Source: Tubiluchus corallicola
Taxonomy: Eukaryota > Animalia > Priapulida
Length of the DNA: 56,156 nucleotides
Direction: 5' to 3'
NCBI GenBank assembly: GCA_030141605.1
Contig: JAQGDQ010002419.1
Span: forward strand, 1-56,156
In this document: positions 1 through 56,156 of the stretch, piece by piece
How the letters are laid out: each line of letters starts with the position of its first letter
Position numbering within the stretch: the first letter of the stretch is position 1
The notes under the pieces: model-generated
What the model was told of the DNA's origin: nothing
Seen by the model: the letters and a program-made list of their open reading frames with translations, nothing else
The model's database searches: none
Program-made: the position numbers and the translations under genes

Positions 1-299
1 ACATAACCTACACAAGATACTTTTCCCTCTTCGTTTACAAGTAGACGAAACAAAAATTTTTCTTTTTTCCTTTTTTTATATTTATAGGCAAATAAAAGTG
101 TTTCTAATTCCTGATTAATATAGTTAATAGAAGTTTTCAGTTTAGGTAATTGAGTTGGAACCGAAAGTGTTTCTTCCCCTTCTGATAGATGCTTAAGCAA
201 ATTACAATCATTACTATCATTATTAAAATAGTAGTATGTTTTTTGTGAAAAGAGGTTGATGCTATTAGATAATATGAGAATGAGCACTAATTTTTTCAT
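1..299 (-). CDS. Partial (runs off window edge) secreted hypothetical protein, probable orphan immunity protein
   Basis: Read manually: ATG at 299, MKKLVLILILSNSINLFSQKTYYYF...FRLLVNEEGKVSCVGY, open to position 1. Signal-peptide-like N-terminus; lies directly after the orphan toxin remnant. Not in the ORF track. Confidence 0.6.
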   Translation of the reverse strand, partial: MKKLVLILILSNSINLFSQKTYYYFNNDSNDCNLLKHLSEGEETLSVPTQLPKLKTSINYINQELETLLFAYKYKKRKKEKFLFRLLVNEEGKVSCVGY

Positions 300-318
300 T
301 AATTTATAGTTTTTGATT

Positions 319-632
319 TCACCATTTCCATCTATAATTTTAAGAGCATCTGCTGGGTCTATTGAGCTAAATGGACCCACAGAAATATTTATTCCATCAC
401 CAGTAGCGGAAGAGCGTCCCCACCAATCATCTTTTGTAGATGCAGAATTTACATTAACTTCTGTTCCACTAAAACCAGTCACTATATCTTGTAAATTTGC
501 TAACCCTCCAAAGAAATACCCCCGGTTTTGTAGTTTAGAATTCCCCAACTTACCGAAGTATCCTCATTCACCCTGACTGAAATTGTAAGAACCAAAGCCC
601 AAACTCATTGAAAAATCCGTTTGCCCTCCACT
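319..632 (-). pseudogene. Orphan Rhs toxin C-terminal fragment (decayed)
   Basis: Close copy of 3398-3714 in the Rhs gene (SGGQTDFSMSLGFGSYNFSQGE...DALKIIDGNG). Has TGG->TGA stop at 564-566, W->R, and H->R in the WWGHSS motif; truncated before the Cys motif. Confidence 0.85.
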
Positions 633-711
633 ATTAATATCCTAATACACCTGTAATATATAAAATATTAGTAGAAACTCTTATTATACATTGCATATTA
701 TTTTTAATTAT

Positions 712-1227
712 TTATTTGAATTTAATTTCTTTCTCACGTGAAGGAAAAATAATGAATAGACCATCATTACTAATTGTTACTACTATAGCTCCATAAAGAC
801 GCTTATCTGTTATAGCGTTAAATTTTTTTATATTTCTCTTTGAAGGATAAGTAAGTTTTGTCTTTTCCGGTAAAAGCCTATTTACAAAATCTTCATTGGG
901 ACTAATGTAAAATTCTTTGTTCTCTTCTATAATATTTAAGAAACTTCCTTGATAAATAACACCTTTCTTTATAAGGGTGTCTTGTGTTAGATATTTATCC
1001 GATTTTATATAAAAAAGATAATAAACAAAAAAAGTATCATTTGAATGTTCTACAACATAATACGTCGGAAAAAAAGAACGACACTTGACAAAATAATGAC
1101 TTGTATCCGTAAGATATATTTTGTCTATTTCTATATATCTATTGTTTTGGCTAAAACAATCGTATCCAAATAAATGTAAAAAGATAAATAACTTAATAAT
1201 TGATAATAGGTGCTGCATACATTCCAA
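712..1227 (-). CDS. Putative immunity protein, copy 1 (allele A)
   Basis: 171 aa, signal-peptide-like N-terminus, paralogue of the gene overlapping the toxin end; unique C-terminus GAIVVTISNDGLFIIFPSREKEIKFK. Confidence 0.75.
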   Translation of the reverse strand: MECMQHLLSIIKLFIFLHLFGYDCFSQNNRYIEIDKIYLTDTSHYFVKCRSFFPTYYVVEHSNDTFFVYYLFYIKSDKYLTQDTLIKKGVIYQGSFLNIIEENKEFYISPNEDFVNRLLPEKTKLTYPSKRNIKKFNAITDKRLYGAIVVTISNDGLFIIFPSREKEIKFK

Positions 1228-1359
1228 TTTGTCTTGTTAATAATTGAAGATTTAAAAATAATTACCTCCACTATTAATATCCTAATACACCTCTAATATA
1301 TAAAATATTAGTAGAAACTCTTATTATACATTGTATTATTTTTAATTATTTATTTGAAT

Positions 1360-1863
1360 TTAAATACTTTCACGTAAACAATAAATAAAGAATCGACCAT
1401 CATTACTAGTTTTTACTGCTATAGTTCCATAAAGACGCTTATCTGTCATAGCGTTAAATCTTTTTATATTTCTCTTTGAAGGATAAGTAAGTTTTGTCTT
1501 TTCCGGTAAAAAGCTATTTACAAAATCTTCATTGGGACTAATGTAAAATTCTTTGTTCTCTTCTATAATATTTAAGAAACTTCCTTGATAAATAACACCT
1601 TTCTTTATAAGGGTGTCTTGTGTTAGATATTTATCCGATTTTATATAAAAAAGATAATAAACAAAAAAAGTATCATTTGAATGTTCTACAACATAATACG
1701 TCGGAAAAAAAGAACGACACTTGACAAAATAATGACTTGTATCCGTAAGATATATTTTGTCTATTTCTATATATCTATTGTTTTGGCTAAAACAATCGTA
1801 TCCAAATAAATGTAAAAAGATAAATAACTTAATAATTGATAATAGGTGCTGCATACATTCCAA
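1360..1863 (-). CDS. Putative immunity protein, copy 2 (A/B chimera, C-terminal 2-nt deletion)
   Basis: Same as copy 3 except for a 2-nt deletion near 1370 that changes REKVFKFK to RESI*. Confidence 0.72.
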   Translation of the reverse strand: MECMQHLLSIIKLFIFLHLFGYDCFSQNNRYIEIDKIYLTDTSHYFVKCRSFFPTYYVVEHSNDTFFVYYLFYIKSDKYLTQDTLIKKGVIYQGSFLNIIEENKEFYISPNEDFVNSFLPEKTKLTYPSKRNIKRFNAMTDKRLYGTIAVKTSNDGRFFIYCLRESI

Positions 1864-1987
1864 TTTGTCTTGTTAATAATTGAAGATTTAAAAATAATTA
1901 CCTCCACTATTAATATCCTAATACACCTCTAATATATAAAATATTAGTAGAAACTCTTATTATACATTGCATATTATTTTTAATTAT

Positions 1988-2503
1988 TTATTTGAATTTA
2001 AATACTTTCTCACGTAAACAATAAATAAAGAATCGACCATCATTACTAGTTTTTACTGCTATAGTTCCATAAAGACGCTTATCTGTCATAGCGTTAAATC
2101 TTTTTATATTTCTCTTTGAAGGATAAGTAAGTTTTGTCTTTTCCGGTAAAAAGCTATTTACAAAATCTTCATTGGGACTAATGTAAAATTCTTTGTTCTC
2201 TTCTATAATATTTAAGAAACTTCCTTGATAAATAACACCTTTCTTTATAAGGGTGTCTTGTGTTAGATATTTATCCGATTTTATATAAAAAAGATAATAA
2301 ACAAAAAAAGTATCATTTGAATGTTCTACAACATAATACGTCGGAAAAAAAGAACGACACTTGACAAAATAATGACTTGTATCCGTAAGATATATTTTGT
2401 CTATTTCTATATATCTATTGTTTTGGCTAAAACAATCGTATCCAAATAAATGTAAAAAGATAAATAACTTAATAATTGATAATAGGTGCTGCATACATTC
2501 CAA
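1988..2503 (-). CDS. Putative immunity protein, copy 3 (A/B chimera)
   Basis: N-terminal variable patches match copy 1; C-terminal patches match copy 4. Confidence 0.75.
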   Translation of the reverse strand: MECMQHLLSIIKLFIFLHLFGYDCFSQNNRYIEIDKIYLTDTSHYFVKCRSFFPTYYVVEHSNDTFFVYYLFYIKSDKYLTQDTLIKKGVIYQGSFLNIIEENKEFYISPNEDFVNSFLPEKTKLTYPSKRNIKRFNAMTDKRLYGTIAVKTSNDGRFFIYCLREKVFKFK

Positions 2504-2627
2504 TTTGTCTTGTTAATAATTGAAGATTTAAAAATAATTACCTCCACTATTAATATCCTAATACACCTCTAATATATAAAATATTAGTAGAAACTCTTAT
2601 TATACATTGCATATTATTTTTAATTAT

Positions 2628-3143
2628 TTATTTGAATTTAAATACTTTCTGACGTAAACAATAAATAAAGAATCGACCATCATTACTAGTTTTTACTGCT
2701 ATAGTTCCATAAAGACGCTTATCTGTCATAGCGTTAAATCTTTTTATATTTCTCTTTGAAGGATAAGTAAGTTTTGTCTTTTCCGGTAAAAAGCTATTTA
2801 CAAAATCTTCATTAGGACTAATGTAAAATTCTTTGTTCTCTTCTATAATATTTAAGAAACTTCCTTGATAAATAACACCTTTCTTTATAAGGGTGTCTTG
2901 TGTTAGATATTTATCCCAAAATAAATTATAAAAATAATAAACAAAAAAAGTATCATTTGAATGTTCTACAACATAATACCTTGGAAAAAGCATAGGACAC
3001 TTGACAAAATAATGACTTGTATCCGTAAGATATATTTTGTCTATTTCTATATATCTATTGTTTTGGCTAAAACAATCGTATCCAAATAAATGTAAAAAGA
3101 TAAATAACTTAATAATTGATAATAGGTGCTGCATACATTCCAA
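2628..3143 (-). CDS. Putative cognate immunity protein, copy 4 (allele B)
   Basis: Overlaps the 3' end of the Rhs toxin gene, the usual toxin-immunity coupling; unique patches CPMLFPRY and YFYNLFWDK. True start may be the ATG at 3134. Confidence 0.8.
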   Translation of the reverse strand: MECMQHLLSIIKLFIFLHLFGYDCFSQNNRYIEIDKIYLTDTSHYFVKCPMLFPRYYVVEHSNDTFFVYYFYNLFWDKYLTQDTLIKKGVIYQGSFLNIIEENKEFYISPNEDFVNSFLPEKTKLTYPSKRNIKRFNAMTDKRLYGTIAVKTSNDGRFFIYCLRQKVFKFK

Positions 3144-6100
3144 TTTGTCTTGTTAATAATTGAAGGTTTAAAATATGGGGATGAAGATTAAGGGGAAGTG
3201 TTGGTACTCCTACTGACCATAATGACCTTGAAACGTGATTAACACAACTAAATCCCAGTGCATTCCATTTTAATTCACCAACACCCCATAATCCATCTCC
3301 TAATTGTATATTATTAGTCATTTTCTGCATCATTTTAGAATTGACGTTTTGTAATTTTATCACCCAAGTTCCATCATTATTTGGAAAGTTAGGATAATCA
3401 CCATTTCCATCTATAATTTTAAGAGCATCTGATGGGCTCTCTATTGGGGAAGCTGGACCCACAGAAATATTTATTCCATCACCAGTAGCGGAAGAGTGTC
3501 CCCACCAATCATCTTCTGTAGATTCAGAATTTACATTAACTTCTGTTCCACTAAAACCAGTCACCATATCTTGTAAATTTGTTAACCCTCCAAAGAAATA
3601 CCCCCAGTTTTGTAGTTTAGAATTCCCCGACTTACCGAAGTATCCCCATTCACCCTGACTGAAATTGTAAGAACCAAAGCCCAAACTCATTGAAAAATCC
3701 GTTTGCCCTCCACTCAACAAATGATTACCTCCACTATTTATGCTAGAACCACCCGCAATAGCCAAAGTATTCGCAAAAGGAATGCCACTACCTGCTATAG
3801 CTGCTCCTGTCACCGCACTTGCTCCTCCTATTATATACCCAAACATTTCCCAACCTTTAGCATCATTAGCCTCTCCTATCTTGTAGCCACTATATCCTCC
3901 TATTATTGCTCCTACAACGGCTGCTGCTAAAAATATCCACTCCCCATCAGGATCTACAAACATCATAGGGCTATTGCCCATAGCTTGGTAAGGTGAGTGC
4001 ATCTGCAAAGCAGGATCTACTGCAAACCACCTTCCCAAATTAGCATCGTACTGTCGTGCGTGAAAATCGTGCAAGTTAATATTAAAATACTCCAAATGCT
4101 CCTTGCCCGTGTAGAGGTATTGGCTTTTTACATTATCAGGTAGTTCATTTCTACTTAGTTTCTCTATCGTTTGTCCATAAGGGTAGTAAGCCGTTTCTTG
4201 TAGCACCTCGCCCTTGTTGTCAGCAACTACTCGTGTATGCCCCAAGTGGTCGGTGAGTAACACTGCCTTTGTGTCCTCTTCCTCACCCTTCAAGGTATAG
4301 CCTAAAGGGTTACTCACAAGTACAAGCGTATCATTAATATACAGATACGCACCTTGATAATCGTATTTTAGCAAGAGGCTATCGTTTTTGTTAAATATCT
4401 CACGTCTTAAAAGTGAGCCATCCGCTATGTAGGTGTTTACTATCTTTCCTTTGCCTACTACCTCCATTGTATCAGGTAGGTTGATGTCGTTGTAGCTAAT
4501 ACGTAGTCCCTTGTAGCTATCCTCCACCAAGTTACCCAACTCATCATAAGTATAAGTGCCTAGCACTTCTTCGGGTGTTTGGTCTTTTTCATCGTGCGTT
4601 CTGCGTAGGTTCTCTTGTATGGCAAGGGTGTCTTTTAGGTCTATAATGCCGTCACCATCCGCATCCATATAGCTAAACTGTGGGGTACTGGTAATAGTTG
4701 TGTAGGGCTTCCACTCCGTGCCTTGCTCATCTTCGTCCCTTGGGGTGGCTGTGCTTCCATAGTGCAAGCCCAATGGCAATATGTCGGCTGGCTCTACTAA
4801 GCCGCTATTGTCCATATCACCCGGATATACTGTTATCTTTTGCAGGCTTTTACGGTGTAGAGTGGTGAGTTGGTTGCCCGTGTATTCATACTCCAAATCA
4901 TCCAAGTCGCCATACACTTCATTACGTAGATGTCCCTTGCGGTGTAGGGTAGTAATGTTCCCGTGTTTGTCGTAAGAGTAAGCTGTGTTGTAAGTGTTCT
5001 CCTCTTTTGTGTCTTGGTAGTAGATAGCTCTTGTCAGTTGGTTAGCATCGTCATAAGAGAAGGCATAGCCTGATAGGGGTGTGTTTTTGGTCTTCCACTC
5101 CATAGCTGTAATGTTGCCGTTGTACATAGGGGTGTTGCTCATATACTCGTGAGGCTCGTCATACTCTATCCTTTCGTAAAAAAGCTGTTCGTTTTTGTCG
5201 TTGTTAGTTTCTATTTGGGTAAGGCGGTAGTGGAAGTCGTAATGGTAGTTTGTTCTTATTTGTCCTTCATACAGTCGTTCATAGCTTTTGTTGCCTTTTT
5301 CATCGTAGCGGTAATAGGCTATTTCATAGGTGTTTTTGTCTCCCTGCTCTTGGTAGTGGATGGATTTCAACATGTCGTTGTGGTAGTATTGGTAATCCTT
5401 ACGTGCAAAGTGTTGCTTGTCAAAGTCTAAGAAGTTTTTGTAGGTAAATAGTTGTCTTACTCTGCCATCGAAATGGTAGTTGGTAAATACTGCGTCTATT
5501 CCGCCTATGTTGTTGGAGGAGAAGGATTGTACTACTCTGTTGTATTTGTCGTAGTATATTACGCTTTCTATCCATTGGTCGGTGCCAAGTATGCGGGTTC
5601 GTGTGCCTGTTACTTGTGTCTTTACGTTGTGATAGGGCTTGCCAAGGGGTTCGTAGGGTGGTGCTGACTGTGCAAAGGGGAAGTCGTAGTCGTCGTAGTG
5701 GGTTTCTGATAGGGGTATCTTTTTTCCGTCTTTTTTTATGCCTGTGGCTATTACGCGGCTGTAGCGGTCGTAGTCTATGTAGGAGGTGTTGCCTTCTGTG
5801 TCTTCTTCTTCTATCAGTCTGTCTAAGTGGTCGTAGCTAAGGTGTATGGTACCTGCTTGTGGTATGTGTTTGCGGATAAGGCGTCCTTTTTTGTCGTGGA
5901 TGAATTGATAGACGTAATGGTGATTGTTGATATCTCCTTTGGATAGTGGGGGGAGTATGGCGGTAAGGTTGCCATAGTGAAAGTCGTAGTAGTAGAGTGT
6001 GGTTAGGGTTTCTTTGTTTATCTGGCTTTCTCTTTTGAATAGTTGACCTTTGTATGAGGTGTATGTGGTGTGTTGTATGCCTTGAGGGTCGGTGGTACTG

Positions 6101-6663
6101 ACTATGCTTATGTAGCCGGGGGGGTATTTTTTGTCTTCGTATTTTTCGGTGAATGCGTCATATTCTTTGTGTAGGAAGATGTCGGTGTTGGCGTAGCGTT
6201 CAATTTTGGTAGTGTGGTTTGTGCCTATTTGGTATTTCTGTCCAAAGCCACCTTGTTCTATTACTTGACCGCGTGGGTTGAATATGCTTTGTGCGCTGGG
6301 TATGTCTGTGTGGGCTTGGTTTAGTATGTTTTCCCAGTTGTGTAGGTAGTCGCCTTTGATGTTGAGTTGCATTGGCATATAGCTAAAGGGTTGTCTGCCT
6401 GCTATGTCGTATTTATGAAATTCTATGTGGTCGTTTTGGTAGATGGAGGCGTTCAGGTGGTTGGTTTGTAGGGGGCGGTCGGCTCCATCGGTGTAGATAA
6501 TGGTGGTTGAGGCTGCTGCTGGGTTGGTGGTATTGCTTAGCTCATAGGCACTCATCCCTGATACTTTTGCTCGTTTTATGCGCACGTAGTTTTGGTCTCG
6601 GCTCTGCGGGTACAGAACGCTGCACAAGTGCAGAAAGGCCAAGAGTAAAGCAATGGGTCTCAT
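3109..6663 (-). CDS. Rhs-repeat core toxin (DUF6443-like N-terminus, YD repeats, dockerin-like insert, His/Cys toxin tip)
   Basis: Signal peptide; YxDGxxRPLQ N-terminal motif; YNGNI motif; core motifs LTDHLGHTRVV, YYPYG, YLYTGKE, ARQYDANLGRWFAVDP and PYQAMGNSPMMFVDPDG cleavage signature; Gly/Ala-rich hydrophobic segment followed by a variable C-terminus. Confidence 0.93.
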   Translation of the reverse strand: MRPIALLLAFLHLCSVLYPQSRDQNYVRIKRAKVSGMSAYELSNTTNPAAASTTIIYTDGADRPLQTNHLNASIYQNDHIEFHKYDIAGRQPFSYMPMQLNIKGDYLHNWENILNQAHTDIPSAQSIFNPRGQVIEQGGFGQKYQIGTNHTTKIERYANTDIFLHKEYDAFTEKYEDKKYPPGYISIVSTTDPQGIQHTTYTSYKGQLFKRESQINKETLTTLYYYDFHYGNLTAILPPLSKGDINNHHYVYQFIHDKKGRLIRKHIPQAGTIHLSYDHLDRLIEEEDTEGNTSYIDYDRYSRVIATGIKKDGKKIPLSETHYDDYDFPFAQSAPPYEPLGKPYHNVKTQVTGTRTRILGTDQWIESVIYYDKYNRVVQSFSSNNIGGIDAVFTNYHFDGRVRQLFTYKNFLDFDKQHFARKDYQYYHNDMLKSIHYQEQGDKNTYEIAYYRYDEKGNKSYERLYEGQIRTNYHYDFHYRLTQIETNNDKNEQLFYERIEYDEPHEYMSNTPMYNGNITAMEWKTKNTPLSGYAFSYDDANQLTRAIYYQDTKEENTYNTAYSYDKHGNITTLHRKGHLRNEVYGDLDDLEYEYTGNQLTTLHRKSLQKITVYPGDMDNSGLVEPADILPLGLHYGSTATPRDEDEQGTEWKPYTTITSTPQFSYMDADGDGIIDLKDTLAIQENLRRTHDEKDQTPEEVLGTYTYDELGNLVEDSYKGLRISYNDINLPDTMEVVGKGKIVNTYIADGSLLRREIFNKNDSLLLKYDYQGAYLYINDTLVLVSNPLGYTLKGEEEDTKAVLLTDHLGHTRVVADNKGEVLQETAYYPYGQTIEKLSRNELPDNVKSQYLYTGKEHLEYFNINLHDFHARQYDANLGRWFAVDPALQMHSPYQAMGNSPMMFVDPDGEWIFLAAAVVGAIIGGYSGYKIGEANDAKGWEMFGYIIGGASAVTGAAIAGSGIPFANTLAIAGGSSINSGGNHLLSGGQTDFSMSLGFGSYNFSQGEWGYFGKSGNSKLQNWGYFFGGLTNLQDMVTGFSGTEVNVNSESTEDDWWGHSSATGDGINISVGPASPIESPSDALKIIDGNGDYPNFPNNDGTWVIKLQNVNSKMMQKMTNNIQLGDGLWGVGELKWNALGFSCVNHVSRSLWSVGVPTLPLNLHPHILNLQLLTRQIGMYAAPIINY
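4593..4836 (-). other. Dockerin-like domain inserted in the Rhs core
   Basis: VYPGDMDNSGLVEPADILPLGLHYG...YMDADGDGIIDLKDTLAIQENL: two DxDxxGxxxxxD Ca-binding loops each followed by a helix, between the conserved GNQL and YTYDxxGN core motifs. Confidence 0.75.
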
Positions 6664-6679
6664 CTCTTTTATTGTTTGT

Positions 6680-8947
6680 TTATTTAACTCTCATTATAAA
6701 GGCTAATACGTAGTAGGGAGGTATAATATCAAAATTATCAGTAGTTACTTTGTCTGCTGGCGATTTTAACCCGTCCTCTCCTCCATTGCTTACTCTACCA
6801 CTAAAAGAACTATTCGGGTGGGTGTGTCTATCTTCATTATTCTCAGATGTAGTAGTAGCATCTCTGGTTTCATGAACTCCTCTATCAGAGCTCCTGCTAC
6901 CTCCTGTCTTTCTATTAGATGGAGTGGATTCATAAGTATGTGTATGACTCCCTGAAGAGGTTATATGTATACTTGCGTCATTGCCTCTTACAGAATGATG
7001 ATGTTTAGGAATATGATTCTTAGATAATCTAAATGTAGCTGTAGAGCTACTGCTGCCTCCTTCTGCATTCACATTGTTATAATCACCACTGGCAGCATCA
7101 TACGCCACAATAAACCTACCACTTAAGTTGGGGGTCGTTATGAGTGAACCATTAATATCCGTGTCTGTTCTACCATCACACAAAGCCCACCCATCAGGTA
7201 TAGTATTAGGGTCTCCGCTCCACATTATAATGCCTCCTATGGGTATGGTGCCGTAGCCTACAAATTGTCCTTGTGTTTCAATATTGTCTTCTGCTATTAT
7301 TTTGCCTTCTGTGGCAATATCATTGGCAGTTTGTATGCTTTCTACAAAAAGGGTATCTACTTCTACATTGGAAGATATTACTCCATCTACCCTTACTACT
7401 TCACTTACTATTAATGTATCAGCAATAATGCTACTTGTTTCTAAGTTTTCTACTTTCACATAGTTTTGTTCAAAGTCGCCCTCTATGAGTGTGTTGGTTC
7501 CACTGCCTATCATTAGTTTGTTGCTTTCGTTATTTAGGTTCTGCCCTACTTTGTTACCTATTACTATGTTGTTGTAGCCATTGTTCCCTTGTGCTGCTTT
7601 GTCTCCTATGTATATATTGCTACCACCTGTTGTATTGCTTTTGCCTGCTTCGTTGCCAATAAACACATTGCCACTAGCCGACAAGCTATTTAGCCCTGCA
7701 CGGTAGCCTATAGCTATGTTGTCATTGTTGGAAGTAGCATCTGGGTTTATACCTTGCAGTGCCTCTGTGCCAATAACTACATTTCGCTCTCCACTGCTTT
7801 TTTCGGCTGCTTTGCTACCTATCACCACACTATAATTGTTTGCTCCTTCTCGACTAGCGTATTTTCCTATGACTACTGCACCTGTGCTGTTTTTTGCTTT
7901 GGATGCTTTACTACCTACAATTACATTATCAGAGGATAGTGTATATTTCCCTGCCTCGTCGCCTACAATTACATTGTGTGAGCCAGCGGAATTTAATTGC
8001 CCTGCCTCTGTACCTATCATTACATTAGAGGTAGAGGCTTGTGTGGTGTTTTGTCCTGCTCTTTTACCTACAAAGGTGTTGCGTTCGCCTTGTTCTCCAC
8101 TGTTAATCTTTTCTGAGCCTATCAATACGTTGGTAGTATCTATCTCTATACTGCCTGCTATCATATCTTCTAAGGCTTGATTGTTGAGACGGTAAGGCTC
8201 GTTCCACGCTCCATAAGTAGTATCGCCATTTATATCTATTTCTATAAGGCGCAACTTTGCCCATAGGTCGCCTTCCTTTCGTTCTAAGGTCCAATTAGAA
8301 GTAGCCGCACTATCAGGAGCATACATCTTTTCAACTGAGCAAGGGTCTATGGTTACCTCCAATTTACCATCCACTATTTGCAGTGTATTACCCAATACTA
8401 CGCCTCCTCTGGTGCTATGGCTAGCAATAGGTAGTTCATAATAGTTGGCATTGTTTTCTACCGAAAGTAGTTTGGCCAACAAACTATCAGCAAAGTTATT
8501 GTCCGAGTATGTAGCACGATGCTCTATGCCTAGTAGCTTTTGATAGAGGCTATCTATAAAGTTATGCTCAGTGTAGTTCAGACTGTCTAACTTGATTTTA
8601 AGAACGTAAGTAAAATTTTCTTCGGAGTACTTAATACTGTCTAACTTTTCTTTGTGAGAAGTTGTGAAGTTGTGGTCGGTTTGTGAGGTGGCTCTTAGGT
8701 AGATAACACCTTCGCCTTGTTGCCCTTGATAGATTTCTAATCCATCCTCGCCTTCTGCTTTTATCTCATAATTGTAGGTAGCATTGATAAGGTCTTTAAA
8801 ATCCTGTCCATTGGGTTTACTACCATCTTGAAACTTGGAGTGTAATTCACTGGGGGTTTTTCTCTCTATTTGAGAATAAGCAGTGGTGTTAAGGAACACA
8901 AAAGCAATAGCAACTGCAAAAAATTTCACTGTATTTTTCATTATCAA
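6680..8947 (-). CDS. Secreted tail-fibre-like / trimeric adhesin protein with phage tail-collar-like C-terminus
   Basis: Signal peptide; N-terminal ELHSKFQDGSKPNGQDFKDLIN; four NF..KL repeats ending ANYYELPIASHSTRGGV; about 14 YadA-head-like NxxIGxxAG repeats; collar motif IPIGGIIMWSG..IPDGWALCDG..TPNLSGRFIV and terminal PPYYVLAFIMRV. Confidence 0.8.
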   Translation of the reverse strand: MIMKNTVKFFAVAIAFVFLNTTAYSQIERKTPSELHSKFQDGSKPNGQDFKDLINATYNYEIKAEGEDGLEIYQGQQGEGVIYLRATSQTDHNFTTSHKEKLDSIKYSEENFTYVLKIKLDSLNYTEHNFIDSLYQKLLGIEHRATYSDNNFADSLLAKLLSVENNANYYELPIASHSTRGGVVLGNTLQIVDGKLEVTIDPCSVEKMYAPDSAATSNWTLERKEGDLWAKLRLIEIDINGDTTYGAWNEPYRLNNQALEDMIAGSIEIDTTNVLIGSEKINSGEQGERNTFVGKRAGQNTTQASTSNVMIGTEAGQLNSAGSHNVIVGDEAGKYTLSSDNVIVGSKASKAKNSTGAVVIGKYASREGANNYSVVIGSKAAEKSSGERNVVIGTEALQGINPDATSNNDNIAIGYRAGLNSLSASGNVFIGNEAGKSNTTGGSNIYIGDKAAQGNNGYNNIVIGNKVGQNLNNESNKLMIGSGTNTLIEGDFEQNYVKVENLETSSIIADTLIVSEVVRVDGVISSNVEVDTLFVESIQTANDIATEGKIIAEDNIETQGQFVGYGTIPIGGIIMWSGDPNTIPDGWALCDGRTDTDINGSLITTPNLSGRFIVAYDAASGDYNNVNAEGGSSSSTATFRLSKNHIPKHHHSVRGNDASIHITSSGSHTHTYESTPSNRKTGGSRSSDRGVHETRDATTTSENNEDRHTHPNSSFSGRVSNGGEDGLKSPADKVTTDNFDIIPPYYVLAFIMRVK

Positions 8948-8986
8948 ATTCTGTTTTATTGGTGTATATTTATATTTTTTTCATTT

Positions 8987-11900
8987 TCAATTCTCTGTTA
9001 CATATCTTATATGAAAAGTAGTGGCAGTATCGTTTCTAATATACATTTGTCCTATTCCTAACTCTTCTATGTCCAAAGGGTCGTAGGAGGCTTTGTAGTT
9101 ATACTGATATTGTTCCAGAGCGTCTTCATCTTCGTTTCCTATGTTCGAAAGTCTACCAAAATCGTCATAACCATATTTTATAGTCTGCTCTTGTGAAGAA
9201 ACTTCTTGTTGCAGTTGTAGTAGGTTGGTGTATGCATAATTAGAAACATACTTACCTGCATCTACAGAGTGTGTTTTGGGTAGATTACTCGAGGTGTAAG
9301 AATAGGAAATAGGCACGGCATCTTTACCAGTATATTTCAGTATGTTGCCTTTGTTGTCGTATTGGTTGAAGGTGGTTTGTAACTCATAATTATCTGCAAG
9401 GGTATTGTAAGTTTCTATGCTTTCTACAATGTAGTCAGGGTCTTCATTGCTTCCTAATACATAGTTGATTTTTTGTCCTGATAGGAGTTTCCCGTTTTTT
9501 CTTATCTCTTGCTGTACTGGGGCAATAATATGCTTGTCCTCAAAGTATTGTTTTATAGGCTGATTGCTCTGATGCACATAAGTAATAGAAGTTTCTGTGG
9601 TCTCTACATTATCACTGGCAATTACTTTTACAGGTAGGTTTTTGTATTTACTGTATTTTTCATATTCATAGGTGGTAGTGGTAGTGATAGGCTGCCTTGC
9701 ACTTTCGGCATAATCTTCGCGAATAGTCCCTTCCAAAGTTTTAGTAACTGCAGCTATATCATAGGTGCTATGACGTAAAAGATTATCATTTTTATCTATC
9801 TGTACATTGTAGCCTCCAACAGAGTTGCTCCATTTTAAACTATAATTGTTAGAAGTTTTATTGAGTAAGTTATCTTTATTGTCATAAGTTTCTTGTTGAT
9901 AGAGATAAGTCCTATACACATCTCTGTCTGTAATGGTAGAAAAAAGCAGGTAGTAAGAACTAGAAGGATCTTGGCCTGCTATTACATCAGGTTTATTGTC
10001 TTCATCTTTGGCTGTTTTAAAGTAAGAAATAGTTTTGCCTTGTTCTTTGTTTGTCTGCATTACCTTGCCAAAACCTACTATACCCCCGCCTGTGGCTAAC
10101 TGTTCGCCTCCGCCCTTAGGATAAAGTAAATAATGATAATAGTCCCAAAAACGTCCAACCTCATACTTTCTATTTCTGTTGAAAGGTATAATACCTTCCT
10201 CATAGTTATAAGTTATTTCTTCCATTACCTCTCCTTTTTCGTCATCCGTAGCTTTTATATTTTTTATAAAACAACCATATTCACTAGTATAGTAGTCGAA
10301 GGTTTTGTGCATTCCTGTAGGGTAGGTAATGGAGGAAAGCAAACCATTCTCTATATTGTTAAGCGAAGGGGCATAATTATATTCTTCGTACTCGTTTATA
10401 CCCTCGAATTTTACTCTTAACATTTCCTTTAACGATGATGAATATTCTATATTCCGTTCTTCATTTTTTTCATTGCTGTCTATATCTAGCTCACTGGGGT
10501 ATGTAAAGTTGTAAAAAGTAGATTTAGGACTTGTAAAATCTACATAGTAACCATAAAAATTCTGTTTGTAAGAAAGTCTATAAGGTAGTTTACTAGGGTT
10601 AATGTAATTAAATTTAAAAGGATTGATATTATCTCCATAGATGTCTTTCTCCTCTATTTCTGTAAGGAACATCCTTTGTGTAGTACCTGCTTGTTCTATA
10701 AAGAAACTACCACTGTGCCATGCATTTGTTTTAAAACGAAATGCAGGCGAGGAGGTAGTAACAGAATTATGATAATTATAAGTAAATGTATAGCTTTTAA
10801 TAAAATCATCATCTTTCGTTTTTATACGTATTTCTCTAAGAAAACTACCTACCTCATCTATCATATCTTTTCTGTTTTCTACTGTAAAGAATTCTACTTT
10901 GTGGTTGCCTCCTTCTACCTCTTGCAACATAGGGGTATGGGCTGTAACCAAACTTTTAGCAATTCCTATTTCATTACGAGGAACTGGGGACTCATATCTG
11001 TAAAACTTATTATCCTCTATTTTGGGATAAGAATTCTGAATACAAACACCTGACAGCCTACTGCCTTGATAATACCGACTTGTTTGTTTTTTATAAGAAA
11101 AGGTTACTTTATCATTAAAAGCAGGTTGTATTATCTCTATTAAATGCCAAGAGGACCTATAACTATACGATTGACTACTATTGATTACACGTTTTTCCTG
11201 CAAATCCAAAGAATAAGCGGGAATTTTCTTGATTACTATCCCCAGAAAATTTCTCTTCCAAATTTCCTCAAACTTTGAAGTATAACGTACAATTTCACTT
11301 GTATTTTCTATTTCCATCTCTTCTATGGCTTCTTCTTCATAGCCAAATCTGTAAATAGTGCCATCTTCGGCAGTAATAGTAAAGCCATTAATGGTTGAAG
11401 AAGAAGCATCCATCTCTATTTTCAGGTTGTTATCGTTGGCAAGAATATTAATTCTGTTAGAAGCGGCTCTTCTGCTAATAGTGAATTTACCGTTTAAGTT
11501 GCCACAAGAAAAATAAAATATATCAGGGTGGAGATCGTTATCTTTCATTTCTTCGACTGATGCCCAATTATCCCAATAGCCTATCTTTTCTTTTGTTTCA
11601 TTTTTACTATCTACTACACCGTCATTATTATCTTCAATAATAGATTTTACTTGGGTTGTTTTCTCATCGGGGTAGCCTTTTACTACACGAGTAATCACTC
11701 CGCTTGCTTGTAAGTTCCATCCCATACCTACCCAAGAAGCTAGGTCATCTACTCTTACTCCGTTGGAATGATACACCAAGCTAATGGGCACGGATAGGTG
11801 GGTACTTTTCAGGGTGTACAAAGGAATGCCTACATTAATAGCTCCTGTGTAAAGGCTAGAGGCGGTAGAGGCAGAACGTATCAGCCCTGCTACTGTGGGT

Positions 11901-12160
11901 GAGGGTACAGTAACCAAACTACTACTACCAGACAAGGCTCCGAACTCGTCACTGCTCATTGAAGTAGGAACACCTTTATGTAAGGATTTTAACATCAAAT
12001 GACTGGTAGTATCTTCTTCTGCTGCTGTATCTTCCTGTTCAGCTGGAAGATAGGGCTGGGCAGAAGTCAAGCTAAAAGAGAAAAGAAAAAAGAAAAAAAC
12101 ACTCTTTCCTCTCCCATAGATACAAAATAAAGACAAAAATATAAATGCAAGTGTTTTCAT
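8987..12160 (-). CDS. YD-repeat protein, N-terminal half of a split Rhs/TcB-like shell
   Basis: Signal peptide; PSPTVAGL..SLYTGAINVGIPLY..PISLVYHSNGVRV..ASWVGMGWNL..GVITRVVKGYPDE; PDIFYF; LSSITYPTG; terminal YGYDDFGRL. Confidence 0.85.
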   Translation of the reverse strand: MKTLAFIFLSLFCIYGRGKSVFFFFLFSFSLTSAQPYLPAEQEDTAAEEDTTSHLMLKSLHKGVPTSMSSDEFGALSGSSSLVTVPSPTVAGLIRSASTASSLYTGAINVGIPLYTLKSTHLSVPISLVYHSNGVRVDDLASWVGMGWNLQASGVITRVVKGYPDEKTTQVKSIIEDNNDGVVDSKNETKEKIGYWDNWASVEEMKDNDLHPDIFYFSCGNLNGKFTISRRAASNRINILANDNNLKIEMDASSSTINGFTITAEDGTIYRFGYEEEAIEEMEIENTSEIVRYTSKFEEIWKRNFLGIVIKKIPAYSLDLQEKRVINSSQSYSYRSSWHLIEIIQPAFNDKVTFSYKKQTSRYYQGSRLSGVCIQNSYPKIEDNKFYRYESPVPRNEIGIAKSLVTAHTPMLQEVEGGNHKVEFFTVENRKDMIDEVGSFLREIRIKTKDDDFIKSYTFTYNYHNSVTTSSPAFRFKTNAWHSGSFFIEQAGTTQRMFLTEIEEKDIYGDNINPFKFNYINPSKLPYRLSYKQNFYGYYVDFTSPKSTFYNFTYPSELDIDSNEKNEERNIEYSSSLKEMLRVKFEGINEYEEYNYAPSLNNIENGLLSSITYPTGMHKTFDYYTSEYGCFIKNIKATDDEKGEVMEEITYNYEEGIIPFNRNRKYEVGRFWDYYHYLLYPKGGGEQLATGGGIVGFGKVMQTNKEQGKTISYFKTAKDEDNKPDVIAGQDPSSSYYLLFSTITDRDVYRTYLYQQETYDNKDNLLNKTSNNYSLKWSNSVGGYNVQIDKNDNLLRHSTYDIAAVTKTLEGTIREDYAESARQPITTTTTYEYEKYSKYKNLPVKVIASDNVETTETSITYVHQSNQPIKQYFEDKHIIAPVQQEIRKNGKLLSGQKINYVLGSNEDPDYIVESIETYNTLADNYELQTTFNQYDNKGNILKYTGKDAVPISYSYTSSNLPKTHSVDAGKYVSNYAYTNLLQLQQEVSSQEQTIKYGYDDFGRLSNIGNEDEDALEQYQYNYKASYDPLDIEELGIGQMYIRNDTATTFHIRYVTEN

Positions 12161-12173
12161 TTGTTAAAACCTC

Positions 12174-12948
12174 TTAGTTTAAGATAATTTTCTTACTGAC
12201 AATAAAATCATTATAGACCGTTTGTATCAAATAAATACCTTTGGGAAGAAAAGATAAATCAAAAGTAGCTATATCTTTTTTGGGTACGGTGGTTCGCACC
12301 ACAGACCCCTCCTCTCATTGCTCTAACTTCTACTATCTCTTTTTCTACCCCGTATTCATATTTGATATTTACAATACCATTTGTAGGGTTAGGATAAAGT
12401 ATAAATTGATATAGCTCAGTGTTTTTCGAAAGGTGTTTCAAAGAATATTCGCCTATGTAAATAGTATCGGAAGTAGAAAGAAGAGGAATGGCTTCTCCTT
12501 TGTGATTGTTTGCCATATAAGGATGAGCAGACACAGAGATAAAGTCCTTGGTTAAACCCTCTTTTATCTTTACAAAAAGAGAGAGTACATTTTCTTTACT
12601 GTCTAAAAAAAAGTTCTCATTCAAACCTGTAACAGCATAACGCAGCAGCCCTTCACTTTGATTTTGTTGATATAGGTCAATATAATCCTTGCCTCGCTCT
12701 CCAAAAGTGCTGCCTGTGGAAAGTGCAATAGAATTAGTGTCCAAGTCCTGTGGGTTATAACGAATGTCAAAAGCTATACCATAAAGAAGTTCTATATTAT
12801 CTTGAGGGTAGAAATTAAAAACCACCACCTCATCCAAACGCTCACGAGATAAAACAGGAGTAGGAGTTTCTACTTTTAGCAGCTCTTGCGAGAAAACAGA
12901 ACAATTTAATAGAAAGAAAGATATTAAATTTAAGCAAAATAATCTCAT
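12174..12948 (-). CDS. Cohesin-like protein with T9SS type A C-terminal sorting domain (frameshift at ~12306-12315)
   Basis: Start MRLFCLNLISFFLLNCSVFSQ at 12948. Beta-sandwich with LYGIAFDIRYNPQ..GLLRYAVT..ANNHKGEAIPL, then LYPNPTNGIVNI. The shifted frame continues GSVVRTTVPKKDIATFDLSFLPKGIYLIQ..KKIILN* to 12174. The ORF track gives 12259..13032. Confidence 0.72.
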
Positions 12949-13001
12949 AAGACTAAAAGATTTTAAGAAATTAGGTGTAAAATATCTTAACTTAAAAAAC
13001 A

Positions 13002-13033
13002 CAAGTTTACATAAAAAAACTCTTTTGTACAAA
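13002..13033 (-). promoter_or_regulatory. Putative Bacteroidota sigma-A promoter of the Rhs operon
   Basis: Minus strand TTTG (13033-13030), 20 nt, TAAACTTG (13009-13002); one mismatch to TAnnTTTG; supports the 12948 start. Confidence 0.45.
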
Positions 13034-13282
13034 AAAATATATTAAGAATTAGCAATATATTCTAAGTAGTTTAAAACCATCCTTAAATTCAGTTACTGCT
13101 AAGTACAATACAAGTTTTAGAAACTTTCATCTTTTAGTTTTTGGCAATAAAAATAGGCAATGAATGAAAAATTAAATATTAGTATACCATTACCTTATTT
13201 TGTTATAAAGACTATCTTTGTAAAACTTAAATATTTAACTCCTATTTAACCTTTATTTATTAGTCAACACAAACAAGCTAAT

Positions 13283-14326
13283 ATGAACAAAAAAGTAAGT
13301 ATTAAAGATATTGAAAAAGAAACAGGTATTTCAAAAGGCACAATCCATAGAGTATTACACAAAACAGGCTATGTAGCAGACGGAACTAGAAAAAAGGTAC
13401 TACAAGCAGTAAAAAAATTAAACTACAAACCAAACTTACTTGCAAGCACATTAGCTTATAATAAAAAACGAACTTTTGCTACTTTAATTCCAGACCCTGC
13501 AGAAATTTCTTTTTGGAAAGATGTAGACAAAGGCTGTAAAAAAGCCATCAAAGAACTTTCTTTCTTTAATATAGATGTACAACGTTTCTATTTTAGCTTA
13601 AAAGACAATGACTTCGAAGAGCAAAGCCAAAACATTTTATCCATAAAAGACGTATCAGGAGTTGTATTTGTCCCTACCTTTAAAGAAGCATCTTACAAGT
13701 TCTCTTCACAATTGGAACGCCAAAAGGTTCCATTTATAAATATAAATGTGCACGACAGAAACCTCCCCTATATTGCCTATCTCGGACAAGATGCTTATGG
13801 AATAGGACAACAAGGAGCTTTTTTAATAAACTCTGTTGTTCCCGAAGGAAAAACTTTAATAACCAACTTATATTCACAAAATAAACACTCTATCTATAGA
13901 GAACGAAGAATAAAAGGATTCTCTGATTTTTATGGAAAAATAGGTAGAAAAAACGATATTATACTATTTGAAGCCTCTACCAACAATGAAAAAAACTTAG
14001 TAAAATCATTAAAAGAAGTACTTGATAAACATACGATTAGCTCTATATTTATTAATAACTCGCGAGGATATCTAATCGGTAATTTTCTGAAACAACACAA
14101 TTATAAAGGCATATACTTTGTTGGAATGGATTTAATAAAAGAAAACATCTCATTGATGAAAGAAGACTATATTGATTTTCTTATCTCACAAAAGCCTGAA
14201 ACACAAGGAGAACAAGGACTAATGCTTTTGTTTGATGTGCTAATAAAAAAACAAGCTATTGAAAAAATACAATATCTCCCCATAGATTTAATAAACAGAT
14301 ACAACTTAGAATATTATCACATATAA
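13283..14326 (+). CDS. LacI-family transcriptional regulator
   Basis: N-terminal HTH VSIKDIEKETGISKGTIHRVLH..YKPNLLASTLA plus a sugar-binding domain. Confidence 0.93.
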   Translation: MNKKVSIKDIEKETGISKGTIHRVLHKTGYVADGTRKKVLQAVKKLNYKPNLLASTLAYNKKRTFATLIPDPAEISFWKDVDKGCKKAIKELSFFNIDVQRFYFSLKDNDFEEQSQNILSIKDVSGVVFVPTFKEASYKFSSQLERQKVPFININVHDRNLPYIAYLGQDAYGIGQQGAFLINSVVPEGKTLITNLYSQNKHSIYRERRIKGFSDFYGKIGRKNDIILFEASTNNEKNLVKSLKEVLDKHTISSIFINNSRGYLIGNFLKQHNYKGIYFVGMDLIKENISLMKEDYIDFLISQKPETQGEQGLMLLFDVLIKKQAIEKIQYLPIDLINRYNLEYYHI

Positions 14327-14352
14327 TTATTTTAAAAAAAATATTAAAAAAG

Positions 14353-14408
14353 TTGCAAAAGATACTTGCGCATATTATATTTGTACTTTAATTGTGTGAA
14401 CGCCCCCG
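14353..14408 (+). promoter_or_regulatory. Promoter of susC1 with a degenerate LacI-type operator
   Basis: TTG (14353-14355), 20 nt, TATATTTG (14376-14383); tgtgaacgcccccg at 14395-14408. Confidence 0.65.
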
Positions 14409-14463
14409 CTTTTATTTATCCTAATTAATAGCAAAAATAACCCTTGATTAGTTAGATGAAAGT

Positions 14464-14479
14464 ACGTGAACGTACACGT
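14464..14479. promoter_or_regulatory. LacI-type operator
   Basis: acgtgaacgtacacgt, near-perfect palindrome with central CG. Confidence 0.7.
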
Positions 14480-14538
14480 GTTTTGTTTCACTAACAAAGC
14501 TAAAAATAAATAAACAAAATTTTTAGTTCAATAAAATA

Positions 14539-14552
14539 TGAGAACGCTCACG
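14539..14552. promoter_or_regulatory. LacI-type operator
   Basis: tgagaacgctcacg, one mismatch to the site at 30466. Confidence 0.65.
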
Positions 14553-14571
14553 ATAAAAACTTACTAACTTT

Positions 14572-17559
14572 ATGAACAATATGTTACCATTCGCAAAAAA
14601 AGCATTTTATATTTTCATCATTAGTTTCTTTTGTTTTTCAAGTACTTTCTCGCAATACACAATTACAGGTAGGGTATTTGACAAAGATAATAACGATGAA
14701 ACTTTACCGGGAGTAAACATAACCATAAGGGGTACCTCAATAGGTACAATCTCCGACATAAATGGATCATATACTATTAGAATAAATGAGAATATAAAGT
14801 CTCCTGTACTCGTTTTCTCATACATAGGATACAAGACCCAAGAAATAAACGTAGAAGGAAGAATAATAATCAATGTGCATTTATCTACTGATGCCCTACT
14901 ATTGGACGAGCTGGTAGTAGTAGGATACGGAACACAGTCGAGAAGCAACATAGTAAGTGCTATTTCATCTGTTGAGGCAGAGGAGATGCAAAAGATACCC
15001 ACTACCGACGTAGGAGAAATGCTTAGAGGAAGAGCAGCAGGGGTGCAAGTTACAGTTGATAACGCCTCGCCGGGAGGTTCATCCAATATTCTTATCCGAG
15101 GACAAAGCTCCTTATCTGGCGGCAACGACCCTCTTATTATTTTAGATGGAGTGCCTGTAAGTAGCCTCAACGATATAAACCCCAGAGATATAGAATCATT
15201 AGAAGTATTAAAAGACGCATCATCACAAGCCATTTATGGAGCAAGAGCCTCCAATGGTGTTATTCTCGTCACTACAAAAAGAGGAAAAGAAGGAAAGGCA
15301 GAAGTAAGTTACAACGCCTATGTAGGTTTTCAGAATGCAGTAAAAAGAAACTTTGACATATACAATGGAGATGAATATGCTCAATTTAGAAGAGAAGCAT
15401 TTAGAACAGACAATAATGGATATATACCCGACGAAGACATATTTACTTCCTTAATGTTAGATGTTTTAGAATCAGGACAGTTTATTGACTGGGAAGATGA
15501 ATATTTGCAGAAAAACACACTTGTTACACAGCACGATATAAGTATAAGAGGTGGAACAGATTTAACCAAAGCGGCTTTCAGTTTCGGTTATTTCGATAAC
15601 GAGGGTGTACTACCCAATTCTAATTACAACCGCTACAACATTCGTCTGAATGTAGACCAAAAAGTAAATAACTGGCTAGATATGGGAGCCAATTTCTATT
15701 ACTTTATAGGATATAGAGAAAGAGAACCTTTTAACCGTAATGTTTTTACTCTCCCTCCCATATCAAAAAAATATGATGACAATGGTAACTTATTAACTTT
15801 TGTAACAGATGAAGGAACTTATTTCAACCCCTTCATAAATATTGAAGAAACTATTAGGGAATCTGTTTCTCATAAGGGAATTTACAATATCTTTTTTGAT
15901 GCAAGGCTGCCATTTGACGTAAAATACCGTTTAAATGCTAGTTGGAGAACATGGAACGAGACTGCAGGAAACTATCAGTCCTCATTAGAGCAAAGTGGAA
16001 GGTCTGTAGGAGGTAAAGCAACTCATACCAATGGGGAATCTCGTGAATATCTGATAGAAAATATATTTACTTACGATAAAAAAATTAACAAGCACCATAT
16101 GGATTTCACAGGTGTACATAGTATCAACCAACGTTATTGGGGACAAACTACTAACAATGCTTTCGGATTTCCCAACGACTTATTAGGATGGAAGGGTATA
16201 GCAGGAGCAGAAACACAAACCATCAGCAGAAACGAAACACAAAGAAGGCTTGTTTCCTTTATGGGCAGAGCAAGATACAATTATGACAACAAGTATATAC
16301 TAACACTTACAGCAAGAGCAGACGCTTCTTCTGTTTTTGGAGCTAATAACAAATGGGGCTACTTCCCTTCCGCAGCAATAGGCTGGAATGCTCATCAAGA
16401 AGATTTTTTGAAAGACGTTTTGTGGCTAAGCCAATTAAAAACAAGAATAAGTTACGGACAGACAGGTAACGAAGCCATTAGCCCCTACCAAAGCCTTGGA
16501 ACATCTACCGAATACTATTATGTTTTTGGAGACCAAGTGGGATCAGGGTTTGCTCCTGACTATCAACTACCCAATCCCAACTTAAAATGGGAAACCTCTA
16601 CCACACTTAATACGGGTATTGATTTTGGGTTATTAAAGGGACGTGTGCAAGGAAGTTTTGAGTATTACAATATTCAAACTACTGATTTGTTGATAAACAG
16701 AAGTATCAATGCAGTAACAGGTTATACCATTATGTTAGAGAACGTGGGCAGAGTTGAGAACCAAGGAATAGAGTTATCTGTAACAGGACATATTATAGAC
16801 AACAAAGACCTTCGCATATCACTTACGCCAATTTTCACACTCAATAGAAACAAAATAAAAGAGCTCTATGGTGCATTAGACACAATACCTAATGGAAATT
16901 CAAACACAGGATGGCGTATTGTAGGAGAGCCTATTAACAATTATTACGATTTTGTGTTCGATGGAATATGGCAAGAAAACGACGATATACTCAATTCGCA
17001 CATGCCCACAGCAAAACCTGGAGACATTAAAGTGAAAGACGTAAATGGAGACGGAGAAATAACAGATGCTGATAGGGTGGCAATGAGTAGAGTACCAGAT
17101 TGGATAGGCTCTCTGGTGCTTAATGTAAATTACAAGAATCTTGATTTTTCAGCTGAACTCTATACTGTTCAAAATCTAACAAGAGTAAACCCATATTTAC
17201 ACCAACATACTCTTGGAGGTGATTTAAGAGGGCAGCAAAACGGTATAAAAAGAGACTATTGGACACCTGAAAACCCCTCCAACACAGCACCAAGACCTTC
17301 TGACAAAGCGTCAGACCCTAACATAAGAATTAGTGCCTATGAAAACTCATCTTACGTTAGATTAAGATCGATGGTATTGGGCTATACCTTTCCAGAAAAG
17401 TGGTTGAATCCTTATAGAATTAAAAATCTTAGAGTATATACCTCAGTAACCAACCCATTTACCTGGATGAACTACCAATCGTACAGTCCTGAGAAAGACC
17501 CCAGTAGCTATCCAGAAGCATTTACCTACAACTTTGGTATAAGACTTACTTTCTTATAA
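14572..17559 (+). CDS. susC: SusC/RagA-family TonB-dependent transporter
   Basis: LDELVVVGYG, PLIILDG, IESLEVLKDASSQAIYGARASNGVILVTTKRG, NPNLKWETS motifs. Confidence 0.97.
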   Translation: MNNMLPFAKKAFYIFIISFFCFSSTFSQYTITGRVFDKDNNDETLPGVNITIRGTSIGTISDINGSYTIRINENIKSPVLVFSYIGYKTQEINVEGRIIINVHLSTDALLLDELVVVGYGTQSRSNIVSAISSVEAEEMQKIPTTDVGEMLRGRAAGVQVTVDNASPGGSSNILIRGQSSLSGGNDPLIILDGVPVSSLNDINPRDIESLEVLKDASSQAIYGARASNGVILVTTKRGKEGKAEVSYNAYVGFQNAVKRNFDIYNGDEYAQFRREAFRTDNNGYIPDEDIFTSLMLDVLESGQFIDWEDEYLQKNTLVTQHDISIRGGTDLTKAAFSFGYFDNEGVLPNSNYNRYNIRLNVDQKVNNWLDMGANFYYFIGYREREPFNRNVFTLPPISKKYDDNGNLLTFVTDEGTYFNPFINIEETIRESVSHKGIYNIFFDARLPFDVKYRLNASWRTWNETAGNYQSSLEQSGRSVGGKATHTNGESREYLIENIFTYDKKINKHHMDFTGVHSINQRYWGQTTNNAFGFPNDLLGWKGIAGAETQTISRNETQRRLVSFMGRARYNYDNKYILTLTARADASSVFGANNKWGYFPSAAIGWNAHQEDFLKDVLWLSQLKTRISYGQTGNEAISPYQSLGTSTEYYYVFGDQVGSGFAPDYQLPNPNLKWETSTTLNTGIDFGLLKGRVQGSFEYYNIQTTDLLINRSINAVTGYTIMLENVGRVENQGIELSVTGHIIDNKDLRISLTPIFTLNRNKIKELYGALDTIPNGNSNTGWRIVGEPINNYYDFVFDGIWQENDDILNSHMPTAKPGDIKVKDVNGDGEITDADRVAMSRVPDWIGSLVLNVNYKNLDFSAELYTVQNLTRVNPYLHQHTLGGDLRGQQNGIKRDYWTPENPSNTAPRPSDKASDPNIRISAYENSSYVRLRSMVLGYTFPEKWLNPYRIKNLRVYTSVTNPFTWMNYQSYSPEKDPSSYPEAFTYNFGIRLTFL

Positions 17560-17577
17560 AATAAAACACTATAAAAA

Positions 17578-19125
17578 ATGAAAAATAAAATATTTATATA
17601 TTGTATAATACTCATTTTCTCATCGAGTAGCTGTAAAAAATGGTTGGAAGAAACCAACCCTACCGAAGTAGACAACAGCTTTGTTTATAATACACTTGCG
17701 GGTTTAAAAACTAATGTTGTAGCTCTATACAACAGAGAAAGAAGTATTATGAGTTCAAACGAGTCTAAAGATCACACTCTACTATGGGTTATAACAGACC
17801 TTGCATCTCCAAGAACAGGATATCCAAGAGAACGCTATTATGACCCTGAAAGATTTAATCCAGTAAGACTAGGGGCAGCTGAATCTCTTTGGAAGTTAGG
17901 TTATAGAATTATAGAGAGAGCTAATGCCATTATCAAAGCTGCTCCTAATGTGGATATGAGCGAAGAAGAAAGAAACCAAATATTAGCAGAAGCTAAATGC
18001 CATAGAGCACAAGCTTATTTCACTTTAATACGTCTTTTCGACAACATATACTTAACCACTGAACCTACCTCACCAGAATCAGCACTAGATACTACTATTG
18101 TATATAGTCCTGCTCTGGCCGAGGATGTTTTTGATTTGATTAACAACGATTTAGGCTTTGCCATAGAACACTTAGAATGGACAGACTTACCGGGTAGATA
18201 CACCCAAGCATCAGCAAGGCACATAAGAGCCAAAGCAGCTATGTGGCAAGAAGACTGGGATACTGCAATAGAACACTGCGAAGCAATTGTAAATAGTGGT
18301 AATTTTCAGTTGCTTGATACAGATATCGTATTTGGCAAACATACAGGAATAAGAAATCATGATGAAGCAATTTATGTTCAGCAATTTGACTTTGCAAGAA
18401 AAGAAATAGGAGGTGGAGGTGATAAACACAATTTATTCTATATTTTTGTAACCCGCTACTATGAAAGAGATGGAATAATACACGATGTATCACAAGGTGG
18501 AAACTGTCTTGGATGGGCAATACCCAATAACTATCTATTAGGATTGTATGACCAAACAAACGATAAGAGATACAATGACTATTATAGAAACTTTTTCATC
18601 TACAATGACCCCAATAACTTACCTAACAATACAGATTTAGGGGATACCCTAAAAATAAGTTTAAACGAAAATCCTATTAATAGTAGGAGGGCCGCTATAA
18701 GTTTGTGGAAAAATTATGACCCTGCAGGACCTGATGATAAACGAGAAGGGTTTAGCGATATAATTGTATATAGACTGGCAGAAACACACTTAATAGCCGC
18801 AGAAGCTTATATGAGGAATAACAATAACGACAAGGCAGTAGAACACATTAACAAAGTGAGAACAAGAGCAGGGATAAGTGATTTGGAAACAGTAACAGAG
18901 CAGGATATAATGGATGAGAGAGCCAGAGAGTTAGCTTTTGAAGGACAAAGATGGTTCTTCCTGAAAAGAATAGAGAAACTATTAGAGCAAGTAAGAAACT
19001 ATGCAGGGAATGAGGGGGACAATGATGAGGGTAGAGATTTCATACAAAACTACAATGTAAGATGGCCTATACACGACTCGCAAATAAAGCTAATGAGAGA
19101 ATTTCCTCAAAATCCAGGTTATTAA
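17578..19125 (+). CDS. susD: SusD/RagB-family lipoprotein
   Basis: Lipobox SSSC; YRLAETHLIAAEA; ERARELAFEGQRWF; terminal QNPGY. Confidence 0.96.
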   Translation: MKNKIFIYCIILIFSSSSCKKWLEETNPTEVDNSFVYNTLAGLKTNVVALYNRERSIMSSNESKDHTLLWVITDLASPRTGYPRERYYDPERFNPVRLGAAESLWKLGYRIIERANAIIKAAPNVDMSEEERNQILAEAKCHRAQAYFTLIRLFDNIYLTTEPTSPESALDTTIVYSPALAEDVFDLINNDLGFAIEHLEWTDLPGRYTQASARHIRAKAAMWQEDWDTAIEHCEAIVNSGNFQLLDTDIVFGKHTGIRNHDEAIYVQQFDFARKEIGGGGDKHNLFYIFVTRYYERDGIIHDVSQGGNCLGWAIPNNYLLGLYDQTNDKRYNDYYRNFFIYNDPNNLPNNTDLGDTLKISLNENPINSRRAAISLWKNYDPAGPDDKREGFSDIIVYRLAETHLIAAEAYMRNNNNDKAVEHINKVRTRAGISDLETVTEQDIMDERARELAFEGQRWFFLKRIEKLLEQVRNYAGNEGDNDEGRDFIQNYNVRWPIHDSQIKLMREFPQNPGY

Positions 19126-19149
19126 CATAAACAACAAACAATATAAATT

Positions 19150-20745
19150 ATGAGAAGAACAGCATTTATAGTAGCAAGTGTCCTTTTATTCGCTTCTTGT
19201 AAAAAAGACAGTGAAGGGAACAGTATGCCACCAGTCAATAATAAAGAAGGAACATATTATATAGATAATGTAAACGGAGATAATAATAACACAGGAGAAT
19301 CTCCCGAAAAAGCGTGGAAAACAATAACAAATATGAATAGGCTTACTTTTCAGCCGGGGGATAAAATATTGCTAAAAGCAGGAGGAGTTTGGGATGGAGT
19401 TATTGCCCCAAAAGGAAAAGGAGAAAAAGACAACCCCATTGTGATAGATATGTATGGAGAAGGTGAAAAACCCCTCTTAAATGGTAACGGCAGACATCCC
19501 TTTACTGTTAGGCTACAAGACATTGAGTATTTTGAATTGAAAAATTTAAGGATTACCAACAAAGGAGAAGAAAGAGCAGAAAAAGGTGTGTTGAGAGTAG
19601 GAGTTCACATTATAGCAGAGGATATGGGAGAAGTTAATCATATTCACCTAAAAGGCTTGGAAATATATGATGTAAATGGTTTTTACGGAGTTTCTGGCGA
19701 TGACTTCAACGCAGGCAAAGAAAACGGAGGTATACTCATTGAAATAAAAGGAAGCGAGAAACCCACTTATTTTAATGGTTTGGTCGTAGAAGACTGCCAC
19801 ATACACAATGTAGAGCAATCGGGTATGACCAATAAATCCTCTTGGTCGAGCAGAACCTTTACCGATGATGGTGATTGGACACCTAGCCTTAATGTAGTAA
19901 TACGCGGCAATCGCTTTGAAAAAATAGGAGGCAACGGACTGATACTAAGAGTTGCGAAATCTCCTCTGATAGAAAACAATCTGTTCGATAGTTGTGGTTT
20001 GTTTACCACAGGCAATGCCAGCTTTTCGTTCAACACAGACGACGCCCTTTGGCAATACAATGAAGCTCGCTTTACACACAATACGGGCGAAGATGTAGAT
20101 GCTGGTGGGTTCGATAGTGATTATCGCTCAAAAGGAACTATCTTTCAATACAACTACTCTCACGATAACGAACACGGGGGCATACTTATAACGGGTGGAC
20201 CCTCCAACCTTACTACCGCACCATTTAATGATGGAACTATCGTCAGATACAATGTATTTGCTAATAACAAAGCCCACATTGTTCGCACATCAGGATTGGC
20301 TACTAACACTCTTATACATAATAATGTGTTTTATACGGATGCTACTTTAGAAGATAAGATGGACTTAGGAATGGTTTATCATAAAAGTTGGAGTGGAACT
20401 TCTGACAATACAGAATATTACAACAATATTTTTTACTCAGAAGTGGCTTGCGACCTCTTTAACAATGAAGGTAATAGCACTAACAATACATTTGACAATA
20501 ATATATTTTACTACGAAAATGGAGGAGGCACTGAGATACCCACAGGCAATGACAATATACAAGAAGACCCTTTATTTAGCTTTGGCTTTGGTTTAGAAGG
20601 AGCATTTAGATTTCAACTAAACGAAGGCTCACCCGCTATTGATGCAGGGAAGGAAATACCAGACAATGTGCTAAAAGATTATGCAGGTAACACTGTGCCT
20701 GTTGATGTTATTGACATAGGTGCTTTTGAAAAGAAAAAGCAATAA
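19150..20745 (+). CDS. Lipoprotein with right-handed parallel beta-helix (candidate polysaccharide lyase/hydrolase)
   Basis: Lipobox LFASC; YYIDNVNGDNNNTGESPEKAWKT; DAGGFDSDY..TIFQYNYSHDN; SPAIDAG..DIGAFE. Confidence 0.8.
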   Translation: MRRTAFIVASVLLFASCKKDSEGNSMPPVNNKEGTYYIDNVNGDNNNTGESPEKAWKTITNMNRLTFQPGDKILLKAGGVWDGVIAPKGKGEKDNPIVIDMYGEGEKPLLNGNGRHPFTVRLQDIEYFELKNLRITNKGEERAEKGVLRVGVHIIAEDMGEVNHIHLKGLEIYDVNGFYGVSGDDFNAGKENGGILIEIKGSEKPTYFNGLVVEDCHIHNVEQSGMTNKSSWSSRTFTDDGDWTPSLNVVIRGNRFEKIGGNGLILRVAKSPLIENNLFDSCGLFTTGNASFSFNTDDALWQYNEARFTHNTGEDVDAGGFDSDYRSKGTIFQYNYSHDNEHGGILITGGPSNLTTAPFNDGTIVRYNVFANNKAHIVRTSGLATNTLIHNNVFYTDATLEDKMDLGMVYHKSWSGTSDNTEYYNNIFYSEVACDLFNNEGNSTNNTFDNNIFYYENGGGTEIPTGNDNIQEDPLFSFGFGLEGAFRFQLNEGSPAIDAGKEIPDNVLKDYAGNTVPVDVIDIGAFEKKKQ

Positions 20746-20777
20746 ATGTTTATATAGAAACAAAAAAATAAAGAATT

Positions 20778-22349
20778 ATGAAAAGTATAAAATTGTATTT
20801 ATCATTATGCAGTCTATTTGTTACACTTATTTTAAGTTGTGAAAAAGAAGACGACTTTACCAATCCACCCAACCCCGGTGAGCCTAACATTACTAAGTTT
20901 GCAACAACAATAGATGAAGAAACAGGTCAAGTAGTTTTTAGCTTTGGTGGTGAGAATATCCATCTTTACAAACTATATTTTGGTGATGCAGAAAGCACAG
21001 AAGAAACCTCCGAAGGCGAAGAGTTAGAATTTACTTACAGCGATTTAAAAAACATCGCTTATGAAGCTATGTTAATAGGCTATGGCCCTCGCACCAAAGA
21101 CACTGCCCGCACAGCAATAGATGTAACCATAGGCACTCCCGAAGATGTGAAAGTAGAAACAGAGGTGGCAGAAACAGGAGGAGTTAAATTTACACTTACA
21201 GGAAACTATGTAGTTTCGTACCACATAGACTTTGGCGATGAAGAGGACACCTCTATTACTGAAATAGCAGACCCAACAGTAGTTAAACACATCTATGCAA
21301 ATGCAGGAACATATACAGCAAAAATAACAGCCCATGGACGTGAAGGTAATGTAGACACAACTGTCTCTATTAAAATAGAAGAAATAAAAGATACTCCAAA
21401 AAACCTTTTTGCCTCTGCTGTATCTAACGAAGCAGGAATTGCTACACTTACACTTAAGGGAGATTATGTTGTTCGTTATGAAATAGACTGGAGAGATGAT
21501 AGCGGTACAGAAATAGTAGATGACTCAGAAGACTCAATAACTATTACTCATTTATACAAAGAAGATGGAGATTATGACATAACAATAAACGCTTTTGGCT
21601 CAAACGAAGAGTCCATTGAATTCTCCATTGATGATCCATTAAATATAAACATTACTTATGTACCACTAGGTTTCTATGCACATTGGGCAGAGCCGGAAAA
21701 TGTTGCTCCTTTCGATATAAATAGAACAACGAATAGTGATGGTATTTTAGGTGTAATAGAGGGAGTACTTAGTGGTAGTGGTGCTATGTTTACTGATAGA
21801 AGCCTTGATGACAAAGGTATACCTCGCTACGATCCTAATGATGATAAATGTGTAAGGATAACAACACCTTCTCAAGGTGGTCCAAATGCTCTACTTTTTA
21901 AATTATATGGACACTCATTACTTGAGCCTTTTGGAGGAAAACTAAATTTGAAATATCAAAACAAATTTAAATTATTAGTTCATGCCTTTAGGAAAGATTC
22001 CAATGAAGGAACTGGAGAAGATCCTCCTCACAGAGTAAGATTGGTGTTGCAAAATAGGGGTGATAATATTGGAGATGTGTGGGATGATGAAATATATGTA
22101 GAAAAAAAATGGGATGAAAATGATCAATGGTTTGATTTAGAGTTTGACTTTTCTGACGATAGTGGCGAGTGGGTAAATGCAGATGGAAGTAACACCAAAC
22201 CTTCTGAAAGAACAGATTTAGATTGTATTGCAATATACTTTTATCAAGACGGCACGGCAGCAAGACATAGAGTCCACTTTGACAAATTGGAATTATTAAA
22301 TGTAGACGGCACGTCTAATTTTGATTACAGAATACCGAATATTCCTTAA
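20778..22349 (+). CDS. PKD/Ig-repeat lipoprotein, probable surface glycan-binding protein
   Basis: Lipobox ILSC; three PKD-like repeats (YFGD, IDFGD..HIYANAGTY, IDWRD..HLYKEDGDY) plus a C-terminal beta-sandwich; located downstream of susD. Confidence 0.7.
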   Translation: MKSIKLYLSLCSLFVTLILSCEKEDDFTNPPNPGEPNITKFATTIDEETGQVVFSFGGENIHLYKLYFGDAESTEETSEGEELEFTYSDLKNIAYEAMLIGYGPRTKDTARTAIDVTIGTPEDVKVETEVAETGGVKFTLTGNYVVSYHIDFGDEEDTSITEIADPTVVKHIYANAGTYTAKITAHGREGNVDTTVSIKIEEIKDTPKNLFASAVSNEAGIATLTLKGDYVVRYEIDWRDDSGTEIVDDSEDSITITHLYKEDGDYDITINAFGSNEESIEFSIDDPLNINITYVPLGFYAHWAEPENVAPFDINRTTNSDGILGVIEGVLSGSGAMFTDRSLDDKGIPRYDPNDDKCVRITTPSQGGPNALLFKLYGHSLLEPFGGKLNLKYQNKFKLLVHAFRKDSNEGTGEDPPHRVRLVLQNRGDNIGDVWDDEIYVEKKWDENDQWFDLEFDFSDDSGEWVNADGSNTKPSERTDLDCIAIYFYQDGTAARHRVHFDKLELLNVDGTSNFDYRIPNIP

Positions 22350-22385
22350 AAACCAACCTTAATTATTAATTAAAATTAAAAAACT

Positions 22386-25300
22386 ATGAAAAAATCTATT
22401 CTAAGTATTGTTATAATAATCTTCATATTTCAATTTTCTTATTCGAAAAGTAGCTACGAATATACCTTCGAAGCTATCAAGGACACTTATGTAAGGGGTG
22501 GAAGCAATAAAAGCAATAACTATGGCAACGAGCAAACAATGATAAGTAAATATTCTACAGATGGTACTTTTATTAGAAGAGCCTATTTTGCTTTTGACCT
22601 CAATAGTTATCAATCTGTAGAATCAGACAGTATAGCAAACGTAATCTTAAACCTTTTTGTTGAAGGCGGAACCTCAGGCGAGGTGTTGTTGTTTGAAATG
22701 AAAGATGCTTGGGACGAAACAGGTACAAATGGACTTAGTTTTGAAACACAACCCTCCTACTTGGCTACAAATACAGCTATTTATCAAGAAACCCCTATAA
22801 CATCAACAACTGGTTTGACCAGTGGAGCATACAACGAAATTGATATAACAAGCTTCATAAAAGAAAAGCTCAAAGGAGGAACTATAGGTGTTGTATCATT
22901 TTGCCTCTACAATGCTACTGGTAATGGCAGTAGTGTAAGTATTGCAACAAAGGAAAGTAATAATACTCCTCAGCTTATTATAACCCAAATAGACAGCACA
23001 ACAGAACAGGCACTTTTGTTTAATGATACACAAATAAAATATCAAGACACACTTAGCTTTGAAGGTATCGTGTATGAAGAAGAAACAAGGGATATTACTT
23101 TTATTGTAGAAAATAAAGGATATACTACCTTGCGTCTTTACGACATTCAATCAAGCTCCCCTGAAGTAGTAGGAATACAGTATGAAAAAACTGTATCAGC
23201 ACAAGAATCTACAGAAATTACAATTACAGCAAGGTATAACACAGCTGGCAATTATGTATTAGATATAGAAGCTGAAACAAACGACAATACACACACTAAT
23301 TTTTCCTTTTCAATTGATGTTACAGTAATTCCAAATATAGCAGGCAATAAATTAAAACCTACAGACGATACTTATGTGCAAGTAGGAGATGGAGCATCTA
23401 CCATAAGAGGCAAAGAAGCTGTTGTAAGGGCAAAGAAATTGAACAACGAGTCTTCTACTGCCAACAGAGAAACATACCTTAAATACGACTTATCAGAAGA
23501 AGCCAGCTCTTTCAAATCGGCAAAAATACTACTATATGTGACAAAAACAGAAAACAATGCAGCAGAATTTATAACTATAGAGGGCGCTCCCACCAATTGG
23601 ACAGAGAATGATTTAACCTACAATAACCGACCAACAACAGGATTTGAACACGTAGCACTTGGAGAGGTAATATTTAATGAATTTAGTTACTGTGAATTTG
23701 ATGTTACTTCTTATGTAAATGAGAAAGTGGAAGGGGGAAACACAGATATTGCATTTAGATTAACAGGACACGATAGCAAGTATGTAAACTTTGCTTCTAA
23801 AGAGCATCCTACAGGCAATGCACCTTATTTAGTATTGGAAGAAGGAACGCACGAGGATCCTGTAACAGTTACAGGGTCTTTCTATATAGATGCTGCATCA
23901 GGCAATGACAACAACAATGGGCTAAGTCCAGAAGCTGCCTGGAAAACCTTAGATAAAGTGAACTCACACATCTACGGAGCAGGCTCACAACTTTTGTTCA
24001 ATAATGAAAGCGAATGGAATGGACAGTTAGCCATAAAAGGCTCAGGAAGTGCAGGAAGCCCTATTGTTATTGATAGGTATGGGACAGGAGAAAAAAAGCC
24101 CGTTATCAATGGAGAAGGAGAAATTACAAATACCCTATATTTTTTCAACCAAGAACACATAGAGGTAAGAAACATCAAAGTTACCAACAATGCTGAAAAA
24201 ACAAAGTTTAGAAGAGGTATCTATATAGGAGCTCACGACATAGGAGCAGTAAATCATATACACTTAATCAATGTTGATGTTCACGATGTAGCAGGCTCTA
24301 TGAATGGAGAACCATCTAAGGACAACGGAGGGATATTCATACAAGTTTTAGGAAAAAAAGTACCCACTTACTTTGACGACCTATTGATAGAAGGTTGCCA
24401 CATCCACAATGTAACTAGAACTGGTATAGCCAACCAATCATCTTGGAGTACAAGAACTATAGACGTAAATACTAATTGGGTTCCTAGTACCAATGTAGTT
24501 ATTAGAAACAACACAATAGAATACATAGGTGCTAATGGGCTTATTGTTAGAGTAGCAGAAGACCCCCTAATAGAAGGAAACTTATTTAACTTCTGCTCTA
24601 CGAAAGGAAGTGGCAACGCCTCGTTTAGTTTCAATACAGATGGTGCTTTGTGGCAGTACAACGAAGCAAAAAACACCGTCTATATCGATGGCAGTGTAGA
24701 TGCAGGAGGATTTGATAGCGATTATAGAGCGAAAAATACTATCTTTCAATACAACTATAGCCACGACAACGGATGGGCAGGCATTCTAATAACAGGTGGT
24801 ACTGGTACAGGATTCAATGACGGAACTATAGTAAGATACAACATATTTGAGAATAACAAAAATCATACTATAAGAACATCCGGCAATGCAACCAATACAA
24901 AGATACACAACAATATTATCTACGCTGACACAACAGCAGGCGATGTTACTCACATATGGCACAAGGGATGGAGTGGAAAGTATTCAGACCATACAGAGTA
25001 TATCAATAACATATTTTATGCTATAGATGTTAACTCGAACTTTGATTTAGGTAATAGCAAGAACAATATATTCAACAATAACCTCTACTATCTTAAAGAT
25101 ACAACCAACATTCCTCCAGATTCTAATCCCATTATTGGAAACCCTCTTTTCGAGGATACAGGAACTGGAGACCAAAAATATAAAATAAAATCAGAGTCTC
25201 CGGCAATTAATGCAGGCACAAAAATAGAAGGAAACACAGACAAAGACTATTATAACAATCTCATTCCTCAAAGTGCTACAATAGATATAGGAGTGCATCA

Positions 25301-25616
25301 ATTAGGGATAACAGGGCCTGCAACTATGAGTGAACCTACAGTAATGAATAGTGAGCTAACAGTTTACCCCAACCCTGTTACAAGGGGAGATGATATATAT
25401 ATAAAATATCCCGAAGAAATCACCGAAGACAATATAGTTGTAGAGATTATTAACGAATCAGATGCAACTATTACCCCTCTTAACGTAGTAGAGATTCAAA
25501 ATAATAATACAACGATAGTAGTAAAAACACCTTTGCAAATAAGAAAAGGATTATACTATGTAAGAACTACGATAGGCAATAAAGCCCCCTTAGGAAAACA
25601 TCTGATTATAAAATAA
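22386..25616 (+). CDS. T9SS-secreted modular protein: 2x DNRLRE/CBM96-like + Ig + beta-helix + CTD
   Basis: DTYVRGG..RRAYFAFDL and DDTYVQ..RETYLKYDL..ASKE repeats; beta-helix paralogous to 19150-20745; VYPNPV..KGLYYV..KHLIIK sorting domain. Confidence 0.85.
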   Translation: MKKSILSIVIIIFIFQFSYSKSSYEYTFEAIKDTYVRGGSNKSNNYGNEQTMISKYSTDGTFIRRAYFAFDLNSYQSVESDSIANVILNLFVEGGTSGEVLLFEMKDAWDETGTNGLSFETQPSYLATNTAIYQETPITSTTGLTSGAYNEIDITSFIKEKLKGGTIGVVSFCLYNATGNGSSVSIATKESNNTPQLIITQIDSTTEQALLFNDTQIKYQDTLSFEGIVYEEETRDITFIVENKGYTTLRLYDIQSSSPEVVGIQYEKTVSAQESTEITITARYNTAGNYVLDIEAETNDNTHTNFSFSIDVTVIPNIAGNKLKPTDDTYVQVGDGASTIRGKEAVVRAKKLNNESSTANRETYLKYDLSEEASSFKSAKILLYVTKTENNAAEFITIEGAPTNWTENDLTYNNRPTTGFEHVALGEVIFNEFSYCEFDVTSYVNEKVEGGNTDIAFRLTGHDSKYVNFASKEHPTGNAPYLVLEEGTHEDPVTVTGSFYIDAASGNDNNNGLSPEAAWKTLDKVNSHIYGAGSQLLFNNESEWNGQLAIKGSGSAGSPIVIDRYGTGEKKPVINGEGEITNTLYFFNQEHIEVRNIKVTNNAEKTKFRRGIYIGAHDIGAVNHIHLINVDVHDVAGSMNGEPSKDNGGIFIQVLGKKVPTYFDDLLIEGCHIHNVTRTGIANQSSWSTRTIDVNTNWVPSTNVVIRNNTIEYIGANGLIVRVAEDPLIEGNLFNFCSTKGSGNASFSFNTDGALWQYNEAKNTVYIDGSVDAGGFDSDYRAKNTIFQYNYSHDNGWAGILITGGTGTGFNDGTIVRYNIFENNKNHTIRTSGNATNTKIHNNIIYADTTAGDVTHIWHKGWSGKYSDHTEYINNIFYAIDVNSNFDLGNSKNNIFNNNLYYLKDTTNIPPDSNPIIGNPLFEDTGTGDQKYKIKSESPAINAGTKIEGNTDKDYYNNLIPQSATIDIGVHQLGITGPATMSEPTVMNSELTVYPNPVTRGDDIYIKYPEEITEDNIVVEIINESDATITPLNVVEIQNNNTTIVVKTPLQIRKGLYYVRTTIGNKAPLGKHLIIK

Positions 25617-25682
25617 TAAAAATAACCATCCCTAATGTTGCATATTTTTTTTACATAACATTAAGTTGCATAATTCTACTCT

Positions 25683-27098
25683 ATGAGAAATACATTATTT
25701 TTTTCGATAATACTATTCATATCCTGTATTTATAGCGAGGCGAAAATGCCAGTAGTAAGTGTAAAAAAAAAGGTATATCCTTCTAACAAAAAACAGCAAC
25801 CATATTTTAAAGACTGGGAAAATATGGAAGCCACTACCATAAAGCAATTGAAAGGCTATAAAAAAAGTAAAATAGAAACAGGAAAATACGGAGATAGAAC
25901 AGATATAAAAGAAGAAACCAAAGGATTTTACTACACAAAAAAAATAAAAAACCGATGGTGGATTATATCCCCTGATGGGCATCCCGTAATAAACCTATCC
26001 GTAAACTCAATCAACAGAGGAAAATCAGATAGAACAAAGCAAACCTTTAAGGAAAAATTTGGCAACACAGAAAACTGGACAAACGAAACTATAAAAATGC
26101 TAAAAGAAAATGGTTTCAACTCAGCAGGCTCTTGGTCAGAAGTAGAAAACATACAACAGCAAAACAAAGAAAACAATACCCATTTTGCTTATACTATCAA
26201 CCTTGCATTGATGAGTAGTTTTGGAAAAAAATTGGGAAAAACTTATGCAGTACCGGGTCATACAGGCTATCCACACAATGCTATCTTTGTTTTCGAACCA
26301 GAGTTTGAAACATTCTGTAATGAAAAAGCCAAAGAATTAGTACAATTAAAAAATGATGCCAATTTATTTGGTTATTTCACCGACAATGAAATGCCTTTCA
26401 AAAGAAATATGCTCGAAGGATACTTGAAATTAAACAAAGACGATAATGGATACAAGGCTACCATACAATGGTTAAAAAATAAAGGTTTAAACAAAGATAG
26501 CCAGTTTACAAATGATATAAAAGACGAATTTAGAGCATATATTGCCGATAAGTATCTATCTATTGTAACCAAAGCCATACGAAAACACGACCCTAATCAC
26601 CTCATATTAGGACCTAGGTTATACACAGATGAAAAAAACAATGCTTTGTTTATGACTACCCTAGGGAAATATGTAGATATAGTAAGCTGCAACTATTACC
26701 ACAGATGGACACCTCAACAAGAAGAAATCAATGCTTGGACAGAATGGTCGGGCAAGCCATTTATGATAACCGAATGGTATGTAAAAGCAGAAGATTCTGG
26801 ACTACCCAACCAATCAGGAGCAGGATGGATAGTAAAAACACAAAAAGACAGAGGAATATTTTACCAAAACTACACTTTAGGACTATTGCAATCTAAAAAT
26901 TGTGTAGGATGGCACTGGTTCAAATATCAAGACAACGACCCTACACAGAAAAATGCTGAACTCTCTAATACAGACTCAAACAAAGGAATTGTTGATTACA
27001 AATACGATACTTACAACTCTTTATTAAAAATGATGAAAGAAGTTAATACACAAATATATAGTCTTATAAATTATTTTGATGATAACAATAAAAAATAA
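25683..27098 (+). CDS. Agarase-like (GH50-related, clan A) glycoside hydrolase
   Basis: RWWIISPDGH, GFNSAGSWS, LFGYFTDNE, AIRKHDPNHLILGPR, KPFMITEWY, VGWHWF motifs. Confidence 0.75.
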   Translation: MRNTLFFSIILFISCIYSEAKMPVVSVKKKVYPSNKKQQPYFKDWENMEATTIKQLKGYKKSKIETGKYGDRTDIKEETKGFYYTKKIKNRWWIISPDGHPVINLSVNSINRGKSDRTKQTFKEKFGNTENWTNETIKMLKENGFNSAGSWSEVENIQQQNKENNTHFAYTINLALMSSFGKKLGKTYAVPGHTGYPHNAIFVFEPEFETFCNEKAKELVQLKNDANLFGYFTDNEMPFKRNMLEGYLKLNKDDNGYKATIQWLKNKGLNKDSQFTNDIKDEFRAYIADKYLSIVTKAIRKHDPNHLILGPRLYTDEKNNALFMTTLGKYVDIVSCNYYHRWTPQQEEINAWTEWSGKPFMITEWYVKAEDSGLPNQSGAGWIVKTQKDRGIFYQNYTLGLLQSKNCVGWHWFKYQDNDPTQKNAELSNTDSNKGIVDYKYDTYNSLLKMMKEVNTQIYSLINYFDDNNKK

Positions 27099-27861
27099 AA
27101 TCCTTTATATTCTTCTGCTATTATTATTTGTATTATCCTCTTGTGATAAAAATAAGTCATGTGATAAAAATAAGTCAAACTTAGACATCTACTTACTTAT
27201 CGGACAGTCTAATATGGCAGGAAGGGGAGAAATGCAACCTAAAGACACTCTACTACTTTTAGAAAAGGTATACCTATTCAACGACAAAGGAAAATGGGAA
27301 AAAGCAAAACATCCTCTAAACAAATATTCTACCGTAAGGAAAAAACTATCAATGCAAGAAATAAGTTTAGGATATAGGTTTGGCGAAAAACTATCAAAAG
27401 AAACTAATAAAAAAATTGGCTTAATAGTCAATGCACGAGGAGGCACAAGTATAAAAAAGTGGCAAAAAGATTCACTACTATATAACGAAGCCATAAAACG
27501 CACACAAGAAGCCTTAGCCAAAGGAGGCACACTAAAAGCCATATTGTGGCATCAAGGGAGCAGCGATAAAAATAATGCTGACACCTATATGGAATACCTA
27601 AAGAAAATGGTAACAGATTTACGTCAAGACCTAAATAGTCCAAACTTACCATTCGTAGCAGGAGAATTGGGCAAATGGCGTAACTCTGTCAATGATTTTA
27701 ATACAATGCTAAACACCATAACAGAAAACATAAACCACACTGCCTTGGTAAAATCAGACAACCTTACACCTAAAAACGACAGCATACACTTCGATACCAA
27801 AAGCCTACACATACTTGGCGAAAGATATGCAAATGCAATACTAAAAATAAAATCAGATTAA
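27076..27861 (+). CDS. SASA/CE6-type O-acetylesterase lipoprotein
   Basis: GQSNMAGRG, ARGGT, WHQG, DSIHFD catalytic motifs. Confidence 0.88.
   Translation: MMITIKNKILYILLLLLFVLSSCDKNKSCDKNKSNLDIYLLIGQSNMAGRGEMQPKDTLLLLEKVYLFNDKGKWEKAKHPLNKYSTVRKKLSMQEISLGYRFGEKLSKETNKKIGLIVNARGGTSIKKWQKDSLLYNEAIKRTQEALAKGGTLKAILWHQGSSDKNNADTYMEYLKKMVTDLRQDLNSPNLPFVAGELGKWRNSVNDFNTMLNTITENINHTALVKSDNLTPKNDSIHFDTKSLHILGERYANAILKIKSD
27142..27177 (+). repeat. 18-bp perfect tandem duplication (CDKNKS x2)
   Basis: tgtgataaaaataagtca twice, starting at the lipobox Cys codon. Confidence 0.9.
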
Positions 27862-27901
27862 CAATAAAAATTTTAAAAACATAATTTAAAGACTCATTAT
27901 T

Positions 27902-29131
27902 ATGATGACAAAACAATACACAATCGCATTATTTTTTATTACTCTTTTAACAACATCGTGCAACAACCAAAATGCAGATAAACTTGTGGAAGAAAACTTT
28001 CTCTTTGCAGAAGAGCAGTTAAGTATCTTAATTAAAAATACCGAGCAAATAATGGGTTCAGAACAGCAGAAAAGCCCTCAAAAGAAATTAGTAGCACCTA
28101 GAAATTTAGAAAACGACGGAAGTTTGCACTTAGTTGCCTCAAGAGATTGGACAAGTGGTTTCTTCGCAGGAACATTATGGTATATGTACGAATACACCAA
28201 TAACAATAAATGGAAAAAAGAAGCCGAAAAATATACCAAACTATTAGAACAAGAAAAATACAACGCAAAAACACACGATATGGGCTTTAAAATGTTTTGC
28301 AGTTACGGTAATGCCTACAGGCTAACAGGAAATAAAGAATACAAAGACATTTTAATACAGTCGGCAAAAACTCTTACAACACGTTTTAATCCCAACACAG
28401 CTTGTATAAGGTCCTGGGATCATAATAAAGATAAGTGGGACTACCCTGTAATCATTGACAATATGATGAACTTAGAGTTACTCTTATGGGTTGCAAAAGA
28501 AACAAACAATGACACATTAAAAAATATTGCTATTTCACATACCGAAGCAACATTAAAAAACCATTTTAGAAAAGATTACAGCTCCTATCACGTATTAGAC
28601 TATGATACATTAACGGGCAAAGTTGTTCAACGCCATACTCATCAAGGCTATGCCCACGAATCTGCTTGGGCAAGAGGACAGAGTTGGGGACTTTACGGTT
28701 TTACAATGATGTATAGAGAAACAGGAGAAGAAGCATACTTAAATCAAGCAGAAAAAATAGCTTCTTTTATTATTTCTCATAAAAACTTGCCTGATGATAT
28801 AATTCCTTACTGGGACTTTAATGACCCTCAAATTCCCAACGTGCCAAGAGACGTATCTGCTGCTACAGTAATGGCTTCGGCACTATTGGAGCTATCGCAG
28901 TACTCAAATAATAGAAAAAACAATTACAAAAACACTGCTATAAAAATACTAAGAAACTTATCGTCCTCTAACTATCGCTCAAAACCTAACGAAAATAAAG
29001 GGTTCATACTTTTACATAGCACAGGGAATAAACCTAAAAATTCAGAAGTAGATGTTCCTATAATTTATGCGGAATACTACTTTTTAGAGGCATTGATAAA
29101 GTTGAAAAACATAAATGATGAACATAAATAA
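27902..29131 (+). CDS. GH88 unsaturated glucuronyl hydrolase
   Basis: WTSGFFAG, THDMGF, IIDNMMNLELL, WARGQSW, IPYWDF motifs. Confidence 0.93.
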   Translation: MMTKQYTIALFFITLLTTSCNNQNADKLVEENFLFAEEQLSILIKNTEQIMGSEQQKSPQKKLVAPRNLENDGSLHLVASRDWTSGFFAGTLWYMYEYTNNNKWKKEAEKYTKLLEQEKYNAKTHDMGFKMFCSYGNAYRLTGNKEYKDILIQSAKTLTTRFNPNTACIRSWDHNKDKWDYPVIIDNMMNLELLLWVAKETNNDTLKNIAISHTEATLKNHFRKDYSSYHVLDYDTLTGKVVQRHTHQGYAHESAWARGQSWGLYGFTMMYRETGEEAYLNQAEKIASFIISHKNLPDDIIPYWDFNDPQIPNVPRDVSAATVMASALLELSQYSNNRKNNYKNTAIKILRNLSSSNYRSKPNENKGFILLHSTGNKPKNSEVDVPIIYAEYYFLEALIKLKNINDEHK

Positions 29132-29166
29132 TCTACATACTACCAGTACTCAAAGAAAATTATACT

Positions 29167-30351
29167 ATGAAAGCTAACATTAACATATTGTCATTATTGC
29201 TTCTTCTAATTATATTTCAATTCTGTAAAACAGAAAAAAAACAGACCGAAATATTTTATAAAGCACAAGAAGTATTGAAGCCATCTATATTAGCAAATAG
29301 CAAATGGGCATTACAACAAGAGCCAATAACCATTACTGCCGAATACTGTGAAAGAAGTGCTGGGGGGAAACACGATTTCTATTCCGAAGGCGATTATTGG
29401 TGGCCTGACCCCAAAAATCCGAATGCCCCTTACATCCAAAGAGATGGACAAACAAATCCTAACAACTTCGTCGCCCATAGATTAGCGATGATAAGATTAA
29501 GCCGTATTGTTGGCACTTTAACTTCTGCCTATATTATTAATAAGGATAAAACATACATAGAGCATATTGTAAAGCACTTGGATGCGTGGTTTGTAAACCC
29601 CAACACAAGAATGAACCCCCATCTACTTTATGCACAAGCAATTACAGGACGTGTAACAGGAAGGGGCATTGGTATCATAGATACTATACACTTAATGGAA
29701 GTAGCTCAGAGTATCCTAATTCTCAAAAAATTAAACCTACTTGATGAAAACTTTTCTAACAATGTTCAAAAGTGGTTTAAACAGTATTTAAACTGGATAA
29801 CTACCCACGAATACGGTATAGCAGAACGCGAAAAAGAAAACAACCACGGAACTTGTTGGGCAATGCAAGTAGCATCTTTTGCTAAATTAACAGACGACAA
29901 AGAAACCCTCCTACTCTGTAAAGAACGATATAAAAACATCCTTCTACCTGACCAAATGGCAGAAAATGGCAGTTTCCCAGAAGAATTAGAAAGAACCAAA
30001 CCCTATGGATATTCCTTATTTAACTTGGATGCAATGGCAACCGTTTGCCAAATACTATCGACAGAAGATGATAACCTATGGCAATACACACTATCTGATG
30101 GAAGAAACATTAAAAAAGGAGTAGAGTTTTTAACCCCATTTGTAGAAGACAAAAGTAAATGGAAATTAAAACCCGATGTGATGTATTGGGAAAACTGGCC
30201 TGTGGCACAGCCTTATCTTATTTTTGCGGCAAACGCCTTTAACAATGAAAAACACTATGAGATATGGAAAGCCTTAGAACACAACCCCCAAGTGCAAGAG
30301 GTCATAAGAAATTTGCCTATAAGAAACCCTTTAATATGGCTATATAAATAA
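29167..30351 (+). CDS. Alginate-lyase-family (PL38-like) polysaccharide lyase, copy 1
   Basis: HDFYSEGDYWWPDP, RDGQTNP, GRGIGIIDT, NNHGTCW, ELERTKPYGYSLFNL. Confidence 0.85.
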   Translation: MKANINILSLLLLLIIFQFCKTEKKQTEIFYKAQEVLKPSILANSKWALQQEPITITAEYCERSAGGKHDFYSEGDYWWPDPKNPNAPYIQRDGQTNPNNFVAHRLAMIRLSRIVGTLTSAYIINKDKTYIEHIVKHLDAWFVNPNTRMNPHLLYAQAITGRVTGRGIGIIDTIHLMEVAQSILILKKLNLLDENFSNNVQKWFKQYLNWITTHEYGIAEREKENNHGTCWAMQVASFAKLTDDKETLLLCKERYKNILLPDQMAENGSFPEELERTKPYGYSLFNLDAMATVCQILSTEDDNLWQYTLSDGRNIKKGVEFLTPFVEDKSKWKLKPDVMYWENWPVAQPYLIFAANAFNNEKHYEIWKALEHNPQVQEVIRNLPIRNPLIWLYK

Positions 30352-30423
30352 CCAATACAATTTTTATAAAAAAACGAAACATATAATAAGCATTAAACTT
30401 TGTAATATAAAAGTACTTTTTTT

Positions 30424-30479
30424 TTTGGAGAAAGCATTTGTGTATATTATATTTGCAAATTACAATGTGAACGCTCACG
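30424..30479 (+). promoter_or_regulatory. Promoter of susC2 with LacI-type operator
   Basis: TTTG (30424-30427), 20 nt, TATATTTG (30448-30455); operator tgtgaacgctcacg at 30466-30479. Confidence 0.75.
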
Positions 30480-30522
30480 CATTTTGTATACATAAATAAA
30501 AAGTCAGTAAAAAACGAACATT

Positions 30523-33500
30523 ATGAAAAAACTATTCTTTTACTTGATAATAACTTTATTATTCACTAACTATTTAAAGGCACAAAGCATAGAAATAACA
30601 GGACAAGTTGTTGATTCAGACGGACAAGACTTACCCGGAGTAACTATCTTAGTTAAAGGAACTACAACAGGAACTATAAGCAACCCTAACGGAGAATATA
30701 CCATAACTGTTCCCAACAGTGAAGGGACACTTATATTTTCTTTTGTAGGTATGAAAAGTCAAGAAATTCCTATACAAAAACAGACAAAAATAAATGTTGT
30801 AATGGAATCTGGTGCAATAGGATTAGACGAAGTGGTAGCCATTGGATACGGAATACAAAAAAAGAGTGATTTAACTGGCTCACTATCATCTGTGTCGTCC
30901 GAAGATATTAACGCCTACCCAGCATCAGGAATAACACAAGCATTGCAAGGTAGAGCATCAGGAGTAATGGTAACTAGTGCAAACAGCGGAGAGCCAGGAG
31001 GCGATATGAAAATAAGAATACGTGGTGCTACTTCAATCAATGCAAGTAGCGACCCCCTATACGTAGTAGATGGGTTTGCAGGAGGTAGCCTACCACCTCC
31101 AGAAGACATTCAATCAATAGAAATACTAAAAGATGCCTCTTCAACTGCCATATACGGTTCAAGAGGTGCCAACGGAGTTGTACTCGTTACAACAAAATCA
31201 GGAAAAATAGGAAAATCACAAATAAGTTTCAATGTCTCTACATCTATCCAAGAAATAACTAAAACAATAGACCTCCTAAACACAGAACAATTCATAGAAT
31301 ATATGAACGACTGGTCCGACAACATAGAAGAACCACCTAGATATACCCTACCTGCTTCAGAATATGAAGATACCGACTGGCAAGATGAAATATTTAGACA
31401 AGGTTCCATTCAAAACTATCAATTATCCTTTTCGGGAGGAAGCGATAAGGTAACCTATTACTTGTCAACAACTTATTTTGGGAACAAAGGAATAGTTATC
31501 AATTCAGATTTTAACAGAATTTCATTAGTAAACAATCTTAATTTTCAAGCCAGCGACAAATTAAAAATAGGAAGCAATATACAAATTAGACGTACTAATA
31601 CAAATGGAGTGAGAACTCAAGAAAGTTCAGGAGGACCTACTACAGGAGTAATCTCTTCGGCTCTTAAATTTGTACCCACATTAGGAATTTATGATGCCAA
31701 CGGCAACTTTACTCGTAATGAAATCAGCGACCCAATAGACAACCCTTATGCTATTGCAACGGAAAGAATAAACGAAAAAATTATAGACAGAACACAAATA
31801 AATCTTTTTGGAGAATATGATATTTCAGACGAATTAAGACTAAGAGTAAGCTTAGGAACTAATATTTATAACAGAAGAATAGGAGAATTTATACCTCGAA
31901 CATTATTAGATGCAGAAAATGTAAATGGGAAAGCCTCTATAGAAGGTAGAAAAAATACTAATTTGCTCAATGAGAACTACCTCAACTATACAAAAAAAAT
32001 AAACGAACAACATACCTTATCTGCACTACTTGGATACTCTTACCAACAATCAATAGTAGAAACATGGGAAGCAGAAAACTGGAGTTTTATAACAGACAAT
32101 TACAGTTTTTGGAACTTAGGAGGAGGTGCTAATTACCAACAACCCTCCTCTGAACTTACCGAATGGGAATTAGCCTCTTGGTATGGAAGACTAAATTACA
32201 ACTTTGACAGCAAATATCTTTTGACCGTTACAGGGAGGTATGATGGATCTTCACGATTTGGACAAAACAACAAATGGGCATTCTTTCCATCAGCAGCACT
32301 GGCTTGGAATATAAAAGAAGAAGAATTCTTGAAGAACTTTAACACAATTAGCTCCTTAAAATTTAGATTAAGTTATGGCATTACAGGAAATACTGACATA
32401 GGGAGCTACCAATCTCTTGCAAAGTTTAGCGATGTATTAACGGTTATAGACGGAACGACTGTTGTTGCCATCAGCCCCACAGCACTAGCTAATAGTGATT
32501 TAACTTGGGAACAAACACAACAATACAACATAGGAATAGATATAGGTCTCCTTCAAAATAGAATAAACATAACAACAGATTACTACTTAATGAACACCAA
32601 AGACTTGCTCTATGAATTGCCACTCCCTCGATATACTGGATATAATACAATGCTTACCAATATTGGAGCAGTTCAAAATAAAGGTTTAGAACTGGCCATA
32701 ACCACAAGAAACTTTATTAACAAATTTCAGTGGACTACAGATTTTAACATATCATTCAATAGAAATAAAATAACAGAATTAGCTGGAGGAGATATATTTT
32801 ATGGAGATATCCCAGGTCATTTGTTTCCGGGAGACTCACGAATCTCACAAATATTAAGAGAAGGAGAAGTTGTAGGTGCATTTTGGGGATATGCATGGGA
32901 TGGGATTTACCAAGAAGGAGATGACTTCTCGTTAGAACCGGACAAACAACCCGGAGATATTAAATACAAAGATATTAATGGTGATGGTAAAATAGATGAA
33001 GGAGATAGGACAATCATAGGTAACCCCCACCCCGACTATATTTGGGGACTAAACAATACCCTTTCCTACAAAAATTTTGACTTAAACATATTTTTCCAAG
33101 CCGTAATAGGTAATGATGTATTAAATGTCACACGACTTGAATTAGAGCAAATATCAGGCCGAGCCAACCAAACAACTGCTGCTTTAGATAGATGGACTCC
33201 TAGCAATCCCAGTAACGAAGTGCCACGAGCAGCCAACCATAGCCCAACAATATCTTCAAGGTGGGTTGAAGATGGCTCATATATTAGACTGAAAAATTTA
33301 GCATTAGGCTACAACCTTCCAGAAAAGATACTAAAAAGGCTTAAAGCATTTAGCCAAGTAAGATTTTATGCAAGCGCTCAAAATTTACTAACATTTACAA
33401 AATACAAAGGATATGACCCTGAAATAAGCTACCGTTCTAATGACAATGCAAGGTCAAATAAAAATATAGGAATGGATTATGGAAGCTATCCTGCTATTAG

Positions 33501-33534
33501 AACATACACTTTTGGTATGAATGTAAACTTTTAA
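30523..33534 (+). CDS. susC: SusC/RagA-family TonB-dependent transporter
   Basis: LDEVVAIGYG, PLYVVDG, ILKDASSTAIYGSRGANGVVLVTTKSG; C-terminal F. Confidence 0.97.
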   Translation: MKKLFFYLIITLLFTNYLKAQSIEITGQVVDSDGQDLPGVTILVKGTTTGTISNPNGEYTITVPNSEGTLIFSFVGMKSQEIPIQKQTKINVVMESGAIGLDEVVAIGYGIQKKSDLTGSLSSVSSEDINAYPASGITQALQGRASGVMVTSANSGEPGGDMKIRIRGATSINASSDPLYVVDGFAGGSLPPPEDIQSIEILKDASSTAIYGSRGANGVVLVTTKSGKIGKSQISFNVSTSIQEITKTIDLLNTEQFIEYMNDWSDNIEEPPRYTLPASEYEDTDWQDEIFRQGSIQNYQLSFSGGSDKVTYYLSTTYFGNKGIVINSDFNRISLVNNLNFQASDKLKIGSNIQIRRTNTNGVRTQESSGGPTTGVISSALKFVPTLGIYDANGNFTRNEISDPIDNPYAIATERINEKIIDRTQINLFGEYDISDELRLRVSLGTNIYNRRIGEFIPRTLLDAENVNGKASIEGRKNTNLLNENYLNYTKKINEQHTLSALLGYSYQQSIVETWEAENWSFITDNYSFWNLGGGANYQQPSSELTEWELASWYGRLNYNFDSKYLLTVTGRYDGSSRFGQNNKWAFFPSAALAWNIKEEEFLKNFNTISSLKFRLSYGITGNTDIGSYQSLAKFSDVLTVIDGTTVVAISPTALANSDLTWEQTQQYNIGIDIGLLQNRINITTDYYLMNTKDLLYELPLPRYTGYNTMLTNIGAVQNKGLELAITTRNFINKFQWTTDFNISFNRNKITELAGGDIFYGDIPGHLFPGDSRISQILREGEVVGAFWGYAWDGIYQEGDDFSLEPDKQPGDIKYKDINGDGKIDEGDRTIIGNPHPDYIWGLNNTLSYKNFDLNIFFQAVIGNDVLNVTRLELEQISGRANQTTAALDRWTPSNPSNEVPRAANHSPTISSRWVEDGSYIRLKNLALGYNLPEKILKRLKAFSQVRFYASAQNLLTFTKYKGYDPEISYRSNDNARSNKNIGMDYGSYPAIRTYTFGMNVNF

Positions 33535-33570
33535 GCCCTGAATTGTATTAACCCTAAAAATGGCACTAAG

Positions 33571-35088
33571 ATGAAAAAAGTAACTTATTATTTGATAACA
33601 ACCTTCTTCTTTGTAGGCTGTATGAACTTAGATGAAAAACCTATTGGCTTATTAGACCCCGAAAGCCTATTCAAAACAAAAGCTGATGCAGAAGCAGCAG
33701 TATTTGGTGCTTATGGAGAACTCGCACATCAAGATATTTATGGAAGAGAGATGAACATAGCATTACAACTACTTAGCGATATGGCAGATATAGGAGATAA
33801 CGGAACAGCCGCATATAGGCAAGAAATAAACAATTTTACACATACATCTGAAAATGGGCTTATTTCTCTTTTTTGGCCTCAACTTTACAAAGCTATTAGT
33901 GCTAGCAATGCAGCCATAAGTGGAATTCCCAATGTAGGATTGGAAGAAGACGAAGAAAAAGCACTTATCCACGAAGCAAAAGTAATAAGAGCATTATGTT
34001 ACTATCACTTAGTAAGGTTATTTGGAGACCTTCCATTCATTACAGAACTTATAACAAACCCCAGTGAAGTATCACAGATTTCAAGAACACCAGCAAATGA
34101 AGTCTATAGTCAAATTATAGCTGATTGTGAAGAAGCTGTAAATTGGTTGCCTGACAAGTACGGCGATGGAAGCTCAAAAACAAGAGCCTCAAAAGCAGCA
34201 GCACATACATTGTTGGCCTCTATTTACCTAACCCAAGAAAATTGGGAAAAAGCCTATGAAAACGCTAAAATAGTAATAGACAAAAAAGGAGATTTTAATG
34301 TAGGTTTAGTAGAAGACTTTCAAGATTTATGGATAGCTGAAAATGGAGATACAGAAGAAACTATATGGGCTGTCGATTTTTTAGCAAACACCCGTGACGG
34401 ACGCCATAACCTAGACTATATGAGCCCTATTACAGGTGTCAAAGGAGCCAAAATAAACAAATGGAGTGTTGTTGTTCCATCTTTAAAAGTATTTGAAAGT
34501 TTCAATGACTTAGATTATAGAAAAGAGGTTAGTTTTCTCACAGAAGAGGTTTTTACAGAAAACAATCAGGACGTTACTAAAAATTATACAGAATTTGAAA
34601 TCAAGAGGCCTCATATTGCCAAATGGCAACATACAGGAGATAAGACAGATGCCAATGGAAGAACCTCTCACTACAATTACATCATATTTAGATATGCAGA
34701 AGTATTGCTAATAGCAGCAGAAGCCCTCAATGAATTAGGTAGAGGAGCCGATGCAGTTGCCTATGTAAACGAAATAAGAGAAAGAGCAAGAAATGCAGAC
34801 GGAACACCACGTACCCATCCGCCAGATATTACAAACAATGGAGACGACACACAACTAAGGAACGATATTTTAGAAGAACGGAGGATAGAACTTGCATTCG
34901 AATGGAAAAGATGGTACGACCTTATAAGAAGACATAAGTACGATAATTATAATTTATCGAATGTTTTTGGGAGTGAAGGACTTGAAACGCACACCAACAT
35001 AAATCCTGCAAAACATAAACTATTACCAATACCTAATTCTGAAATACTGAGAAACCCAAATCTACTTCCAAATAACACAGGATATTAA
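33571..35088 (+). CDS. susD: SusD/RagB-family lipoprotein
   Basis: Lipobox FVGC; FRYAEVLLIAAEALNE; ERRIELAFEWKRWYDL. Confidence 0.96.
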   Translation: MKKVTYYLITTFFFVGCMNLDEKPIGLLDPESLFKTKADAEAAVFGAYGELAHQDIYGREMNIALQLLSDMADIGDNGTAAYRQEINNFTHTSENGLISLFWPQLYKAISASNAAISGIPNVGLEEDEEKALIHEAKVIRALCYYHLVRLFGDLPFITELITNPSEVSQISRTPANEVYSQIIADCEEAVNWLPDKYGDGSSKTRASKAAAHTLLASIYLTQENWEKAYENAKIVIDKKGDFNVGLVEDFQDLWIAENGDTEETIWAVDFLANTRDGRHNLDYMSPITGVKGAKINKWSVVVPSLKVFESFNDLDYRKEVSFLTEEVFTENNQDVTKNYTEFEIKRPHIAKWQHTGDKTDANGRTSHYNYIIFRYAEVLLIAAEALNELGRGADAVAYVNEIRERARNADGTPRTHPPDITNNGDDTQLRNDILEERRIELAFEWKRWYDLIRRHKYDNYNLSNVFGSEGLETHTNINPAKHKLLPIPNSEILRNPNLLPNNTGY

Positions 35089-35177
35089 ACTAATAAATAA
35101 AGATAAAAAAACTATCCTGCTTACTTAGTAGAGCTATCAGCAGCTTTTTATAATTTAAATGCCAAACATATAAACAG

Positions 35178-37681
35178 ATGAGAATTAAGTTATTCTTCTT
35201 CATTGTAATGATTTTATATATATCTAATGGGAAATCACAGACCAATAGTACCCGATTAGAGAATGACTGGGAATTTTTAAAAAGTGACTTAGGAGGTATT
35301 TGGGAAGCAGTTCGTTTACCCAAAGTGCCAAAAACATCCAATACCTCAAAATCATCTTCCCCCGAATCAGTCCCACTTTGGAAGGATGTGAAACTACCTC
35401 ATTGTTTCAACGATTTTGATGCTGTAGACCCTTATACGAACTATTACCAAGGGCCGGGCTGGTATAAGACAACTATACAGATTGACAACCCATATAAAAA
35501 CGGAAGAACACTATTGCACTTTGAAGGAGCTGGGCAAAAAACAGAAATATATATCTATACTACAAAAGTAGGAGAACATATTGGAGGCTATGACGAATGG
35601 ACAATAGATATTACAGAAGCTGTAGAAGAATTTAAAAAACACGAAAGATTTGATAAAGACTATGAAGGGAAAATACCCATTATTATTCGTTGTGATAACT
35701 CCCGCGACTTAGAAATGATACCCTCTGACTTATCCGACTTTAACCTATATGGAGGAATACACCGTTATTTAAACTTGGTATATGTTAATGAAGTAAGTAT
35801 AAAAAACTTAGCCATTAACCCTAGTGTTGATGCACAAAGTAAAAAAAGTCAAGTAAAAATAGAAGGAACATTATACAATCCGCAAAATGTACCAACCAAA
35901 AACATTAAAATAGAAATCCACTCTCCCAATAATAAAAAAATACAAACTATAGACATACCTTCTTCTCAAGTTAAGAACAACACATTTTCAACATCATTTG
36001 TTATAAAAAAACCAAACTTATGGTCGCCTGAAAACCCTAATTTATACCAGTGTGTTGTTAAAATTGAGAACCCAAAAGGAATAGAAGAATATAAAGACAA
36101 TTTTGGGATAAGACATTTTGAGTTTATAGAAAAAGGACCTTTTAAATTAAATGGAGAAAGATTATTGTTGAGAGGAACACATAGGCACGAAGACCACACA
36201 AGTGTTGCTGCTGCTATGACAGAAGAAATGATGCGAGAAGAAATGATAATGATGAAAGAAATGGGAGTTAACTTTATTCGTTTAGGTCATTATCAGCAAT
36301 CAAGAATCATACTCAACCTATGCGATAGCCTTGGAATACTGGTATGGGAAGAAATTCCCTGGTGTAGAGGAGGACTGGGAGGTGAAAAATACCAACAGCA
36401 AGCCAAAAGAATGCTTGTCAATATGATAACACAGCATAAAAACCACCCTTCTGTAATTATTTGGGGGTTAGGAAATGAAAATGACTGGCCTAACGACTTC
36501 CCTGAATTTACTAAAGAAAACTTCGATGAAGAAAAAATACGAACCTTTATGAAAGAGCTGAACGACCTATCCCACAGCTTAGATGATAGCAGAAAAACGG
36601 CTATTCGTCGTTGCACTTTCTGTGCAGATATCGTAGATGTATATTCTCCCTCAATATGGGCAGGATGGTACAGAGGAAAATTTACTGACTACAAAGAAGT
36701 ATCTCGTAAAGAAATAGAAAAGGTAAACCATTTCTTACACGTAGAATGGGGAGCAAGCAATCACGCAAGGAGACACTCTGAAAACCCTGACAAAAATTTA
36801 GAAAATATAAAAACTGGAGAAGCAGATGAACGAGACGGAGACGCTTCCTTGGTTGGAGGAGACCCAAGAGCATCAAAAGATGGAGATTGGTCAGAAACTT
36901 ATGCTTGTAACCTGATAGATTGGCACTTAAAAGAACAAGAAACGATGCCTTGGCTAACAGGAACAGCCTATTGGCCTTTCAAAGACTTTTCCACACCCCT
37001 TCGCCCTGAAAATCCTGTGCCATATGTAAATCAAAAAGGAGTAGTTGAACGAGACCTTACCAAAAAAGAAGCATACTATGTTTTTCAATCCTACTGGACA
37101 GGAAAACCAATGGCACATATTTATGGACATACTTTTAAAACAAGGTGGGGAGAAGCAAACGAAAAAAGTTAATAAAAGTTTATTCAAACTGTGAAGAAGC
37201 AGAATTGATAGTAAACGGCAAAAGCTATGGTAAGAAAAAAAGAAACTCACAAGACTATCCTGCAGCAGGACTAAGGTGGAACGTGCAACTCAAAGAAGGA
37301 CAAAATGAAATAAAAACCATTGGATTCAAAAAAAATAAACCAGTGGCTACCGATAATATAATACAAAATTATCAAACAAATAAATGGGACAAACCATCCA
37401 AACTAGAAATAAGCAAGTATTACAAAGCAGAAAACGAATATTGGATAGAAGTAATAGCTAAAGACAATAAAGATATTCAATGCCTTGATGCTAAAAACTT
37501 TGTAGAGTTCGACATAACTGGAGATGGCACATTACTTGGAAACCTTGGCACATCAACAGGAGCATTAAAAGTGCAGTTATACAATGGGCGAGCCAAAATA
37601 GGCTTAAAACACAAAGAAGGAAAAAGTATAGTTTCTGTAAAGTCCGAAGGATTAAAAACAGTATTTATTAACATCGAATAA
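35178..37681 (+). CDS. GH2 glycoside hydrolase, split by a frameshift at ~37162-37167
   Basis: LLHFEGAGQ, LRGTHRHED, FIRLGHYQQ, WGLGNEND. ORFs 35178-37172 and 37145-37681 join (GEANEKKLIKVYSNC) if one A is added to the A6 run. Confidence 0.88.
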
Positions 37682-37833
37682 TTACTTGACAATCATAAAA
37701 AAGGTAATAAAAAGTAGAAAAAACTTTAATTCTTAGTCCAAAAACGACTTTGATCTTAAAGTTTTGGAAAGAAAATTATCTTCTAAATAATTTATATACT
37801 AATTATTATCAATCTTAATTCGGTTAAAATAAA

Positions 37834-39009
37834 ATGAAGAAATTTAAGATATTATTGCTATTTCTAATTATCCTTCAATTCTGTAAAACAGAAAAAAAAC
37901 AGACCGAAATATTTTATAAAGCACAAGAAGTATTGAAGCCATCTATATTAGCAAATAGCAAATGGGCATTACAACAAGAGCCAATAACCATTACCGCAGA
38001 ATACTGCGAGAGAAGTGCAGGCGGAAAAAACGACTTTTACTCTGAAGCAGACTATTTTTGGCCAGACCCTAACAACCCTACAGGTCCCTACAGAAGTAGA
38101 GATGGACTAACCAACCCCGACAATTTTGTTGCCCATAGATTAGCAATGATAAGACTAAATCGTGTTGTTGGCACTTTAACCTCCGCCTATATTATCAACA
38201 AGGACAAAACATATATAGAACACATTAAAAAGCACTTGAATGCGTGGTTTGTCAATGCCGACACAAAAATGAACCCCCATATGCTTTACTCACAGGCAGT
38301 TATAGGAAAATATACAGGAAGGAATTTTGGTATTATTGACGCCATACACTTAATGGAAGTAGCCCAAAGTGCTTTCATACTTCAAAAAATGGATGCATTA
38401 GATACAGACTATTTAGAGGAAGTAAAGCAATGGTTTCAACAATTCATAAACTGGCTAAAGACCCACGAATATGGTATCAAAGAACGAGACAGAGACAACA
38501 ATCACGGAACTTGTTGGGTAATGCAAGTAGCATCTTATGCTAAGTTAGCAGATGACAAAAAAACCCTTCAATTTTGTAAGGAACAATATAAAAACATTCT
38601 TCTACACCAAATGGCCACGGATGGAGGCTTCCCACGAGAGTTGAGAAGAACCAAGCCTTATGGCTACTCACTATTCAACTTAGATGCAATGGCAACTGTT
38701 TGTCAAATACTATCGACAGAAGATGATAACCTATGGCAATACGCACTACCTGATGGAAGAAACATTAAAAAAGGAGTAGAGTTTTTAACCCCATTTGTAG
38801 AAGACAAAAGTAAATGGAAATTAAAACCCGATGTGATGTATTGGGAAAACTGGCCTGTGGCACAGCCTTATCTTATTTTTGCGGCAAACGCCTTTAACAA
38901 TGAAAAACACTACGAGATATGGAAAGCCTTAGAACACAACCCCCAAGTGCAAGAGGTCATAAGAAATTTGCCTATAAGAAACCCTTTAATATGGCTATAC
39001 AATATTTAG
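37834..39009 (+). CDS. Alginate-lyase-family (PL38-like) polysaccharide lyase, copy 2
   Basis: Paralogue of 29167-30351; NNHGTCW, ELRRTKPYGYSLFNL. Confidence 0.85.
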   Translation: MKKFKILLLFLIILQFCKTEKKQTEIFYKAQEVLKPSILANSKWALQQEPITITAEYCERSAGGKNDFYSEADYFWPDPNNPTGPYRSRDGLTNPDNFVAHRLAMIRLNRVVGTLTSAYIINKDKTYIEHIKKHLNAWFVNADTKMNPHMLYSQAVIGKYTGRNFGIIDAIHLMEVAQSAFILQKMDALDTDYLEEVKQWFQQFINWLKTHEYGIKERDRDNNHGTCWVMQVASYAKLADDKKTLQFCKEQYKNILLHQMATDGGFPRELRRTKPYGYSLFNLDAMATVCQILSTEDDNLWQYALPDGRNIKKGVEFLTPFVEDKSKWKLKPDVMYWENWPVAQPYLIFAANAFNNEKHYEIWKALEHNPQVQEVIRNLPIRNPLIWLYNI

Positions 39010-39118
39010 AAAATAAGTACAAAAGATAAAAATTCAAAAATAGATATTACTATAATCTATGCAGAATACAACTTCTTAAAAGCATTAATAATAACAAGTA
39101 ATAATAAATAATTAAAAA

Positions 39119-41764
39119 ATGAAGAAAGCACTATTGCTGACAACATTAGCCTTTATTGTAACTCTACTACACTCACAACGCTTGAAATACACCATTAACA
39201 CAGGCTGGGAGTTTGCCAAAGGAGAATTAAAAAGTAAAGGCAACGAAATTGTCAATCTGCCTCATACATGGAATGCTTTGGATGTTCTGGACGAGGAAAA
39301 CGGTTATTATAGAGGCATTGGCACGTATAGAAAAAATATATATATTAATCCATCGTTGAAAGGCAAAAGAATATACCTATACTTTGATGGAGCAAGCCAA
39401 GAAACAAAGGTATGGGTAAACAACCAAAAAGCAGGCGAACACATAGGAGGGTACGCTCGTTTTTGTTTTGATATTACCAATTACCTACAATGGACAGAAA
39501 AAGGAGAAGAAATAAAAATAGAAGTAGATAATACGTTCAATGAAGACATACCACCTTTGACTGCTGACTTTACATTTTTTGGAGGTATATATCGCAACCT
39601 GTACATTGTTGCAACAGATGAAGTACATTTAGATTTATTGGACTATGCTTCTACCGGAGTATATATTTCTACCCCTAAAGTAAGCCGCTCAAAAGCCACT
39701 ATTAAAATCAACAGTAGAATAGCCAATAGAAGCAACAGCGCACAAGAAATAGTGGTAAGAAATACTATCTTTTCGCCTGATAATACCATAACAAAAGAAA
39801 CCACCTCAAAAATAAAAATAAAGCCCAACACAGTGTATGAAACCAACCAGCAATTAACAGTTGAAAACCCTCAACTATGGTACCCCGAAAGTCCTAATCT
39901 TTATACAGTAGAAACAAAAATATATAAAAATGGGAAAGAAATAGATGAAGTAAGCAATCCGCTTGGTTTTAGGTGGTATGAATTTGATGCAGAGAAAGGC
40001 CTTTTTCTCAACAATAAACATTATAAACTGATAGGAGCAAGCAGACATCAAGACTATAAGAATATGGGCAATGCAGTACCAGAAGAATTGGCTATAAAAG
40101 ATGTAAAACTACTTAAAGAAATGGGAGCAAACCACCTTCGAGTAGCCCATTATCCACACGACCCTGTAGTAGTAGAAACTTGTGATAAAATAGGTTTAAT
40201 TACCTCCGTAGAAATACCTATCATCAACTACATTACACAATCCGAAGCCTTTGCAGAGAACTGCAAACAGATGCAAATAGAAATGATAAAACAACACTAC
40301 AACCATCCCAGTATATTCATTTGGGCATATATGAATGAAATACTATTAAGACCTCCTAAGTTTGAGAATGATAAAAAGAAAGATGATTATTACAAAAGTG
40401 TAACAAAATTAGCACAAAGTTTAGAAGACATAACACGCAATGAAGACCCTTATCGTTACACAATGATACCCAACCACGGAGCATTTGATAGATACAACAG
40501 AGCAAAACTAACTCAAATACCAATGATAGTAGGCTGGAACTTGTATCAAGGGTGGTATGGTAGTAATATTAATGGATTTGCAGATTTTTTGGATAAACAC
40601 CACAAAGAACTTTCTAAAAAACCTCTTATCGTAACTGAATACGGAGCAGGTGCCGATCCGCGCCTACATTCATTCCTCCCAGAACGTTTTGACTTTACCA
40701 TAGAATACGAAACCTACTACCATAAAGAATATATGAAGGCTATAATGAACAACGATTTTGTAACGGGCGGAGCTGTTTGGAACTTTGCCGATTTTAGCTC
40801 CGAAAGTCGTATAGATGCCGTGCCTAATATCAATAATAAAGGTCTGGTAACCATAGACCGCCAACCCAAGGATGCTTATTACTATTATCAGGCTTTATTA
40901 TTAGAAACACCCTACTTAAAAATAGGCTCGAAGCAATGGAACAACAGAAGTGGGATAGCCAATAAGAACAATGTATGCGTACAATCCATTGAGGTATACT
41001 CAAACTTAGAAAGAGTAGAACTCTTTCTAAATGGGGTGTCCTTAGGCTCGAAAGACATTCAAAACTTTGAGGCACAGTGGGAAGTAGCATTTAAAAATGG
41101 GACTAATCAAATAGAAATAGTAGGCAAGGATGAAAAAGGAAAGAGTATTAAAGATTTTGCAGAAATAGATTTTAAACTGCTATCTCAAAATTTTAGAAGT
41201 AAAGAATTACCTTTTGACTACCTTAATGTATCAGTAGGCTCTAAAAGATATTTTGCAGATGAGTATACAAATCAAACTTGGCTCCCCGACCAAGCCTATG
41301 CAAAAGGGAGCTTCGGCTACATAGGAGGAAGTCCATTCAAAATGCAAAAATCAAAACGACAAAGCTATGGCAGCGATAAGCAAATATTTGGCACGGACAA
41401 CGACCCTATCTACCAAACCCAGCAGGAAGGTATAGAAGCCTATAAAATAGATGTGCCAGATGGTAGCTATGACATAAAGTTACATTTTGCTGAATTACTT
41501 TCTGACCAAGAAAGAGAAGTCTTAGCATTTAATCTTGGAGAAGAAAGTATCAAAGAAACGGCAGAAAAAAGAGTATTCAATATATATATCAACGAAGAAT
41601 TGGTATTAGAAAACCTTAACATAGCTCAACAATATGGAGAGGAAAGAGCTATAGTAGAAAAATTCATTACAAAGGCTACTAAAGAAGAAGGAATAACCAT
41701 TAAATTTGAAACATTAGAAGGAAAACCTATTTTAAATGGAGTGCAAGTAAGAAGAATATATTAA
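39119..41764 (+). CDS. GH2 glycoside hydrolase with C-terminal malectin-like domain
   Basis: VNLPHTWN, ADFTFFGGIYR, RVAHYPH, WAYMNE, VTEYGAG; C-terminal DPIYQTQ..YDIKLHFAE. Confidence 0.9.
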   Translation: MKKALLLTTLAFIVTLLHSQRLKYTINTGWEFAKGELKSKGNEIVNLPHTWNALDVLDEENGYYRGIGTYRKNIYINPSLKGKRIYLYFDGASQETKVWVNNQKAGEHIGGYARFCFDITNYLQWTEKGEEIKIEVDNTFNEDIPPLTADFTFFGGIYRNLYIVATDEVHLDLLDYASTGVYISTPKVSRSKATIKINSRIANRSNSAQEIVVRNTIFSPDNTITKETTSKIKIKPNTVYETNQQLTVENPQLWYPESPNLYTVETKIYKNGKEIDEVSNPLGFRWYEFDAEKGLFLNNKHYKLIGASRHQDYKNMGNAVPEELAIKDVKLLKEMGANHLRVAHYPHDPVVVETCDKIGLITSVEIPIINYITQSEAFAENCKQMQIEMIKQHYNHPSIFIWAYMNEILLRPPKFENDKKKDDYYKSVTKLAQSLEDITRNEDPYRYTMIPNHGAFDRYNRAKLTQIPMIVGWNLYQGWYGSNINGFADFLDKHHKELSKKPLIVTEYGAGADPRLHSFLPERFDFTIEYETYYHKEYMKAIMNNDFVTGGAVWNFADFSSESRIDAVPNINNKGLVTIDRQPKDAYYYYQALLLETPYLKIGSKQWNNRSGIANKNNVCVQSIEVYSNLERVELFLNGVSLGSKDIQNFEAQWEVAFKNGTNQIEIVGKDEKGKSIKDFAEIDFKLLSQNFRSKELPFDYLNVSVGSKRYFADEYTNQTWLPDQAYAKGSFGYIGGSPFKMQKSKRQSYGSDKQIFGTDNDPIYQTQQEGIEAYKIDVPDGSYDIKLHFAELLSDQEREVLAFNLGEESIKETAEKRVFNIYINEELVLENLNIAQQYGEERAIVEKFITKATKEEGITIKFETLEGKPILNGVQVRRIY

Positions 41765-41786
41765 TTATTAAAACATAGGACATTAA

Positions 41787-42605
41787 ATGAAAAACGATTT
41801 GTTCAACATCGCAGGAAAAGTAGCTATACTTACAGGAGGTGGAGGAGTACTGGCAGGCACGATGGCAAAATATTTATTAAAACACAATGTAAGAGTAGCA
41901 CTTTTAGACCTTAACACTGATGCTATTAAATTACAACAAAAAGAATTAAACGAATATAAGCACAGTATTATAGGTTTTGAAACCAGTGTATTGGACAAAA
42001 AGCAATTGGAGGAAGTAAGGGAGAAAATATTAAAAAAATGGGGACGGATAGACCTTCTCATCAATGCTGCGGGAGGCAATATGCCCGGTGCCACGATAGG
42101 AGAAGACCAAACTATTTTTGACCTAAAAATAGAAGACTTTCACAAAGTTTCTCAACTTAATTTAGAAGGTACAGTATTGCCTTCTATTGTCTTTGGCGAA
42201 ACAATGGCAAAACAAAAGGAAGGTAATATTATCAATATTTCCTCAATGACTGCTTACCAAGCCATTACACGTGTAGTAGGATATTCTGCCTCCAAAGCTG
42301 CTATTTCTAATTTCACCCAATGGTTAGCTACTGAATTAGCCTTGAAGTTTGGCGAAAGTCTTAGAGTAAATGCCATTGCTCCGGGGTTCTTCATAGGCAA
42401 TCAAAACCGTACTTTACTTACCAACCCTGATGGCAGTTATACAGAACGAGGAAATAAAATTATCAACAAAACTCCTATGAAACGTTTTGGAGAGGCAGAG
42501 GAGCTCAACGGCACCATCCATTGGCTAATGAGTAAAGCCTCACAATTTGTAACGGGTGTTATCATCCCCATAGATGGAGGTTTCAACGCATATAGCGGAG
42601 TGTAA
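41787..42605 (+). CDS. uxuB: SDR oxidoreductase, probable D-mannonate oxidoreductase (fructuronate reductase)
   Basis: TGGGGVLA, NAAGGNMPGAT, YSASKAA; adjacent to uxuA. Confidence 0.8.
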   Translation: MKNDLFNIAGKVAILTGGGGVLAGTMAKYLLKHNVRVALLDLNTDAIKLQQKELNEYKHSIIGFETSVLDKKQLEEVREKILKKWGRIDLLINAAGGNMPGATIGEDQTIFDLKIEDFHKVSQLNLEGTVLPSIVFGETMAKQKEGNIINISSMTAYQAITRVVGYSASKAAISNFTQWLATELALKFGESLRVNAIAPGFFIGNQNRTLLTNPDGSYTERGNKIINKTPMKRFGEAEELNGTIHWLMSKASQFVTGVIIPIDGGFNAYSGV

Positions 42606-42637
42606 ATTACATATTCAAAACATAATATATATAACCA

Positions 42638-43834
42638 ATGAATTTAAAACAATCGTGGCGCTGGTATGGACCCAACGATCCTATAACACTACAAGATATA
42701 AAACAAACAGGTGCTACTGTAATAGTTACTGCTTTGCATCATATACCCAATGGAGAAGTTTGGACAGTAGAAGAGATACAAAAACGAAAAGAACAAATAG
42801 AACAAACAGGCTTGAAATGGGAAGTAGTAGAAAGTGTTCCTGTTCACGAGGATATAAAAAAGCAAACGGGGAACTATAAAACTTACATTGAAAATTATAA
42901 GAAAAGTATTGACAATTTAGGCAAGTTGGGTATAAGAGTCATCTGTTACAACTTTATGCCCGTATTGGATTGGACACGTACTGACTTGGAGTATGAACTT
43001 GAAGATGGTTCAAAGGCTCTAAGTTTTGAAATGAAAGCTCTTGCAGCTTTTGATGTATTCATTTTGAAACGCCCCAATGCAGCAAAAGACTACACCGAAA
43101 AAATACTTAAAGAAGCCAAAACTTACTTTGAAGCTCTTTCGGAAGTAGGCAAAGAAAAACTACAAAAAACAATCATAGCAGGACTGCCCGGAGCAGAGGA
43201 AACCTATACCTTAGAGGAATTTCAAAAAACCTTAGATACTTACAAAGGCATAGGAGACAAAGAACTAGCAAACAACTTAAAATATTTCTTAGACGAGATT
43301 ATTCCAGTAGCAGAAAAAACTAATATCAATATGGCAATACACGCCGACGACCCACCTATTCCTATATTTGGCTTACCAAGGATAATAAGCACCCCTGAAC
43401 ATATAAAACGACTATATGCCTTAAACAAAAGTAAAAACAATGGCTTAACAATGTGTGCAGGTTCTTTTGGTTCGAGAATAGATAACAACCTTTCATTAAT
43501 CACAGAACAATTTGCCGACCGCATATACTTTGCACACTTAAGAAGTGTAGAAATAGACGCAGAAGGCAATTTCTATGAAGCCAATCACTTAGAAGGCGGT
43601 GCTAATATGTATGAAGTAGTTTTAGCACTATTGAAAGAAAATAAAAAACGAGCCGAAAAAGGAGTGAAGAACGAAGCAATATATATTCGTCCCGACCACG
43701 GACATCAGATGTTAGACGACCTCAACAACTCAAAAAAAACCAACCCGGGCTATACTGCCATAGGCAGAATGCGAGGCTTAGCAGAAATAAGAGGTTTGGA
43801 AATGGGAATATACAAAAGCATTTTTAAGAAATAA
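42638..43834 (+). CDS. uxuA: Mannonate dehydratase
   Basis: [48 protein letters not shown] motifs. Confidence 0.97.
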
Positions 43835-43870
43835 GATAAGTTATTTCTTAAATAAGCATTTTACCTCTGA

Positions 43871-43898
43871 TATAAGCCAAGCATAGTCTTGGCTTATA
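43871..43898. terminator. Hairpin between convergent uxuA and porZ
   Basis: Perfect 11-bp stem tataagccaag / cttggcttata with a 6-nt loop; no strong U-tract. Confidence 0.65.
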
Positions 43899-43936
43899 CT
43901 GGATATTTGTGTATATAATCCTTCCCCTCTCCTTGA

Positions 43937-46222
43937 TTATAAGAAAAGTATTTTAGTTACAGCTTTTTCTTGTCCATCGTGGTCTACCACATAGATAAGG
44001 TATATTCCAGAAGTTATCCTTTGTCCACTTTGCTTGCACCCATTCCACGTAGCCTGTCCACCAAGCGAAACAGTCTCATAAACAAGGTTGCCATTAATAT
44101 TTGTAATTTTCACATTGGTGTTTTCCTTCAAGCCAGTTATAGTTATTAGCCCTTCATAGTTTTCCCTTACGGGGTTAGGAAAAGCAAATATATCGTTATA
44201 ACTAGATTTCGGCTCAATGGCTTCTCCTCTGTATGAGGTTATACCATATGCTGTGGCTATGAATATTTCCCCAGTATTAGAATCTATAGCAATATCTTTA
44301 ATATCATTAGAGGGCAATGGGCTATTTTGTATATTAAAGTGTTCTAACTGTTTTTTTCCATCACCTGACATAAGGTATACGCCTGAATTTCTCGTGCCAA
44401 AACACTTTCTATCAGCACCATCTATAGCTATGGAGCTTACTATCTCCATTTCCAAAAGATAGCCAAATGTTCCATCATCATTTGACACAGATACCTTTTC
44501 TGCATAAGTGCCTCCTAAGGCTAACATCTCATAGGGGTGAAAATAGGTTAGCACTCCATTTTCTGTACCAAGCCATAAAATACCCTTTTTGTCCTGTTGC
44601 AAAGAGTAGACCTTGTTAGTCAAAACACCTCCCCCCTCTCCTCTTACTTTAGTCCTAATATATTCATCATCCGATTCTGTTTGCAAGGTAGCCCTATCAT
44701 TAAATATAAATAATTCGTCCCCATCATTTAATACTATCCATTTATCGTCATTGGCAGTATTTATCATTCTCCCAAAACTATCATTATTGTTCAAAATATT
44801 ATAATTATAGGCATACCATTGCTTGTTCGGAGTTTTTATTCCTATAGGAGTTGCACTATTAGAGTTTGTTACCCACAAATTGCCGTCCGTATCATAGGTC
44901 ATACTACCTACCTGCAACATTCCATTGATAGATGGCTCTAAGGGGGTATTAGTTTCATCCCACCTTGTTTTTGTCTGGTTATTTTGCAACTCTAAAATAC
45001 TGGTTTTGGCTGAAATATATAAATCATCGTTTTGGGGCAAAATATCTACTATATTACTTATTTCTGGATATTGGTAATCAGTCCATTGTTCGTTTTCAAA
45101 AATCGAAAATATATTGTTATTATTCGATATTACATATATCCTATCATCATAATATTTCAAATTTGCAGTACTATGCCGAGCAGGTGCATTGGGCTGTACA
45201 AATTGGGGCGTATTATCAAGCACTGATAGCTTTATCAATCCCTGCACACTATCAGCAATCCAAACAAACTCAGTATCATTCTGCTTGGCATCGACAGGTA
45301 CTCCCTCGTAGGTACTCTTATAGATAACCCTATCATTAGCATCTATCAGCAACACTATATCATCCGCACAAACAATAAGATTTTCCACACCCGTTTCTAT
45401 GGCTTTTACACTATTATATATAGTAGTTGAAGTAGTCCAAGTGTTGTTTTGATAAATATAAACAGTATCCTTATCACCTACTACTCCATTAGCGTACACT
45501 TTATTATTAAAACAGGTAACTATATTAAAAGTATCATTGGGATTTGGTATTGCAATATCTTTTTTCCACTCGTTGAAATCAGCCAAATTAGAATTGTTTA
45601 TACTACCCACATAAATACCTTCGCTGGTAGCTGCATAAATATTTTTATCAACAGAGCAATAAGCAATATCAAATAGTTGTAGAGCATTGTCTTCTTGGGT
45701 AAAATAATAGGTATCCTTTACCTCGCTCCTTTCCAAATCTAACAAAACTATTCCAAAATTAAAAGCCACATATACCACTCCTTCTATATATACAACCGTT
45801 TGAGGTTTTACTTCTTTTATATTACTTAATACAATATCAGGAATATTATCTATTGTTTTATCTGTAACAACATCTATATTACCATTCTCATACACTACTA
45901 TCAAAACATCCGAAGAGGCAATGTATTTTACCACCTCTATTTTATGCTCTGTTAAACCCTCTACTTTTGATAGAGTATTAATAGTATTATCAACAACATT
46001 GTAGTACAGCAAACCTCCTTCTGCCAAATAATATATTTTATTTCTGCCCACTTCTATTTGCTTCCCCTCATCATAATTAAAATGATTTCGCCATTCCTTC
46101 ACTCCTATTTGCGAAAAAACAATAGCTGACAACAACAGTAATCCTACAAGTAATAAGCTCCTTTTCACTTCAATTAGTGTTTCATATATAAATAACATAG
46201 GGGATATATCCTCCCTCTTCAC
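43937..46222 (-). CDS. porZ: T9SS component PorZ-like beta-propeller protein with CTD
   Basis: WRNHFNY, LSKVEGL, YENGNID, IAIDGADRK.FGT, NSPLPSN, AFPNPVRENYEG, SLGGQATWNG..SGIY. Confidence 0.85.
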   Translation of the reverse strand: MKREDISPMLFIYETLIEVKRSLLLVGLLLLSAIVFSQIGVKEWRNHFNYDEGKQIEVGRNKIYYLAEGGLLYYNVVDNTINTLSKVEGLTEHKIEVVKYIASSDVLIVVYENGNIDVVTDKTIDNIPDIVLSNIKEVKPQTVVYIEGVVYVAFNFGIVLLDLERSEVKDTYYFTQEDNALQLFDIAYCSVDKNIYAATSEGIYVGSINNSNLADFNEWKKDIAIPNPNDTFNIVTCFNNKVYANGVVGDKDTVYIYQNNTWTTSTTIYNSVKAIETGVENLIVCADDIVLLIDANDRVIYKSTYEGVPVDAKQNDTEFVWIADSVQGLIKLSVLDNTPQFVQPNAPARHSTANLKYYDDRIYVISNNNNIFSIFENEQWTDYQYPEISNIVDILPQNDDLYISAKTSILELQNNQTKTRWDETNTPLEPSINGMLQVGSMTYDTDGNLWVTNSNSATPIGIKTPNKQWYAYNYNILNNNDSFGRMINTANDDKWIVLNDGDELFIFNDRATLQTESDDEYIRTKVRGEGGGVLTNKVYSLQQDKKGILWLGTENGVLTYFHPYEMLALGGTYAEKVSVSNDDGTFGYLLEMEIVSSIAIDGADRKCFGTRNSGVYLMSGDGKKQLEHFNIQNSPLPSNDIKDIAIDSNTGEIFIATAYGITSYRGEAIEPKSSYNDIFAFPNPVRENYEGLITITGLKENTNVKITNINGNLVYETVSLGGQATWNGCKQSGQRITSGIYLIYVVDHDGQEKAVTKILFL

Positions 46223-46271
46223 TTAGGACGTATCCCCAACAAGAAATTATTTTAATATTATCGCTAAAAAA

Positions 46272-46850
46272 TTAGACCCTTTTATTAAGATAGTTAATTA
46301 GTTTTTGTATTGCCTTTCCCCTATGGCTAATAGCATTTTTTTGCTCCAATGGCATTTCTGCAAAAGAAACAGAATAACCTTCTGGAATAAATATTGGGTC
46401 GTAGCCAAAGCCCTTTTCCCCCTTGCGTGTAGTAGTTATATTTCCTTCTACAACTCCTTCAAACTGCTTTTCCTCTCCTTCTTCTATTAGCGAAATTATG
46501 GTACGAAACTTAGCCTTTCTATTCTTAATTCCCTCCATTTTTTGAAGCACCTTATCCATATTCTTCTCCGAGTTTGCCTCATCACCTGCATAACGTGCCG
46601 AATACACGCCGGGTTCTCCCTGCAAGGCTTCTACTTCTAAGCCTGTATCATCTGCAAAACAATTTATTTTGCACTTCTCGTAAATATACTGTGCTTTCTG
46701 CTTGGCGTTCTCTTCAAGAGTTGCATAATCTTCTGGAATATCTCCTACGAAACCTACTTCTTTCAAACTTACTACTTCAAACTTACTACCTAAAAGTTTC
46801 TGTATCTCTTTGAGTTTATTTCTATTATTAGTAGCAAAAAGCAACCTCAT
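46272..46850 (-). CDS. rdgB: Non-canonical purine NTP pyrophosphatase (RdgB/HAM1)
   Basis: FATNNRNK, ADDTGL, PGVYSARYA, GFGYDPIF, KNAISHR. Confidence 0.96.
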   Translation of the reverse strand: MRLLFATNNRNKLKEIQKLLGSKFEVVSLKEVGFVGDIPEDYATLEENAKQKAQYIYEKCKINCFADDTGLEVEALQGEPGVYSARYAGDEANSEKNMDKVLQKMEGIKNRKAKFRTIISLIEEGEEKQFEGVVEGNITTTRKGEKGFGYDPIFIPEGYSVSFAEMPLEQKNAISHRGKAIQKLINYLNKRV

Positions 46851-46861
46851 CCCCTTAGTAT

Positions 46862-48349
46862 TTATTCTTCATTTACGTTAAGTTCATCTTGTAGTTTTAA
46901 GATAGACATATCCTTAGCTCCTAAGCTAGAATCTTCCATCAAATATTTATCCACCTCCCTTGCAGCTTCACGTCCTTCTGATATTGCCCACACCACCAAC
47001 GACTGTCCTCTTCTCATATCACCTGCAACAAAAACCTTATCTGCAGTAGTTCTATAATTCCGAGCCTTTACATTGCCTCTTTCATCCAATTCTACTTCAA
47101 GCTGTTCAAGCAATCCTTTATGTTGAGGATGAACAAAGCCCATAGCAAGCAACAACAAATCACAAGGCAGCTCCTTCTCTGTTCCTTTCAACTCTTCAAA
47201 GTGAAACCCTCCATCCTTCATTTTCTTCCATTTCACCTTTACTGTTTTTATGGCCTTTATCCTACCTTGTTCATCACCTATTATCTCTTTTGTAAGAGTA
47301 GCCCATTGGCGGTTTACTCCTTCCTTGTGCGATGTTGAAGTCCTTAGCGTTTGTCCCCATTGAGGCCAAGGGTTATTTTTTTCTCTTTTAACAGGAGGCT
47401 TAGGCATTATTTCTATTTGCGTAACCGACTTTGCCTTATGCCTATTCGAAGTCCCTACACAGTCTGCCCCTGTGTCTCCACCCCCTATTACTACTACATT
47501 TCTATCGGTAGCCAATATATCTTTCTCCTCAAAGGAAATACCTGCTACCCTTTTATTTTGTTGTTTCAAAAAATCCATAGCAAAACACACGCCCTCTAAC
47601 TCACGTCCTTTCACCTCCAAATCTCTTGGCACCGTAGAACCACCACAAAGCACTACTGCATCAAACTCTTCCAATAAGAAATCTGTGGAAACATTCACCC
47701 CCACCTCTGCATTAGTTTCAAAAACCACTCCTTCGCGCTTCATTATATCCACACGTCTTTCTATTACCCACTTTTCAAGTTTAAAATCAGGAATACCATA
47801 AGTAAGAAGTCCCCCAACCCTATCGTCCCGTTCATACACCACCACCCAATGTCCTACCTTATTTAGTTGAGCAGCCACAGCTAAACCCGCAGGCCCTGAA
47901 CCTACTATCGCCACTTTTTTACCCGTTCGTTTTTGGGGTATTTTTGGTTTTATATATCCGTGCTCGTAAGCTTTCTCTGCTATTGTTTTTTCAATAAACT
48001 CAATAGTAACAGGCGAATTGTTAATCTCTAACGTACAAGCATCTTCACAAGGAGCAGGACATATTCTTCCCGTAAATTCAGGAAAATTATTTGTATCGCC
48101 TAATACAGACATTGCCCCTCTCCAATTTTCCTCGTTTACCATTTCATTAAACTCAGGAATAAGATTGCCCAACGGACAACCACTATGGCAAAAAGGCACA
48201 CCACATTCCATACACCGTTCTGCCTGCTTATTTACACCTTCCTCCGTAAACGGATAATACAATTCGTTATAATCTTTCAAACGTTCCTCCACATTCCTCA
48301 CTGAAGGAATTCTACGTTCATTTTCTAAAAATCCTTTTGGTTTGGACAT
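46862..48349 (-). CDS. gltD: Glutamate synthase small subunit
   Basis: RCMECGVPFCHSGCPLGN, GSGPAGL, GGGDTGADC, GDMRRGQSLVVWAISEGR. Confidence 0.97.
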   Translation of the reverse strand: MSKPKGFLENERRIPSVRNVEERLKDYNELYYPFTEEGVNKQAERCMECGVPFCHSGCPLGNLIPEFNEMVNEENWRGAMSVLGDTNNFPEFTGRICPAPCEDACTLEINNSPVTIEFIEKTIAEKAYEHGYIKPKIPQKRTGKKVAIVGSGPAGLAVAAQLNKVGHWVVVYERDDRVGGLLTYGIPDFKLEKWVIERRVDIMKREGVVFETNAEVGVNVSTDFLLEEFDAVVLCGGSTVPRDLEVKGRELEGVCFAMDFLKQQNKRVAGISFEEKDILATDRNVVVIGGGDTGADCVGTSNRHKAKSVTQIEIMPKPPVKREKNNPWPQWGQTLRTSTSHKEGVNRQWATLTKEIIGDEQGRIKAIKTVKVKWKKMKDGGFHFEELKGTEKELPCDLLLLAMGFVHPQHKGLLEQLEVELDERGNVKARNYRTTADKVFVAGDMRRGQSLVVWAISEGREAAREVDKYLMEDSSLGAKDMSILKLQDELNVNEE

Positions 48350-48385
48350 ATTTCATTCTATATTATTATTCTACTCTAAATTCAA

Positions 48386-51300
48386 CTATGCCACTTTTCC
48401 CTTTTTCTTCAACTCAGCCAAAGCTCTCTTATAATCTCTAGGTATTACTTTTATAAACTTAGCTATTTCCTCCTTCCAGTTGTCTAATATCTTTTTTGCT
48501 ATCTTACTATCTGTATAACTATGGTGTTTGGTAATAAGCGCTTTCAATGTTTCGATGTCTTCTTCTACAGACTCTTCTAAATCTACCAACTCCATATTGC
48601 AATTATCTTTCAGAATATTCTTCTTATCGTACACATAAGCTATTCCTCCGCTCATACCTGCTGCAAAATTACGTCCTATACTTCCAAGTATCACCACTAC
48701 TCCTCCTGTCATATACTCACACCCATGATCACCCACTCCTTCTACTACCACTTTTACACCGGAGTTTCTTACAGCAAAACGCTCTCCTCCCAGACCACAT
48801 ATATAAGCCTCGCCCGAAGTAGCACCATAAAAAGCAACATTGCCTATAATAGCATTTTTATGATGTTCAAACTTTGCTTTCCTATCAGGATAAACAACTA
48901 GTTTAGCACCTGACTGCCCTTTGCCAAAATAATCATTGGCAGCTCCTTCTAATTCCAAACATAGCCCCTTTGCAGAAAACGCTCCAAAACTTTGTCCTGC
49001 TACCCCCTTAAATTTGAAATGCACAGTATCCTCCGCCAAGCCTTGACTACCATATTTCTTTGATATTTCATTGGAAAGCATTGCCCCCACAGCTCTGTCC
49101 GTATTCTTAATAGGGAACTTTGCTACTGTTCTCTTTTGATTGCTAATAGAAGACTGCGCAACCTCTATTAACTGTCTGTCCAACACCTTATCTATATTAT
49201 GGTCTTGTTCTATTTGCTTGTACACTCCTGATTGGCGAGGTCCTTTATGTAATATTGGACTATAATCAATATTCTTTATCTTCCAGTGGTCAATATTATC
49301 CTTCTTTTTAAGCACATCTACCTGTCCCACCATTTCATTAATAGTTCTATAACCTAATTGTGCCATTATCTCACGCAACTCCTGTGTTATAAATTGAAAA
49401 TAATTCACCACATATTCTGGTTTTCCTGTAAATAGTTGACGCAACTTTGAGTTTTGCGTGGCTATCCCTACAGAACAAGTGTTAAGATGGCATTTTCTCA
49501 ACATTATACAGCCCATTGTTACCAATGCTGATGTAGCAACACCCCACTCCTCTGCACCAAGTAATGTAGCTATTGCTATATCCCTTCCTGTACGGAGCTG
49601 CCCATCCGTTTGAAGCACCACACGGCTACGCAAGTTGTTCATTACTAATGTTTGATGGCTTTCAGCCACACCCAGTTCCCAAGGCAAACCGGTATGACGA
49701 ATAGAAGACAAGGGAGATGCTCCTGTTCCGCCATCGTGTCCTGAGACAAGCACCACATCGGCGTGAGCCTTAGCCACTCCTGCAGCAATTGTTCCTACTC
49801 CTGCTTCTGATACAAGTTTTACATTTATCCTTGCCTTGCGATTAGCATTTTTAAGGTCAAAAATTAATTGAGCAAGGTCTTCAATAGAATATATGTCGTG
49901 ATGAGGTGGAGGTGATATAAGTCCCACCCCAGGAGTAGAATTCCTTACTCGTGCAATCCATTCATCTACTTTATGCCCCGGCAATTGCCCCCCTTCACCG
50001 GGCTTAGCTCCTTGTGCAATTTTTATCTGCAATTCATCAGCATTGGTCAGATAGTTACTCGTAACACCAAATCTCCCTGATGCTACCTGTTTAATAGCAG
50101 AGCGTTCCCAATCGCCATTAGCTTTCCTTTCAAACCTATCTTCATCTTCTCCTCCTTCGCCACTATTGCTTTTCGCTCCTATACGGTTCATCGCTATAGC
50201 AAGTGTAGAGTGTGCTTCGTACGATATTGACCCAAAGGACATAGCCCCTGTAGCAAACCTTTTTAATATATTTTCAGCAGGTTCTACTTCATCTATATGT
50301 ATAGAAGTTTGTTCCTTGAAATCTAGTGTTCCTCTTATGGTGTATAGCTTCTCTGTTTGCTCATTAATTTCTTGTGCAAACTTTTTATACACCTCATAAT
50401 CCCCCATCTTAGTAGCATGCTGCAACAATTCTATCGTAGTAGGATTAAGTATGTGTATATCTCCCTTTCTTCTCCATCGGTATATCCCACCTTCAGGCAA
50501 TTTGTAAGCCCTTTTATTCCCTTTCAAGAAGGCAAGTTTATGTTTGGCGAGTGTTTCTTCTGCTATATCATCGAAGCCAAGTCCTTCTATACGCGACACA
50601 GTAGAGGTAAAACACTTATCTATTACCTTTTTATTTAGACCAAGAGCTTCAAATATTTGTGCTCCGTGATAAGATTGCAAAGTAGATATTCCCATTTTAG
50701 AAAATATCTTCAACAATCCTTTCCCAATAGCTGCAATATAGTTTTCTATACCCTGCTTTTCATCTATATTTGTATTGATGTACTTTTTCTCTTTAAGTAA
50801 CTTAAAGCTATCAAAAGCAAGATAAGGATTTACAACATTAGCACCATAGCCTATAAGTGTAGCAAAATGATGTGTTTCGTACACATCACCAGCTTGCACA
50901 GCTATACCTGTACGAACTCTCAATCCCGTTTTAATAAGGTGCTGATGTATTGCTCCCGTTGCAAGTAAAGAAGGTATAGGAGCATTTTCTGTGCTAAATT
51001 GATTGTCGGATACAATTAATATATTACAACCTTTAAGCACTGCCTCTTCAGCTTCATCTGTTATTCTATCAATGGCTTGCTCTAAACGCCCTTTCTTTCC
51101 ATCGGCTTTAAAAGTAATGTTGATAGTATGCGACCTAAAATAGGAATCTTGTATATTTCGCATCTTTTCTAGCTGCCTATTAGTAATAATAGGCTGCTTA
51201 AAAGTAATTTGCTTACAATGTAATGGAGTTTCTTCTAATATATTATAGGTTGTTCCAATAGCAGTATGTAGCGACATTACAGGCCGCTCGCGTATAGGGT

Positions 51301-52906
51301 CCATAGGCGGATTACTCACCTGTGCAAACAACTGTTTAAAATAGTGAGATAGATGTTGGCTTTGCTTTGAAAGTATTGCTAATGGGGTGTCTATCCCCAT
51401 TGCGCCTAATGGCTCTTGCGGGTTTTGAAACATCTGTGCAAGTATGAGTCGCATATCTTCCGATGTATAGCCAAATATATGTTGTTTGGTAAGTATTCCA
51501 TCTACTGAAAACTGATAGTGCTTTTGAGGCCTATCAGGCAAATCTTCTATAGTGATAGCATTCTCTTTTAGCCATTTACCATAAGGCTGCTTTTCTGCTA
51601 TTTCTCTTTTTAATTCTTCATCTTCTATTATCTTGCCTTTTTCAAGATCGGCTACAAATATACGCCCCGGCTGTAATCTATTTTTCAGTCTTATTTTTGA
51701 TTGGTCAAGAGGTAATGCTCCTTCCTCTGAACTCATCACAATAATATCGTCTTCAGTAACCGTATATCGTGAAGGGCGTAAACCATTCCTGTCCAATATT
51801 GCTCCCACAACCTTACCATCGGTAAAACAAATTGAAGCAGGGCCATCCCAAGGCTCTAATAAGTTAGAATGATATTGATAAAATGTTTTTTTATATTCTG
51901 GCATTTGTGTGTTATCCTCCCAAGCTTCTGGTATAAGCATCATCATCACGTGAGGAAGCGACCGTCCACTAAGATGCAGCATTTCTACTGCTTTATCAAA
52001 GTTGGATGAATCTGACTGTGTCTCATCACAAATAGGTAATAACAGCTTAATTTCTTCATCAGTAAAATTAGCTGACTTAAATAATGTTTCATAAGACTTC
52101 ATCCAGTTTACATTGCCTCGTATAGTGTTTATCTCGCCATTATGTGCGAGGTATCTAAAAGGTTGTGCCAGTTTCCATCTAGGAAATGTATTGGTCGAAA
52201 ATCTTGAATGTACTAATGCAAGAGCTGTTTCTATGCGAGTATCTTCAAGGTCAGGAAAATAACTTTTTACTTGATAAGTGGTAAGCTGCCCCTTGTAGAC
52301 AATAGTTTTGTGAGATAATGTAGGGATGTAAAAATCGTCCTTACTTACTTCGTATCTTTTCCTTATGGTAATAGTAATATGCTTTCTAAGCACAAATAGT
52401 CTTCGTTCTAAAACTTCGGGAGTGATTTTTTGTTTAGCTTTCACAAAAATTTGTTCTACTATGGGTTCTTGGCTTTTAGCTGTATCTCCAATACCTTCAT
52501 TAACAACAGGTACTGCCCTGTATCCCAGAAGTTCGAAATTTAGTTTAGAAAGTATTTCTTTGATAGTATTTTTACAGTATTCTTTAAGGTTTTTATCGTT
52601 GGGAAAAAATATCATCCCAACTCCATACTCTCCAAACTTTGGCAATAAAACACCTAACTTCTCACACTCTTGTTGGAAAAATTTATGGGGTATCTGTATT
52701 AGTATTCCTGCTCCATCACCTGTATTAATTTCTGCTCCCGTAGCTCCACGATGTTCCATATTTTCAAGCATTGTAAGAGCGTTTTCTACAATGGTATGAG
52801 AACGCTTGCCTTTGAGGTGAGCCACAAAGCCAATACCACAAGCATCGTGTTCCAACTGTGGGGAGTATAATCCTTTATTTTTCAAGAGCGAACTATCTTC
52901 TTTCAT
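48386..52906 (-). CDS. gltB: Glutamate synthase large subunit
   Basis: HDACGIGF, HSRFSTNT, AHNGEINT, GAMSFGS, QGAKPGEGGQLPG, SPPPHHDIYSIEDL. Confidence 0.98.
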   Translation of the reverse strand: MKEDSSLLKNKGLYSPQLEHDACGIGFVAHLKGKRSHTIVENALTMLENMEHRGATGAEINTGDGAGILIQIPHKFFQQECEKLGVLLPKFGEYGVGMIFFPNDKNLKEYCKNTIKEILSKLNFELLGYRAVPVVNEGIGDTAKSQEPIVEQIFVKAKQKITPEVLERRLFVLRKHITITIRKRYEVSKDDFYIPTLSHKTIVYKGQLTTYQVKSYFPDLEDTRIETALALVHSRFSTNTFPRWKLAQPFRYLAHNGEINTIRGNVNWMKSYETLFKSANFTDEEIKLLLPICDETQSDSSNFDKAVEMLHLSGRSLPHVMMMLIPEAWEDNTQMPEYKKTFYQYHSNLLEPWDGPASICFTDGKVVGAILDRNGLRPSRYTVTEDDIIVMSSEEGALPLDQSKIRLKNRLQPGRIFVADLEKGKIIEDEELKREIAEKQPYGKWLKENAITIEDLPDRPQKHYQFSVDGILTKQHIFGYTSEDMRLILAQMFQNPQEPLGAMGIDTPLAILSKQSQHLSHYFKQLFAQVSNPPMDPIRERPVMSLHTAIGTTYNILEETPLHCKQITFKQPIITNRQLEKMRNIQDSYFRSHTINITFKADGKKGRLEQAIDRITDEAEEAVLKGCNILIVSDNQFSTENAPIPSLLATGAIHQHLIKTGLRVRTGIAVQAGDVYETHHFATLIGYGANVVNPYLAFDSFKLLKEKKYINTNIDEKQGIENYIAAIGKGLLKIFSKMGISTLQSYHGAQIFEALGLNKKVIDKCFTSTVSRIEGLGFDDIAEETLAKHKLAFLKGNKRAYKLPEGGIYRWRRKGDIHILNPTTIELLQHATKMGDYEVYKKFAQEINEQTEKLYTIRGTLDFKEQTSIHIDEVEPAENILKRFATGAMSFGSISYEAHSTLAIAMNRIGAKSNSGEGGEDEDRFERKANGDWERSAIKQVASGRFGVTSNYLTNADELQIKIAQGAKPGEGGQLPGHKVDEWIARVRNSTPGVGLISPPPHHDIYSIEDLAQLIFDLKNANRKARINVKLVSEAGVGTIAAGVAKAHADVVLVSGHDGGTGASPLSSIRHTGLPWELGVAESHQTLVMNNLRSRVVLQTDGQLRTGRDIAIATLLGAEEWGVATSALVTMGCIMLRKCHLNTCSVGIATQNSKLRQLFTGKPEYVVNYFQFITQELREIMAQLGYRTINEMVGQVDVLKKKDNIDHWKIKNIDYSPILHKGPRQSGVYKQIEQDHNIDKVLDRQLIEVAQSSISNQKRTVAKFPIKNTDRAVGAMLSNEISKKYGSQGLAEDTVHFKFKGVAGQSFGAFSAKGLCLELEGAANDYFGKGQSGAKLVVYPDRKAKFEHHKNAIIGNVAFYGATSGEAYICGLGGERFAVRNSGVKVVVEGVGDHGCEYMTGGVVVILGSIGRNFAAGMSGGIAYVYDKKNILKDNCNMELVDLEESVEEDIETLKALITKHHSYTDSKIAKKILDNWKEEIAKFIKVIPRDYKRALAELKKKGKVA

Positions 52907-53011
52907 ATTTTATCCTTTGCTTTTTTCCTTTGATATTTTGATGTGTATATTTTGCATTACCTATTTGCGGACAAATAACAGAAATAAGAAGAACCCTATT
53001 TCGTGTTTCTG

Positions 53012-53019
53012 CAAAGATA
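53012..53019 (-). promoter_or_regulatory. Putative -7 promoter element of gltB
   Basis: TATCTTTG on the minus strand ~105 nt upstream of the start; no clear -33 box. Confidence 0.45.
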
Positions 53020-53123
53020 ATAATAATATATTAAATGAAAATAAACAGAAGATGTAAACCTGTAAGCCCTTGTTTTACTCTTATTAGAAACAAAATAATA
53101 GCTTAGCTTCTTAAACGCAACAA

Positions 53124-53387
53124 CTATTTGCTATTTCTCGCCCTTTGTATCCTCTCTCCCAGCTTTTGCCCTACGGCATAAAAAAATATTTCTATCAACA
53201 ATATAGATATAGTTAATCTTATATCAAATATATACCGTGTAAAAACAATAACAGGAACAGCTAAATGCACAGCTATAAACCATTGAAATGAAAACTTCTT
53301 CACCTTACTCCTCCAATATCCAGTGGGAATATTGAAAAGTAAAGTAATAAGCATTAATATAACAATATGTAATGTTTCATTTTCCAT
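53124..53387 (-). CDS. Small conserved membrane protein
   Basis: 87 aa, hydrophobic; NIPTGYWR..KFSFQWFIAVHLAVP motif. Confidence 0.75.
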   Translation of the reverse strand: MENETLHIVILMLITLLFNIPTGYWRSKVKKFSFQWFIAVHLAVPVIVFTRYIFDIRLTISILLIEIFFYAVGQKLGERIQRARNSK

Positions 53388-53446
53388 TTTATATATCGTG
53401 TTAGAAAATTTTAGAATCTTAATGTCATAATATTATCATTCTTTCT

Positions 53447-54184
53447 TTATAGGTTTTCGAAACAGGTTTTACTTTCTATATTCTCTTCTGCAATAAAATT
53501 TTGTCCTGCATATCTTAAAAACAATTGTACTGTTGCAACTACATCTTTTTCGCAATATTGAGCTATTCTTTTCAAGTTTTTATCTTCCCAATAAACCTTA
53601 GCTACCTCACTCCCCTCCATATCATCTTTGGGCGAAGGTATGTTAAATACCTCTGTGAGGAGTTCAAGAGAAGTATAATGTTTATAATCGCCAAACTTCC
53701 ACAGTTCCATTGTGTCCAAAAATTTCACTTCCCAAGGTTTTTTGCCTGCTATGTTAAGTATCTTTGGCAATGGTAACCCATTAATAAGAAGCCTGCGAGC
53801 TATATAAGGAAAATCAAACTCCTTTCCATTATGAGCACACAAATTGGCATAAGGTTTTTGAGCGTGATCATTCAATATTTTTGAAACACCTTTTAGAATT
53901 TCTACTTCGTCCTCCGAAACAAGAGACCTCAAAGTTAGCTTTTTTATATCCTTTTCCATCCTTATCATTCCTACAGAGACACATACTATTTTTCCAAATT
54001 CGGAATAAATTCCTGCCCTTTCATAAACATTTTCTCCTGTTTCTTCTTCTTTTCTGAAAAAATTGGATTTCTTGTCCCATAATTTTTGCATCCTCTTAGA
54101 AAGGTTTAAATAATTAAACTCTGCGGGGACTGTTTCTATATCTAAGAATAATATCTTGTCTAAATATTTGATGTTTAAAATCAT
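53447..54184 (-). CDS. PolB-like 3'-5' exonuclease
   Basis: FLDIET, AHNGKEFDFP, YCEKDV (DEDDy motifs). Confidence 0.92.
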   Translation of the reverse strand: MILNIKYLDKILFLDIETVPAEFNYLNLSKRMQKLWDKKSNFFRKEEETGENVYERAGIYSEFGKIVCVSVGMIRMEKDIKKLTLRSLVSEDEVEILKGVSKILNDHAQKPYANLCAHNGKEFDFPYIARRLLINGLPLPKILNIAGKKPWEVKFLDTMELWKFGDYKHYTSLELLTEVFNIPSPKDDMEGSEVAKVYWEDKNLKRIAQYCEKDVVATVQLFLRYAGQNFIAEENIESKTCFENL

Positions 54185-54269
54185 TTTTATTTACATTTTT
54201 TCTTTTTTTTAAGTAAATTGCAAATTAATTTAAATTATTAATAAAGTTAATAACTTTCTTTATTTTACT

Positions 54270-55950
54270 TTGAAAATGCATTTTACTACCATTAGAAACA
54301 TTTATTTGTCACTCATTGTTGTTATTGTCATTATTTTATCTGTTTCCTGTATTAAAGACTACTTTGACTTGGATAAACCTGTAAAATTTAGCATTACGCC
54401 CTCAGTGCTTTTGCCCATAACAAGGGACACTGTAAGCATTGAAGATTTAATAAAAATAAATGATGGCGAAATAGAAACTGATGAGTCAGGCAATTTAGTA
54501 GCCATATTCAAAGAAGAGAATGTTTTTTCTATTACAACAGAAGATCTAATTCCCGAATTCTCTGCTGAAAATATAGAAATACCTGCGGATAATAATATTT
54601 TTGCCCCTTACGACATAGTAATGATTATTCGTTTCCCAATAACATACACAGGGGATAAAACGGTGGATGAACTAAGCAAAATAGTTCTTAAAAAAGGAAC
54701 TATTTCCGTAACAGGCTTTAGTGGTTGGATGCCTCCTGATTTAGTTTCTATTACATTAGATGCAGCAAAACCTCCTTATGATTTTACACCTCCTGGTCAC
54801 TTTGAGGAGCCTCCCCCTCAAGATATAACGCCAGGAACAACTCTAATTCTAGAAAACAATCTAATAACAGTAACTGTAAGAATTATGTCAAATCAAGTGG
54901 GGGACGTTCTAGTAGATCCAATAACTTTCTCCTTAACTAATCTAGAATTTTCTTATCTAGAAGGAAAGTTCGGAGACTCCCCAATAGACATAAAAGAAGA
55001 AACGATAGAATTAGAAATATGATGACAATATATACATTGCCTCCCCTAAGATGGAAATAATCGTACGAAACTCTATAGGCATGCCCATAAAGATAAGTCT
55101 TGATATTGGAGGTCTTGATGCTAACAATAATGCTATCAATACAGAGATAAAACATATAGACGCTCCTCATATTCTTTCATATCCTTTTGAGGTTAATGAA
55201 GGCGTAAAAACAACAACTATCACTTATGAAAATGCTACAACTAACGGTGCTATGTCGGAATTCTTCAAAGAATCTCCCTCAAAAGCTGTATTTAAGGGAG
55301 TAGGTGAGCCTAATTATCCAGATGAATACCCTAACATTGCTCCTAACTTTTTGACTGATACAAGTGAAACAACAGGAGACCTAATTATAACACTCCCACT
55401 GCATATAGAGCTTGATTCTTTTCTCTTTTCAGATACTATAAACATGGGCGAAATTGATGATAAACATATAGATCTCGTAGTATCTGCACAACTGAATATA
55501 AGCACGGAAAATACACTTCCCATAGGAGGCACTATGAGCATTATAATGTTAGAAGAAGAGACAGAACAGCCAATAGACACTATTCAATCTAATGATAATA
55601 TAATACATCCTGCAGCAACAAACAGTGAAGGCTTTGTTACAGGGGCTTCTTTATCGTATCTCACATTTGTATTAGACAAAAAAAATATCAACAACTTAAC
55701 GAAAACAAAAAAATTAGTCTTCCAAATGCTCCTTCAAACACCACCGGAGAAACCTGTACATATCAAAGACAACCAAAGAATGATATTAAAAATATCAAAA
55801 CACAACCAAACCAAAAACAAAAAAAAACAAAAACAAATGCTCCTTCAAACACCACCGGAGAAACCTGTACATATCAAAGACAACCAAAGAATGATATTAA
55901 AAATATCTATAAACACAACTGCTTTTATTAACCAAAATAGCGATTTATAG
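54270..55950 (+). CDS. Hypothetical lipoprotein split by a frameshift at ~55020
   Basis: Lipobox SVSC. ORF 54270-55022 ends IELEI*, and the second frame reads DDNIYIASPKMEIIVRNSIGMP immediately after. Confidence 0.65.
55723..55907 (+). repeat. 74-bp direct repeat (55723-55796 / 55834-55907) around a 37-nt A/C-only spacer
   Basis: caaatgctccttcaaacacc...aaaaatatc occurs twice, in frame. Confidence 0.9.
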
Positions 55951-55956
55951 TCTTAG

Positions 55957-56156
55957 ATGAAGCATCATTATTTTAAATTTCTGACACTTATTACAACAGT
56001 TGTACTATCATTTTCTTGCACAATGTCCTTTAGTCAGCAAAATAATGCTATGTACTTTTTACACGAAATACCTCAGATAAATAAACTCAACCCTGCCTAC
56101 CAAACCAGTTTTAAAACCTATGTAGGTATTCCTGGTTTATCCTCTACTGATATTGC
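55957..56156 (+). CDS. Partial DUF5723-like outer-membrane protein
   Basis: MKHHYFKFLTLITTVVLSFSCTMSFSQQNNAMYFLHEIPQINKLNPAYQ..YVGIPGLS, open to the window end. Confidence 0.65.
   Translation, partial: MKHHYFKFLTLITTVVLSFSCTMSFSQQNNAMYFLHEIPQINKLNPAYQTSFKTYVGIPGLSSTDI

Follow-up and report, generated by a model that had tools for sequence, protein, structure and literature searches.

The closest described counterparts of the locus analysed here are the esaG and tipC arrays of type VII secretion loci, immunity arrays known from Staphylococcus among them, for which recombination in conserved blocks is described as gaining and losing copies and making mosaic alleles, and whose variable regions are proposed in the same study to determine toxin binding (Garrett et al. 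2022, PMC9484751). At the main/orphan Rhs locus of Salmonella LT2 exchange is reported to swap the toxin tip (Koskiniemi et al., PMC3967940), and the rAID arrays of gut Bacteroidales are described as unrelated orphan immunity genes with a recombinase (PMC12247911).

The window, which is the whole 56,156-nucleotide stretch analysed (contig JAQGDQ010002419.1), contains an Rhs gene with a variable tip, an adjoining small gene and downstream orphan tip fragments, the make-up of an Rhs polymorphic toxin locus. Four minus-strand units of ∼640 bp each lie 3' of the Rhs gene, and their alignment gives the transcription order B, A/B, A/B, A. Short-read contigs were available from runs X1 to X3, all of one sample, which is the sole sample with the locus; run X4 gave low-complexity matches only. 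The toxin gene and the units are laid out as follows.

3109..6663, minus strand: Rhs polymorphic toxin gene of 1184 aa with a signal-peptide-like start, DUF6443, RHS repeats and Rhs-associated core (open reading frame; Pfam; TIGR03696)
3112..3564, minus strand: C-terminal toxin domain, predicted permuted NlpC/P60 (papain-like) fold (model and conserved residues)
2541-3173, minus strand: unit U1 (open reading frame end at 2628)
2628..3134, minus strand: U1 gene, allele B, 168-aa secreted protein, likely the cognate immunity protein (open reading frame list, alignment, family context)
1901-2540, minus strand: unit U2 (open reading frame end at 1988)
1988..2494, minus strand: U2 gene, hybrid with A-type 5' patches and B-type 3' block (alignment; path in X1 and X2 contigs, except patch 2 in X2)
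1265-1900, minus strand: unit U3 (open reading frame end at 1360)
1360..1854, minus strand: U3 gene, hybrid like U2, with a private 2-bp deletion close to its 3' end (alignment)
625-1264, minus strand: unit U4 (open reading frame end at 712)
712..1218, minus strand: U4 gene, allele A (open reading frame list, alignment; A-type 3' block on separate X1 and X2 contigs)

The Rhs gene matches Pfam DUF6443 (E 3.6e-12), RHS_repeat and TIGR03696 (E 9.5e-13), and at full length it ends in a variable tip past a DPDG motif, a tip that homologs with diverse N-termini have in common. The model of this tip (pLDDT 90) finds its best structural match in TseH (VIA-align Z 9.3, rmsd 4.0, 129 aligned, 9% identity), followed by RID (Z 8.0), YiiX (5.6), a DUF862 deSUMOylase (5.1) and PLAAT4 (4.5), all of them middling Z scores. 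We take these five proteins, partly from general background and partly from PMC12994826, to have a common fold. Foldseek and a PDB sequence search with the tip returned no match, and Pfam across 78 members of the tip family gave two weak rows and nothing else. The His codon (3496-3498) precedes the Cys codon (3244-3246), with both residues invariant in 78 of 78 aligned tips; a His-then-Cys catalytic order and an exported immunity protein, here a putative one, are shared with the permuted NlpC/P60 antibacterial effectors TseH and Tox-Act1 as these are described in PMC12994826. In contrast to those two, the present tip sits on an Rhs protein with a signal peptide and not on a demonstrated T6SS cargo. 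A permuted NlpC/P60 fold is a prediction for the tip and, because of this predicted fold, the toxin target would likely be in the envelope, with membrane lipids the likely candidates by analogy with Tox-Act1 and TseH. The tip family is unannotated, and the proteins downstream of its 77 distinct relatives, their partners, fall into at least six groups dissimilar to one another.

The first-pass annotation had called the repeated small gene an immunity gene, a reading that position, family context and weak homology support. The U1 gene starts within the toxin gene, overlapping its final 26 nt, and a gene of at least 90 aa begins beside the toxin stop in 97 of 106 full-length related tips, with a hydrophobic N-terminus in 96 of these 97. 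Against a profile built from 16 downstream proteins, the window's own left out, alleles B and A outrank 2000 of 2000 shuffles as well as the remaining downstream proteins, a weak match (17.8 and 17.4 bits compared with 17.1 for the best shuffle) to a profile whose two protein clusters were chosen after inspection of the downstream-gene data. One starred clade of 15 takes in the window's tip together with 7 of the 11 distinct tips that have the profile family downstream. By its weak homology, the small protein is a distant relative of the family found downstream of the closest tips. Given that kinship and the small gene found behind 97 of 106 tips, the small secreted gene is likely an immunity gene, its product putatively periplasmic. 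Single-sequence homolog searches, Pfam and NCBIfam gave no match for the small protein, and a profile search gave no more than three proteins, relatives of the seed family. Its single-sequence monomer model (pLDDT 51) is too weak for placing the variable patches, a fold search gave no row at Z ≥5, and the complex predicted from toxin tip and allele B without alignments scored 0.00, which counts neither way. As a point against such an array, near-identical tandem copies were seen in none of the 97 related loci, 62 of which have at least 1.5 kb downstream, in short-read assemblies of a kind that collapse such repeats; one 54% paralogue was seen (locus L031).

Remnants of toxin genes are carried between and beyond the small genes, next to a further reading frame at the window edge.

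2495..2554, also 1855-1914 and 1219-1278, minus strand: head of the repeated unit, a remnant of Rhs plus a toxin 3'-end copy (repeat family, junction display, contig joint)
319..632, minus strand: dead orphan toxin-tip copy, ∼95% identical to 3398-3714 (repeat search, alignment)
3..299, minus strand: unrelated signal-peptide open reading frame that extends past the window edge (open reading frame list)

In the unit head a ∼23-nt match to Rhs 3719-3741 is fused to a copy of 3135-3173, with ∼540 nt of tip absent between them; the joint from 3173 to 2545 is present in runs X1, X2 and X3, and the tandem joint is thus found in three of the four runs compared. By their sequence, the later units are all orphan modules that have lost nearly the whole toxin part and retain the small secreted gene along with two short remnants of toxin. 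The first-pass annotation had given neither the toxin identity nor this nature of the repeated unit. Decayed Rhs sequence as the origin of the whole spacer was rejected, since upstream of the 23-nt remnant 85 of 1000 shuffles match as well. The orphan tip at 319..632 has a premature stop, has lost the conserved His and is without its 3' part, and its variant sites and joint are found in X1 and X2 contigs. The reading frame at 3..299 has no family match, and its continuation appears as a loose end in contigs; its position makes it a likely immunity gene for a different toxin tip that has been deleted. Promoter-like sites are at chance level (21 compared with 23.5), and the sole terminator-like hairpin lies on the opposite strand within each gene.

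This arrangement shares with Salmonella LT2, as described in PMC3967940, a full-length Rhs gene with its immunity gene followed by orphan tips about 95% identical, and duplication and recombination within the locus, whereas here it is the immunity gene within which the exchange falls, the orphan tips being dead or deleted. With the rAID arrays it has in common divergent orphan immunity alleles in Bacteroidota, for which non-synonymous change has been proposed at the effector interface (PMC12247911), but the copies here are near-identical paralogues immediately behind their own toxin. No tyrosine recombinase family match was found among nine proteins scanned across 1-17.6 kb, and the interval from the array to the Rhs gene has no reading frame of recombinase size.

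The order of the copies as first annotated, B, A5'/B3', A5'/B3' and A at 2628, 1988, 1360 and 712, is confirmed by the open reading frames and the alignment. The variable patches and the switch interval are as follows.

2917..2995, minus strand: two 5' variable patches, codons 47-52 and 68-73, with 46 identical nt between them (alignment)
2642..2793, minus strand: 3' variable block (codons 114-165); each of its 17 differences is non-synonymous (codon comparison)
2794..2916, minus strand: interval in which A gives way to B, 123 nt, or just the 20 nt of 2794-2813 should site 2814 be parental (alignment)

All 15 differences in the 5' patches (2980-2995 and 2917-2933 in U1 coordinates) are of type B,A,A,A, and 16 differences in the 3' coding block (2642-2793) are of type B,B,B,A, as is spacer site 2569, so all of these sites, 15 in the patches and 17 in block and spacer, agree on one order, B, AB, AB, A. 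Unequal crossover had been proposed to fit the order of the copies, and this typing bears out the fit. The one site noted at the time as not fitting (GAG/CAG near the 3' end) is 2651, which is private to U1. Between copies the identical blocks measure 170, 46, 102 and 20 nt, and the spacers differ at one site besides the deletion in U3; the 640-bp period is beyond the reach of Tandem Repeats Finder, with its period limit of 500. The 20-nt block is the stretch at 2794-2813, whose core occurs 4 times where 0.07 is expected by chance, and at its left edge stands the synonymous site 2814, variant in U1 only. None of the listed short-read contigs shows U1's base at 2814 or at 2651. The claim that the breakpoint is confined to ∼20 nt therefore holds if 2814 is parental, but if 2814 is private to U1 like 2651 the interval becomes 123 nt (2794-2916). 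An adenine-specific pattern like that of DGRs was not seen on inspection of the codon table by eye. U3 is otherwise identical to U2 but has two 2-bp deletions (near 1372 and near 1334), the first of which truncates the last codons; this private deletion in the U3 gene is probably an assembly error, since it is unlisted among contig indels and similar 2-bp deletions distinguish the window from contigs in single-copy DNA.

Tandem paralogues, conserved blocks, near-identical spacers and a first copy directly behind the toxin are all traits that the locus shares with esaG/tipC as described in PMC9484751, and so are mosaic alleles (U2 and U3) that switch in conserved blocks, with the caveat on site 2814. 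It differs in that the array stands at a Bacteroidota-type Rhs locus and not at a T7SS locus, in a secreted family that Pfam and NCBIfam do not match, in having two parental alleles only and two apparently identical hybrids, in units that keep remnants of deleted tips, and in being known from one sample and not from a strain series.

We read the locus as a four-copy immunity-gene array behind an Rhs toxin, in which the middle A/B hybrids probably arose by unequal homologous recombination of older B and A copies, a reading to which we give a probability of about 0.65 and of which the immunity function and the recombination mechanism are the inferred parts. An orphan module of toxin tip and immunity gene, kin to the main pair, would have come to lie behind the toxin and would then have lost most of its tip, the surviving remnant carrying the start of the immunity gene. 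B and A would have diverged patchwise while long blocks remained identical, misaligned sister copies would have exchanged in the shared middle block to give B, A/B, A, and a second, very recent exchange would have added one more A/B.

The first-pass annotation had found the mostly non-synonymous, clustered differences consistent with diversifying selection at a toxin-binding face, and the pattern of the differences stands: 26 of 28 differing codons are non-synonymous, where the neutral expectation here is about 75-80%, and the changes are more tightly clustered than chance would allow (the longest stretch of identity is 139 nt, P 0.0004). The excess itself is marginal (P 0.01-0.17). The dN/dS check that had been suggested gives 2.7, which is not clearly above 1 (Fisher P 0.17; binomial P 0.01-0.08), and the dead toxin fragment next to the array is equally skewed, with 8 of 8 changes non-synonymous (P about 0.1). 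Hence the hybrids may well be real but neutral, an account somewhat short of an even chance, in which the copies stem from a short-lived amplification, or a gain in dosage, at an Rhs locus prone to recombination, and the patches from drift or multi-nucleotide mutation and not from selection on toxin binding; it invokes the same mechanism with another meaning. In allele A, patch 2 forms a perfect 12-nt palindrome of a kind that template switching can produce (10 such occur in the 56-kb window), bacterial duplications are described as frequent and unstable (PMC3967940), and the whole Rhs unit seems to be amplified in the sample. Against neutrality, all 17 differences of the 3' block are non-synonymous (P 0.004-0.012, for a block picked post hoc), A and B carry no stop and no indel, and the 5' patches align with length-variable loops of the related family. 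We consider it unlikely that, in a wild population of Bacteroidota, the array is actively generating immunity alleles by combination, with orphan modules stripped of their toxin reduced to 640-bp recombining units that reshuffle three patches into new specificity against variants of an undescribed permuted NlpC/P60 family of Rhs toxins; extra breakpoint classes may possibly exist in the one sample, a second switching within 2706-2726 and a third between the 5' patches.

It is more doubtful still that the hybrids are an assembly artefact, in which the genome holds only B then A and the assembler ran the shared-block loop two extra times. Such a loop would give the identical order B, AB, AB, A, and U2 and U3 are the same apart from the two 2-bp deletions; the window also has residual errors, 2-bp deletions relative to contigs at 6661 and 12310, the latter of which frameshifts a T9SS sorting domain. 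Yet a graph loop would yield identical copies, and the window errors together with the private deletions of U3 suggest an assembly made from long reads, which could span 2.5 kb. As first annotated, the chimeras were taken as real sequence, and the hybrid path and the tandem joint do appear in independent contigs of the one sample, whereas the exact count of four rests on the window's assembly. The X1 contig over 2741-3165 is 16 letters off U1, the count of U2; 18 would be expected of the A type, and 15 if the contig had U1's base at 2814. The X2 contig follows the U2 path through 2814-2792. The hybrid-diagnostic 31-mers are valid only if U1's base at 2814 is real; were it a consensus error, two and four copies would be indistinguishable by any 31-mer.

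Coverage, the check proposed for copy number, favours more than two copies but does not prove four, being confounded by other strains. With single-copy flank depths of 10.8 in X1 and about 5 in X2, the middle, B-type 3' and joint contigs have relative depths of 3.5, 2.6 and 4.2 in X1 and 2.5, 1.9 and 2.5 in X2, where the four-unit window predicts 3.6, 2.5 and 3, and where contig depth, by the tool's own warning, is not equal to copy number. The depths vary between the sample's runs and give no exact match to the window. Depths above single copy are likewise found for the A-type 3' block (2.6x in X1), the orphan joint (2.2-2.3x) and the Rhs core (2.9-3.5x), which means that depth is inflated by other strains or additional modules. 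The ratio of B3' to A3' is about 1:1 in X1, as two copies would give, and 1.7:1 in X2, whereas the window expects 3:1. Against the loop, the spacer-to-gene joint in X1 reaches a depth of 45, compared with 24.7 for the orphan joint and 17.5 for the toxin-to-gene entry, and the B-type 3' depth of 28 is higher than that of the toxin-to-B entry by roughly one flank copy. Least probable is that four copies came first and then received patches from a donor strain or a further orphan by gene conversion or patch import, with no unequal crossover. Arithmetic on the positions of contig breaks suggests that a third allele departs from the A path at 2697 and that X2 has a second class of recombinants, such that more than two parents may exist, but this account requires several parallel events where one exchange and one duplication suffice, and the spacer site goes with the 3' block as crossover predicts.

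The mechanism of the array that we favour, recombination between tandem immunity genes, is already described for esaG/tipC and is not new here. The study of esaG offered toxin specificity altered by recombination as speculation (PMC9484751). With two parents, three patches and their hybrids, the present locus is an unusually simple case, in effect a four-allele test of whether recombination changes toxin specificity. It would extend recombining immunity arrays to the Rhs loci of Bacteroidota, and it points to an unannotated family of toxin tips.

The minus strand of the window holds an Rhs gene for an 1184-aa protein with DUF6443, RHS repeats and an Rhs core and, downstream in the sense of transcription, four head-to-tail units of 633, 640, 636 and 640 bp (U1 to U4), each with a copy of a small gene that occurs as allele A, allele B or a hybrid.

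6680-13032, minus strand, upstream of Rhs: genes for a tail-collar-domain protein (755 aa), for a 1057-aa protein that matches no Pfam or NCBIfam family and for a T9SS cargo protein
3109-6663, minus strand: Rhs gene, whose C-terminal domain is the toxin tip
2541-3173, minus strand: U1, allele B
1901-2540, minus strand: U2, A/B hybrid
1265-1900, minus strand: U3, A/B hybrid
625-1264, minus strand: U4, allele A

Neighboring genes of SusC-like and T9SS sorting-domain types suggest that the DNA is from Bacteroidota. On alignment, the 15 differences within two 5' patches are of type B, A, A, A from U1 to U4, and in the 3' coding block all 16 differences, like one spacer site, follow B, B, B, A. This unit-by-unit typing bears out the copy order read in the first-pass annotation, B followed by two A/B hybrids and A, and the single site that had not fitted is 2651 (Gln/Glu), private to U1. 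U1 also differs alone at 2814 (synonymous), and the private changes of U3 are two 2-bp deletions. The breakpoint, placed by the same annotation within 20 nt, keeps that interval if 2814 is parental; with one site of U1 clearly private already, the same may hold for 2814, and the interval would then widen to 123 nt. We rate the two about equally. Patch 2 of allele A (1001-1012; also in U2 and U3) is a perfect 12-nt palindrome absent from allele B, and template switching could have created it. Within every gene copy a terminator-like hairpin lies on the opposite strand (959-980, 1595-1616, 2235-2256 and 2875-2896).

The start of the U1 gene overlaps the toxin 3' end by 26 nt. At the heads of U2-U4, a 23-nt piece matching Rhs 3719-3741 is fused to a copy of the last ~65 nt of the toxin, and these two joined remnants identify the repeated unit, at the level of sequence, as an orphan toxin-immunity module from which about 540 nt of toxin would have been deleted, with the small-gene start still in place. 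Adjoining U4 downstream is a dead toxin-tip copy (about 95% identical, with a premature stop and the conserved His gone), beyond which an unrelated signal-peptide ORF extends past the window edge.

The locus is present in only one public sample (three runs, X1 to X3, used as assembled contigs), which may be the window's own source, and the spacer-to-gene joint was found in 3/3 runs. The sole X1 contig across 2741-3165 shows 16 letter differences from U1, the count of U2, and X2 follows the same path across 2814-2792 but has patch 2 of B type; this hybrid path is diagnostic only if the U1 base at 2814 is real. Neither 2814, 2651 nor the U3 deletions are among the variants listed for the contigs, a list short of 5 variant rows and 38 pieces; contigs also lose minority variants. 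Relative to the single-copy flank (depth 10.8 in X1, about 5 in X2), the middle, B-type 3' block and joint stand at 3.5, 2.6 and 4.2 in X1 and at 2.5, 1.9 and 2.5 in X2, close to the 3.6, 2.5 and 3 predicted by the window's arrangement, with the caveat for all such ratios that the depth of a contig does not equal a number of copies. The A-type 3' block, orphan joint and Rhs core are also at 1.1-3.5 times flank, and in the flanking sus region the sample contains further strains. Compared with the contigs, the window has 2-bp deletions in single-copy DNA at 6661 (against X1 and X2) and at 12310 (against X1), the latter frameshifting the T9SS sorting domain of a cohesin-like gene (12259-13032) and probably an assembly error. 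Because of these deletions, we suggest that the window is a long-read assembly and that U3's deletions are likely errors. Joint, hybrid path and depth make more than two copies and genuine hybrids probable; that the proposed array has exactly four is unproven.

The sample seems heterogeneous beyond this. Depths at 2705 and 2727 in X2 imply, by table arithmetic, a short contig (depth about 6) combining B type at 2705 with A type at 2727, which would be a second A/B recombinant absent from the window or else a library chimera. By the same arithmetic, the A path drops in depth at a break near 2697 in X1 and X2, suggesting a third allele that departs there. The Rhs core (4003-6671) has a depth of ~3-3.5 times flank in both runs, and a contig at about 2.8 times flank runs from the Rhs start (6671) back into the core end (4013); the population therefore seems to hold more whole Rhs units than the window, which suggests further tandem units with another tip that the window lacks or shows collapsed. 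A third variant of the N-terminal part of the tip (3595-3715, 3820-3942), not in the window, has a depth of 10.1 in X1 and 4.8 in X2, about single-copy in both. The block 6680-13032 appears strain-specific within the sample, given loose contig ends near 13012-13205.

Between the A and B coding sequences 33 nt differ in 28 codons, and the description of the differences as almost all non-synonymous holds as a count (26/28), as does their clustering in patches, which is real. Diversifying selection is plausible but unproven: dN/dS is 2.7 (Fisher P 0.17), the binomial P for the non-synonymous excess is 0.08, 0.03 and 0.01 at a transition bias of 1, 2 and 4, and the 3' block, picked post hoc, gives 17/17 (P 0.004-0.012). 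The skew is not confined to a working gene, because the dead orphan tip shows 8/8 (P about 0.1). The 5' patches align to length-variable loops of the related family; the monomer model of the small protein (pLDDT 51) is too weak for placing them on a face.

Loci with related toxin tips number 129 in the two collections scanned (50 + 79); 106 of them have a full-length tip, with 77 distinct at <92% identity; a His and a Cys are invariant in 78/78 aligned tips. The confident model of the tip (pLDDT 90) best matches TseH (Z 9.3, rmsd 4.0, 129 aligned), then RID, YiiX, a DUF862 deSUMOylase and PLAAT4. A Foldseek search with the tip returned no match, and the Pfam hits of the family amount to two weak rows. 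For permuted NlpC/P60 effectors, Tox-Act1 among them, the periplasm is the site of action and membrane lipids are the target (PMC12994826, in excerpt), and by likeness to them the toxin here may target the envelope.

A single-sequence search with the small protein found no homologue. Next to the toxin stop of 97/106 related full-length tips lies a gene (an ATG ORF of at least 90 aa starting -35 to +60 nt from that stop; median 144 aa), and 96/97 of the products have a hydrophobic N terminus, by a threshold set without a control. Clustering of these proteins gives 7 groups with several members, plus 6 singletons. Among the 7 cluster profiles tried, those of the related clusters c2 and c5 give weak matches to A and B, with E 0.0005-0.04, and that of c6 matches B (E 0.014). 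Under a joint c2+c5 profile (16 proteins) B scores 17.8 and A 17.4 bits, outranking 2000/2000 shuffles (best 17.1), a weak match to clusters picked post hoc. Independently of this match, the window's tip falls in a supported 15-tip clade containing 7/11 distinct tips followed by c2/c5 genes, and 4/5 of its closest tips have such a gene behind them. Downstream genes, profile match and tip clade, taken together, give the small gene a likely immunity role. The small secreted proteins encoded behind this one toxin family (L001-L129) form at least six groups that are dissimilar to one another, and downstream families swap among close tips, with L055 within the c2 clade and L017, L018 and L095 intermixed with L016, L020, L022 and L101; such mixing suggests that immunity families were replaced repeatedly.

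The kind of mechanism proposed is already documented elsewhere: recombination between conserved blocks of tandem esaG and tipC immunity genes yields gain, loss and mosaics, with expansion events verified by long reads (PMC9484751). Duplication and recombination are known for main and orphan Rhs loci (PMC3967940), rapid non-synonymous change for orphan immunity genes of gut Bacteroidales (PMC12247911) and variable poly-immunity regions behind Rhs for Stenotrophomonas (10.64898/2026.07.13.738213), all as given in excerpts of these sources. Among titles and abstract openings, with incomplete coverage, none described this toxin family or an array of the kind in an Rhs locus of Bacteroidota, and no tandem near-identical copies were seen among 97 related loci. 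The observation made in the first-pass annotation is confirmed and its interpretation partly supported, and the locus is mainly of use as a clean test case.

Follow-up and report, generated by a model that had tools for sequence, protein, structure and literature searches.

A DUF6443 Rhs toxin with an exchangeable tip and a cellulosome-type dockerin borne on its shell, a gene for a cohesin with a T9SS sorting domain, and a phage-like tail fiber form a conserved gene set of the Bacteroidota. In the window, by which we mean the whole analyzed stretch of 56,156 nucleotides, ORF analysis placed the genes on the minus strand in the order g1 > g2 > g3 > g4 > immunity-like gene, with gaps of 13, 39, and 16 nt between g1 and g2, g2 and g3, and g3 and g4, respectively; the immunity-like gene lies directly downstream of g4 and overlaps it. 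The four tightly co-oriented genes of the original prediction, in the order that it gave, were thus borne out, and the domain matches agree with its assignment of an Rhs core, a dockerin-family insert, and a tip to g4 and of a tail-fiber-like protein to g3. A literature search found no published description of an arrangement of cohesin, dockerin-bearing Rhs, and fiber. The features are as follows.

12174..12948, minus strand: g1, ATG at 12948, with a signal-like N terminus, a cohesin domain at about aa 21 to 170, and a T9SS type A sorting domain
8987..12160, minus strand: g2, N-terminal (YD) half of the Rhs shell, 1,057 aa, with a signal-like N terminus
6680..8947, minus strand: g3, tail-fiber-like protein, 755 aa, ATG at 8941
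3109..6663, minus strand: g4, DUF6443 Rhs core, 1,184 aa, with a dockerin insert and a C-terminal toxin-like tip
4594..4836, minus strand: dockerin-family insert of g4 (aa 610 to 690), located in a variable Rhs-repeat loop and made of two Asp-rich loop-helix units
3112..3600, minus strand: g4 tip domain, predicted permuted NlpC/P60 (papain-like) fold, with His1056 before Cys1140
712..3143, minus strand: putative immunity gene array, four tandem near-identical copies with a period of 636 to 640 nt and a signal-like N terminus
1..640, minus strand: orphan remnant, a partial copy of the g4 tip with an in-frame stop, followed by a different immunity-like ORF (ATG at 299, open at the window end)

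The cohesin fold proposed for g1 was recovered by AF2, Foldseek, and VIA: the AF2 model has a pLDDT of 91, the best Foldseek matches are all cohesins (E = 7e-8), and in VIA (Z = 15.6, RMSD of 2.2, 137 residues aligned) cohesins occupy the top 19 ranks, which rules out a generic Ig domain. Plain sequence searches of the PDB identified neither g1 nor g2, and the ESM Atlas leads (cohesin at 0.85 to 0.86 and, for a TseH-like domain, 0.88) both lie below its mark of 0.9. A longer-protein search with the cohesin alignment retrieved three more members of the same family and nothing else; the cohesin ORF of locus L112 is only 136 aa long. A quick version of the cohesin tree contains two label changes, and the cohesin partner may have a single origin.

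All four proteins start with a basic and then hydrophobic stretch, as expected of the predicted signal peptides (11-residue hydropathy of 2.4 to 3.0, a crude measure that uses hydropathy only). The sorting domain had been assigned to g1 alone, and neither Pfam nor NCBIfam matched one in g2, g3, or g4. The window copy of g1 carries a frameshift in a G run near 12310: of the 75 positions of the Por_Secre_tail-type profile, the first 20 to 34 match in one frame and positions 31 to 74 in another, with the sorting-domain tail in frame from 12314 to 12174. The type A cargo features of g1 are therefore a signal judged by hydropathy only and a sorting domain in two pieces (E = 0.022 and 0.0013), both below the curated cutoff because the frameshift splits the domain. 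A single contig of public run X1 spans g1 without substitutions, with an indel at the G run whose size leaves a single frame open, and the g1 relatives P0201 to P0203 carry PF18962.

The shell is made of g2 and g4, which are one chain in relatives. g2 matches the N-terminal half of the fused YD+Rhs proteins P0043 (E = 6e-52) and P0044 (E = 3e-41), and also that half in Marinifilaceae loci; its RHS repeat match is weak (E = 0.003). g4 contains DUF6443 at aa 42 to 153 (Pfam E = 3.6e-12) and the Rhs core at aa 826 to 907 (TIGR03696, E = 9.5e-13, above the cutoff), with a DPDG motif at aa 904 (nt 3954..3943). The YD/RHS repeats leading into an Rhs core with DPxG, by which Rhs systems are recognized, are thus represented by TIGR03696, the RHS repeat, and DPDG. 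Among solved structures, the closest sequence matches to g4 are mosquito salivary SGS proteins (E = 2e-21), with the match confined to the common Rhs core. Contigs of runs X2 and X3 contain indels of 1 to 2 nt within g2 to g4. The shell, of about 250 kDa, may be too large for the T9SS pore, a point against a carrier role.

The insert in the Rhs repeats of g4 bears the calcium-loop motifs GDMDNSG and DADGDG and, as proposed, belongs to the dockerin family. Its relatives carry Pfam Dockerin_1, detected at E ≤ 0.01 in 45 of 50 family members; the window insert itself scores E = 0.017, below the Pfam cutoff. An insert is present at the same site in 8/150 Rhs relatives, and P0044, P0053, P0133, P0140, and P0180 are dockerin-bearing Rhs proteins. 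A PDB sequence search with the insert returned calmodulin-like EF hands only, and a word-based search with the insert region returned 35 Rhs proteins, none of them with the insert. A chance EF-hand was ruled out, since site, spacing, and family are constant in all carriers.

The g1 cohesin is predicted to grip this dockerin. The modeled complex scored 0.84, compared with 0.56 for the best control, in line with the interface originally proposed; the runs share at least 98% of contacts, the partner has a pLDDT of 91, and both dockerin helices lie in the predicted interface, on one face of a cohesin sheet. The 0.84 mark is reached by 51 of 78 solved pairs and by 2 of 108 mismatched pairs, although the score may reflect likeness to the cohesin-dockerin complexes already solved rather than binding by the window copy. 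At 43 of the 60 non-Rhs dockerin loci read, the chain continues with a domain of about 160 aa and then a tail. A profile of these in-chain domains alone matched PDB cohesins (best E = 6e-7) and, among 297 sequences including g1, all six Marinifilaceae partners (six of six, E = 1e-6 to 5e-6); g1 matches profile A7, built from in-chain partner domains, at E = 8e-14. Many proteins of the Bacteroidota combine the same dockerin and cohesin families in a single chain ahead of a sorting tail, and the Rhs system looks like this common dockerin-cohesin-sorting tail split in two.

The insert and g1 travel together across homologous loci, as the proposed pairing had implied. In nine other loci, the cohesin gene lies directly before the fiber gene, and all six of those that reach far enough (6/6) continue into a dockerin-bearing Rhs, with unrelated tips. 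Among 97 genomes of one family, the cohesin gene was found in 5/6 with a dockerin-bearing Rhs and in 1/91 others, the exception being a contig that stops within the YD half (Fisher P = 5.5e-7, for genomes that are not independent). The fiber core occurs in the same six genomes as the cohesin, and metagenome loci found by the fiber had the cohesin gene directly upstream in 3/3 cases; neither cohesin nor fiber (0/9 each) was found at nine Rhs loci without the insert. The gene set is intact in five genomes, G008 has a second Rhs core, and G001 retains fragments only. G002 has a whole dockerin-bearing Rhs, with no fiber or cohesin in the 1.9 kb to the contig end and none found elsewhere in the assembly. 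Relatives of the locus are also present in named Marinifilum and Labilibaculum records. A junction DNA pattern detected five genome loci and none in metagenome or viral contigs; three genomes that a profile later recovered had escaped this pattern, which is therefore insensitive. Genome contigs scanned with a single protein gave no match, and scanning viral sequences with the dockerin alignment yielded one locus, which was unrelated.

For the g4 tip, AF2 produced a model with a pLDDT of 91.7, and the VIA matches included TseH (Z = 9.1, RMSD of 3.9, 129 residues aligned, 9% identity), RID (Z = 7.8), and YiiX (Z = 5.7). Eight of the nine best VIA rows (TseH, RID, YiiX, a Bacillus cysteine peptidase, viral 2A, a deSUMOylase, PLAAT4, and CLN5) are assigned to papain-like or permuted NlpC/P60 folds. 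In an alignment of 29 rows the Cys is invariant and the His is conserved in at least 90%, and Foldseek gave no match for the tip at E ≤ 0.001. We predict that the tip is a permuted NlpC/P60 enzyme, the fold assignment coming from one aligner, VIA, at Z = 9.1, and it is probably toxic. Compared pairwise at E ≤ 0.001, the C-terminal 150 aa of 10 dockerin-bearing Rhs proteins gave no match, and the window tip was found again on other stems.

The small gene downstream changes with the tip, and orphan cassettes are present, a pattern of position and variation only. In the window and in 5/5 loci in which such a gene was identified, the gene after the Rhs encodes a hydrophobic N-terminal or membrane stretch; G001 was left out of this count, as the ORF after its Rhs is an orphan tip. 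Each of the four putative immunity copies in the window is preceded by the last codons of g4, and the copies share 483 to 514 identical positions of about 516 in pairwise comparison, the third being shortened by an indel. The putative immunity gene had no PHROGs match, and the two copies scanned against Pfam had none there. The orphan remnant is 94.6% identical to g4 over 317 nt.

The g3 product consists of a signal-like N terminus, a conserved N-terminal segment, a Gly/Asn-rich repeat, and a C-terminal collar and tip domain, with no sorting domain (Pfam and NCBIfam) and no dockerin. It matches PHROGs tail, tail spike, and short tail fiber families (E = 1e-15 to 5e-4), Pfam Collar (E = 1.6e-4), and the PDB entries 6ov6 (E = 2e-6) and 9nxk (E = 5e-5). 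Relatives at E ≤ 3.5e-60 are restricted to loci of the cohesin-dockerin Rhs system, and the conserved N-terminal segment was found only in such loci, with the cohesin gene directly upstream in 9/9. The fiber gene precedes the fused Rhs in relatives and lies between the shell halves in the window. Across the order, the middle repeat is common (65/401 genomes), and a fiber search of the 401 genomes, with up to four candidates scored in each, mostly matched this repeat.

We lean toward a reading in which a polymorphic Rhs toxin is predicted to bind, through its shell dockerin, a separate cohesin; this cohesin would be the likely source, in trans, of the T9SS export-and-anchor signal, and the coinherited fiber the likely aiming part. 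Of the original interpretation, the cohesin, the dockerin, the predicted interface, and the co-occurrence have stood; we infer the carriage of the shell by the T9SS and the contact of the fiber with the shell or its aiming role. The signal-like N termini suggest that all parts reach the periplasm via Sec. There, g2 and g4 likely close as one shell around the tip, as their fusion in relatives suggests; Rhs shells in general close around the tip and self-cleave at a DPxG-type motif. The dockerin loop would bind the g1 cohesin with calcium, a prediction drawn from the folds and co-occurrence, and the g1 sorting domain would direct the complex to the T9SS and keep it anchored on the cell surface. 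An Rhs core cannot end in a sorting domain of its own, since its C terminus is the exchangeable tip, and splitting the dockerin-cohesin-sorting-domain tail would solve this export-signal problem. Having neither sorting domain nor dockerin, the fiber would be carried along by the shell and would touch the target cells. The tip would then attack the envelope of neighboring bacteria, most likely membrane lipids, while an exported immunity protein would spare kin. More tentatively, and with some doubt, the set could represent a new delivery class, in which a tailless, toxin-loaded shell is exported piggyback by the T9SS via the cohesin adaptor, a phage-derived fiber picks the target, and a single adaptor-fiber-shell set is shared by several interchangeable dockerin-bearing cores. 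Over g4, contig depth is 2 to 4 times that over g2 and g3, and this depth and the second core of G008 are the cited basis for several cores per set.

The porZ gene expected in the window is located at 43937 to 46222 (NF052228, 548 bits against a cutoff of 260). It was also found in G003, G004, and G091, and was not found in G008, G009, and G068, where 9 of 36 to 37 candidates were scored. Plain YD + DUF6443 pairs, which have signal-like starts and lack the insert, the cohesin, and the fiber, occur in control genomes of which 8/9 gave no porZ match; such shells thus seem not to need the T9SS in general, and the role of the cohesin may be to tether the shell at the surface, not to carry it. The shell would then exit by the route of the plain pairs, and the T9SS would export the cohesin alone, which captures the shell at the surface for contact-dependent use. 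This is consistent with the dockerin-bearing Rhs of G002, for which no cohesin was found, and with cellulosomes, in which cohesin-dockerin attachment happens after export. We nevertheless consider it rather unlikely: both partners have signal-like N termini and would meet first in the periplasm, and the occurrence of both domains in one chain before the sorting tail (43/60 loci) fits an export tail supplied in trans.

A target among eukaryotic cells or surfaces, with the assembly as an adhesin- or predation-type particle and downstream genes that are not immunity genes, is improbable. The SGS relatives of g4 and the RID effector domain among the tip matches point that way, but the former match is limited to the common Rhs core, TseH ranks first for the tip, and a different small exported or membrane protein after each tip, together with orphan tip-gene cassettes, is the pattern of bacterium-versus-bacterium polymorphic toxins. 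The fiber might instead be an independent surface protein or a decoy inherited with the cassette, leaving cohesin, dockerin, and Rhs as the unit; its gene changes place, G003, G068, and L112 have unrelated small genes inserted behind it, and its middle repeat is widespread. The confinement of its N-terminal segment to these loci, always behind the cohesin gene, and the lack of an export tail of its own make this improbable. We give very little weight to the idea that the window copy is a decaying remnant, in which g1 is really disrupted and the amplified immunity genes are the main reason for retention of the locus. The frameshift, the fourfold immunity repeat with the orphan remnant, and the indels of runs X2 and X3 would fit such decay, yet the X1 contig spans g1 without a shift, g2, g3, and g4 are open over 755 to 1,184 codons, and the family is intact in five genomes; the idea concerns the window copy alone.

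With Rhs polymorphic toxins, the locus shares YD/RHS repeats, an Rhs core with DPxG, a variable tip, a downstream immunity-like gene, and orphan cassettes; it differs in its signal-like N termini, the dockerin within the repeats, the cohesin-sorting-domain gene, the separate fiber gene, and the lack of PAAR and VgrG. As originally noted, 0/26 scanned window proteins match the latter two (five further ORFs of at least 100 aa lay outside the scan), and ORF lists contain none beside homologous loci; together with the signal-like N termini, this speaks against a T6SS cargo. A survey by Zhang et al. (2012) places RHS and tail-fiber repeats among the features of several export classes, and the terms "dockerin," "Por secretion," and "PorSS" are absent from its first 300,000 characters (PMC3482391). 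The plain Bacteroidota YD + DUF6443 pairs, known from database annotation, have the same two shell halves in the same layout, but lack the insert, the cohesin, and a fiber homologue in 9/9 loci read and often occur where porZ was not found; a literature search found DUF6443 in no paper.

In Tc toxins, the TcB-TcC shell is built from two chains, the second with an Rhs core and a variable tip, as in g2 and g4; sequence matching turned up neither a TcA-like gene in the window nor a match of g2 to the SpvB/TcdB family. Known cohesin-dockerin pairs, cellulosomal and otherwise, including the Clostridium perfringens glycoside-hydrolase cohesins (PDB 2jh2, 2vo8, and 2w1n), share the cohesin fold, the two loop-helix dockerin units, and the predicted interface, whereas the window pair has one cohesin per protein, no scaffoldin, and no carbohydrate-active enzyme, and its dockerin has a longer middle segment and lies inside an Rhs repeat region. 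The single cohesin and the position of the dockerin on an Rhs protein rule out a cellulosome. Cohesin or dockerin domains also occur in PT-TG toxin architectures, which the accessible part of PMC13483458 mentions without Rhs, T9SS, or a partner gene. The permuted NlpC/P60 effectors TseH, the best structural match, and Tox-Act1 share the predicted fold of the tip and the order of His before Cys; according to the accessible part of PMC12994826, phospholipase activity was found for Tox-Act1 and, in one of two assays, for TseH. The window tip differs from TseH in its sequence (9% identity) and in sitting on an Rhs stem rather than being T6SS cargo.

If the signal is indeed supplied in trans, a protein without a sorting domain would be tied to the T9SS by a noncovalent adaptor; piggyback export of the shell would show directly that the T9SS is used in bacterial warfare and that its signal can act in trans through cohesin-dockerin pairing. 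The locus also gives a testable role to a dockerin-cohesin-sorting-domain tail that is widespread in Bacteroidota proteins and apparently unstudied, and it offers a possible export route for the large DUF6443 Rhs family. NCBIfam includes a TANFOR model, and the NCBIfam matches at E ≤ 0.1 for the window proteins contained no TANFOR family. TANFOR polymorphic toxins of the Bacteroidetes have signal peptides and adjoin T9SS substrates, and the authors who described them speculate, from gene neighborhoods, that they may be exported by the T9SS and serve in competition; the accessible part of that paper (PMC7073777) identifies neither a physical link to a T9SS substrate nor a model system. The window locus, in contrast, names a candidate link between T9SS and toxin, the predicted specific cohesin-dockerin pair, which the named Marinifilum and Labilibaculum relatives make testable.

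The four genes that the original prediction had read as a Rhs toxin nanomachine, assembled by cohesin and dockerin, carried by the type IX secretion system (T9SS) and fitted with a tail fibre, are indeed all on the minus strand and close-packed (gaps of 13, 39 and 16 nt). As judged by hydropathy only, each has the basic-then-hydrophobic N-terminal stretch of a signal-type start.

12948 (ATG), minus strand: g1, predicted cohesin plus sorting domain
12160..8987, minus strand: g2, N-terminal shell half, weak RHS repeat match
8947..6680, minus strand: g3, matches to phage tail, spike and collar families
6663..3109, minus strand: g4, Rhs core with DUF6443, DPDG at residue 904
712-3143, downstream of g4: four tandem immunity-like genes, pairwise identical at 483-514 of about 516 positions

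The g2 product corresponds to the N-terminal half of fused proteins that match g4 in their C-terminal half; two fused proteins, P0043 and P0044, were the best two among the 150 relatives listed. The window encodes porZ, and the noted absence of VgrG and PAAR held in the 26 window proteins scanned, five ORFs of at least 100 aa lying outside that scan. The observation of the locus is confirmed; it represents a conserved and apparently undescribed variant of the Rhs polymorphic toxins. At the g3/g4 junction (6657-6666), contigs from the public sequencing runs X1 and X2 deviate from the window, as if the g4 start derived from another copy or strain. Positions 13283-43834 hold a polysaccharide-use cluster with a LacI regulator, two alginate-lyase-family genes, GH88, GH2, CBM96, uxuA and, by look, two SusC/SusD-like pairs; no connection between this cluster and the toxin locus was seen.

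In g4, residues 610-690 gave matches to proteins bearing a Dockerin_1 annotation. While 45 of the 50 aligned members of the insert family matched Dockerin_1 at E ≤ 0.01, the window insert on its own reached only E 0.017. The insert occupies an identical site in 8 among the 150 Rhs relatives listed and was present in none of the 35 Rhs proteins returned by a word-based search. Judged by its sequence family, the insert is a dockerin, as had been proposed.

By sequence alone, g1 gave a weak Pfam Cohesin match (E 0.03-0.05). Its AF2 model (pLDDT 91, 50-row alignment) retrieved a cohesin in every Foldseek row shown (best E 6.8e-8), and in VIA (48,161 chains) cohesins filled ranks 1-19 (best Z 15.6, rmsd 2.2, 137 aligned). 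The predicted fold supports the view that g1 is a cohesin. In the window, g1 is frameshifted at a G run near 12310 (12307-12311), which divides the sorting domain over two frames. The X1 contig covering 11704-13357 showed zero substitutions and two gaps relative to the window, one being an indel that falls on this run and, by its size, restores one open frame. Because this contig carries g1 in a single open frame, the frameshift probably stems from an assembly error or from slippage in the homopolymer; X1 may come from the very sample that gave the window. In relatives, no comparable G run was present in the translated tail. The length difference may reflect an error or phase-variable switching of export.

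Since the alignment behind the g1 model already contained cohesin-like rows, the independent check of g1 was a profile search free of Rhs-linked rows. The insert's dockerin family occurred in 49 of 401 sampled phylum genomes (65 matches); of the 61 matches read, one was the Rhs protein of G004 and 60 were non-Rhs proteins. In 43 of these 60 loci, 225-265 residues followed the dockerin, and in 30 of the 43 a sorting-type tail began with [YA]PNP. A profile of the domains between dockerin and tail retrieved cohesins as 17 of 18 PDB hits (best E 6e-7), and 11 of the 43 domains matched Pfam Cohesin. Among 297 sequences it ranked g1 first (E 7.7e-14), followed by the Marinifilaceae partners (E 1e-6 to 5e-6); an unrelated ORF of locus L091 also scored (E 1e-4). 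Profile-profile comparison gave a probability of 95.8%. We infer that the system is a cargo-dockerin-cohesin-sorting-domain tail split in two; the reason would be that a Rhs core ends in an exchangeable tip and is unable to bear its own C-terminal sorting domain. A quick cohesin tree was compatible with one or more origins of stand-alone cohesins.

The unsplit tail, a V[YW]PGD dockerin, a cohesin-like domain and a sorting-type tail, is widespread on diverse Bacteroidota proteins (L027-L055, L057-L087), five of these loci having a short segment in place of the cohesin. A large viral contig (L056:4375-8430) encodes a 1351-aa protein weakly matching the dockerin family.

Modelled together with two calcium ions, the window cohesin and dockerin gave a complex score of 0.84 versus 0.56 for the best control, the interface being predicted above controls as the original prediction anticipated. 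Runs shared at least 98% of contacts, partner pLDDT was 91, and both dockerin helices contacted a single face of the cohesin, which also bears the Gly that is almost invariant in the family. In a ligand-free calibration, 51 of 78 solved pairs reached the score mark, as did 2 of 108 mismatched ones; our own alignments were left unused. Because cohesin-dockerin complexes have already been solved, the supported contact may owe its pass to likeness to them.

A junction motif search returned five genome loci whose record titles name Marinifilum or Bacteroidales. Among 97 Marinifilum-family genomes, six carried dockerin-bearing Rhs (G001, G003, G004, G008, G009, G091) and six the cohesin gene (G003, G004, G008, G009, G068, G091), and the fibre core was found in exactly the latter six; for co-occurrence of the dockerin-bearing Rhs with the cohesin gene, Fisher p is 5.5e-7, among genomes that are related. 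Five genomes share the order cohesin-sorting domain, fibre, fused YD-Rhs with dockerin, small gene; G068 has the identical order until its contig ends within the YD half. A metagenome scan with the fibre segment added three loci, in each of which a cohesin gene immediately precedes the fibre gene; L112, whose cohesin ORF is only 136 aa, runs on into a dockerin-bearing Rhs, and L113 and L114 stop earlier. The expected co-occurrence was therefore observed: a cohesin gene adjoined the fibre in 9 of 9 fibre loci, and the dockerin was present in all six loci reaching the insert site. In nine insert-free Rhs loci, chosen from a family-wide Rhs search, the 14-20 kb inspected contained neither a cohesin homologue nor a fibre homologue. 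The exceptions are G001, with fragments only, and G002, with a complete dockerin-bearing Rhs and 1.9 kb to the contig end lacking cohesin and fibre; neither was found elsewhere in the G002 assembly, in a search without a known positive whose empty result shows little. The supported linkage is old as judged by divergence, since the window partners are distant from those of Marinifilaceae (16-19% identity for the cohesin, 31-38% for the dockerin, 44-50% for the fibre segment) and the gene order differs.

Small unrelated genes lie between fibre and Rhs at L010:7613-7990, L024:1766-2143 and L112:12279-13592, the last presumably resembling transposases. Ahead of a plain YD and DUF6443 pair at L091:12004-19998 stand nine or ten small genes that carry signals and end in a common coiled-coil-like C-terminus; they may be aiming parts of a different type, and one of them scored E 1e-4 against the cohesin profile. 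A plain DUF6443 Rhs at L094:2997-15338 adjoins what we take, by look, to be a contractile tail cluster (sheath, tube, baseplate).

We lean slightly towards T9SS exporting the Rhs shell via the cohesin. PorZ was found in G003, G004 and G091, and was not found in G008, G009 and G068, where 9 of 36-37 candidates were scored. Nor did a scan that scored every candidate find it in 8 of the 9 control genomes whose Rhs loci lack the insert, which suggests that plain shells exit without T9SS or else do not take the usual way out. This keeps alive an alternative that we consider rather unlikely, in which the cohesin is a surface anchor that captures a separately exported shell.

The fibre would select the target, and its first post-signal motif, F..G..P...F.D (8947-8800), could be the shell-binding part; such a motif occurs in fibre-attachment modules. 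A gene within a phage-like stretch of G009 (L025:1619-3991) starts with it as well. Contig depth, which does not equal copy number, was 36-41 over g4 versus 10.8 over g2-g3 in X1, and 15-20 versus 5-8 in X2; both runs are of one sample, and variant sites were many. A second dockerin-bearing core lies amid orphan cassettes in G008. These observations only hint at several cores per cohesin adaptor.

The last 163 residues of g4, the tip, folded with pLDDT 91.7. Foldseek found nothing for the tip; VIA ranked TseH first (Z 9.1, rmsd 3.9, 129 aligned), followed by RID, a Euglena complex subunit, YiiX and further papain-like proteins. Over 29 rows Cys1140 is invariant and His1056, which precedes it, at least 90% conserved. 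PMC12994826 describes permuted NlpC/P60 effectors as acting on lipids and reports that Tox-Act1 has phospholipase activity, as TseH did in one assay out of two. Downstream of Rhs, the window's next gene has an export- or membrane-type stretch, and so do 5 of 5 counterparts that were identified. The putatively toxic tip likely targets the envelope of neighbouring bacteria. The tips of ten dockerin-bearing Rhs proteins gave no match among themselves. Differences among the immunity copies (712-3143) cluster in two segments. Beyond the array come a tip remnant that shares 94.6% identity with g4 across 317 nt and then a different immunity-like ORF; loose contig ends at 718 and 2634 suggest another copy elsewhere.

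In the literature outside subscription journals, we found no mention of DUF6443 and no description of a dockerin-bearing Rhs, a cohesin adaptor for Rhs or the whole gene set; such loci could still appear in the supplements to PMC3482391 and to PMC7073777. The literature drawn on also included PMC13483458 and bioRxiv 10.1101/2023.11.21.568195. A new delivery class, in which a Rhs shell rides T9SS on a cohesin, with a target-selecting fibre and interchangeable cores, is a tentative proposal. The toxin is of the known Rhs polymorphic kind; its assembly and export logic is apparently new relative to the literature searched.

Follow-up and report, generated by a model that had tools for sequence, protein, structure and literature searches.

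A dockerin-type domain in a shell loop of an Rhs protein, encoded with a candidate cohesin partner that carries a T9SS tag

Dockerins have been found together with Rhs sequences before. In the clostridial scaffoldins ScaO and ScaP, a cohesin, a dockerin and RhsA lie in one polypeptide (PMC6780208; PMC3413522); there, a tandem dockerin is listed ahead of the Rhs part, and the cohesin and a peptidase are on the same chain. Separately, many Bacteroidota encode signal-peptide Rhs proteins and other polymorphic toxins without a T9SS tag, and the prior connection to the T9SS was drawn from gene neighbourhood alone (PMC6775972, PMC7073777). In P. gingivalis, a T9SS cargo gene lies upstream of an Rhs gene (PGN_1817/1818), and a link was proposed without a mechanism (PMC6775972); the same holds for the TANFOR toxins, for which a T9SS link was hypothesised (PMC7073777). 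CTD-bearing proteins with a cohesin and a dockerin have been inferred in Cloacimonadota (PMC8542988). A shell fold made of two halves or of one fused chain, with a variable tip, is described for the TcB-TcC cocoon and for teneurin-like proteins, or TLPs (PDB 6H6E, 9IFO; PMC13018210), the latter predicted to be surface-anchored; PMC13018210 nowhere mentions dockerin, cohesin or T9SS.

Here, we describe an operon in a stretch of 56,156 nucleotides (the window; contig JAQGDQ010002419.1 of the Tubiluchus corallicola assembly GCA_030141605.1) that shares features with each of these systems. Like PGN_1817/1818 and TANFOR, it places a signal-peptide polymorphic toxin beside a CTD-bearing gene; unlike in those systems, a binding pair can be recognised, with one half on the cargo and the other on the toxin, which points to a candidate interface. 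It shares the shell fold, the two-part or fused architecture and the variable tip with the TcB-TcC and TLP proteins, but no TcA gene was found among the window's open reading frames, and the anchor that we propose acts in trans. In contrast to the ScaO/ScaP architecture, the dockerin lies inside the Rhs core and the cohesin belongs to a separate T9SS cargo protein. The initial annotation of this DNA had called a docking handle within an Rhs core unexpected; PMC6780208 provides a precedent for joining a dockerin to Rhs, whereas the position within the core, together with the split cohesin-CTD partner, is new, although the parts themselves are known. The literature that we searched, subscription journals and supplements apart, describes neither a dockerin within an Rhs core nor this operon. 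The operon consists of the cohesin-CTD gene, the first shell half, a fibre-like gene, the Rhs gene with the insert, four putative immunity genes in tandem and an orphan tip, in this order:

12174-12948, minus strand: stand-alone cohesin-like domain with a type A T9SS CTD, the predicted partner (cis-cohesin profile; the CTD fragment lies in another frame)
8987-12160, minus strand: first half of the YD shell (aligns with the N-terminal halves of fused proteins at 25-27% identity, E about 1e-43 to 1e-49)
6680-8947, minus strand: tail-fibre/tail-spike-like protein with a collar domain and a predicted signal peptide, without a CTD (PHROG)
3109-6663, minus strand: Rhs protein, second half of the shell, an intact reading frame of 1184 aa (DUF6443, TIGR03696, shell model)
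4591-4836, minus strand: dockerin-like VWPGD module, aa 610-691, interrupting an Rhs shell loop (sequence, profile, fold)
4783-4818, minus strand: predicted calcium loop 1 of the module, aa 616-627, with D1, D3, S5, E9 and D12 (sequence)
4630-4665, minus strand: predicted calcium loop 2 of the module, aa 667-678, with D1, D3, D5, D9 and D12 at canonical spacing (sequence, weak EF-hand matches)
3112-3942, minus strand: variable C-terminal region after the Rhs core, a putative toxin of an unnamed family (downstream of TIGR03696)
712-3143, minus strand: putative immunity gene, present as four copies in tandem that are 85-99% identical (follows the tip; function assigned from position)
3-548, minus strand: orphan part-copy of the C-terminal tip, reading into another small gene (sequence)

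The Rhs reading frame comprises a predicted signal peptide, DUF6443 (E 3.6e-12), a YD shell, the Rhs-associated core TIGR03696 (aa 826-907; 48.5 bits against a cut-off of 32.5) and a variable C-terminal tip. The model of its shell has a mean pLDDT of 84.8, and the closest fold is the TcdB2-TccC3 cocoon (TMq 0.61). A YD shell with its core, a variable tip, small genes downstream and an orphan cassette characterise Rhs/YD polymorphic toxins, and all of them are present at this locus. The tip, which varies between insert-bearing relatives, has no PHROG family (3112-3927) and no Pfam family, and its atlas match is an unnamed Bacteroidota cluster (0.92); on the strength of its position we regard it as a putative toxin with no assigned family. 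The shell halves are split in the window, whereas relatives carry one fused shell-Rhs protein. Immediately before the fused Rhs gene, the intergenic gap repeatedly contains unrelated small genes (L008:4265-4639; L171:1769-2143; L054:2822-4132; L003:891-1577), which we take to be GxxExxY-like genes, IS200-like transposases and a DUF6261-like gene, and their presence suggests an insertion hotspot.

The fibre-like protein matches PHROG tail proteins (E 1.4e-15) and tail spikes (E 5.4e-14) and is 33-36% identical to its counterpart in Marinifilaceae operons. Such proteins, with phage tail-fibre/spike-like repeats and lengths of 755-1552 aa, were present in every complete operon seen (window 6680-8947, minus strand; L007:902-4825; L001:168-4823). 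Signal-peptide-like N-termini were recognised by eye on all four operon proteins, and a profile search detected no T9SS CTD on the Rhs, first-shell-half or fibre-like genes of the window. Because it lacks a CTD, the export of the fibre-like protein needs an explanation as well. A PorZ gene lies within the window, and SprA was found in 5 of 5 genomes tested.

According to the initial annotation, about 80 residues interrupt the normally short loop between GNQL and YTYD in the Rhs core. Alignment with homologues bears this out: the stretch from GNQ to the next YxY is 108 aa long in the window protein and 17-37 aa long in 22 of 22 homologues. In a wider set of 141 Rhs proteins, it spans 22-50 aa in 123 of the 128 that could be parsed and is longer in five. 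One of the five bears the same insert; the other four were rejected as pattern artefacts that span two repeats. Relatives at about 39% identity have the same insert at the identical site. The two calcium-loop motifs quoted in the annotation were both recovered, at the positions given above. In the shell model the YD sheet reaches a pLDDT near 90 and shell strands flank the insert, which itself has a pLDDT of only 44-54. In this model the segment does not form part of the YD sheet, one of the annotation's refuting cases. Since the insert is flanked by well-modelled shell strands, is itself placed with low confidence and folds when modelled alone, we consider it an added domain, which shows that this Rhs shell loop tolerates a folded domain. 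A lone calcium-loop-like motif was also seen in three insert-less Rhs cores (P0185, P0234 and P0248), just past the DHLG strand, a site that differs from that of the insert.

The poor placement of the insert in the shell model would also accommodate an orientation toward the lumen, in which the domain would hold or chaperone the enclosed tip, or act as a calcium sensor governing its release. We regard this as highly unlikely, because the insert is retained while the tips differ between relatives, cargo space would presumably be lost, and the cohesin gene would be left unexplained.

The insert also occurs outside this contig. Contigs from two runs of one sample cross the insert and both junctions, one over 963 nt without differences and the other over 2023 nt. 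These spanning contigs and the same insert in relatives exclude a misjoin, with the relatives providing the independent support because the sample of the spanning contigs may be the window's own source. In one run (X1), contig depth, which is not equivalent to copy number, is about 3-4 times higher over the Rhs gene (3200-6650) than over the upstream genes (7450-13000), and at 3714, 3830 and 3939 loose contig ends continue into different sequence. The pattern hints that one anchor gene serves several dockerin-bearing Rhs copies, nearly identical to one another but with different tips. At about position 12310, a contig of the same run has two extra bases relative to the window that keep the reading frame of the cohesin-CTD gene, and the frameshift in the window's CTD is therefore likely an assembly error or a strain variant. 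A second break in the window is an apparent frameshift near 37150 in a GH2 glycosidase gene (35178-37681, plus strand). That gene lies within a polysaccharide utilisation locus adjoining the operon (13283-43834, plus strand), which contains two SusC/SusD pairs, two alginate-lyase-family genes, GH88, GH2 and CBM96; no link between this locus and the Rhs operon was found.

The annotation had likened the insert to dockerin-like VWPGD modules of Bacteroidota secreted proteins. This module of T9SS/FlgD-tagged proteins is an unnamed family defined in the present analysis. A scan of 1.84 billion representatives gave 2093 matches; among the best 150 of these, most match the insert alone, and those are CTD-tagged secreted proteins in which the module mostly lies about 220 or about 335 aa before the C-terminus. 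A profile built from 126 non-Rhs modules, 119 of which come from proteins with a CTD match, detects the insert with 90-95 bits (E 7e-26) over positions 2-85 of 87, while the top score among 1000 shuffled sequences was 9.2 bits. The likeness to this family is beyond chance.

Comparison with dockerins in general, which the annotation proposed to make by HMM and by structure, was more graded. Pfam PF00404 (Dockerin_1) aligned to the insert over its full length, but at 14.3 bits (E 0.049) it stayed below the gathering cut-off of 22.9; relatives reach 17-23 bits on the same scale. The insert folded alone (39 alignment rows) with a pLDDT of 96.6 and one helix after each loop. When this fold was compared to 48,161 chains, all 15 matches with Z of at least 2 contained dockerins, although the best Z was low (4.9; rmsd 2.9 over 57 residues). 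The top Foldseek rows were also dockerins, none under E 1e-3, and dockerin clusters ranked first in the atlas (0.93). Dockerins are recognised by two duplicated calcium-loop/helix segments in which positions 1, 3, 5, 9 and 12 hold acidic or amide side chains; the insert has D-D-S-E-D at these positions in loop 1 and D-D-D-D-D in loop 2. D1 and D12 are invariant in both repeats across 11 of 11 Rhs rows, and those of loop 1 are also invariant in 28 of 28 non-Rhs rows. A single-sequence PDB search returned EF-hand loop matches only, for example calmodulin. The EF-hand reading was rejected because 51 residues separate the two loops and the fold resembles that of dockerins.

The module family, the predicted fold and the loop pattern all agree with the dockerin-like reading of the initial annotation, that is to say with a self-folding dockerin-type domain predicted to bind two calcium ions. 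Like the dockerins of cellulosomal type I/II and non-cellulosomal pairs (PDB 2Y3N, 6KG9, 2CCL, 2OZN; cohesin 4UYP), it has two loop-helix repeats with the D1/D12 spacing, and its predicted fold superposes on theirs with an rmsd of 2.5-2.9 over 48-57 residues. It differs from these dockerins in having a longer linker with a conserved Trp and a small sheet, a Gly in helix 1 and asymmetric repeats, in lying in mid-protein rather than at a terminus and below the Pfam cut-off, and in its diderm host with a T9SS tag.

A shared-word homologue search missed the insert-bearing relatives, which were recovered by the profile-free full scan. Eight of the best 150 representatives matched the Rhs flank and the insert together. 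Insert-bearing loci come from Marinifilum and Ancylomarina, from other Marinifilaceae, from one Bacteroidales MAG and from two metagenome contigs, and the carriers include genomes of cultured strains. In a tree of 50 rows calculated from the flank with the insert left out, all 13 insert-bearing rows fall on one branch (support 100/98), which is consistent with a single origin of the insert in Rhs proteins. The clade, mostly Marinifilaceae, is rare: 6 of 97 Marinifilaceae genomes carry it, a targeted search returned 7 long proteins, and no further insert-bearing member was found among the 2 genomes of the family of the MAG G003.

A docking domain implies a partner, and the annotation had alluded to a cohesin-like one. 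Such a protein is indeed encoded in the same operon, where the upstream reading frame matches a cis-cohesin profile, built from the cohesin that follows the module in ordinary proteins, with E 1.7e-14. The match to Pfam PF00963 is 13.5 bits (cut-off 24.1), and the profile of the cohesin family matches the cellulosomal cohesin PDB 4UYP at E 2.9e-4. With a predicted signal peptide and a C-terminal CTD, the protein is a T9SS type A cargo, the window copy being frameshifted in the CTD. The cohesin-like domain follows the module immediately in 80 of the 126 ordinary proteins and is adjacent to it in 86; the remaining 40 modules have no cohesin match. In most of these (P0045, P0048, P0050-P0053, P0056, P0057 and others), a conserved, likely helical segment of about 50 aa comes next, before the CTD, and looks like an unnamed companion domain.

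The Marinifilaceae counterparts match the cis-cohesin profile by profile comparison (95.7%); BLAST of the window cohesin against the Marinifilaceae cohesins gave no match at E 1e-3, and the identity of the cohesins across linked operons is only 14-18%. The cohesin-CTD gene comes first in the operon of the window, as it does in 5 of the 6 other genomes with a complete insert-bearing gene. Among the 97 genomes of the Marinifilaceae (the family of G001), the insert is present in 6, the cohesin in 6 and both in 5, always in the same operon, and by a broad cohesin profile the cohesin is single-copy and found only there. The order is cohesin-CTD, fibre and fused shell with insert in G001, G004, G005, G006 and G091, with a small unrelated gene interposed in G005. 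In the sixth cohesin-bearing genome, G068, the contig of the same operon ends before the position of the insert, and at another locus, L054, the contig stops before the expected position of the cohesin. In G003, a MAG, the dockerin-Rhs gene is complete and neither the cohesin nor the fibre gene was found on a contig that ends 1.8 kb upstream; G002 has orphan cassettes only, and the cohesin was not found there. A Pfam scan of five genomes, which is less sensitive to the VWPGD module than a dockerin-only profile, gave other dockerin matches, one of them above the cut-off in G004. At Rhs loci without the insert, of which many are too short to include upstream genes, the cohesin occurs in 0 of 118 and another CTD protein in 43 of 118; those inspected at a dozen loci are unrelated to the cohesin-CTD protein. 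CTD proteins of other families, about 350-450 aa long, lie upstream of insert-less Rhs genes at L038, L042, L050, L059, L064, L076, L083, L095, L112, L127 and L013, and they may act as general adaptors of ordinary Bacteroidota Rhs operons.

By sequence comparison, the linkage of dockerin and cohesin persists across altered gene order, split and fused shells and a cohesin identity of 14-18%. Because the insert-bearing clade has one origin, this co-occurrence amounts to a single event, maintained across deep divergence, and not to six. The single origin would equally suit a reading in which the insert is a calcium-stabilised shell patch or assembly domain, or binds the fibre, with the cohesin-CTD gene merely a linked neighbour; so would the absence of a cohesin from about one third of ordinary modules, the failure to detect one in G003, and the fibre gene, which is linked to the insert just as well as the cohesin is. 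What this reading leaves unexplained is that the operon's CTD protein is of the very cohesin family that normally follows the module, whereas insert-less loci use unrelated CTD proteins, and the fibre protein has no cohesin match. We therefore consider it unlikely, and judge direct binding between the insert and the cohesin to be likely from the sequence evidence.

The cohesin might instead serve only as a carrier or cap until the dockerin, as a receptor-binding handle, latches onto surface proteins of other bacteria that bear a cohesin. In favour of this role, CTD proteins widely carry cohesins of this family, with one adjacent in 86 of 126 module-bearing matches. Among the 97 family genomes, though, the cohesin family is confined to the Rhs operon, so that close competitors would mostly lack the receptor, and cohesin-dockerin pairs are usually species-specific, which also speaks against it. 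This role is, in our estimate, very improbable.

We favour, as a moderately probable explanation, that the insert binds the operon's own cohesin-like, T9SS-tagged protein and thereby tethers the untagged Rhs capsule. All four operon proteins would enter the periplasm via Sec. Only the cohesin protein bears a CTD, and the dockerin would project from the shell exterior and dock on the cohesin; the complex would then be exported through the T9SS and held at the cell surface; there the tip would be released, and contact with target cells may be made by the fibre-like protein. In the main variant, the capsule would leave by another route and dock after release, and we place co-export by hitchhiking somewhat short of an even chance against such docking after separate release. 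The C-terminus of Rhs proteins is a cleaved, encapsulated cargo. Being cleaved and enclosed, it cannot carry a CTD, and for this reason the usual dockerin-cohesin-CTD tail would have been split in two, with the dockerin moved into a shell loop and the cohesin-CTD part kept as a separate gene. More tentatively still, the whole might be a T9SS-displayed, contact-dependent toxin machine, in which a cohesin-CTD adaptor lets the dockerin-tagged capsule hitchhike and moors it beside a fibre-like targeting protein.

The rarity of the clade limits the general weight of the finding. The clade supplies a named candidate interface, formed by two small domains that lend themselves to expression and direct testing. 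The proposed binding would take cohesin-dockerin pairing beyond enzyme scaffolds into toxin display. Should the T9SS-displayed toxin machine exist, it would provide a first physical mechanism for the delivery of polymorphic toxins by the T9SS, and it would point to an adaptor role also for the unrelated CTD proteins encoded ahead of other Rhs genes in Bacteroidota.

Follow-up and report, generated by a model that had tools for sequence, protein, structure and literature searches.

In Tc/ABC toxins, a YD shell, the product of either two genes or one fused gene, surrounds a toxin that is auto-cleaved, and a separate component provides binding. Among the Bacteroidota, Rhs and TANFOR toxins carry leaders and no T9SS signal, and the texts describing them leave open how they exit the cell and find their targets (PMC7073777, PMC8125069). 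In Apibacter, Rhs genes adjoin T9SS substrates; the published text describes this neighbourhood only and gives no coupling mechanism (PMC8125069). TANFOR toxins likewise have leaders and T9SS-substrate neighbours, and their use of the T9SS is hypothesised, again with no coupling mechanism in that text (PMC7073777). For the tail fibres of eCIS, the catalogued anchors are eBAP1 and eBAP2, described in a paper in whose own text we found neither "Rhs" nor "signal peptide" (PMC12923769).

A fibre gene inside an Rhs operon of a marine bacterium

We analysed a stretch of 56,156 nucleotides (hereafter, the window; contig JAQGDQ010002419.1, positions 1 to 56,156) from the Tubiluchus corallicola assembly GCA_030141605.1. 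The host of the cassette is a marine member of the Bacteroidota, an assignment that follows from the SusC/SusD pairs, porZ and T9SS sorting domains present in the window. On the minus strand, the genes follow one another in this order:

12174..12951, minus strand: carrier, in which a leader precedes a cohesin-like domain and a type A sorting domain of the T9SS (Pfam, BLAST, hhalign); frameshift near 12310
8987..12160, minus strand: RhsN (1057 aa), which joins a leader to the N-terminal half of a YD/Rhs shell (family profile)
6680..8947, minus strand: fibre gene, 755 aa counted from TTG; the likelier start is the ATG at 8941
3109..6663, minus strand: RhsC, with a leader-like start, DUF6443, YD core, DPDG, a hydrophobic segment and a C-terminal domain (domain matches)
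2628-3143, 1988-2503, 1360-1863 and 712-1227, minus strand: four immunity-like genes, 92-100% identical, with a putative immunity role suggested by position
3..548, minus strand: orphan piece that repeats part of the toxin C-terminal region and extends beyond the window edge

The fibre gene lies 40-46 bp past the RhsN stop (8987) and 16 bp ahead of the RhsC start (6663). An earlier note on this DNA had placed it between two Rhs genes, which holds for the window but not for its relatives, where the shell is fused and the fibre comes first. The same note had seen no tail or baseplate genes, in agreement with a family search that found no such family among the 33 window ORFs scanned. An assembly chimera is ruled out, since contigs from the same sample bridge both RhsC-fibre and fibre-RhsN; a same-sample contig covers fibre and RhsN (7456-11655) with zero differences, and that sample may be the source. 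A prophage remnant is ruled out as well by the lack of tail neighbours, the intact leader and the conservation of the cassette. Contig depth is greater over RhsC than over the fibre, a measure that says nothing here on copy number.

The two Rhs genes and their neighbours display the hallmarks of Rhs toxins, namely a YD shell, an Rhs core, DPxG, a variable C-terminal domain and a downstream immunity-like gene. RhsN itself has no Pfam match, RHS_repeat being found in 11 of 14 aligned members, and the profile of its family matches solved Rhs shells. In RhsC, the DPDG occupies residues 904-907, directly followed by the hydrophobic stretch, and the C-terminal domain of ~277 aa matches only unnamed Bacteroidota clusters. 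Leaders are clear in the carrier, RhsN and the fibre, RhsC has a leader-like start and the immunity-like genes have leader-like N-termini. These leader-like starts of the downstream genes suggest that the toxin target is bacterial and extracytoplasmic.

Architecture of the fibre

Five modules were delineated along the fibre:

8873..8941, minus strand: leader of Sec/SPase I type, ending in AYS before Q (hydropathy heuristic)
8768..8860, minus strand: eBAP-like baseplate anchor motif, residues 30-60 (profile matches to contractile-injection fibres)
8438..8680, minus strand: shaft with four NF..KL repeats (sequence repeats); the stretch after them also matches the phage-type fibre gene of L221
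7523..8140, minus strand: beta-solenoid (beta-roll) of 12 repeats (repeat count and low-confidence model)
6683..7252, minus strand: tail collar and hypervariable HxH tip (Pfam and PDB matches; tip comparison)

The leader has a basic n-region, a 10-residue hydropathy of 3.05 and a cleavage site at residue 25/26, as judged by a heuristic and not by SignalP. The heuristic was positive for all seven Rhs-linked fibres tested and for none of nine anchor-bearing genes located in eCIS, in prophages or elsewhere, which bears out the Sec-type leader proposed earlier. Directly behind it, hence at the mature N-terminus, lies the anchor. A profile of residues 30-68 built from seven sequences matched three PDB chains only, every one a contractile-injection fibre: 9QGO at residues 31-53 (E 0.015), 8UUR, which is AfpX13 (0.058), and 7B5H, which is All3316 (1.5). 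When eCIS and phage rows were added to the profile, 7B5H was matched at E 2e-4. The N-terminal search advised in the earlier note thus led to eCIS fibre anchors. In Pvc13, the match covers residues 31-53, which belong to the part that binds the baseplate, and the motif has the form of an eBAP, an N-terminal helical baseplate anchor of ~50 aa; the assignment was made with our own profiles and not with the eBAP profiles of the eBAP paper.

The NF..KL copies that had been noticed in the shaft are four in number and lie at residues 93, 111, 129 and 151, with a spacing of 18, 18 and 22. Further on, the 12 roll repeats (residues 273-460) are spaced 16-21 aa apart. A single-sequence monomer model folds this region as a beta-solenoid with a pLDDT of 50-69 (38 overall, a poor value), and a fold search with this low-confidence model returned generic solenoids, CbpF ranking 11 (Z 11.5, rmsd 8.7). 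PF05658 is present in some partial homologues of the fibre. The YadA-like beta-roll of the earlier note is retained here as a beta-solenoid of 12 repeats, for which the YadA type is one possibility. The collar with a His-rich tip is well recovered, with matches to Pfam Collar (E 1e-4), PDB 6OV6 (E 2e-6), PDB 9NXK (E 5e-5) and PHROG tail families (to 1e-15), and with HxH at residues 649, 668 and 708. The PDB entries matched by the fibre sequence, 6OV6, 9NXK and 9QGO, contain three chains each. By this homology, the fibre may be a homotrimer.

Full-length homologues belong to Rhs cassettes

Full-length fibre homologues were found in 6 of 97 genomes of the family of Marinifilum and in one metagenome contig. 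Had homologues never been linked to Rhs loci, the reading of the earlier note would have failed; all seven full-length loci are Rhs cassettes. The relatives show the order carrier, fibre, fused Rhs; complete copies of the latter measure about 2200-2400 aa (L075 stops inside the Rhs gene and L104 starts inside the fibre). A cohesin-CTD gene is directly upstream in each of the six relatives whose DNA extends that far. Labilibaculum and Ancylomarina, culturable Marinifilaceae, carry the fibre. In a quick tree with 18 control rows, the Rhs core of the window groups with those of six relatives in a single clade (support 100); therefore, the co-occurrences represent one origin, not seven, kept across rearrangement. 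The parts stay together despite differing gene order and fusion, with Rhs cores that are ~41% identical.

The leader on a collar-tipped fibre is less peculiar than had been thought. It is present here, but such fibres commonly bear leaders in Bacteroidota and Verrucomicrobiota, in most cases with no relation to Rhs. In a genome scan with the whole-fibre alignment, which was dominated by collar patterns, 77 of 78 collar-tip loci had no Rhs in the fetched DNA, many of them with leaders; the sole exception, L075 (Marinifilum), is also the sole full-length homologue among the 78. The anchor profile gave seven matches in a sample of 401 genomes of the phylum, G001 and eCIS, prophage or other loci, and so no further cassette. 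No further cassette emerged either from a shaft search in a sample of 391 genomes of the order, which returned G001 and one weak phage-type match.

Variability of the fibre among homologous Rhs loci, another point raised earlier, is concentrated in the tip. L095 and L097 are 88% identical over shaft and roll versus 28% over the tip, L092 and L095 are 63% identical over shaft and roll versus 61% over the tip, and collars remain 66-94% identical. Tips thus vary far more than shafts and are swapped independently of them.

A candidate dock for the fibre on the Rhs shell

The window RhsN carries a tail past its last YD strand:

8990..9064, minus strand: RhsN C-terminal extension with GIG.M.I, candidate fibre-docking peptide (alignment, motif and profile comparisons)

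In an alignment with controls, this tail matches the junction of the fused relatives at GIG.M.I. The motif is found in all seven readable fibre-linked Rhs; that of the window includes an insertion of 4 residues. Motif, anchor and dockerin (see below) are found in none of 21 control DUF6443 loci, which comprise 20 loci from the best-scoring of 54 positive genomes and L100. The split RhsN of the window retains GIG.M.I though no linker is needed there, and control RhsN do not have it; no other split-type RhsN tails of similar length were found in our search.

We took GIG.M.I to be a motif of eCIS baseplates and then searched for it there. It ends the Afp11-like protein encoded directly ahead of the anchor gene in L167 and L203, and it also lies ahead of anchor genes in two prophages (L168, L067), with a variant form in L166. 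Among Afp11-like proteins, a C-terminal GIG.M.I was seen in 2 of 4 that precede an anchor-like gene versus 0 of 24 that precede an Afp12-like gene, a comparison made by eye on 30 loci, of which 2 were mis-picked and dropped, with one non-terminal regex match discarded. The motif was nearby in only 5 of 10 non-Rhs anchor-gene loci, and L207 has the motif with no anchor gene in 14 kb. The motif is short: its chance rate is ~0.005 per 1000 aa, and 16 real matches, some of them duplicates, compare with 1-8 in shuffles. A combined motif profile searched against the PDB pointed to the C-terminus of SalCis11 (9RCE 1296-1309), a weak match that is not significant (E 1.7). No PDB match was obtained with a profile of the Rhs peptides only, and no relevant PDB chain when the L167 baseplate protein was searched with its C-terminal 99 aa; one peptide had no match in 50,697 phage records.

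In solved structures, the homologous anchor is bound to the baseplate. In one of them, residues 29-55 of Pvc13 bind Pvc12 of the baseplate (PMC12546770). In that of Anabaena, a C-terminal extension of Cis11 touches the Cis13 trimer (PMC8894136), and SalCis13 was modelled on SalCis11 via its N-terminus (PMC13266070). The contact made by the peptide may already be visible in Supplementary Fig. 3 of PMC12923769, which concerns eBAP2 on proteins of Pvc11 type. GIG.M.I on the Rhs shell is a candidate fibre dock and resembles the fibre-docking end of injection-machine baseplates.

A putative cohesin-dockerin pair split between toxin and T9SS substrate

The cohesin-dockerin-T9SS part of the cassette was not included in the earlier note. 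RhsC contains an additional module:

4570..4854, minus strand: insert resembling a dockerin, with two calcium loops (DxDxDG)

All six inserts match Pfam Dockerin_1 (best 3e-6), and their top PDB matches are dockerins. The duplicated calcium loop-helix of dockerins is therefore found in this family, the window copy alone scoring below the Pfam cut-off. More generally, neither the cohesin nor the dockerin of the window reaches the curated Pfam cut-off.

The carrier has a leader and a C-terminal sorting domain, as does a T9SS type A substrate, and within the cassette it alone has such a domain. It matches Pfam Cohesin at E 0.084 and Por_Secre_tail at E 0.003, the sorting domain continuing in another frame past the shift near 12310. 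This shift is likely a sequence error, because a same-sample contig has a different homopolymer length there, consistent with an intact carrier frame. The carrier cohesin matches that of the tandem protein L126 by BLAST (E 6e-14) and by hhalign (87%, E 4e-6). L126 is a natural dockerin-cohesin tandem with a predicted fold of pLDDT 81 and pTM 0.79, and the best 17 matches of its fold search are cohesins (Z 13.0, rmsd 2.8, 136 aligned). The cohesin fold was thus recognised on the relative and carried over to the carrier by BLAST and hhalign.

Dockerins of the RhsC type are frequent in T9SS cargo of Bacteroidota, where cohesin-like and sorting domains follow in the same chain. Using our own profile, a dockerin followed by a cohesin-like domain was found in 46 of 150 top representatives, and Pfam Cohesin is matched in 7 of 23 dockerin-cohesin tandems. 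Since dockerin, cohesin and sorting domain are fused in other Bacteroidota, the cassette looks like a module split between cargo and carrier. This fusion suggests that the carrier and RhsC would bind each other through cohesin and dockerin. Among the control Rhs operons, a CTD gene comes first in 7 of 20, of which 5 were recognised by Pfam and 2 by our own profile.

Proposed mechanism and alternatives

Since the shell bears both a baseplate-like motif and a dockerin that matches the secreted cohesin encoded next to it, the fibre probably aims the toxin and the cohesin protein probably takes it out of the cell. We regard it as fairly probable that the fibre is the aiming arm of a three-part antibacterial Rhs particle, in which the anchor docks on the shell and the dockerin clips the shell to a T9SS-sorted cohesin. 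The domesticated fibre serving an Rhs toxin, as the earlier note had it, gains from the Rhs cassettes in seven of seven loci, from the hypervariable tip and from the candidate docking motif. In the proposed sequence of events, the components would be exported by Sec and fold in the periplasm, where RhsN and RhsC would close a single YD shell round the DPxG-cleaved toxin. The RhsN tail would then be bound by the fibre trimer, as the Cis11 extension is by Cis13. Binding of the dockerin to the cohesin would allow the particle to exit with the T9SS substrate, or to stay held by it at the surface. Finally, the tip would recognise the surface of a competitor bacterium and the toxin would be released, while the exported immunity-like proteins would shield the producer. 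The weakest step is the passage of shell and fibre, devoid of their own sorting signal, through the T9SS pore.

The fibre could instead dock on the Rhs shell and act as a spacer, an adhesin or a producer-side tether rather than as the target determinant. Indeed, Cis13/All3316, the best anchor match, ties its machine to a membrane, that of the thylakoid, and not to a target (PMC8894136), SalCis13 was modelled as a membrane-associated anchor (PMC13266070), and the shafts have a wide range of lengths, with fibres of 755 to about 1560 aa. This role is nevertheless unlikely: the fibre terminates in a collar and HxH tip, as receptor-binding fibres of phages do, no C-terminal hydrophobic anchor was seen in its sequence, tips are exchanged independently of shafts, and a producer-side tether is already offered by the cohesin-CTD protein. 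A looser association, in which an independent surface adhesin with leader and collar travels with the Rhs cassette, unbound, and GIG.M.I is a linker, would fit the 77 of 78 collar-tip loci without Rhs and the leader-bearing trimeric fibres of Bdellovibrio, which are adhesins (PMC10769870). It would also fit the single origin of the Rhs linkage and the position of the motif at the junction of the halves in fused Rhs. Among the 120 fibre matches listed, however, the anchor is present only in 5 full-length cassette-type proteins. Given also that the split window RhsN keeps a motif for which it needs no linker, and that the fibre gene sits inside the operon with gaps of 16-46 bp, we find this association quite unlikely.

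The doubt may rather concern export. The particle could assemble with no passenger passing through the T9SS, either staying periplasmic, leaving by vesicles or lysis, or being captured outside by the carrier; or the fibre could bind the carrier and not the shell. The sorting domain is absent from both shell halves and from the fibre, and about 8 of the 20 control Rhs operons have, in place of the CTD gene, one of ~450-520 aa that belongs to no known family, so export routes may differ. Yet a dedicated cohesin-CTD gene exists in the window and in all six readable relatives, the CTD gene also comes first in the 7 of 20 control operons mentioned above, and the Rhs-T9SS neighbourhood is known in Apibacter (PMC8125069), which makes these variants very unlikely in our view. 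Returning to the fibre-aimed, cohesin-carried particle, we also put forward, at slightly less than an even chance, a broader reading. The cassette would encode a baseplate-free, receptor-guided Rhs particle with exchangeable tips, whose shell took both halves of the eCIS fibre-baseplate joint together with a split dockerin-cohesin clasp, through which cargo devoid of a sorting signal would travel by the T9SS. Other types of fibre plus Rhs operon would be parallel inventions; 3 of the 20 control Rhs operons have an unrelated leader-bearing fibre, as judged by eye.

The cassette shows candidate solutions to both export and targeting in recognisable modules, which makes each of them accessible to small deletions in Marinifilaceae that can be cultured. 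It also suggests that, in eCIS and prophages, the minimal partner of an eBAP2-type anchor may be a short peptide, and it indicates a possible route for tail fibres leaving tails.

Comparison with known systems

Like the Rhs of Apibacter and the DUF6443 split Rhs operons, the cassette has a leader-bearing split or fused YD shell, DPxG, a C-terminal toxin, immunity genes and an adjoining type A CTD gene (PMC8125069, as far as its text goes). It differs in having a lone cohesin as its CTD protein, a dockerin and GIG.M.I on the shell, and an anchor-bearing fibre in addition, a set found in 0 of 21 controls. With TANFOR polymorphic toxins, it has in common leader-bearing Bacteroidota toxins that adjoin T9SS substrates (PMC7073777); here, Pfam finds no TANFOR domain in the cassette proteins, and a module for physical coupling can be seen. 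In the open-access literature (PMC and bioRxiv), we found no Rhs described as equipped with a fibre, a dockerin or a cohesin, and the fibre-aimed, cohesin-carried arrangement is a variant of Bacteroidota Rhs toxins for which we found no earlier description.

The cassette also resembles Tc/ABC toxins in its YD shell round an auto-cleaved toxin with a separate binding component, but no TcA-like gene occurs among the ORFs scanned, and the immunity-like genes point to bacterial targets. Cellulosomal cohesin-dockerin pairs (PDB 3UL4, 1OHZ) share the cohesin fold (Z 13, on the relative L126) and the duplicated calcium-loop dockerin. By contrast, the modules here are located on a toxin shell and a T9SS substrate, the inter-loop linker is longer with a conserved Trp, and in many relatives of the cassette proteins the modules are fused in one chain.

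On the fibre side, the MAT fibres of Bdellovibrio are leader-bearing, mosaic and phage-like too, with varied tips for recognising other bacteria (PMC10769870). They differ in having an N-terminal domain of their own (~130 aa), often an S74 chaperone, and a role as cell-surface adhesins (PMC10769870); the fibre described here combines an anchor of eCIS type with a collar tip and belongs to a toxin operon. The closest resemblance is to eCIS fibres (Pvc13, AfpX13, Cis13; PMC12923769, PMC12546770, PMC8894136), which, as presented in these texts, share the two-helix anchor motif at the mature N-terminus, the modular shaft, a collar/needle tip as in Pvc13 and a baseplate-like C-terminal motif on the proposed partner. 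In contrast to them, a Sec leader precedes the anchor, whereas eCIS fibres assemble in the cytoplasm without one, no tube, sheath or baseplate genes are present in the window, and the proposed partner is an Rhs shell. Instead of Afp11/Afp12, whose families are absent from the window, the fibre has carrier and Rhs neighbours in seven homologous loci. Overall, the fibre would work like an eCIS fibre and yet, by its leader and its locus, stands outside the eCIS.

Surroundings of the Rhs cassette

Two further features of the window are these:

625-3143: immunity-like gene, four tandem copies of about 640 bp each, 92-100% identical
13283-43834: large polysaccharide-use locus

An orphan piece of toxin domain comes next after the immunity-like copies. 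Upstream of the carrier gene, short stretches of 12995-13040 match a 4.2-4.7 kb contig of high depth in one run, and this segment is possibly a mobile-element end or repeat. The polysaccharide-use locus has two SusC/SusD pairs along with GH88, GH2, CBM96, UxuA and two genes of the alginate-lyase family; its first GH2 gene is split over two ORFs (35178-37172 and 37145-37681).

Dockerin and cohesin-like domains in T9SS cargo

Matches to the dockerin profile were found in 46 of 401 genomes and in 4707 representatives. At the C-terminus of T9SS cargo, a VWPGD-type dockerin, a cohesin-like domain and a sorting domain follow one another in one chain as a common module (loci L105-L134; proteins P0122-P0271). 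In several such chains, a short helical stretch takes the place of the cohesin-like domain.

Fibres, collar tips and docking-type motifs elsewhere

The relatives' loci with a fibre and a fused Rhs, the Mu-like Bacteroidota prophages and the ordinary Rhs operons contributed the following genes:

L075:5196-5573, L094:12613-12990, L104:2699-4012: small inserted genes, presumably GxxExxY-like or transposase-like, that in three relatives separate the fibre gene from Rhs
L168:10310-10681, L067:7884-8177: small prophage tail gene with a GIG.W.I-type motif
L138:13292-14353, L145:4924-6501, L149:6478-9258: leader-bearing fibres of an unrelated type

The L075 fibre is split over two ORFs. Both prophages carry one to three anchor-bearing fibre genes downstream of the small tail gene. 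The anchor is absent from the three unrelated fibres, which end in a chaperone-like coil that we take to be S74-like; in L138, the fibre gene lies between two shell genes. The window fibre's collar tip is widespread in Bacteroidota and Verrucomicrobiota on short (300-540 aa) leader-bearing proteins with no phage or Rhs context (L001-L078).

First gene of the control operons

In about 8 of the 20 control DUF6443 operons, the first gene encodes a leader-bearing protein of ~450-520 aa instead of a T9SS-CTD protein:

L138:6575-8041; also in L142, L143, L146, L149, L152, L153 and L154

No Pfam family was found for these first-gene proteins, which may be a dedicated exporter. In most of them the C-terminal residue is aromatic, as in outer-membrane barrels.

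Follow-up and report, generated by a model that had tools for sequence, protein, structure and literature searches.

A predicted cohesin with a T9SS sorting domain and a dockerin-like insert in an Rhs protein: a single-locus candidate for coupling a toxin to secretion

The cellulosomal anchoring proteins OlpA and OlpC of C. thermocellum (PDB 3ul4 and 4dh2) and CohA2 of C. acetobutylicum (6kgc) combine one cohesin with a surface-sorting tail, and the dockerin or dockerin-like module that belongs to them sits on a separate protein. A scaffoldin of Ca. Stygibacter, 3,755 aa long with tandem cohesins and a C-terminal sorting domain (CTD) as anchor, has dockerin-bearing hydrolases as clients, an arrangement inferred from sequence in the available part of that paper (PMC8542988). 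In Bacteroidota, T9SS cargo proteins ending in a dockerin-like module, a cohesin-like module and a CTD (P0001-P0032, L081-L103) carry both module families in one chain. Toxins have been connected with the same secretion system. In Apibacter most rhs genes adjoin T9SS type A genes (PMC8125069), and these loci and the TANFOR toxins (PMC7073777) place a toxin that has a signal peptide and no CTD beside a CTD gene. The available parts of the two papers propose T9SS export with no demonstration, name no linking module, and leave open how polymorphic toxins of Bacteroidota, whose C-terminus is the toxin domain, could use a system that recognizes its cargo by a signal at that end. Among the architectures listed for PT-TG polymorphic toxins are some with cohesin or dockerin domains, with no Rhs insert and no T9SS adaptor named in the text available (PMC13483458). 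Our search of the literature readable without subscription found no account of a cohesin-CTD gene paired with an Rhs toxin that contains a dockerin, and no published demonstration of piggyback export through T9SS.

The locus described here shares features with each of these systems and differs from all of them. Like OlpA, OlpC and CohA2, its first gene encodes a predicted cohesin fold (Z 12.7-13.5 to the three) with a surface-sorting tail, and a dockerin-like module is found on another protein; the tail, however, is a Gram-negative T9SS CTD, and identity in these rows is 7-13%. In contrast to cellulosomes, the dockerin-like module lies inside an Rhs shell and not at the terminus of an enzyme, and its calcium loops are 51 aa apart. 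There is a single cohesin and a putative toxin client, as against the tandem cohesins and hydrolases of Stygibacter, and the two modules are in two genes 7.6 kb apart, unlike the fused T9SS cargo, with which a common fused origin is unsupported.

The window, the whole stretch of 56,156 nt that was analyzed, probably comes from a member of the Bacteroidota, to which matches to SusC/SusD pairs, PorZ and gltD point. The gltD relatives are 57-65% identical (best 80 matches listed), and no close genome is among the matches listed. PorZ within the 56 kb of the window is an indication that the organism has a T9SS. Positions 13283-43834 (plus strand) form a large polysaccharide utilization region with a LacI regulator, two SusC/SusD pairs, uxuA, two alginate-lyase-family proteins, GH88-like and GH2 enzymes and a CBM96 protein. 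The region of interest was also found, as contigs, in three runs of one sample (X1, X2, and X3), which is probably the source of the window. Its features, with PorZ, are as follows.

12174..12948, minus strand: adaptor gene, with signal peptide, cohesin-like domain and T9SS type A CTD; 258 aa in the X1 frame
12889..12948, minus strand: aa 1-20, assigned by eye as a Sec-type signal peptide
12448..12888, minus strand: cohesin-like beta-sandwich, about aa 21-167, from structure searches and alignment
12177..12399, minus strand: T9SS type A CTD, split by the window's frame error
12306..12315, minus strand: purine tract in which the frame seems to shift; the X1 contig reads two additional bases behind 12310
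8987..12160, minus strand: YD-repeat protein, 1057 aa, first half of a two-gene YD and DUF6443-Rhs pair
6680..8947, minus strand: tail-fibre-like protein, 755 aa, containing Gly-rich repeats and, close to the C-terminus, a weak match to phage tail collar
3109..6663, minus strand: DUF6443 Rhs core protein, 1184 aa, with a signal-peptide-like start, a DPDG motif at aa 904-907 and a C-terminal domain after it
4555..4863, minus strand: 103-aa loop of the Rhs protein, aa 601-703, containing the dockerin-like module
4594-4830, minus strand: dockerin-like module, Rhs aa 612-690, with calcium-loop motifs at aa 616 and 667
3109..3939, minus strand: hydrophobic Gly-rich stretch and putative toxin domain of the Rhs protein
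712..3143, minus strand: four tandem, near-identical putative immunity genes, 167-171 aa, spaced 636-640 nt; role inferred from position
1..640, minus strand: orphan partial copy of the Rhs C-terminal region, then the start of another small gene
43937..46222, minus strand: PorZ, T9SS component (PF21544, 105 bits)

The first four genes, encoding the adaptor, the YD protein, the 755-aa protein and the Rhs protein, are tightly spaced on the minus strand with gaps of 13, 39, and 16 nt, and the adaptor gene heads the operon, as a sequence-only reading of this DNA had proposed. Profile scans detected a CTD in the adaptor and none in the YD protein, the 755-aa protein or the Rhs protein, and domain scans of the operon genes gave no sign of another way across the outer membrane. 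A promoter and terminator scan gave counts near those of shuffled controls (43 against 33.2 ± 5.3, and 8 against 6.7 ± 2.7).

The mature adaptor would begin with Gln if the signal peptide is cleaved after aa 20, as judged by eye; a Gln-start rule applies to Bacteroidota. The sequence-only reading had pointed to cohesin-like strands (LYGIAFDIRYNP and GLLRYAVT) in a domain at about 12457-12837, and both motifs are present in the minus-strand ORF that starts at ATG 12948. We searched 1.84 billion representative sequences with phmmer and obtained 32 matches at E ≤ 0.001, of which 31 were kept; P0015 was removed as a 25-aa repeat match without the family motifs. A fold model made from the 31 sequences reached a pLDDT of 78.9, with the first 8 residues of the domain absent from it, and a single-sequence model (pLDDT 60.4) was set aside. 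In the structure search with the model, cohesins took the top 19 of the best 50 rows (Z 13.5-9.0; best match rmsd 2.5 over 132 aligned residues), followed by the first non-cohesin at Z 8.4, and Foldseek and Atlas (0.95-0.96) also returned cohesin. The predicted structure thus supports a cohesin beta-sandwich fold for the adaptor domain, in agreement with the earlier suggestion, while the alignment moves its start to directly after the signal peptide, at about 12888 (aa 21). The Pfam Cohesin family PF00963 matches the adaptor with 15.2 bits, below the gathering cut-off of 24.1; among the homologues scanned, P0005, P0024, and P0025 exceed that cut-off on the whole-protein score. A word-based protein search returned no relative of the adaptor among 260 candidates, nor did a metagenome scan among 104 pattern matches.

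Directly before the cohesin, 28 of the 31 homologues have a dockerin-like two-loop module; the other three begin at or inside the cohesin. The adaptor of the window has no such module, which agrees with the stand-alone architecture and adaptor role put forward earlier. What had not been noticed is a candidate partner, a dockerin-like insert in the operon's own Rhs protein. We built a dockerin profile from 27 fused homologues, with the window sequence excluded, though the columns had been chosen by it, and compared it with all six frames of the window. The only match was the Rhs protein at about aa 609-699 (E 9.4e-23), and the cohesin and dockerin profiles each match once in 56 kb, both in the same operon; in 56 Rhs homologues the dockerin profile had no match. 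By alignment, the loop that holds the insert is 103 aa long, against 12-32 aa (median 26) in all 56 Rhs homologues. The 12-residue calcium-loop patterns at aa 616 and 667 are both intact and are the only two in the protein, and the helices that would go with them are read from the sequence. Pfam PF00404 gives the module 16.1 bits, below the cut-off of 22.9, and fused relatives also fall below it (14.1 and 15.4); there is a weak sequence match to the dockerin in PDB 9gvb (E 0.12). In some fused relatives (P0001, P0024) the dockerin is preceded by another cohesin-like domain, giving the order cohesin-dockerin-cohesin-CTD.

We looked for the same combination elsewhere. A search of 802 genomes with the dockerin and its flanks, scoring up to six candidates per genome, gave 33 matches in 31 genomes. 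Of these we examined 21 at dockerin loci and 2 at Rhs flanks, leaving aside 8 dockerin-only and 2 flank-only matches, and found no Rhs with a dockerin insert. Seen from the dockerin side, 19 of the 21 loci carry a cohesin in the same chain, and the other two are cut by contig ends. None of 80 YD-Rhs loci had a dockerin or a cohesin, and thus none an Rhs with the insert. Word-based protein searches yielded no dockerin region among 53 candidates and no insert in 56 protein matches to the Rhs region and flanks. In the metagenome scan, the Rhs region gave 2 weak loci among 558, neither with a profile match, and the Atlas search with the Rhs region returned generic Rhs clusters only (0.75-0.76).

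The adaptor would be a socket with an export tag and the operon's Rhs protein has the plug, which makes it likely that the socket clips onto the toxin. We therefore propose that the adaptor cohesin may bind the dockerin-like module of the Rhs protein and so export the CTD-less Rhs via T9SS as a piggyback passenger. In its favor, each module is here without its usual neighbor, yet both are in one operon. All four proteins of the head genes would enter the periplasm via Sec; the YD and Rhs proteins would build a shell around the toxin domain, with the dockerin loop pointing outwards to bind the cohesin with calcium; the CTD would draw the complex of adaptor and shell through the T9SS translocon; and after CTD removal the adaptor would keep the loaded shell at the surface, or leave with it. 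Judged from sequence, we put this reading at close to even chances. Against it, there is one locus only, both modules are below the Pfam cut-offs, and co-descent is unsupported. The locus is a single but specific candidate for a system in which cohesin and dockerin link an Rhs toxin to T9SS, and the link it may offer is separable, with a plug of 80 aa in the toxin shell and a socket of 150 aa on a CTD protein.

The two modules may instead not be partners at all. The cohesin-CTD protein would then anchor other dockerin proteins, and the Rhs dockerin would bind another cohesin, encoded at a second site in the genome or present on target cells, or be a calcium-binding passenger. For this genome our searches covered the 56-kb window, beyond which other cohesins and dockerins may be encoded, and the co-descent test gave no sign of one fused ancestor. 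Among 47 distinct fused dockerin-cohesin pairs, whose profile matches lie 2-22 aa apart, the identities of dockerins and cohesins to those of the window correlate with rho -0.46, a value subject to ascertainment bias; rho is 0.16 within 28 of the pairs and 0.14 within the other 19, where the true-pair medians are 0.80 and 0.34, respectively. In trees, the window cohesin adjoins one clade (support 0.985) and the window dockerin stands elsewhere (0.77-0.83). The dockerin is 35% and 37% identical to two groups, and the cohesin leans to one of them (25% versus 19%). An origin of the pair by the splitting of one fused gene is thus unsupported. It may be that cohesin and dockerin were acquired from separate donors, or that divergence has erased the signal. 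On the other hand, each module elsewhere shares a chain with the other, while here the two stand alone within a single operon, and neither occurs at any of 80 comparable loci. On balance we regard non-partnership as unlikely.

A second alternative accepts the pairing and makes it a surface tether: the Rhs shell would exit by another route, through the tail-fibre-like 755-aa protein, in vesicles or by lysis, and dock afterwards on the T9SS-anchored cohesin. The parts of cellulosomes assemble after secretion, which would fit such an order, and the YD-Rhs loci of other genomes bear on it from both sides. Within one order, 53 of 251 genomes have YD homologues, and 40 of the 90 matches were examined (first set); phylum-wide it is 44 of 351 genomes, with 40 of the 79 matches examined. 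Both sets were picked by score and flank length. In the first set, Rhs is downstream of YD in 38 of 40 loci, and Pfam found no CTD in the 23 nearest upstream genes scanned; seven of these are long leucine-rich-repeat genes directly before YD-Rhs (L109, L111, L117, L118, L122, L132, and L133) and one encodes a collar protein, which can be counted for a tether. Phylum-wide, 32 of 40 loci have no detected CTD gene directly upstream, by a home-made CTD profile that divergent tails may escape. Most YD-Rhs loci are therefore without a CTD gene at the head, and such toxins have other routes. The remaining 8 of 40 loci (6 genomes) do have a CTD gene directly before YD, so the cohesin-CTD gene of the window occupies the place of a CTD protein in a recurring type of locus. 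Seven of the eight have an Rhs of 1113-1151 aa and one a split Rhs; they are short, like the Rhs of the window, which argues against the tether, as do the lack of any other evident outer-membrane exit among the operon genes and the export of folded, very large proteins by T9SS, reported in the available text of PMC9251779. A tether alone seems to us improbable.

The eight upstream CTD genes differ from the cohesin adaptor and belong to a single family of repeat proteins about 530 aa long, with a contig end cutting off one member (L164, L165, L166, L168, L172, L173, L176, and L180; the repeats give weak beta-propeller matches). The locus draws attention to these genes, whose products are candidate T9SS carriers for CTD-less Rhs toxins. 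At L141, in the first set, the YD protein has a CTD fused at its C-terminus, a candidate direct route of the shell to T9SS, and at the related locus L140 the CTD is in a separate next frame.

Returning to export by the adaptor, the contigs hint at several tandem Rhs copies per adaptor. In X1, contig depth is 35-45 over the Rhs core including the insert and about 10-11 over adaptor and YD; in X2 it is 15-19 and 4-6. The Rhs core is thus at about three to four times the adaptor depth in two runs, a ratio that gives no copy number, and a contig joint leads from 6671 back to 4013. Variant letters among contigs at 3750-6671 go along with the raised depth. Together, depth, variants and joint suggest that additional Rhs copies lie in tandem, with C-termini of their own. 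In this Bacteroidota lineage a single CTD-tagged cohesin gene might then be shared by several Rhs cores, each bearing a dockerin but differing in its toxin end, and take their loaded shells across the translocon for display on the surface, an extension that we offer tentatively and would sooner doubt than expect.

In the window, the adaptor ORF runs from ATG 12948 on the minus strand for 229 codons and ends at 12259. The match to PF18962 is divided: this frame encodes its positions 1-34, whereas 42-74 come from the shifted one, which stops at 12174, and the frame changes in the purine tract at 12306-12315, just where the sequence-only reading had seen a broken sorting signal. With an X placed at the break to join the two frames, the CTD scores 37 bits with TIGR04183 (curated cut-off 23) and 39 bits with PF18962 (cut-off 27). 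The break had been ascribed to an assembly indel, a recent inactivation or a slippage switch for toxin export. A single X1 contig spans the site (1656 nt, depth 9.98, covering 11704-13357) with no substitutions and two extra bases, which make the adaptor length a multiple of three and give an open frame of 258 aa. A second X1 contig is identical to the window over 7456-11655, and the two otherwise agree with it over about 5.85 kb. The extra bases lengthen a two-base run at 12311-12312, and a six-G tract considered as the site of the frameshift was dismissed on this ground. X3 contigs do not span the site; those of X2 end at 12307 and restart at 12341. X2 contigs are short by 1-2 bases at at least 9 places, 8 of the 9 listed being at runs of 4-8, and X2 is presumably a long-read run; X1 appears to be a short-read run because its contig has a loose end at 11655 that we take to be adapter-like. 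Most likely the window retained an unpolished long-read error, and the frameshift is very likely an assembly error that is absent from the organism, in line with the first of the three options. The adaptor gene is then most likely intact, its product running from the signal peptide through the predicted cohesin fold to the type A CTD. Although the shifted allele is present in the window itself, and all runs are contigs of one sample, which drop rare variants so that a minor allele could escape X1, a frameshift real in part of the population, as slippage switch or recent inactivation that stops toxin export, is very improbable, given that the sole X1 contig over the site reads through it in frame and without a break, that the X1 contigs show no second allele, that the longest homopolymer in the tract is 4 in both alleles (slippage tracts are usually longer, phase-variable homopolymer or tandem tracts having about 7 or more), that X2 loses bases in runs throughout, and that a glycoside hydrolase gene at 35178-37681 is likewise split near an A run. 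We would set the idea of an on/off switch aside as a probable assembly error.

That GH2 gene lies in two frames, 35178-37172 and 37145-37681 (plus strand), near an A6 run at 37162-37167, with the C-terminal GH2 domains on the second piece; it is probably another assembly indel.

The Rhs locus itself has YD repeats, an Rhs-associated core, a DPxG motif, a variable C-terminus, downstream small genes and an orphan module. TIGR03696 scores 48.5 against a cut-off of 32.5 and TIGR01643 21.4 against 15.8, and PF20041 is also matched. Pfam and NCBIfam gave no family for the putative C-terminal toxin domain, and the putative immunity genes had no family match. In the C-terminal domain (3109-3720, minus strand) a His motif is followed by a Cys motif, which we take to recall permuted papain-like enzymes. 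GC content is 26% over 1-3108 and 43% for Rhs, and the first of the four putative immunity gene copies differs most. The orphan fragment at 1..640 is 95% identical to 3440-3714 of the Rhs C-terminal region and has a different end. The only strong PDB sequence matches of the Rhs protein are salivary gland surface proteins (8fjp and 9on3, E about 1e-21), which cover the Rhs core and the hydrophobic stretch after DPDG (3700-4340, minus strand).
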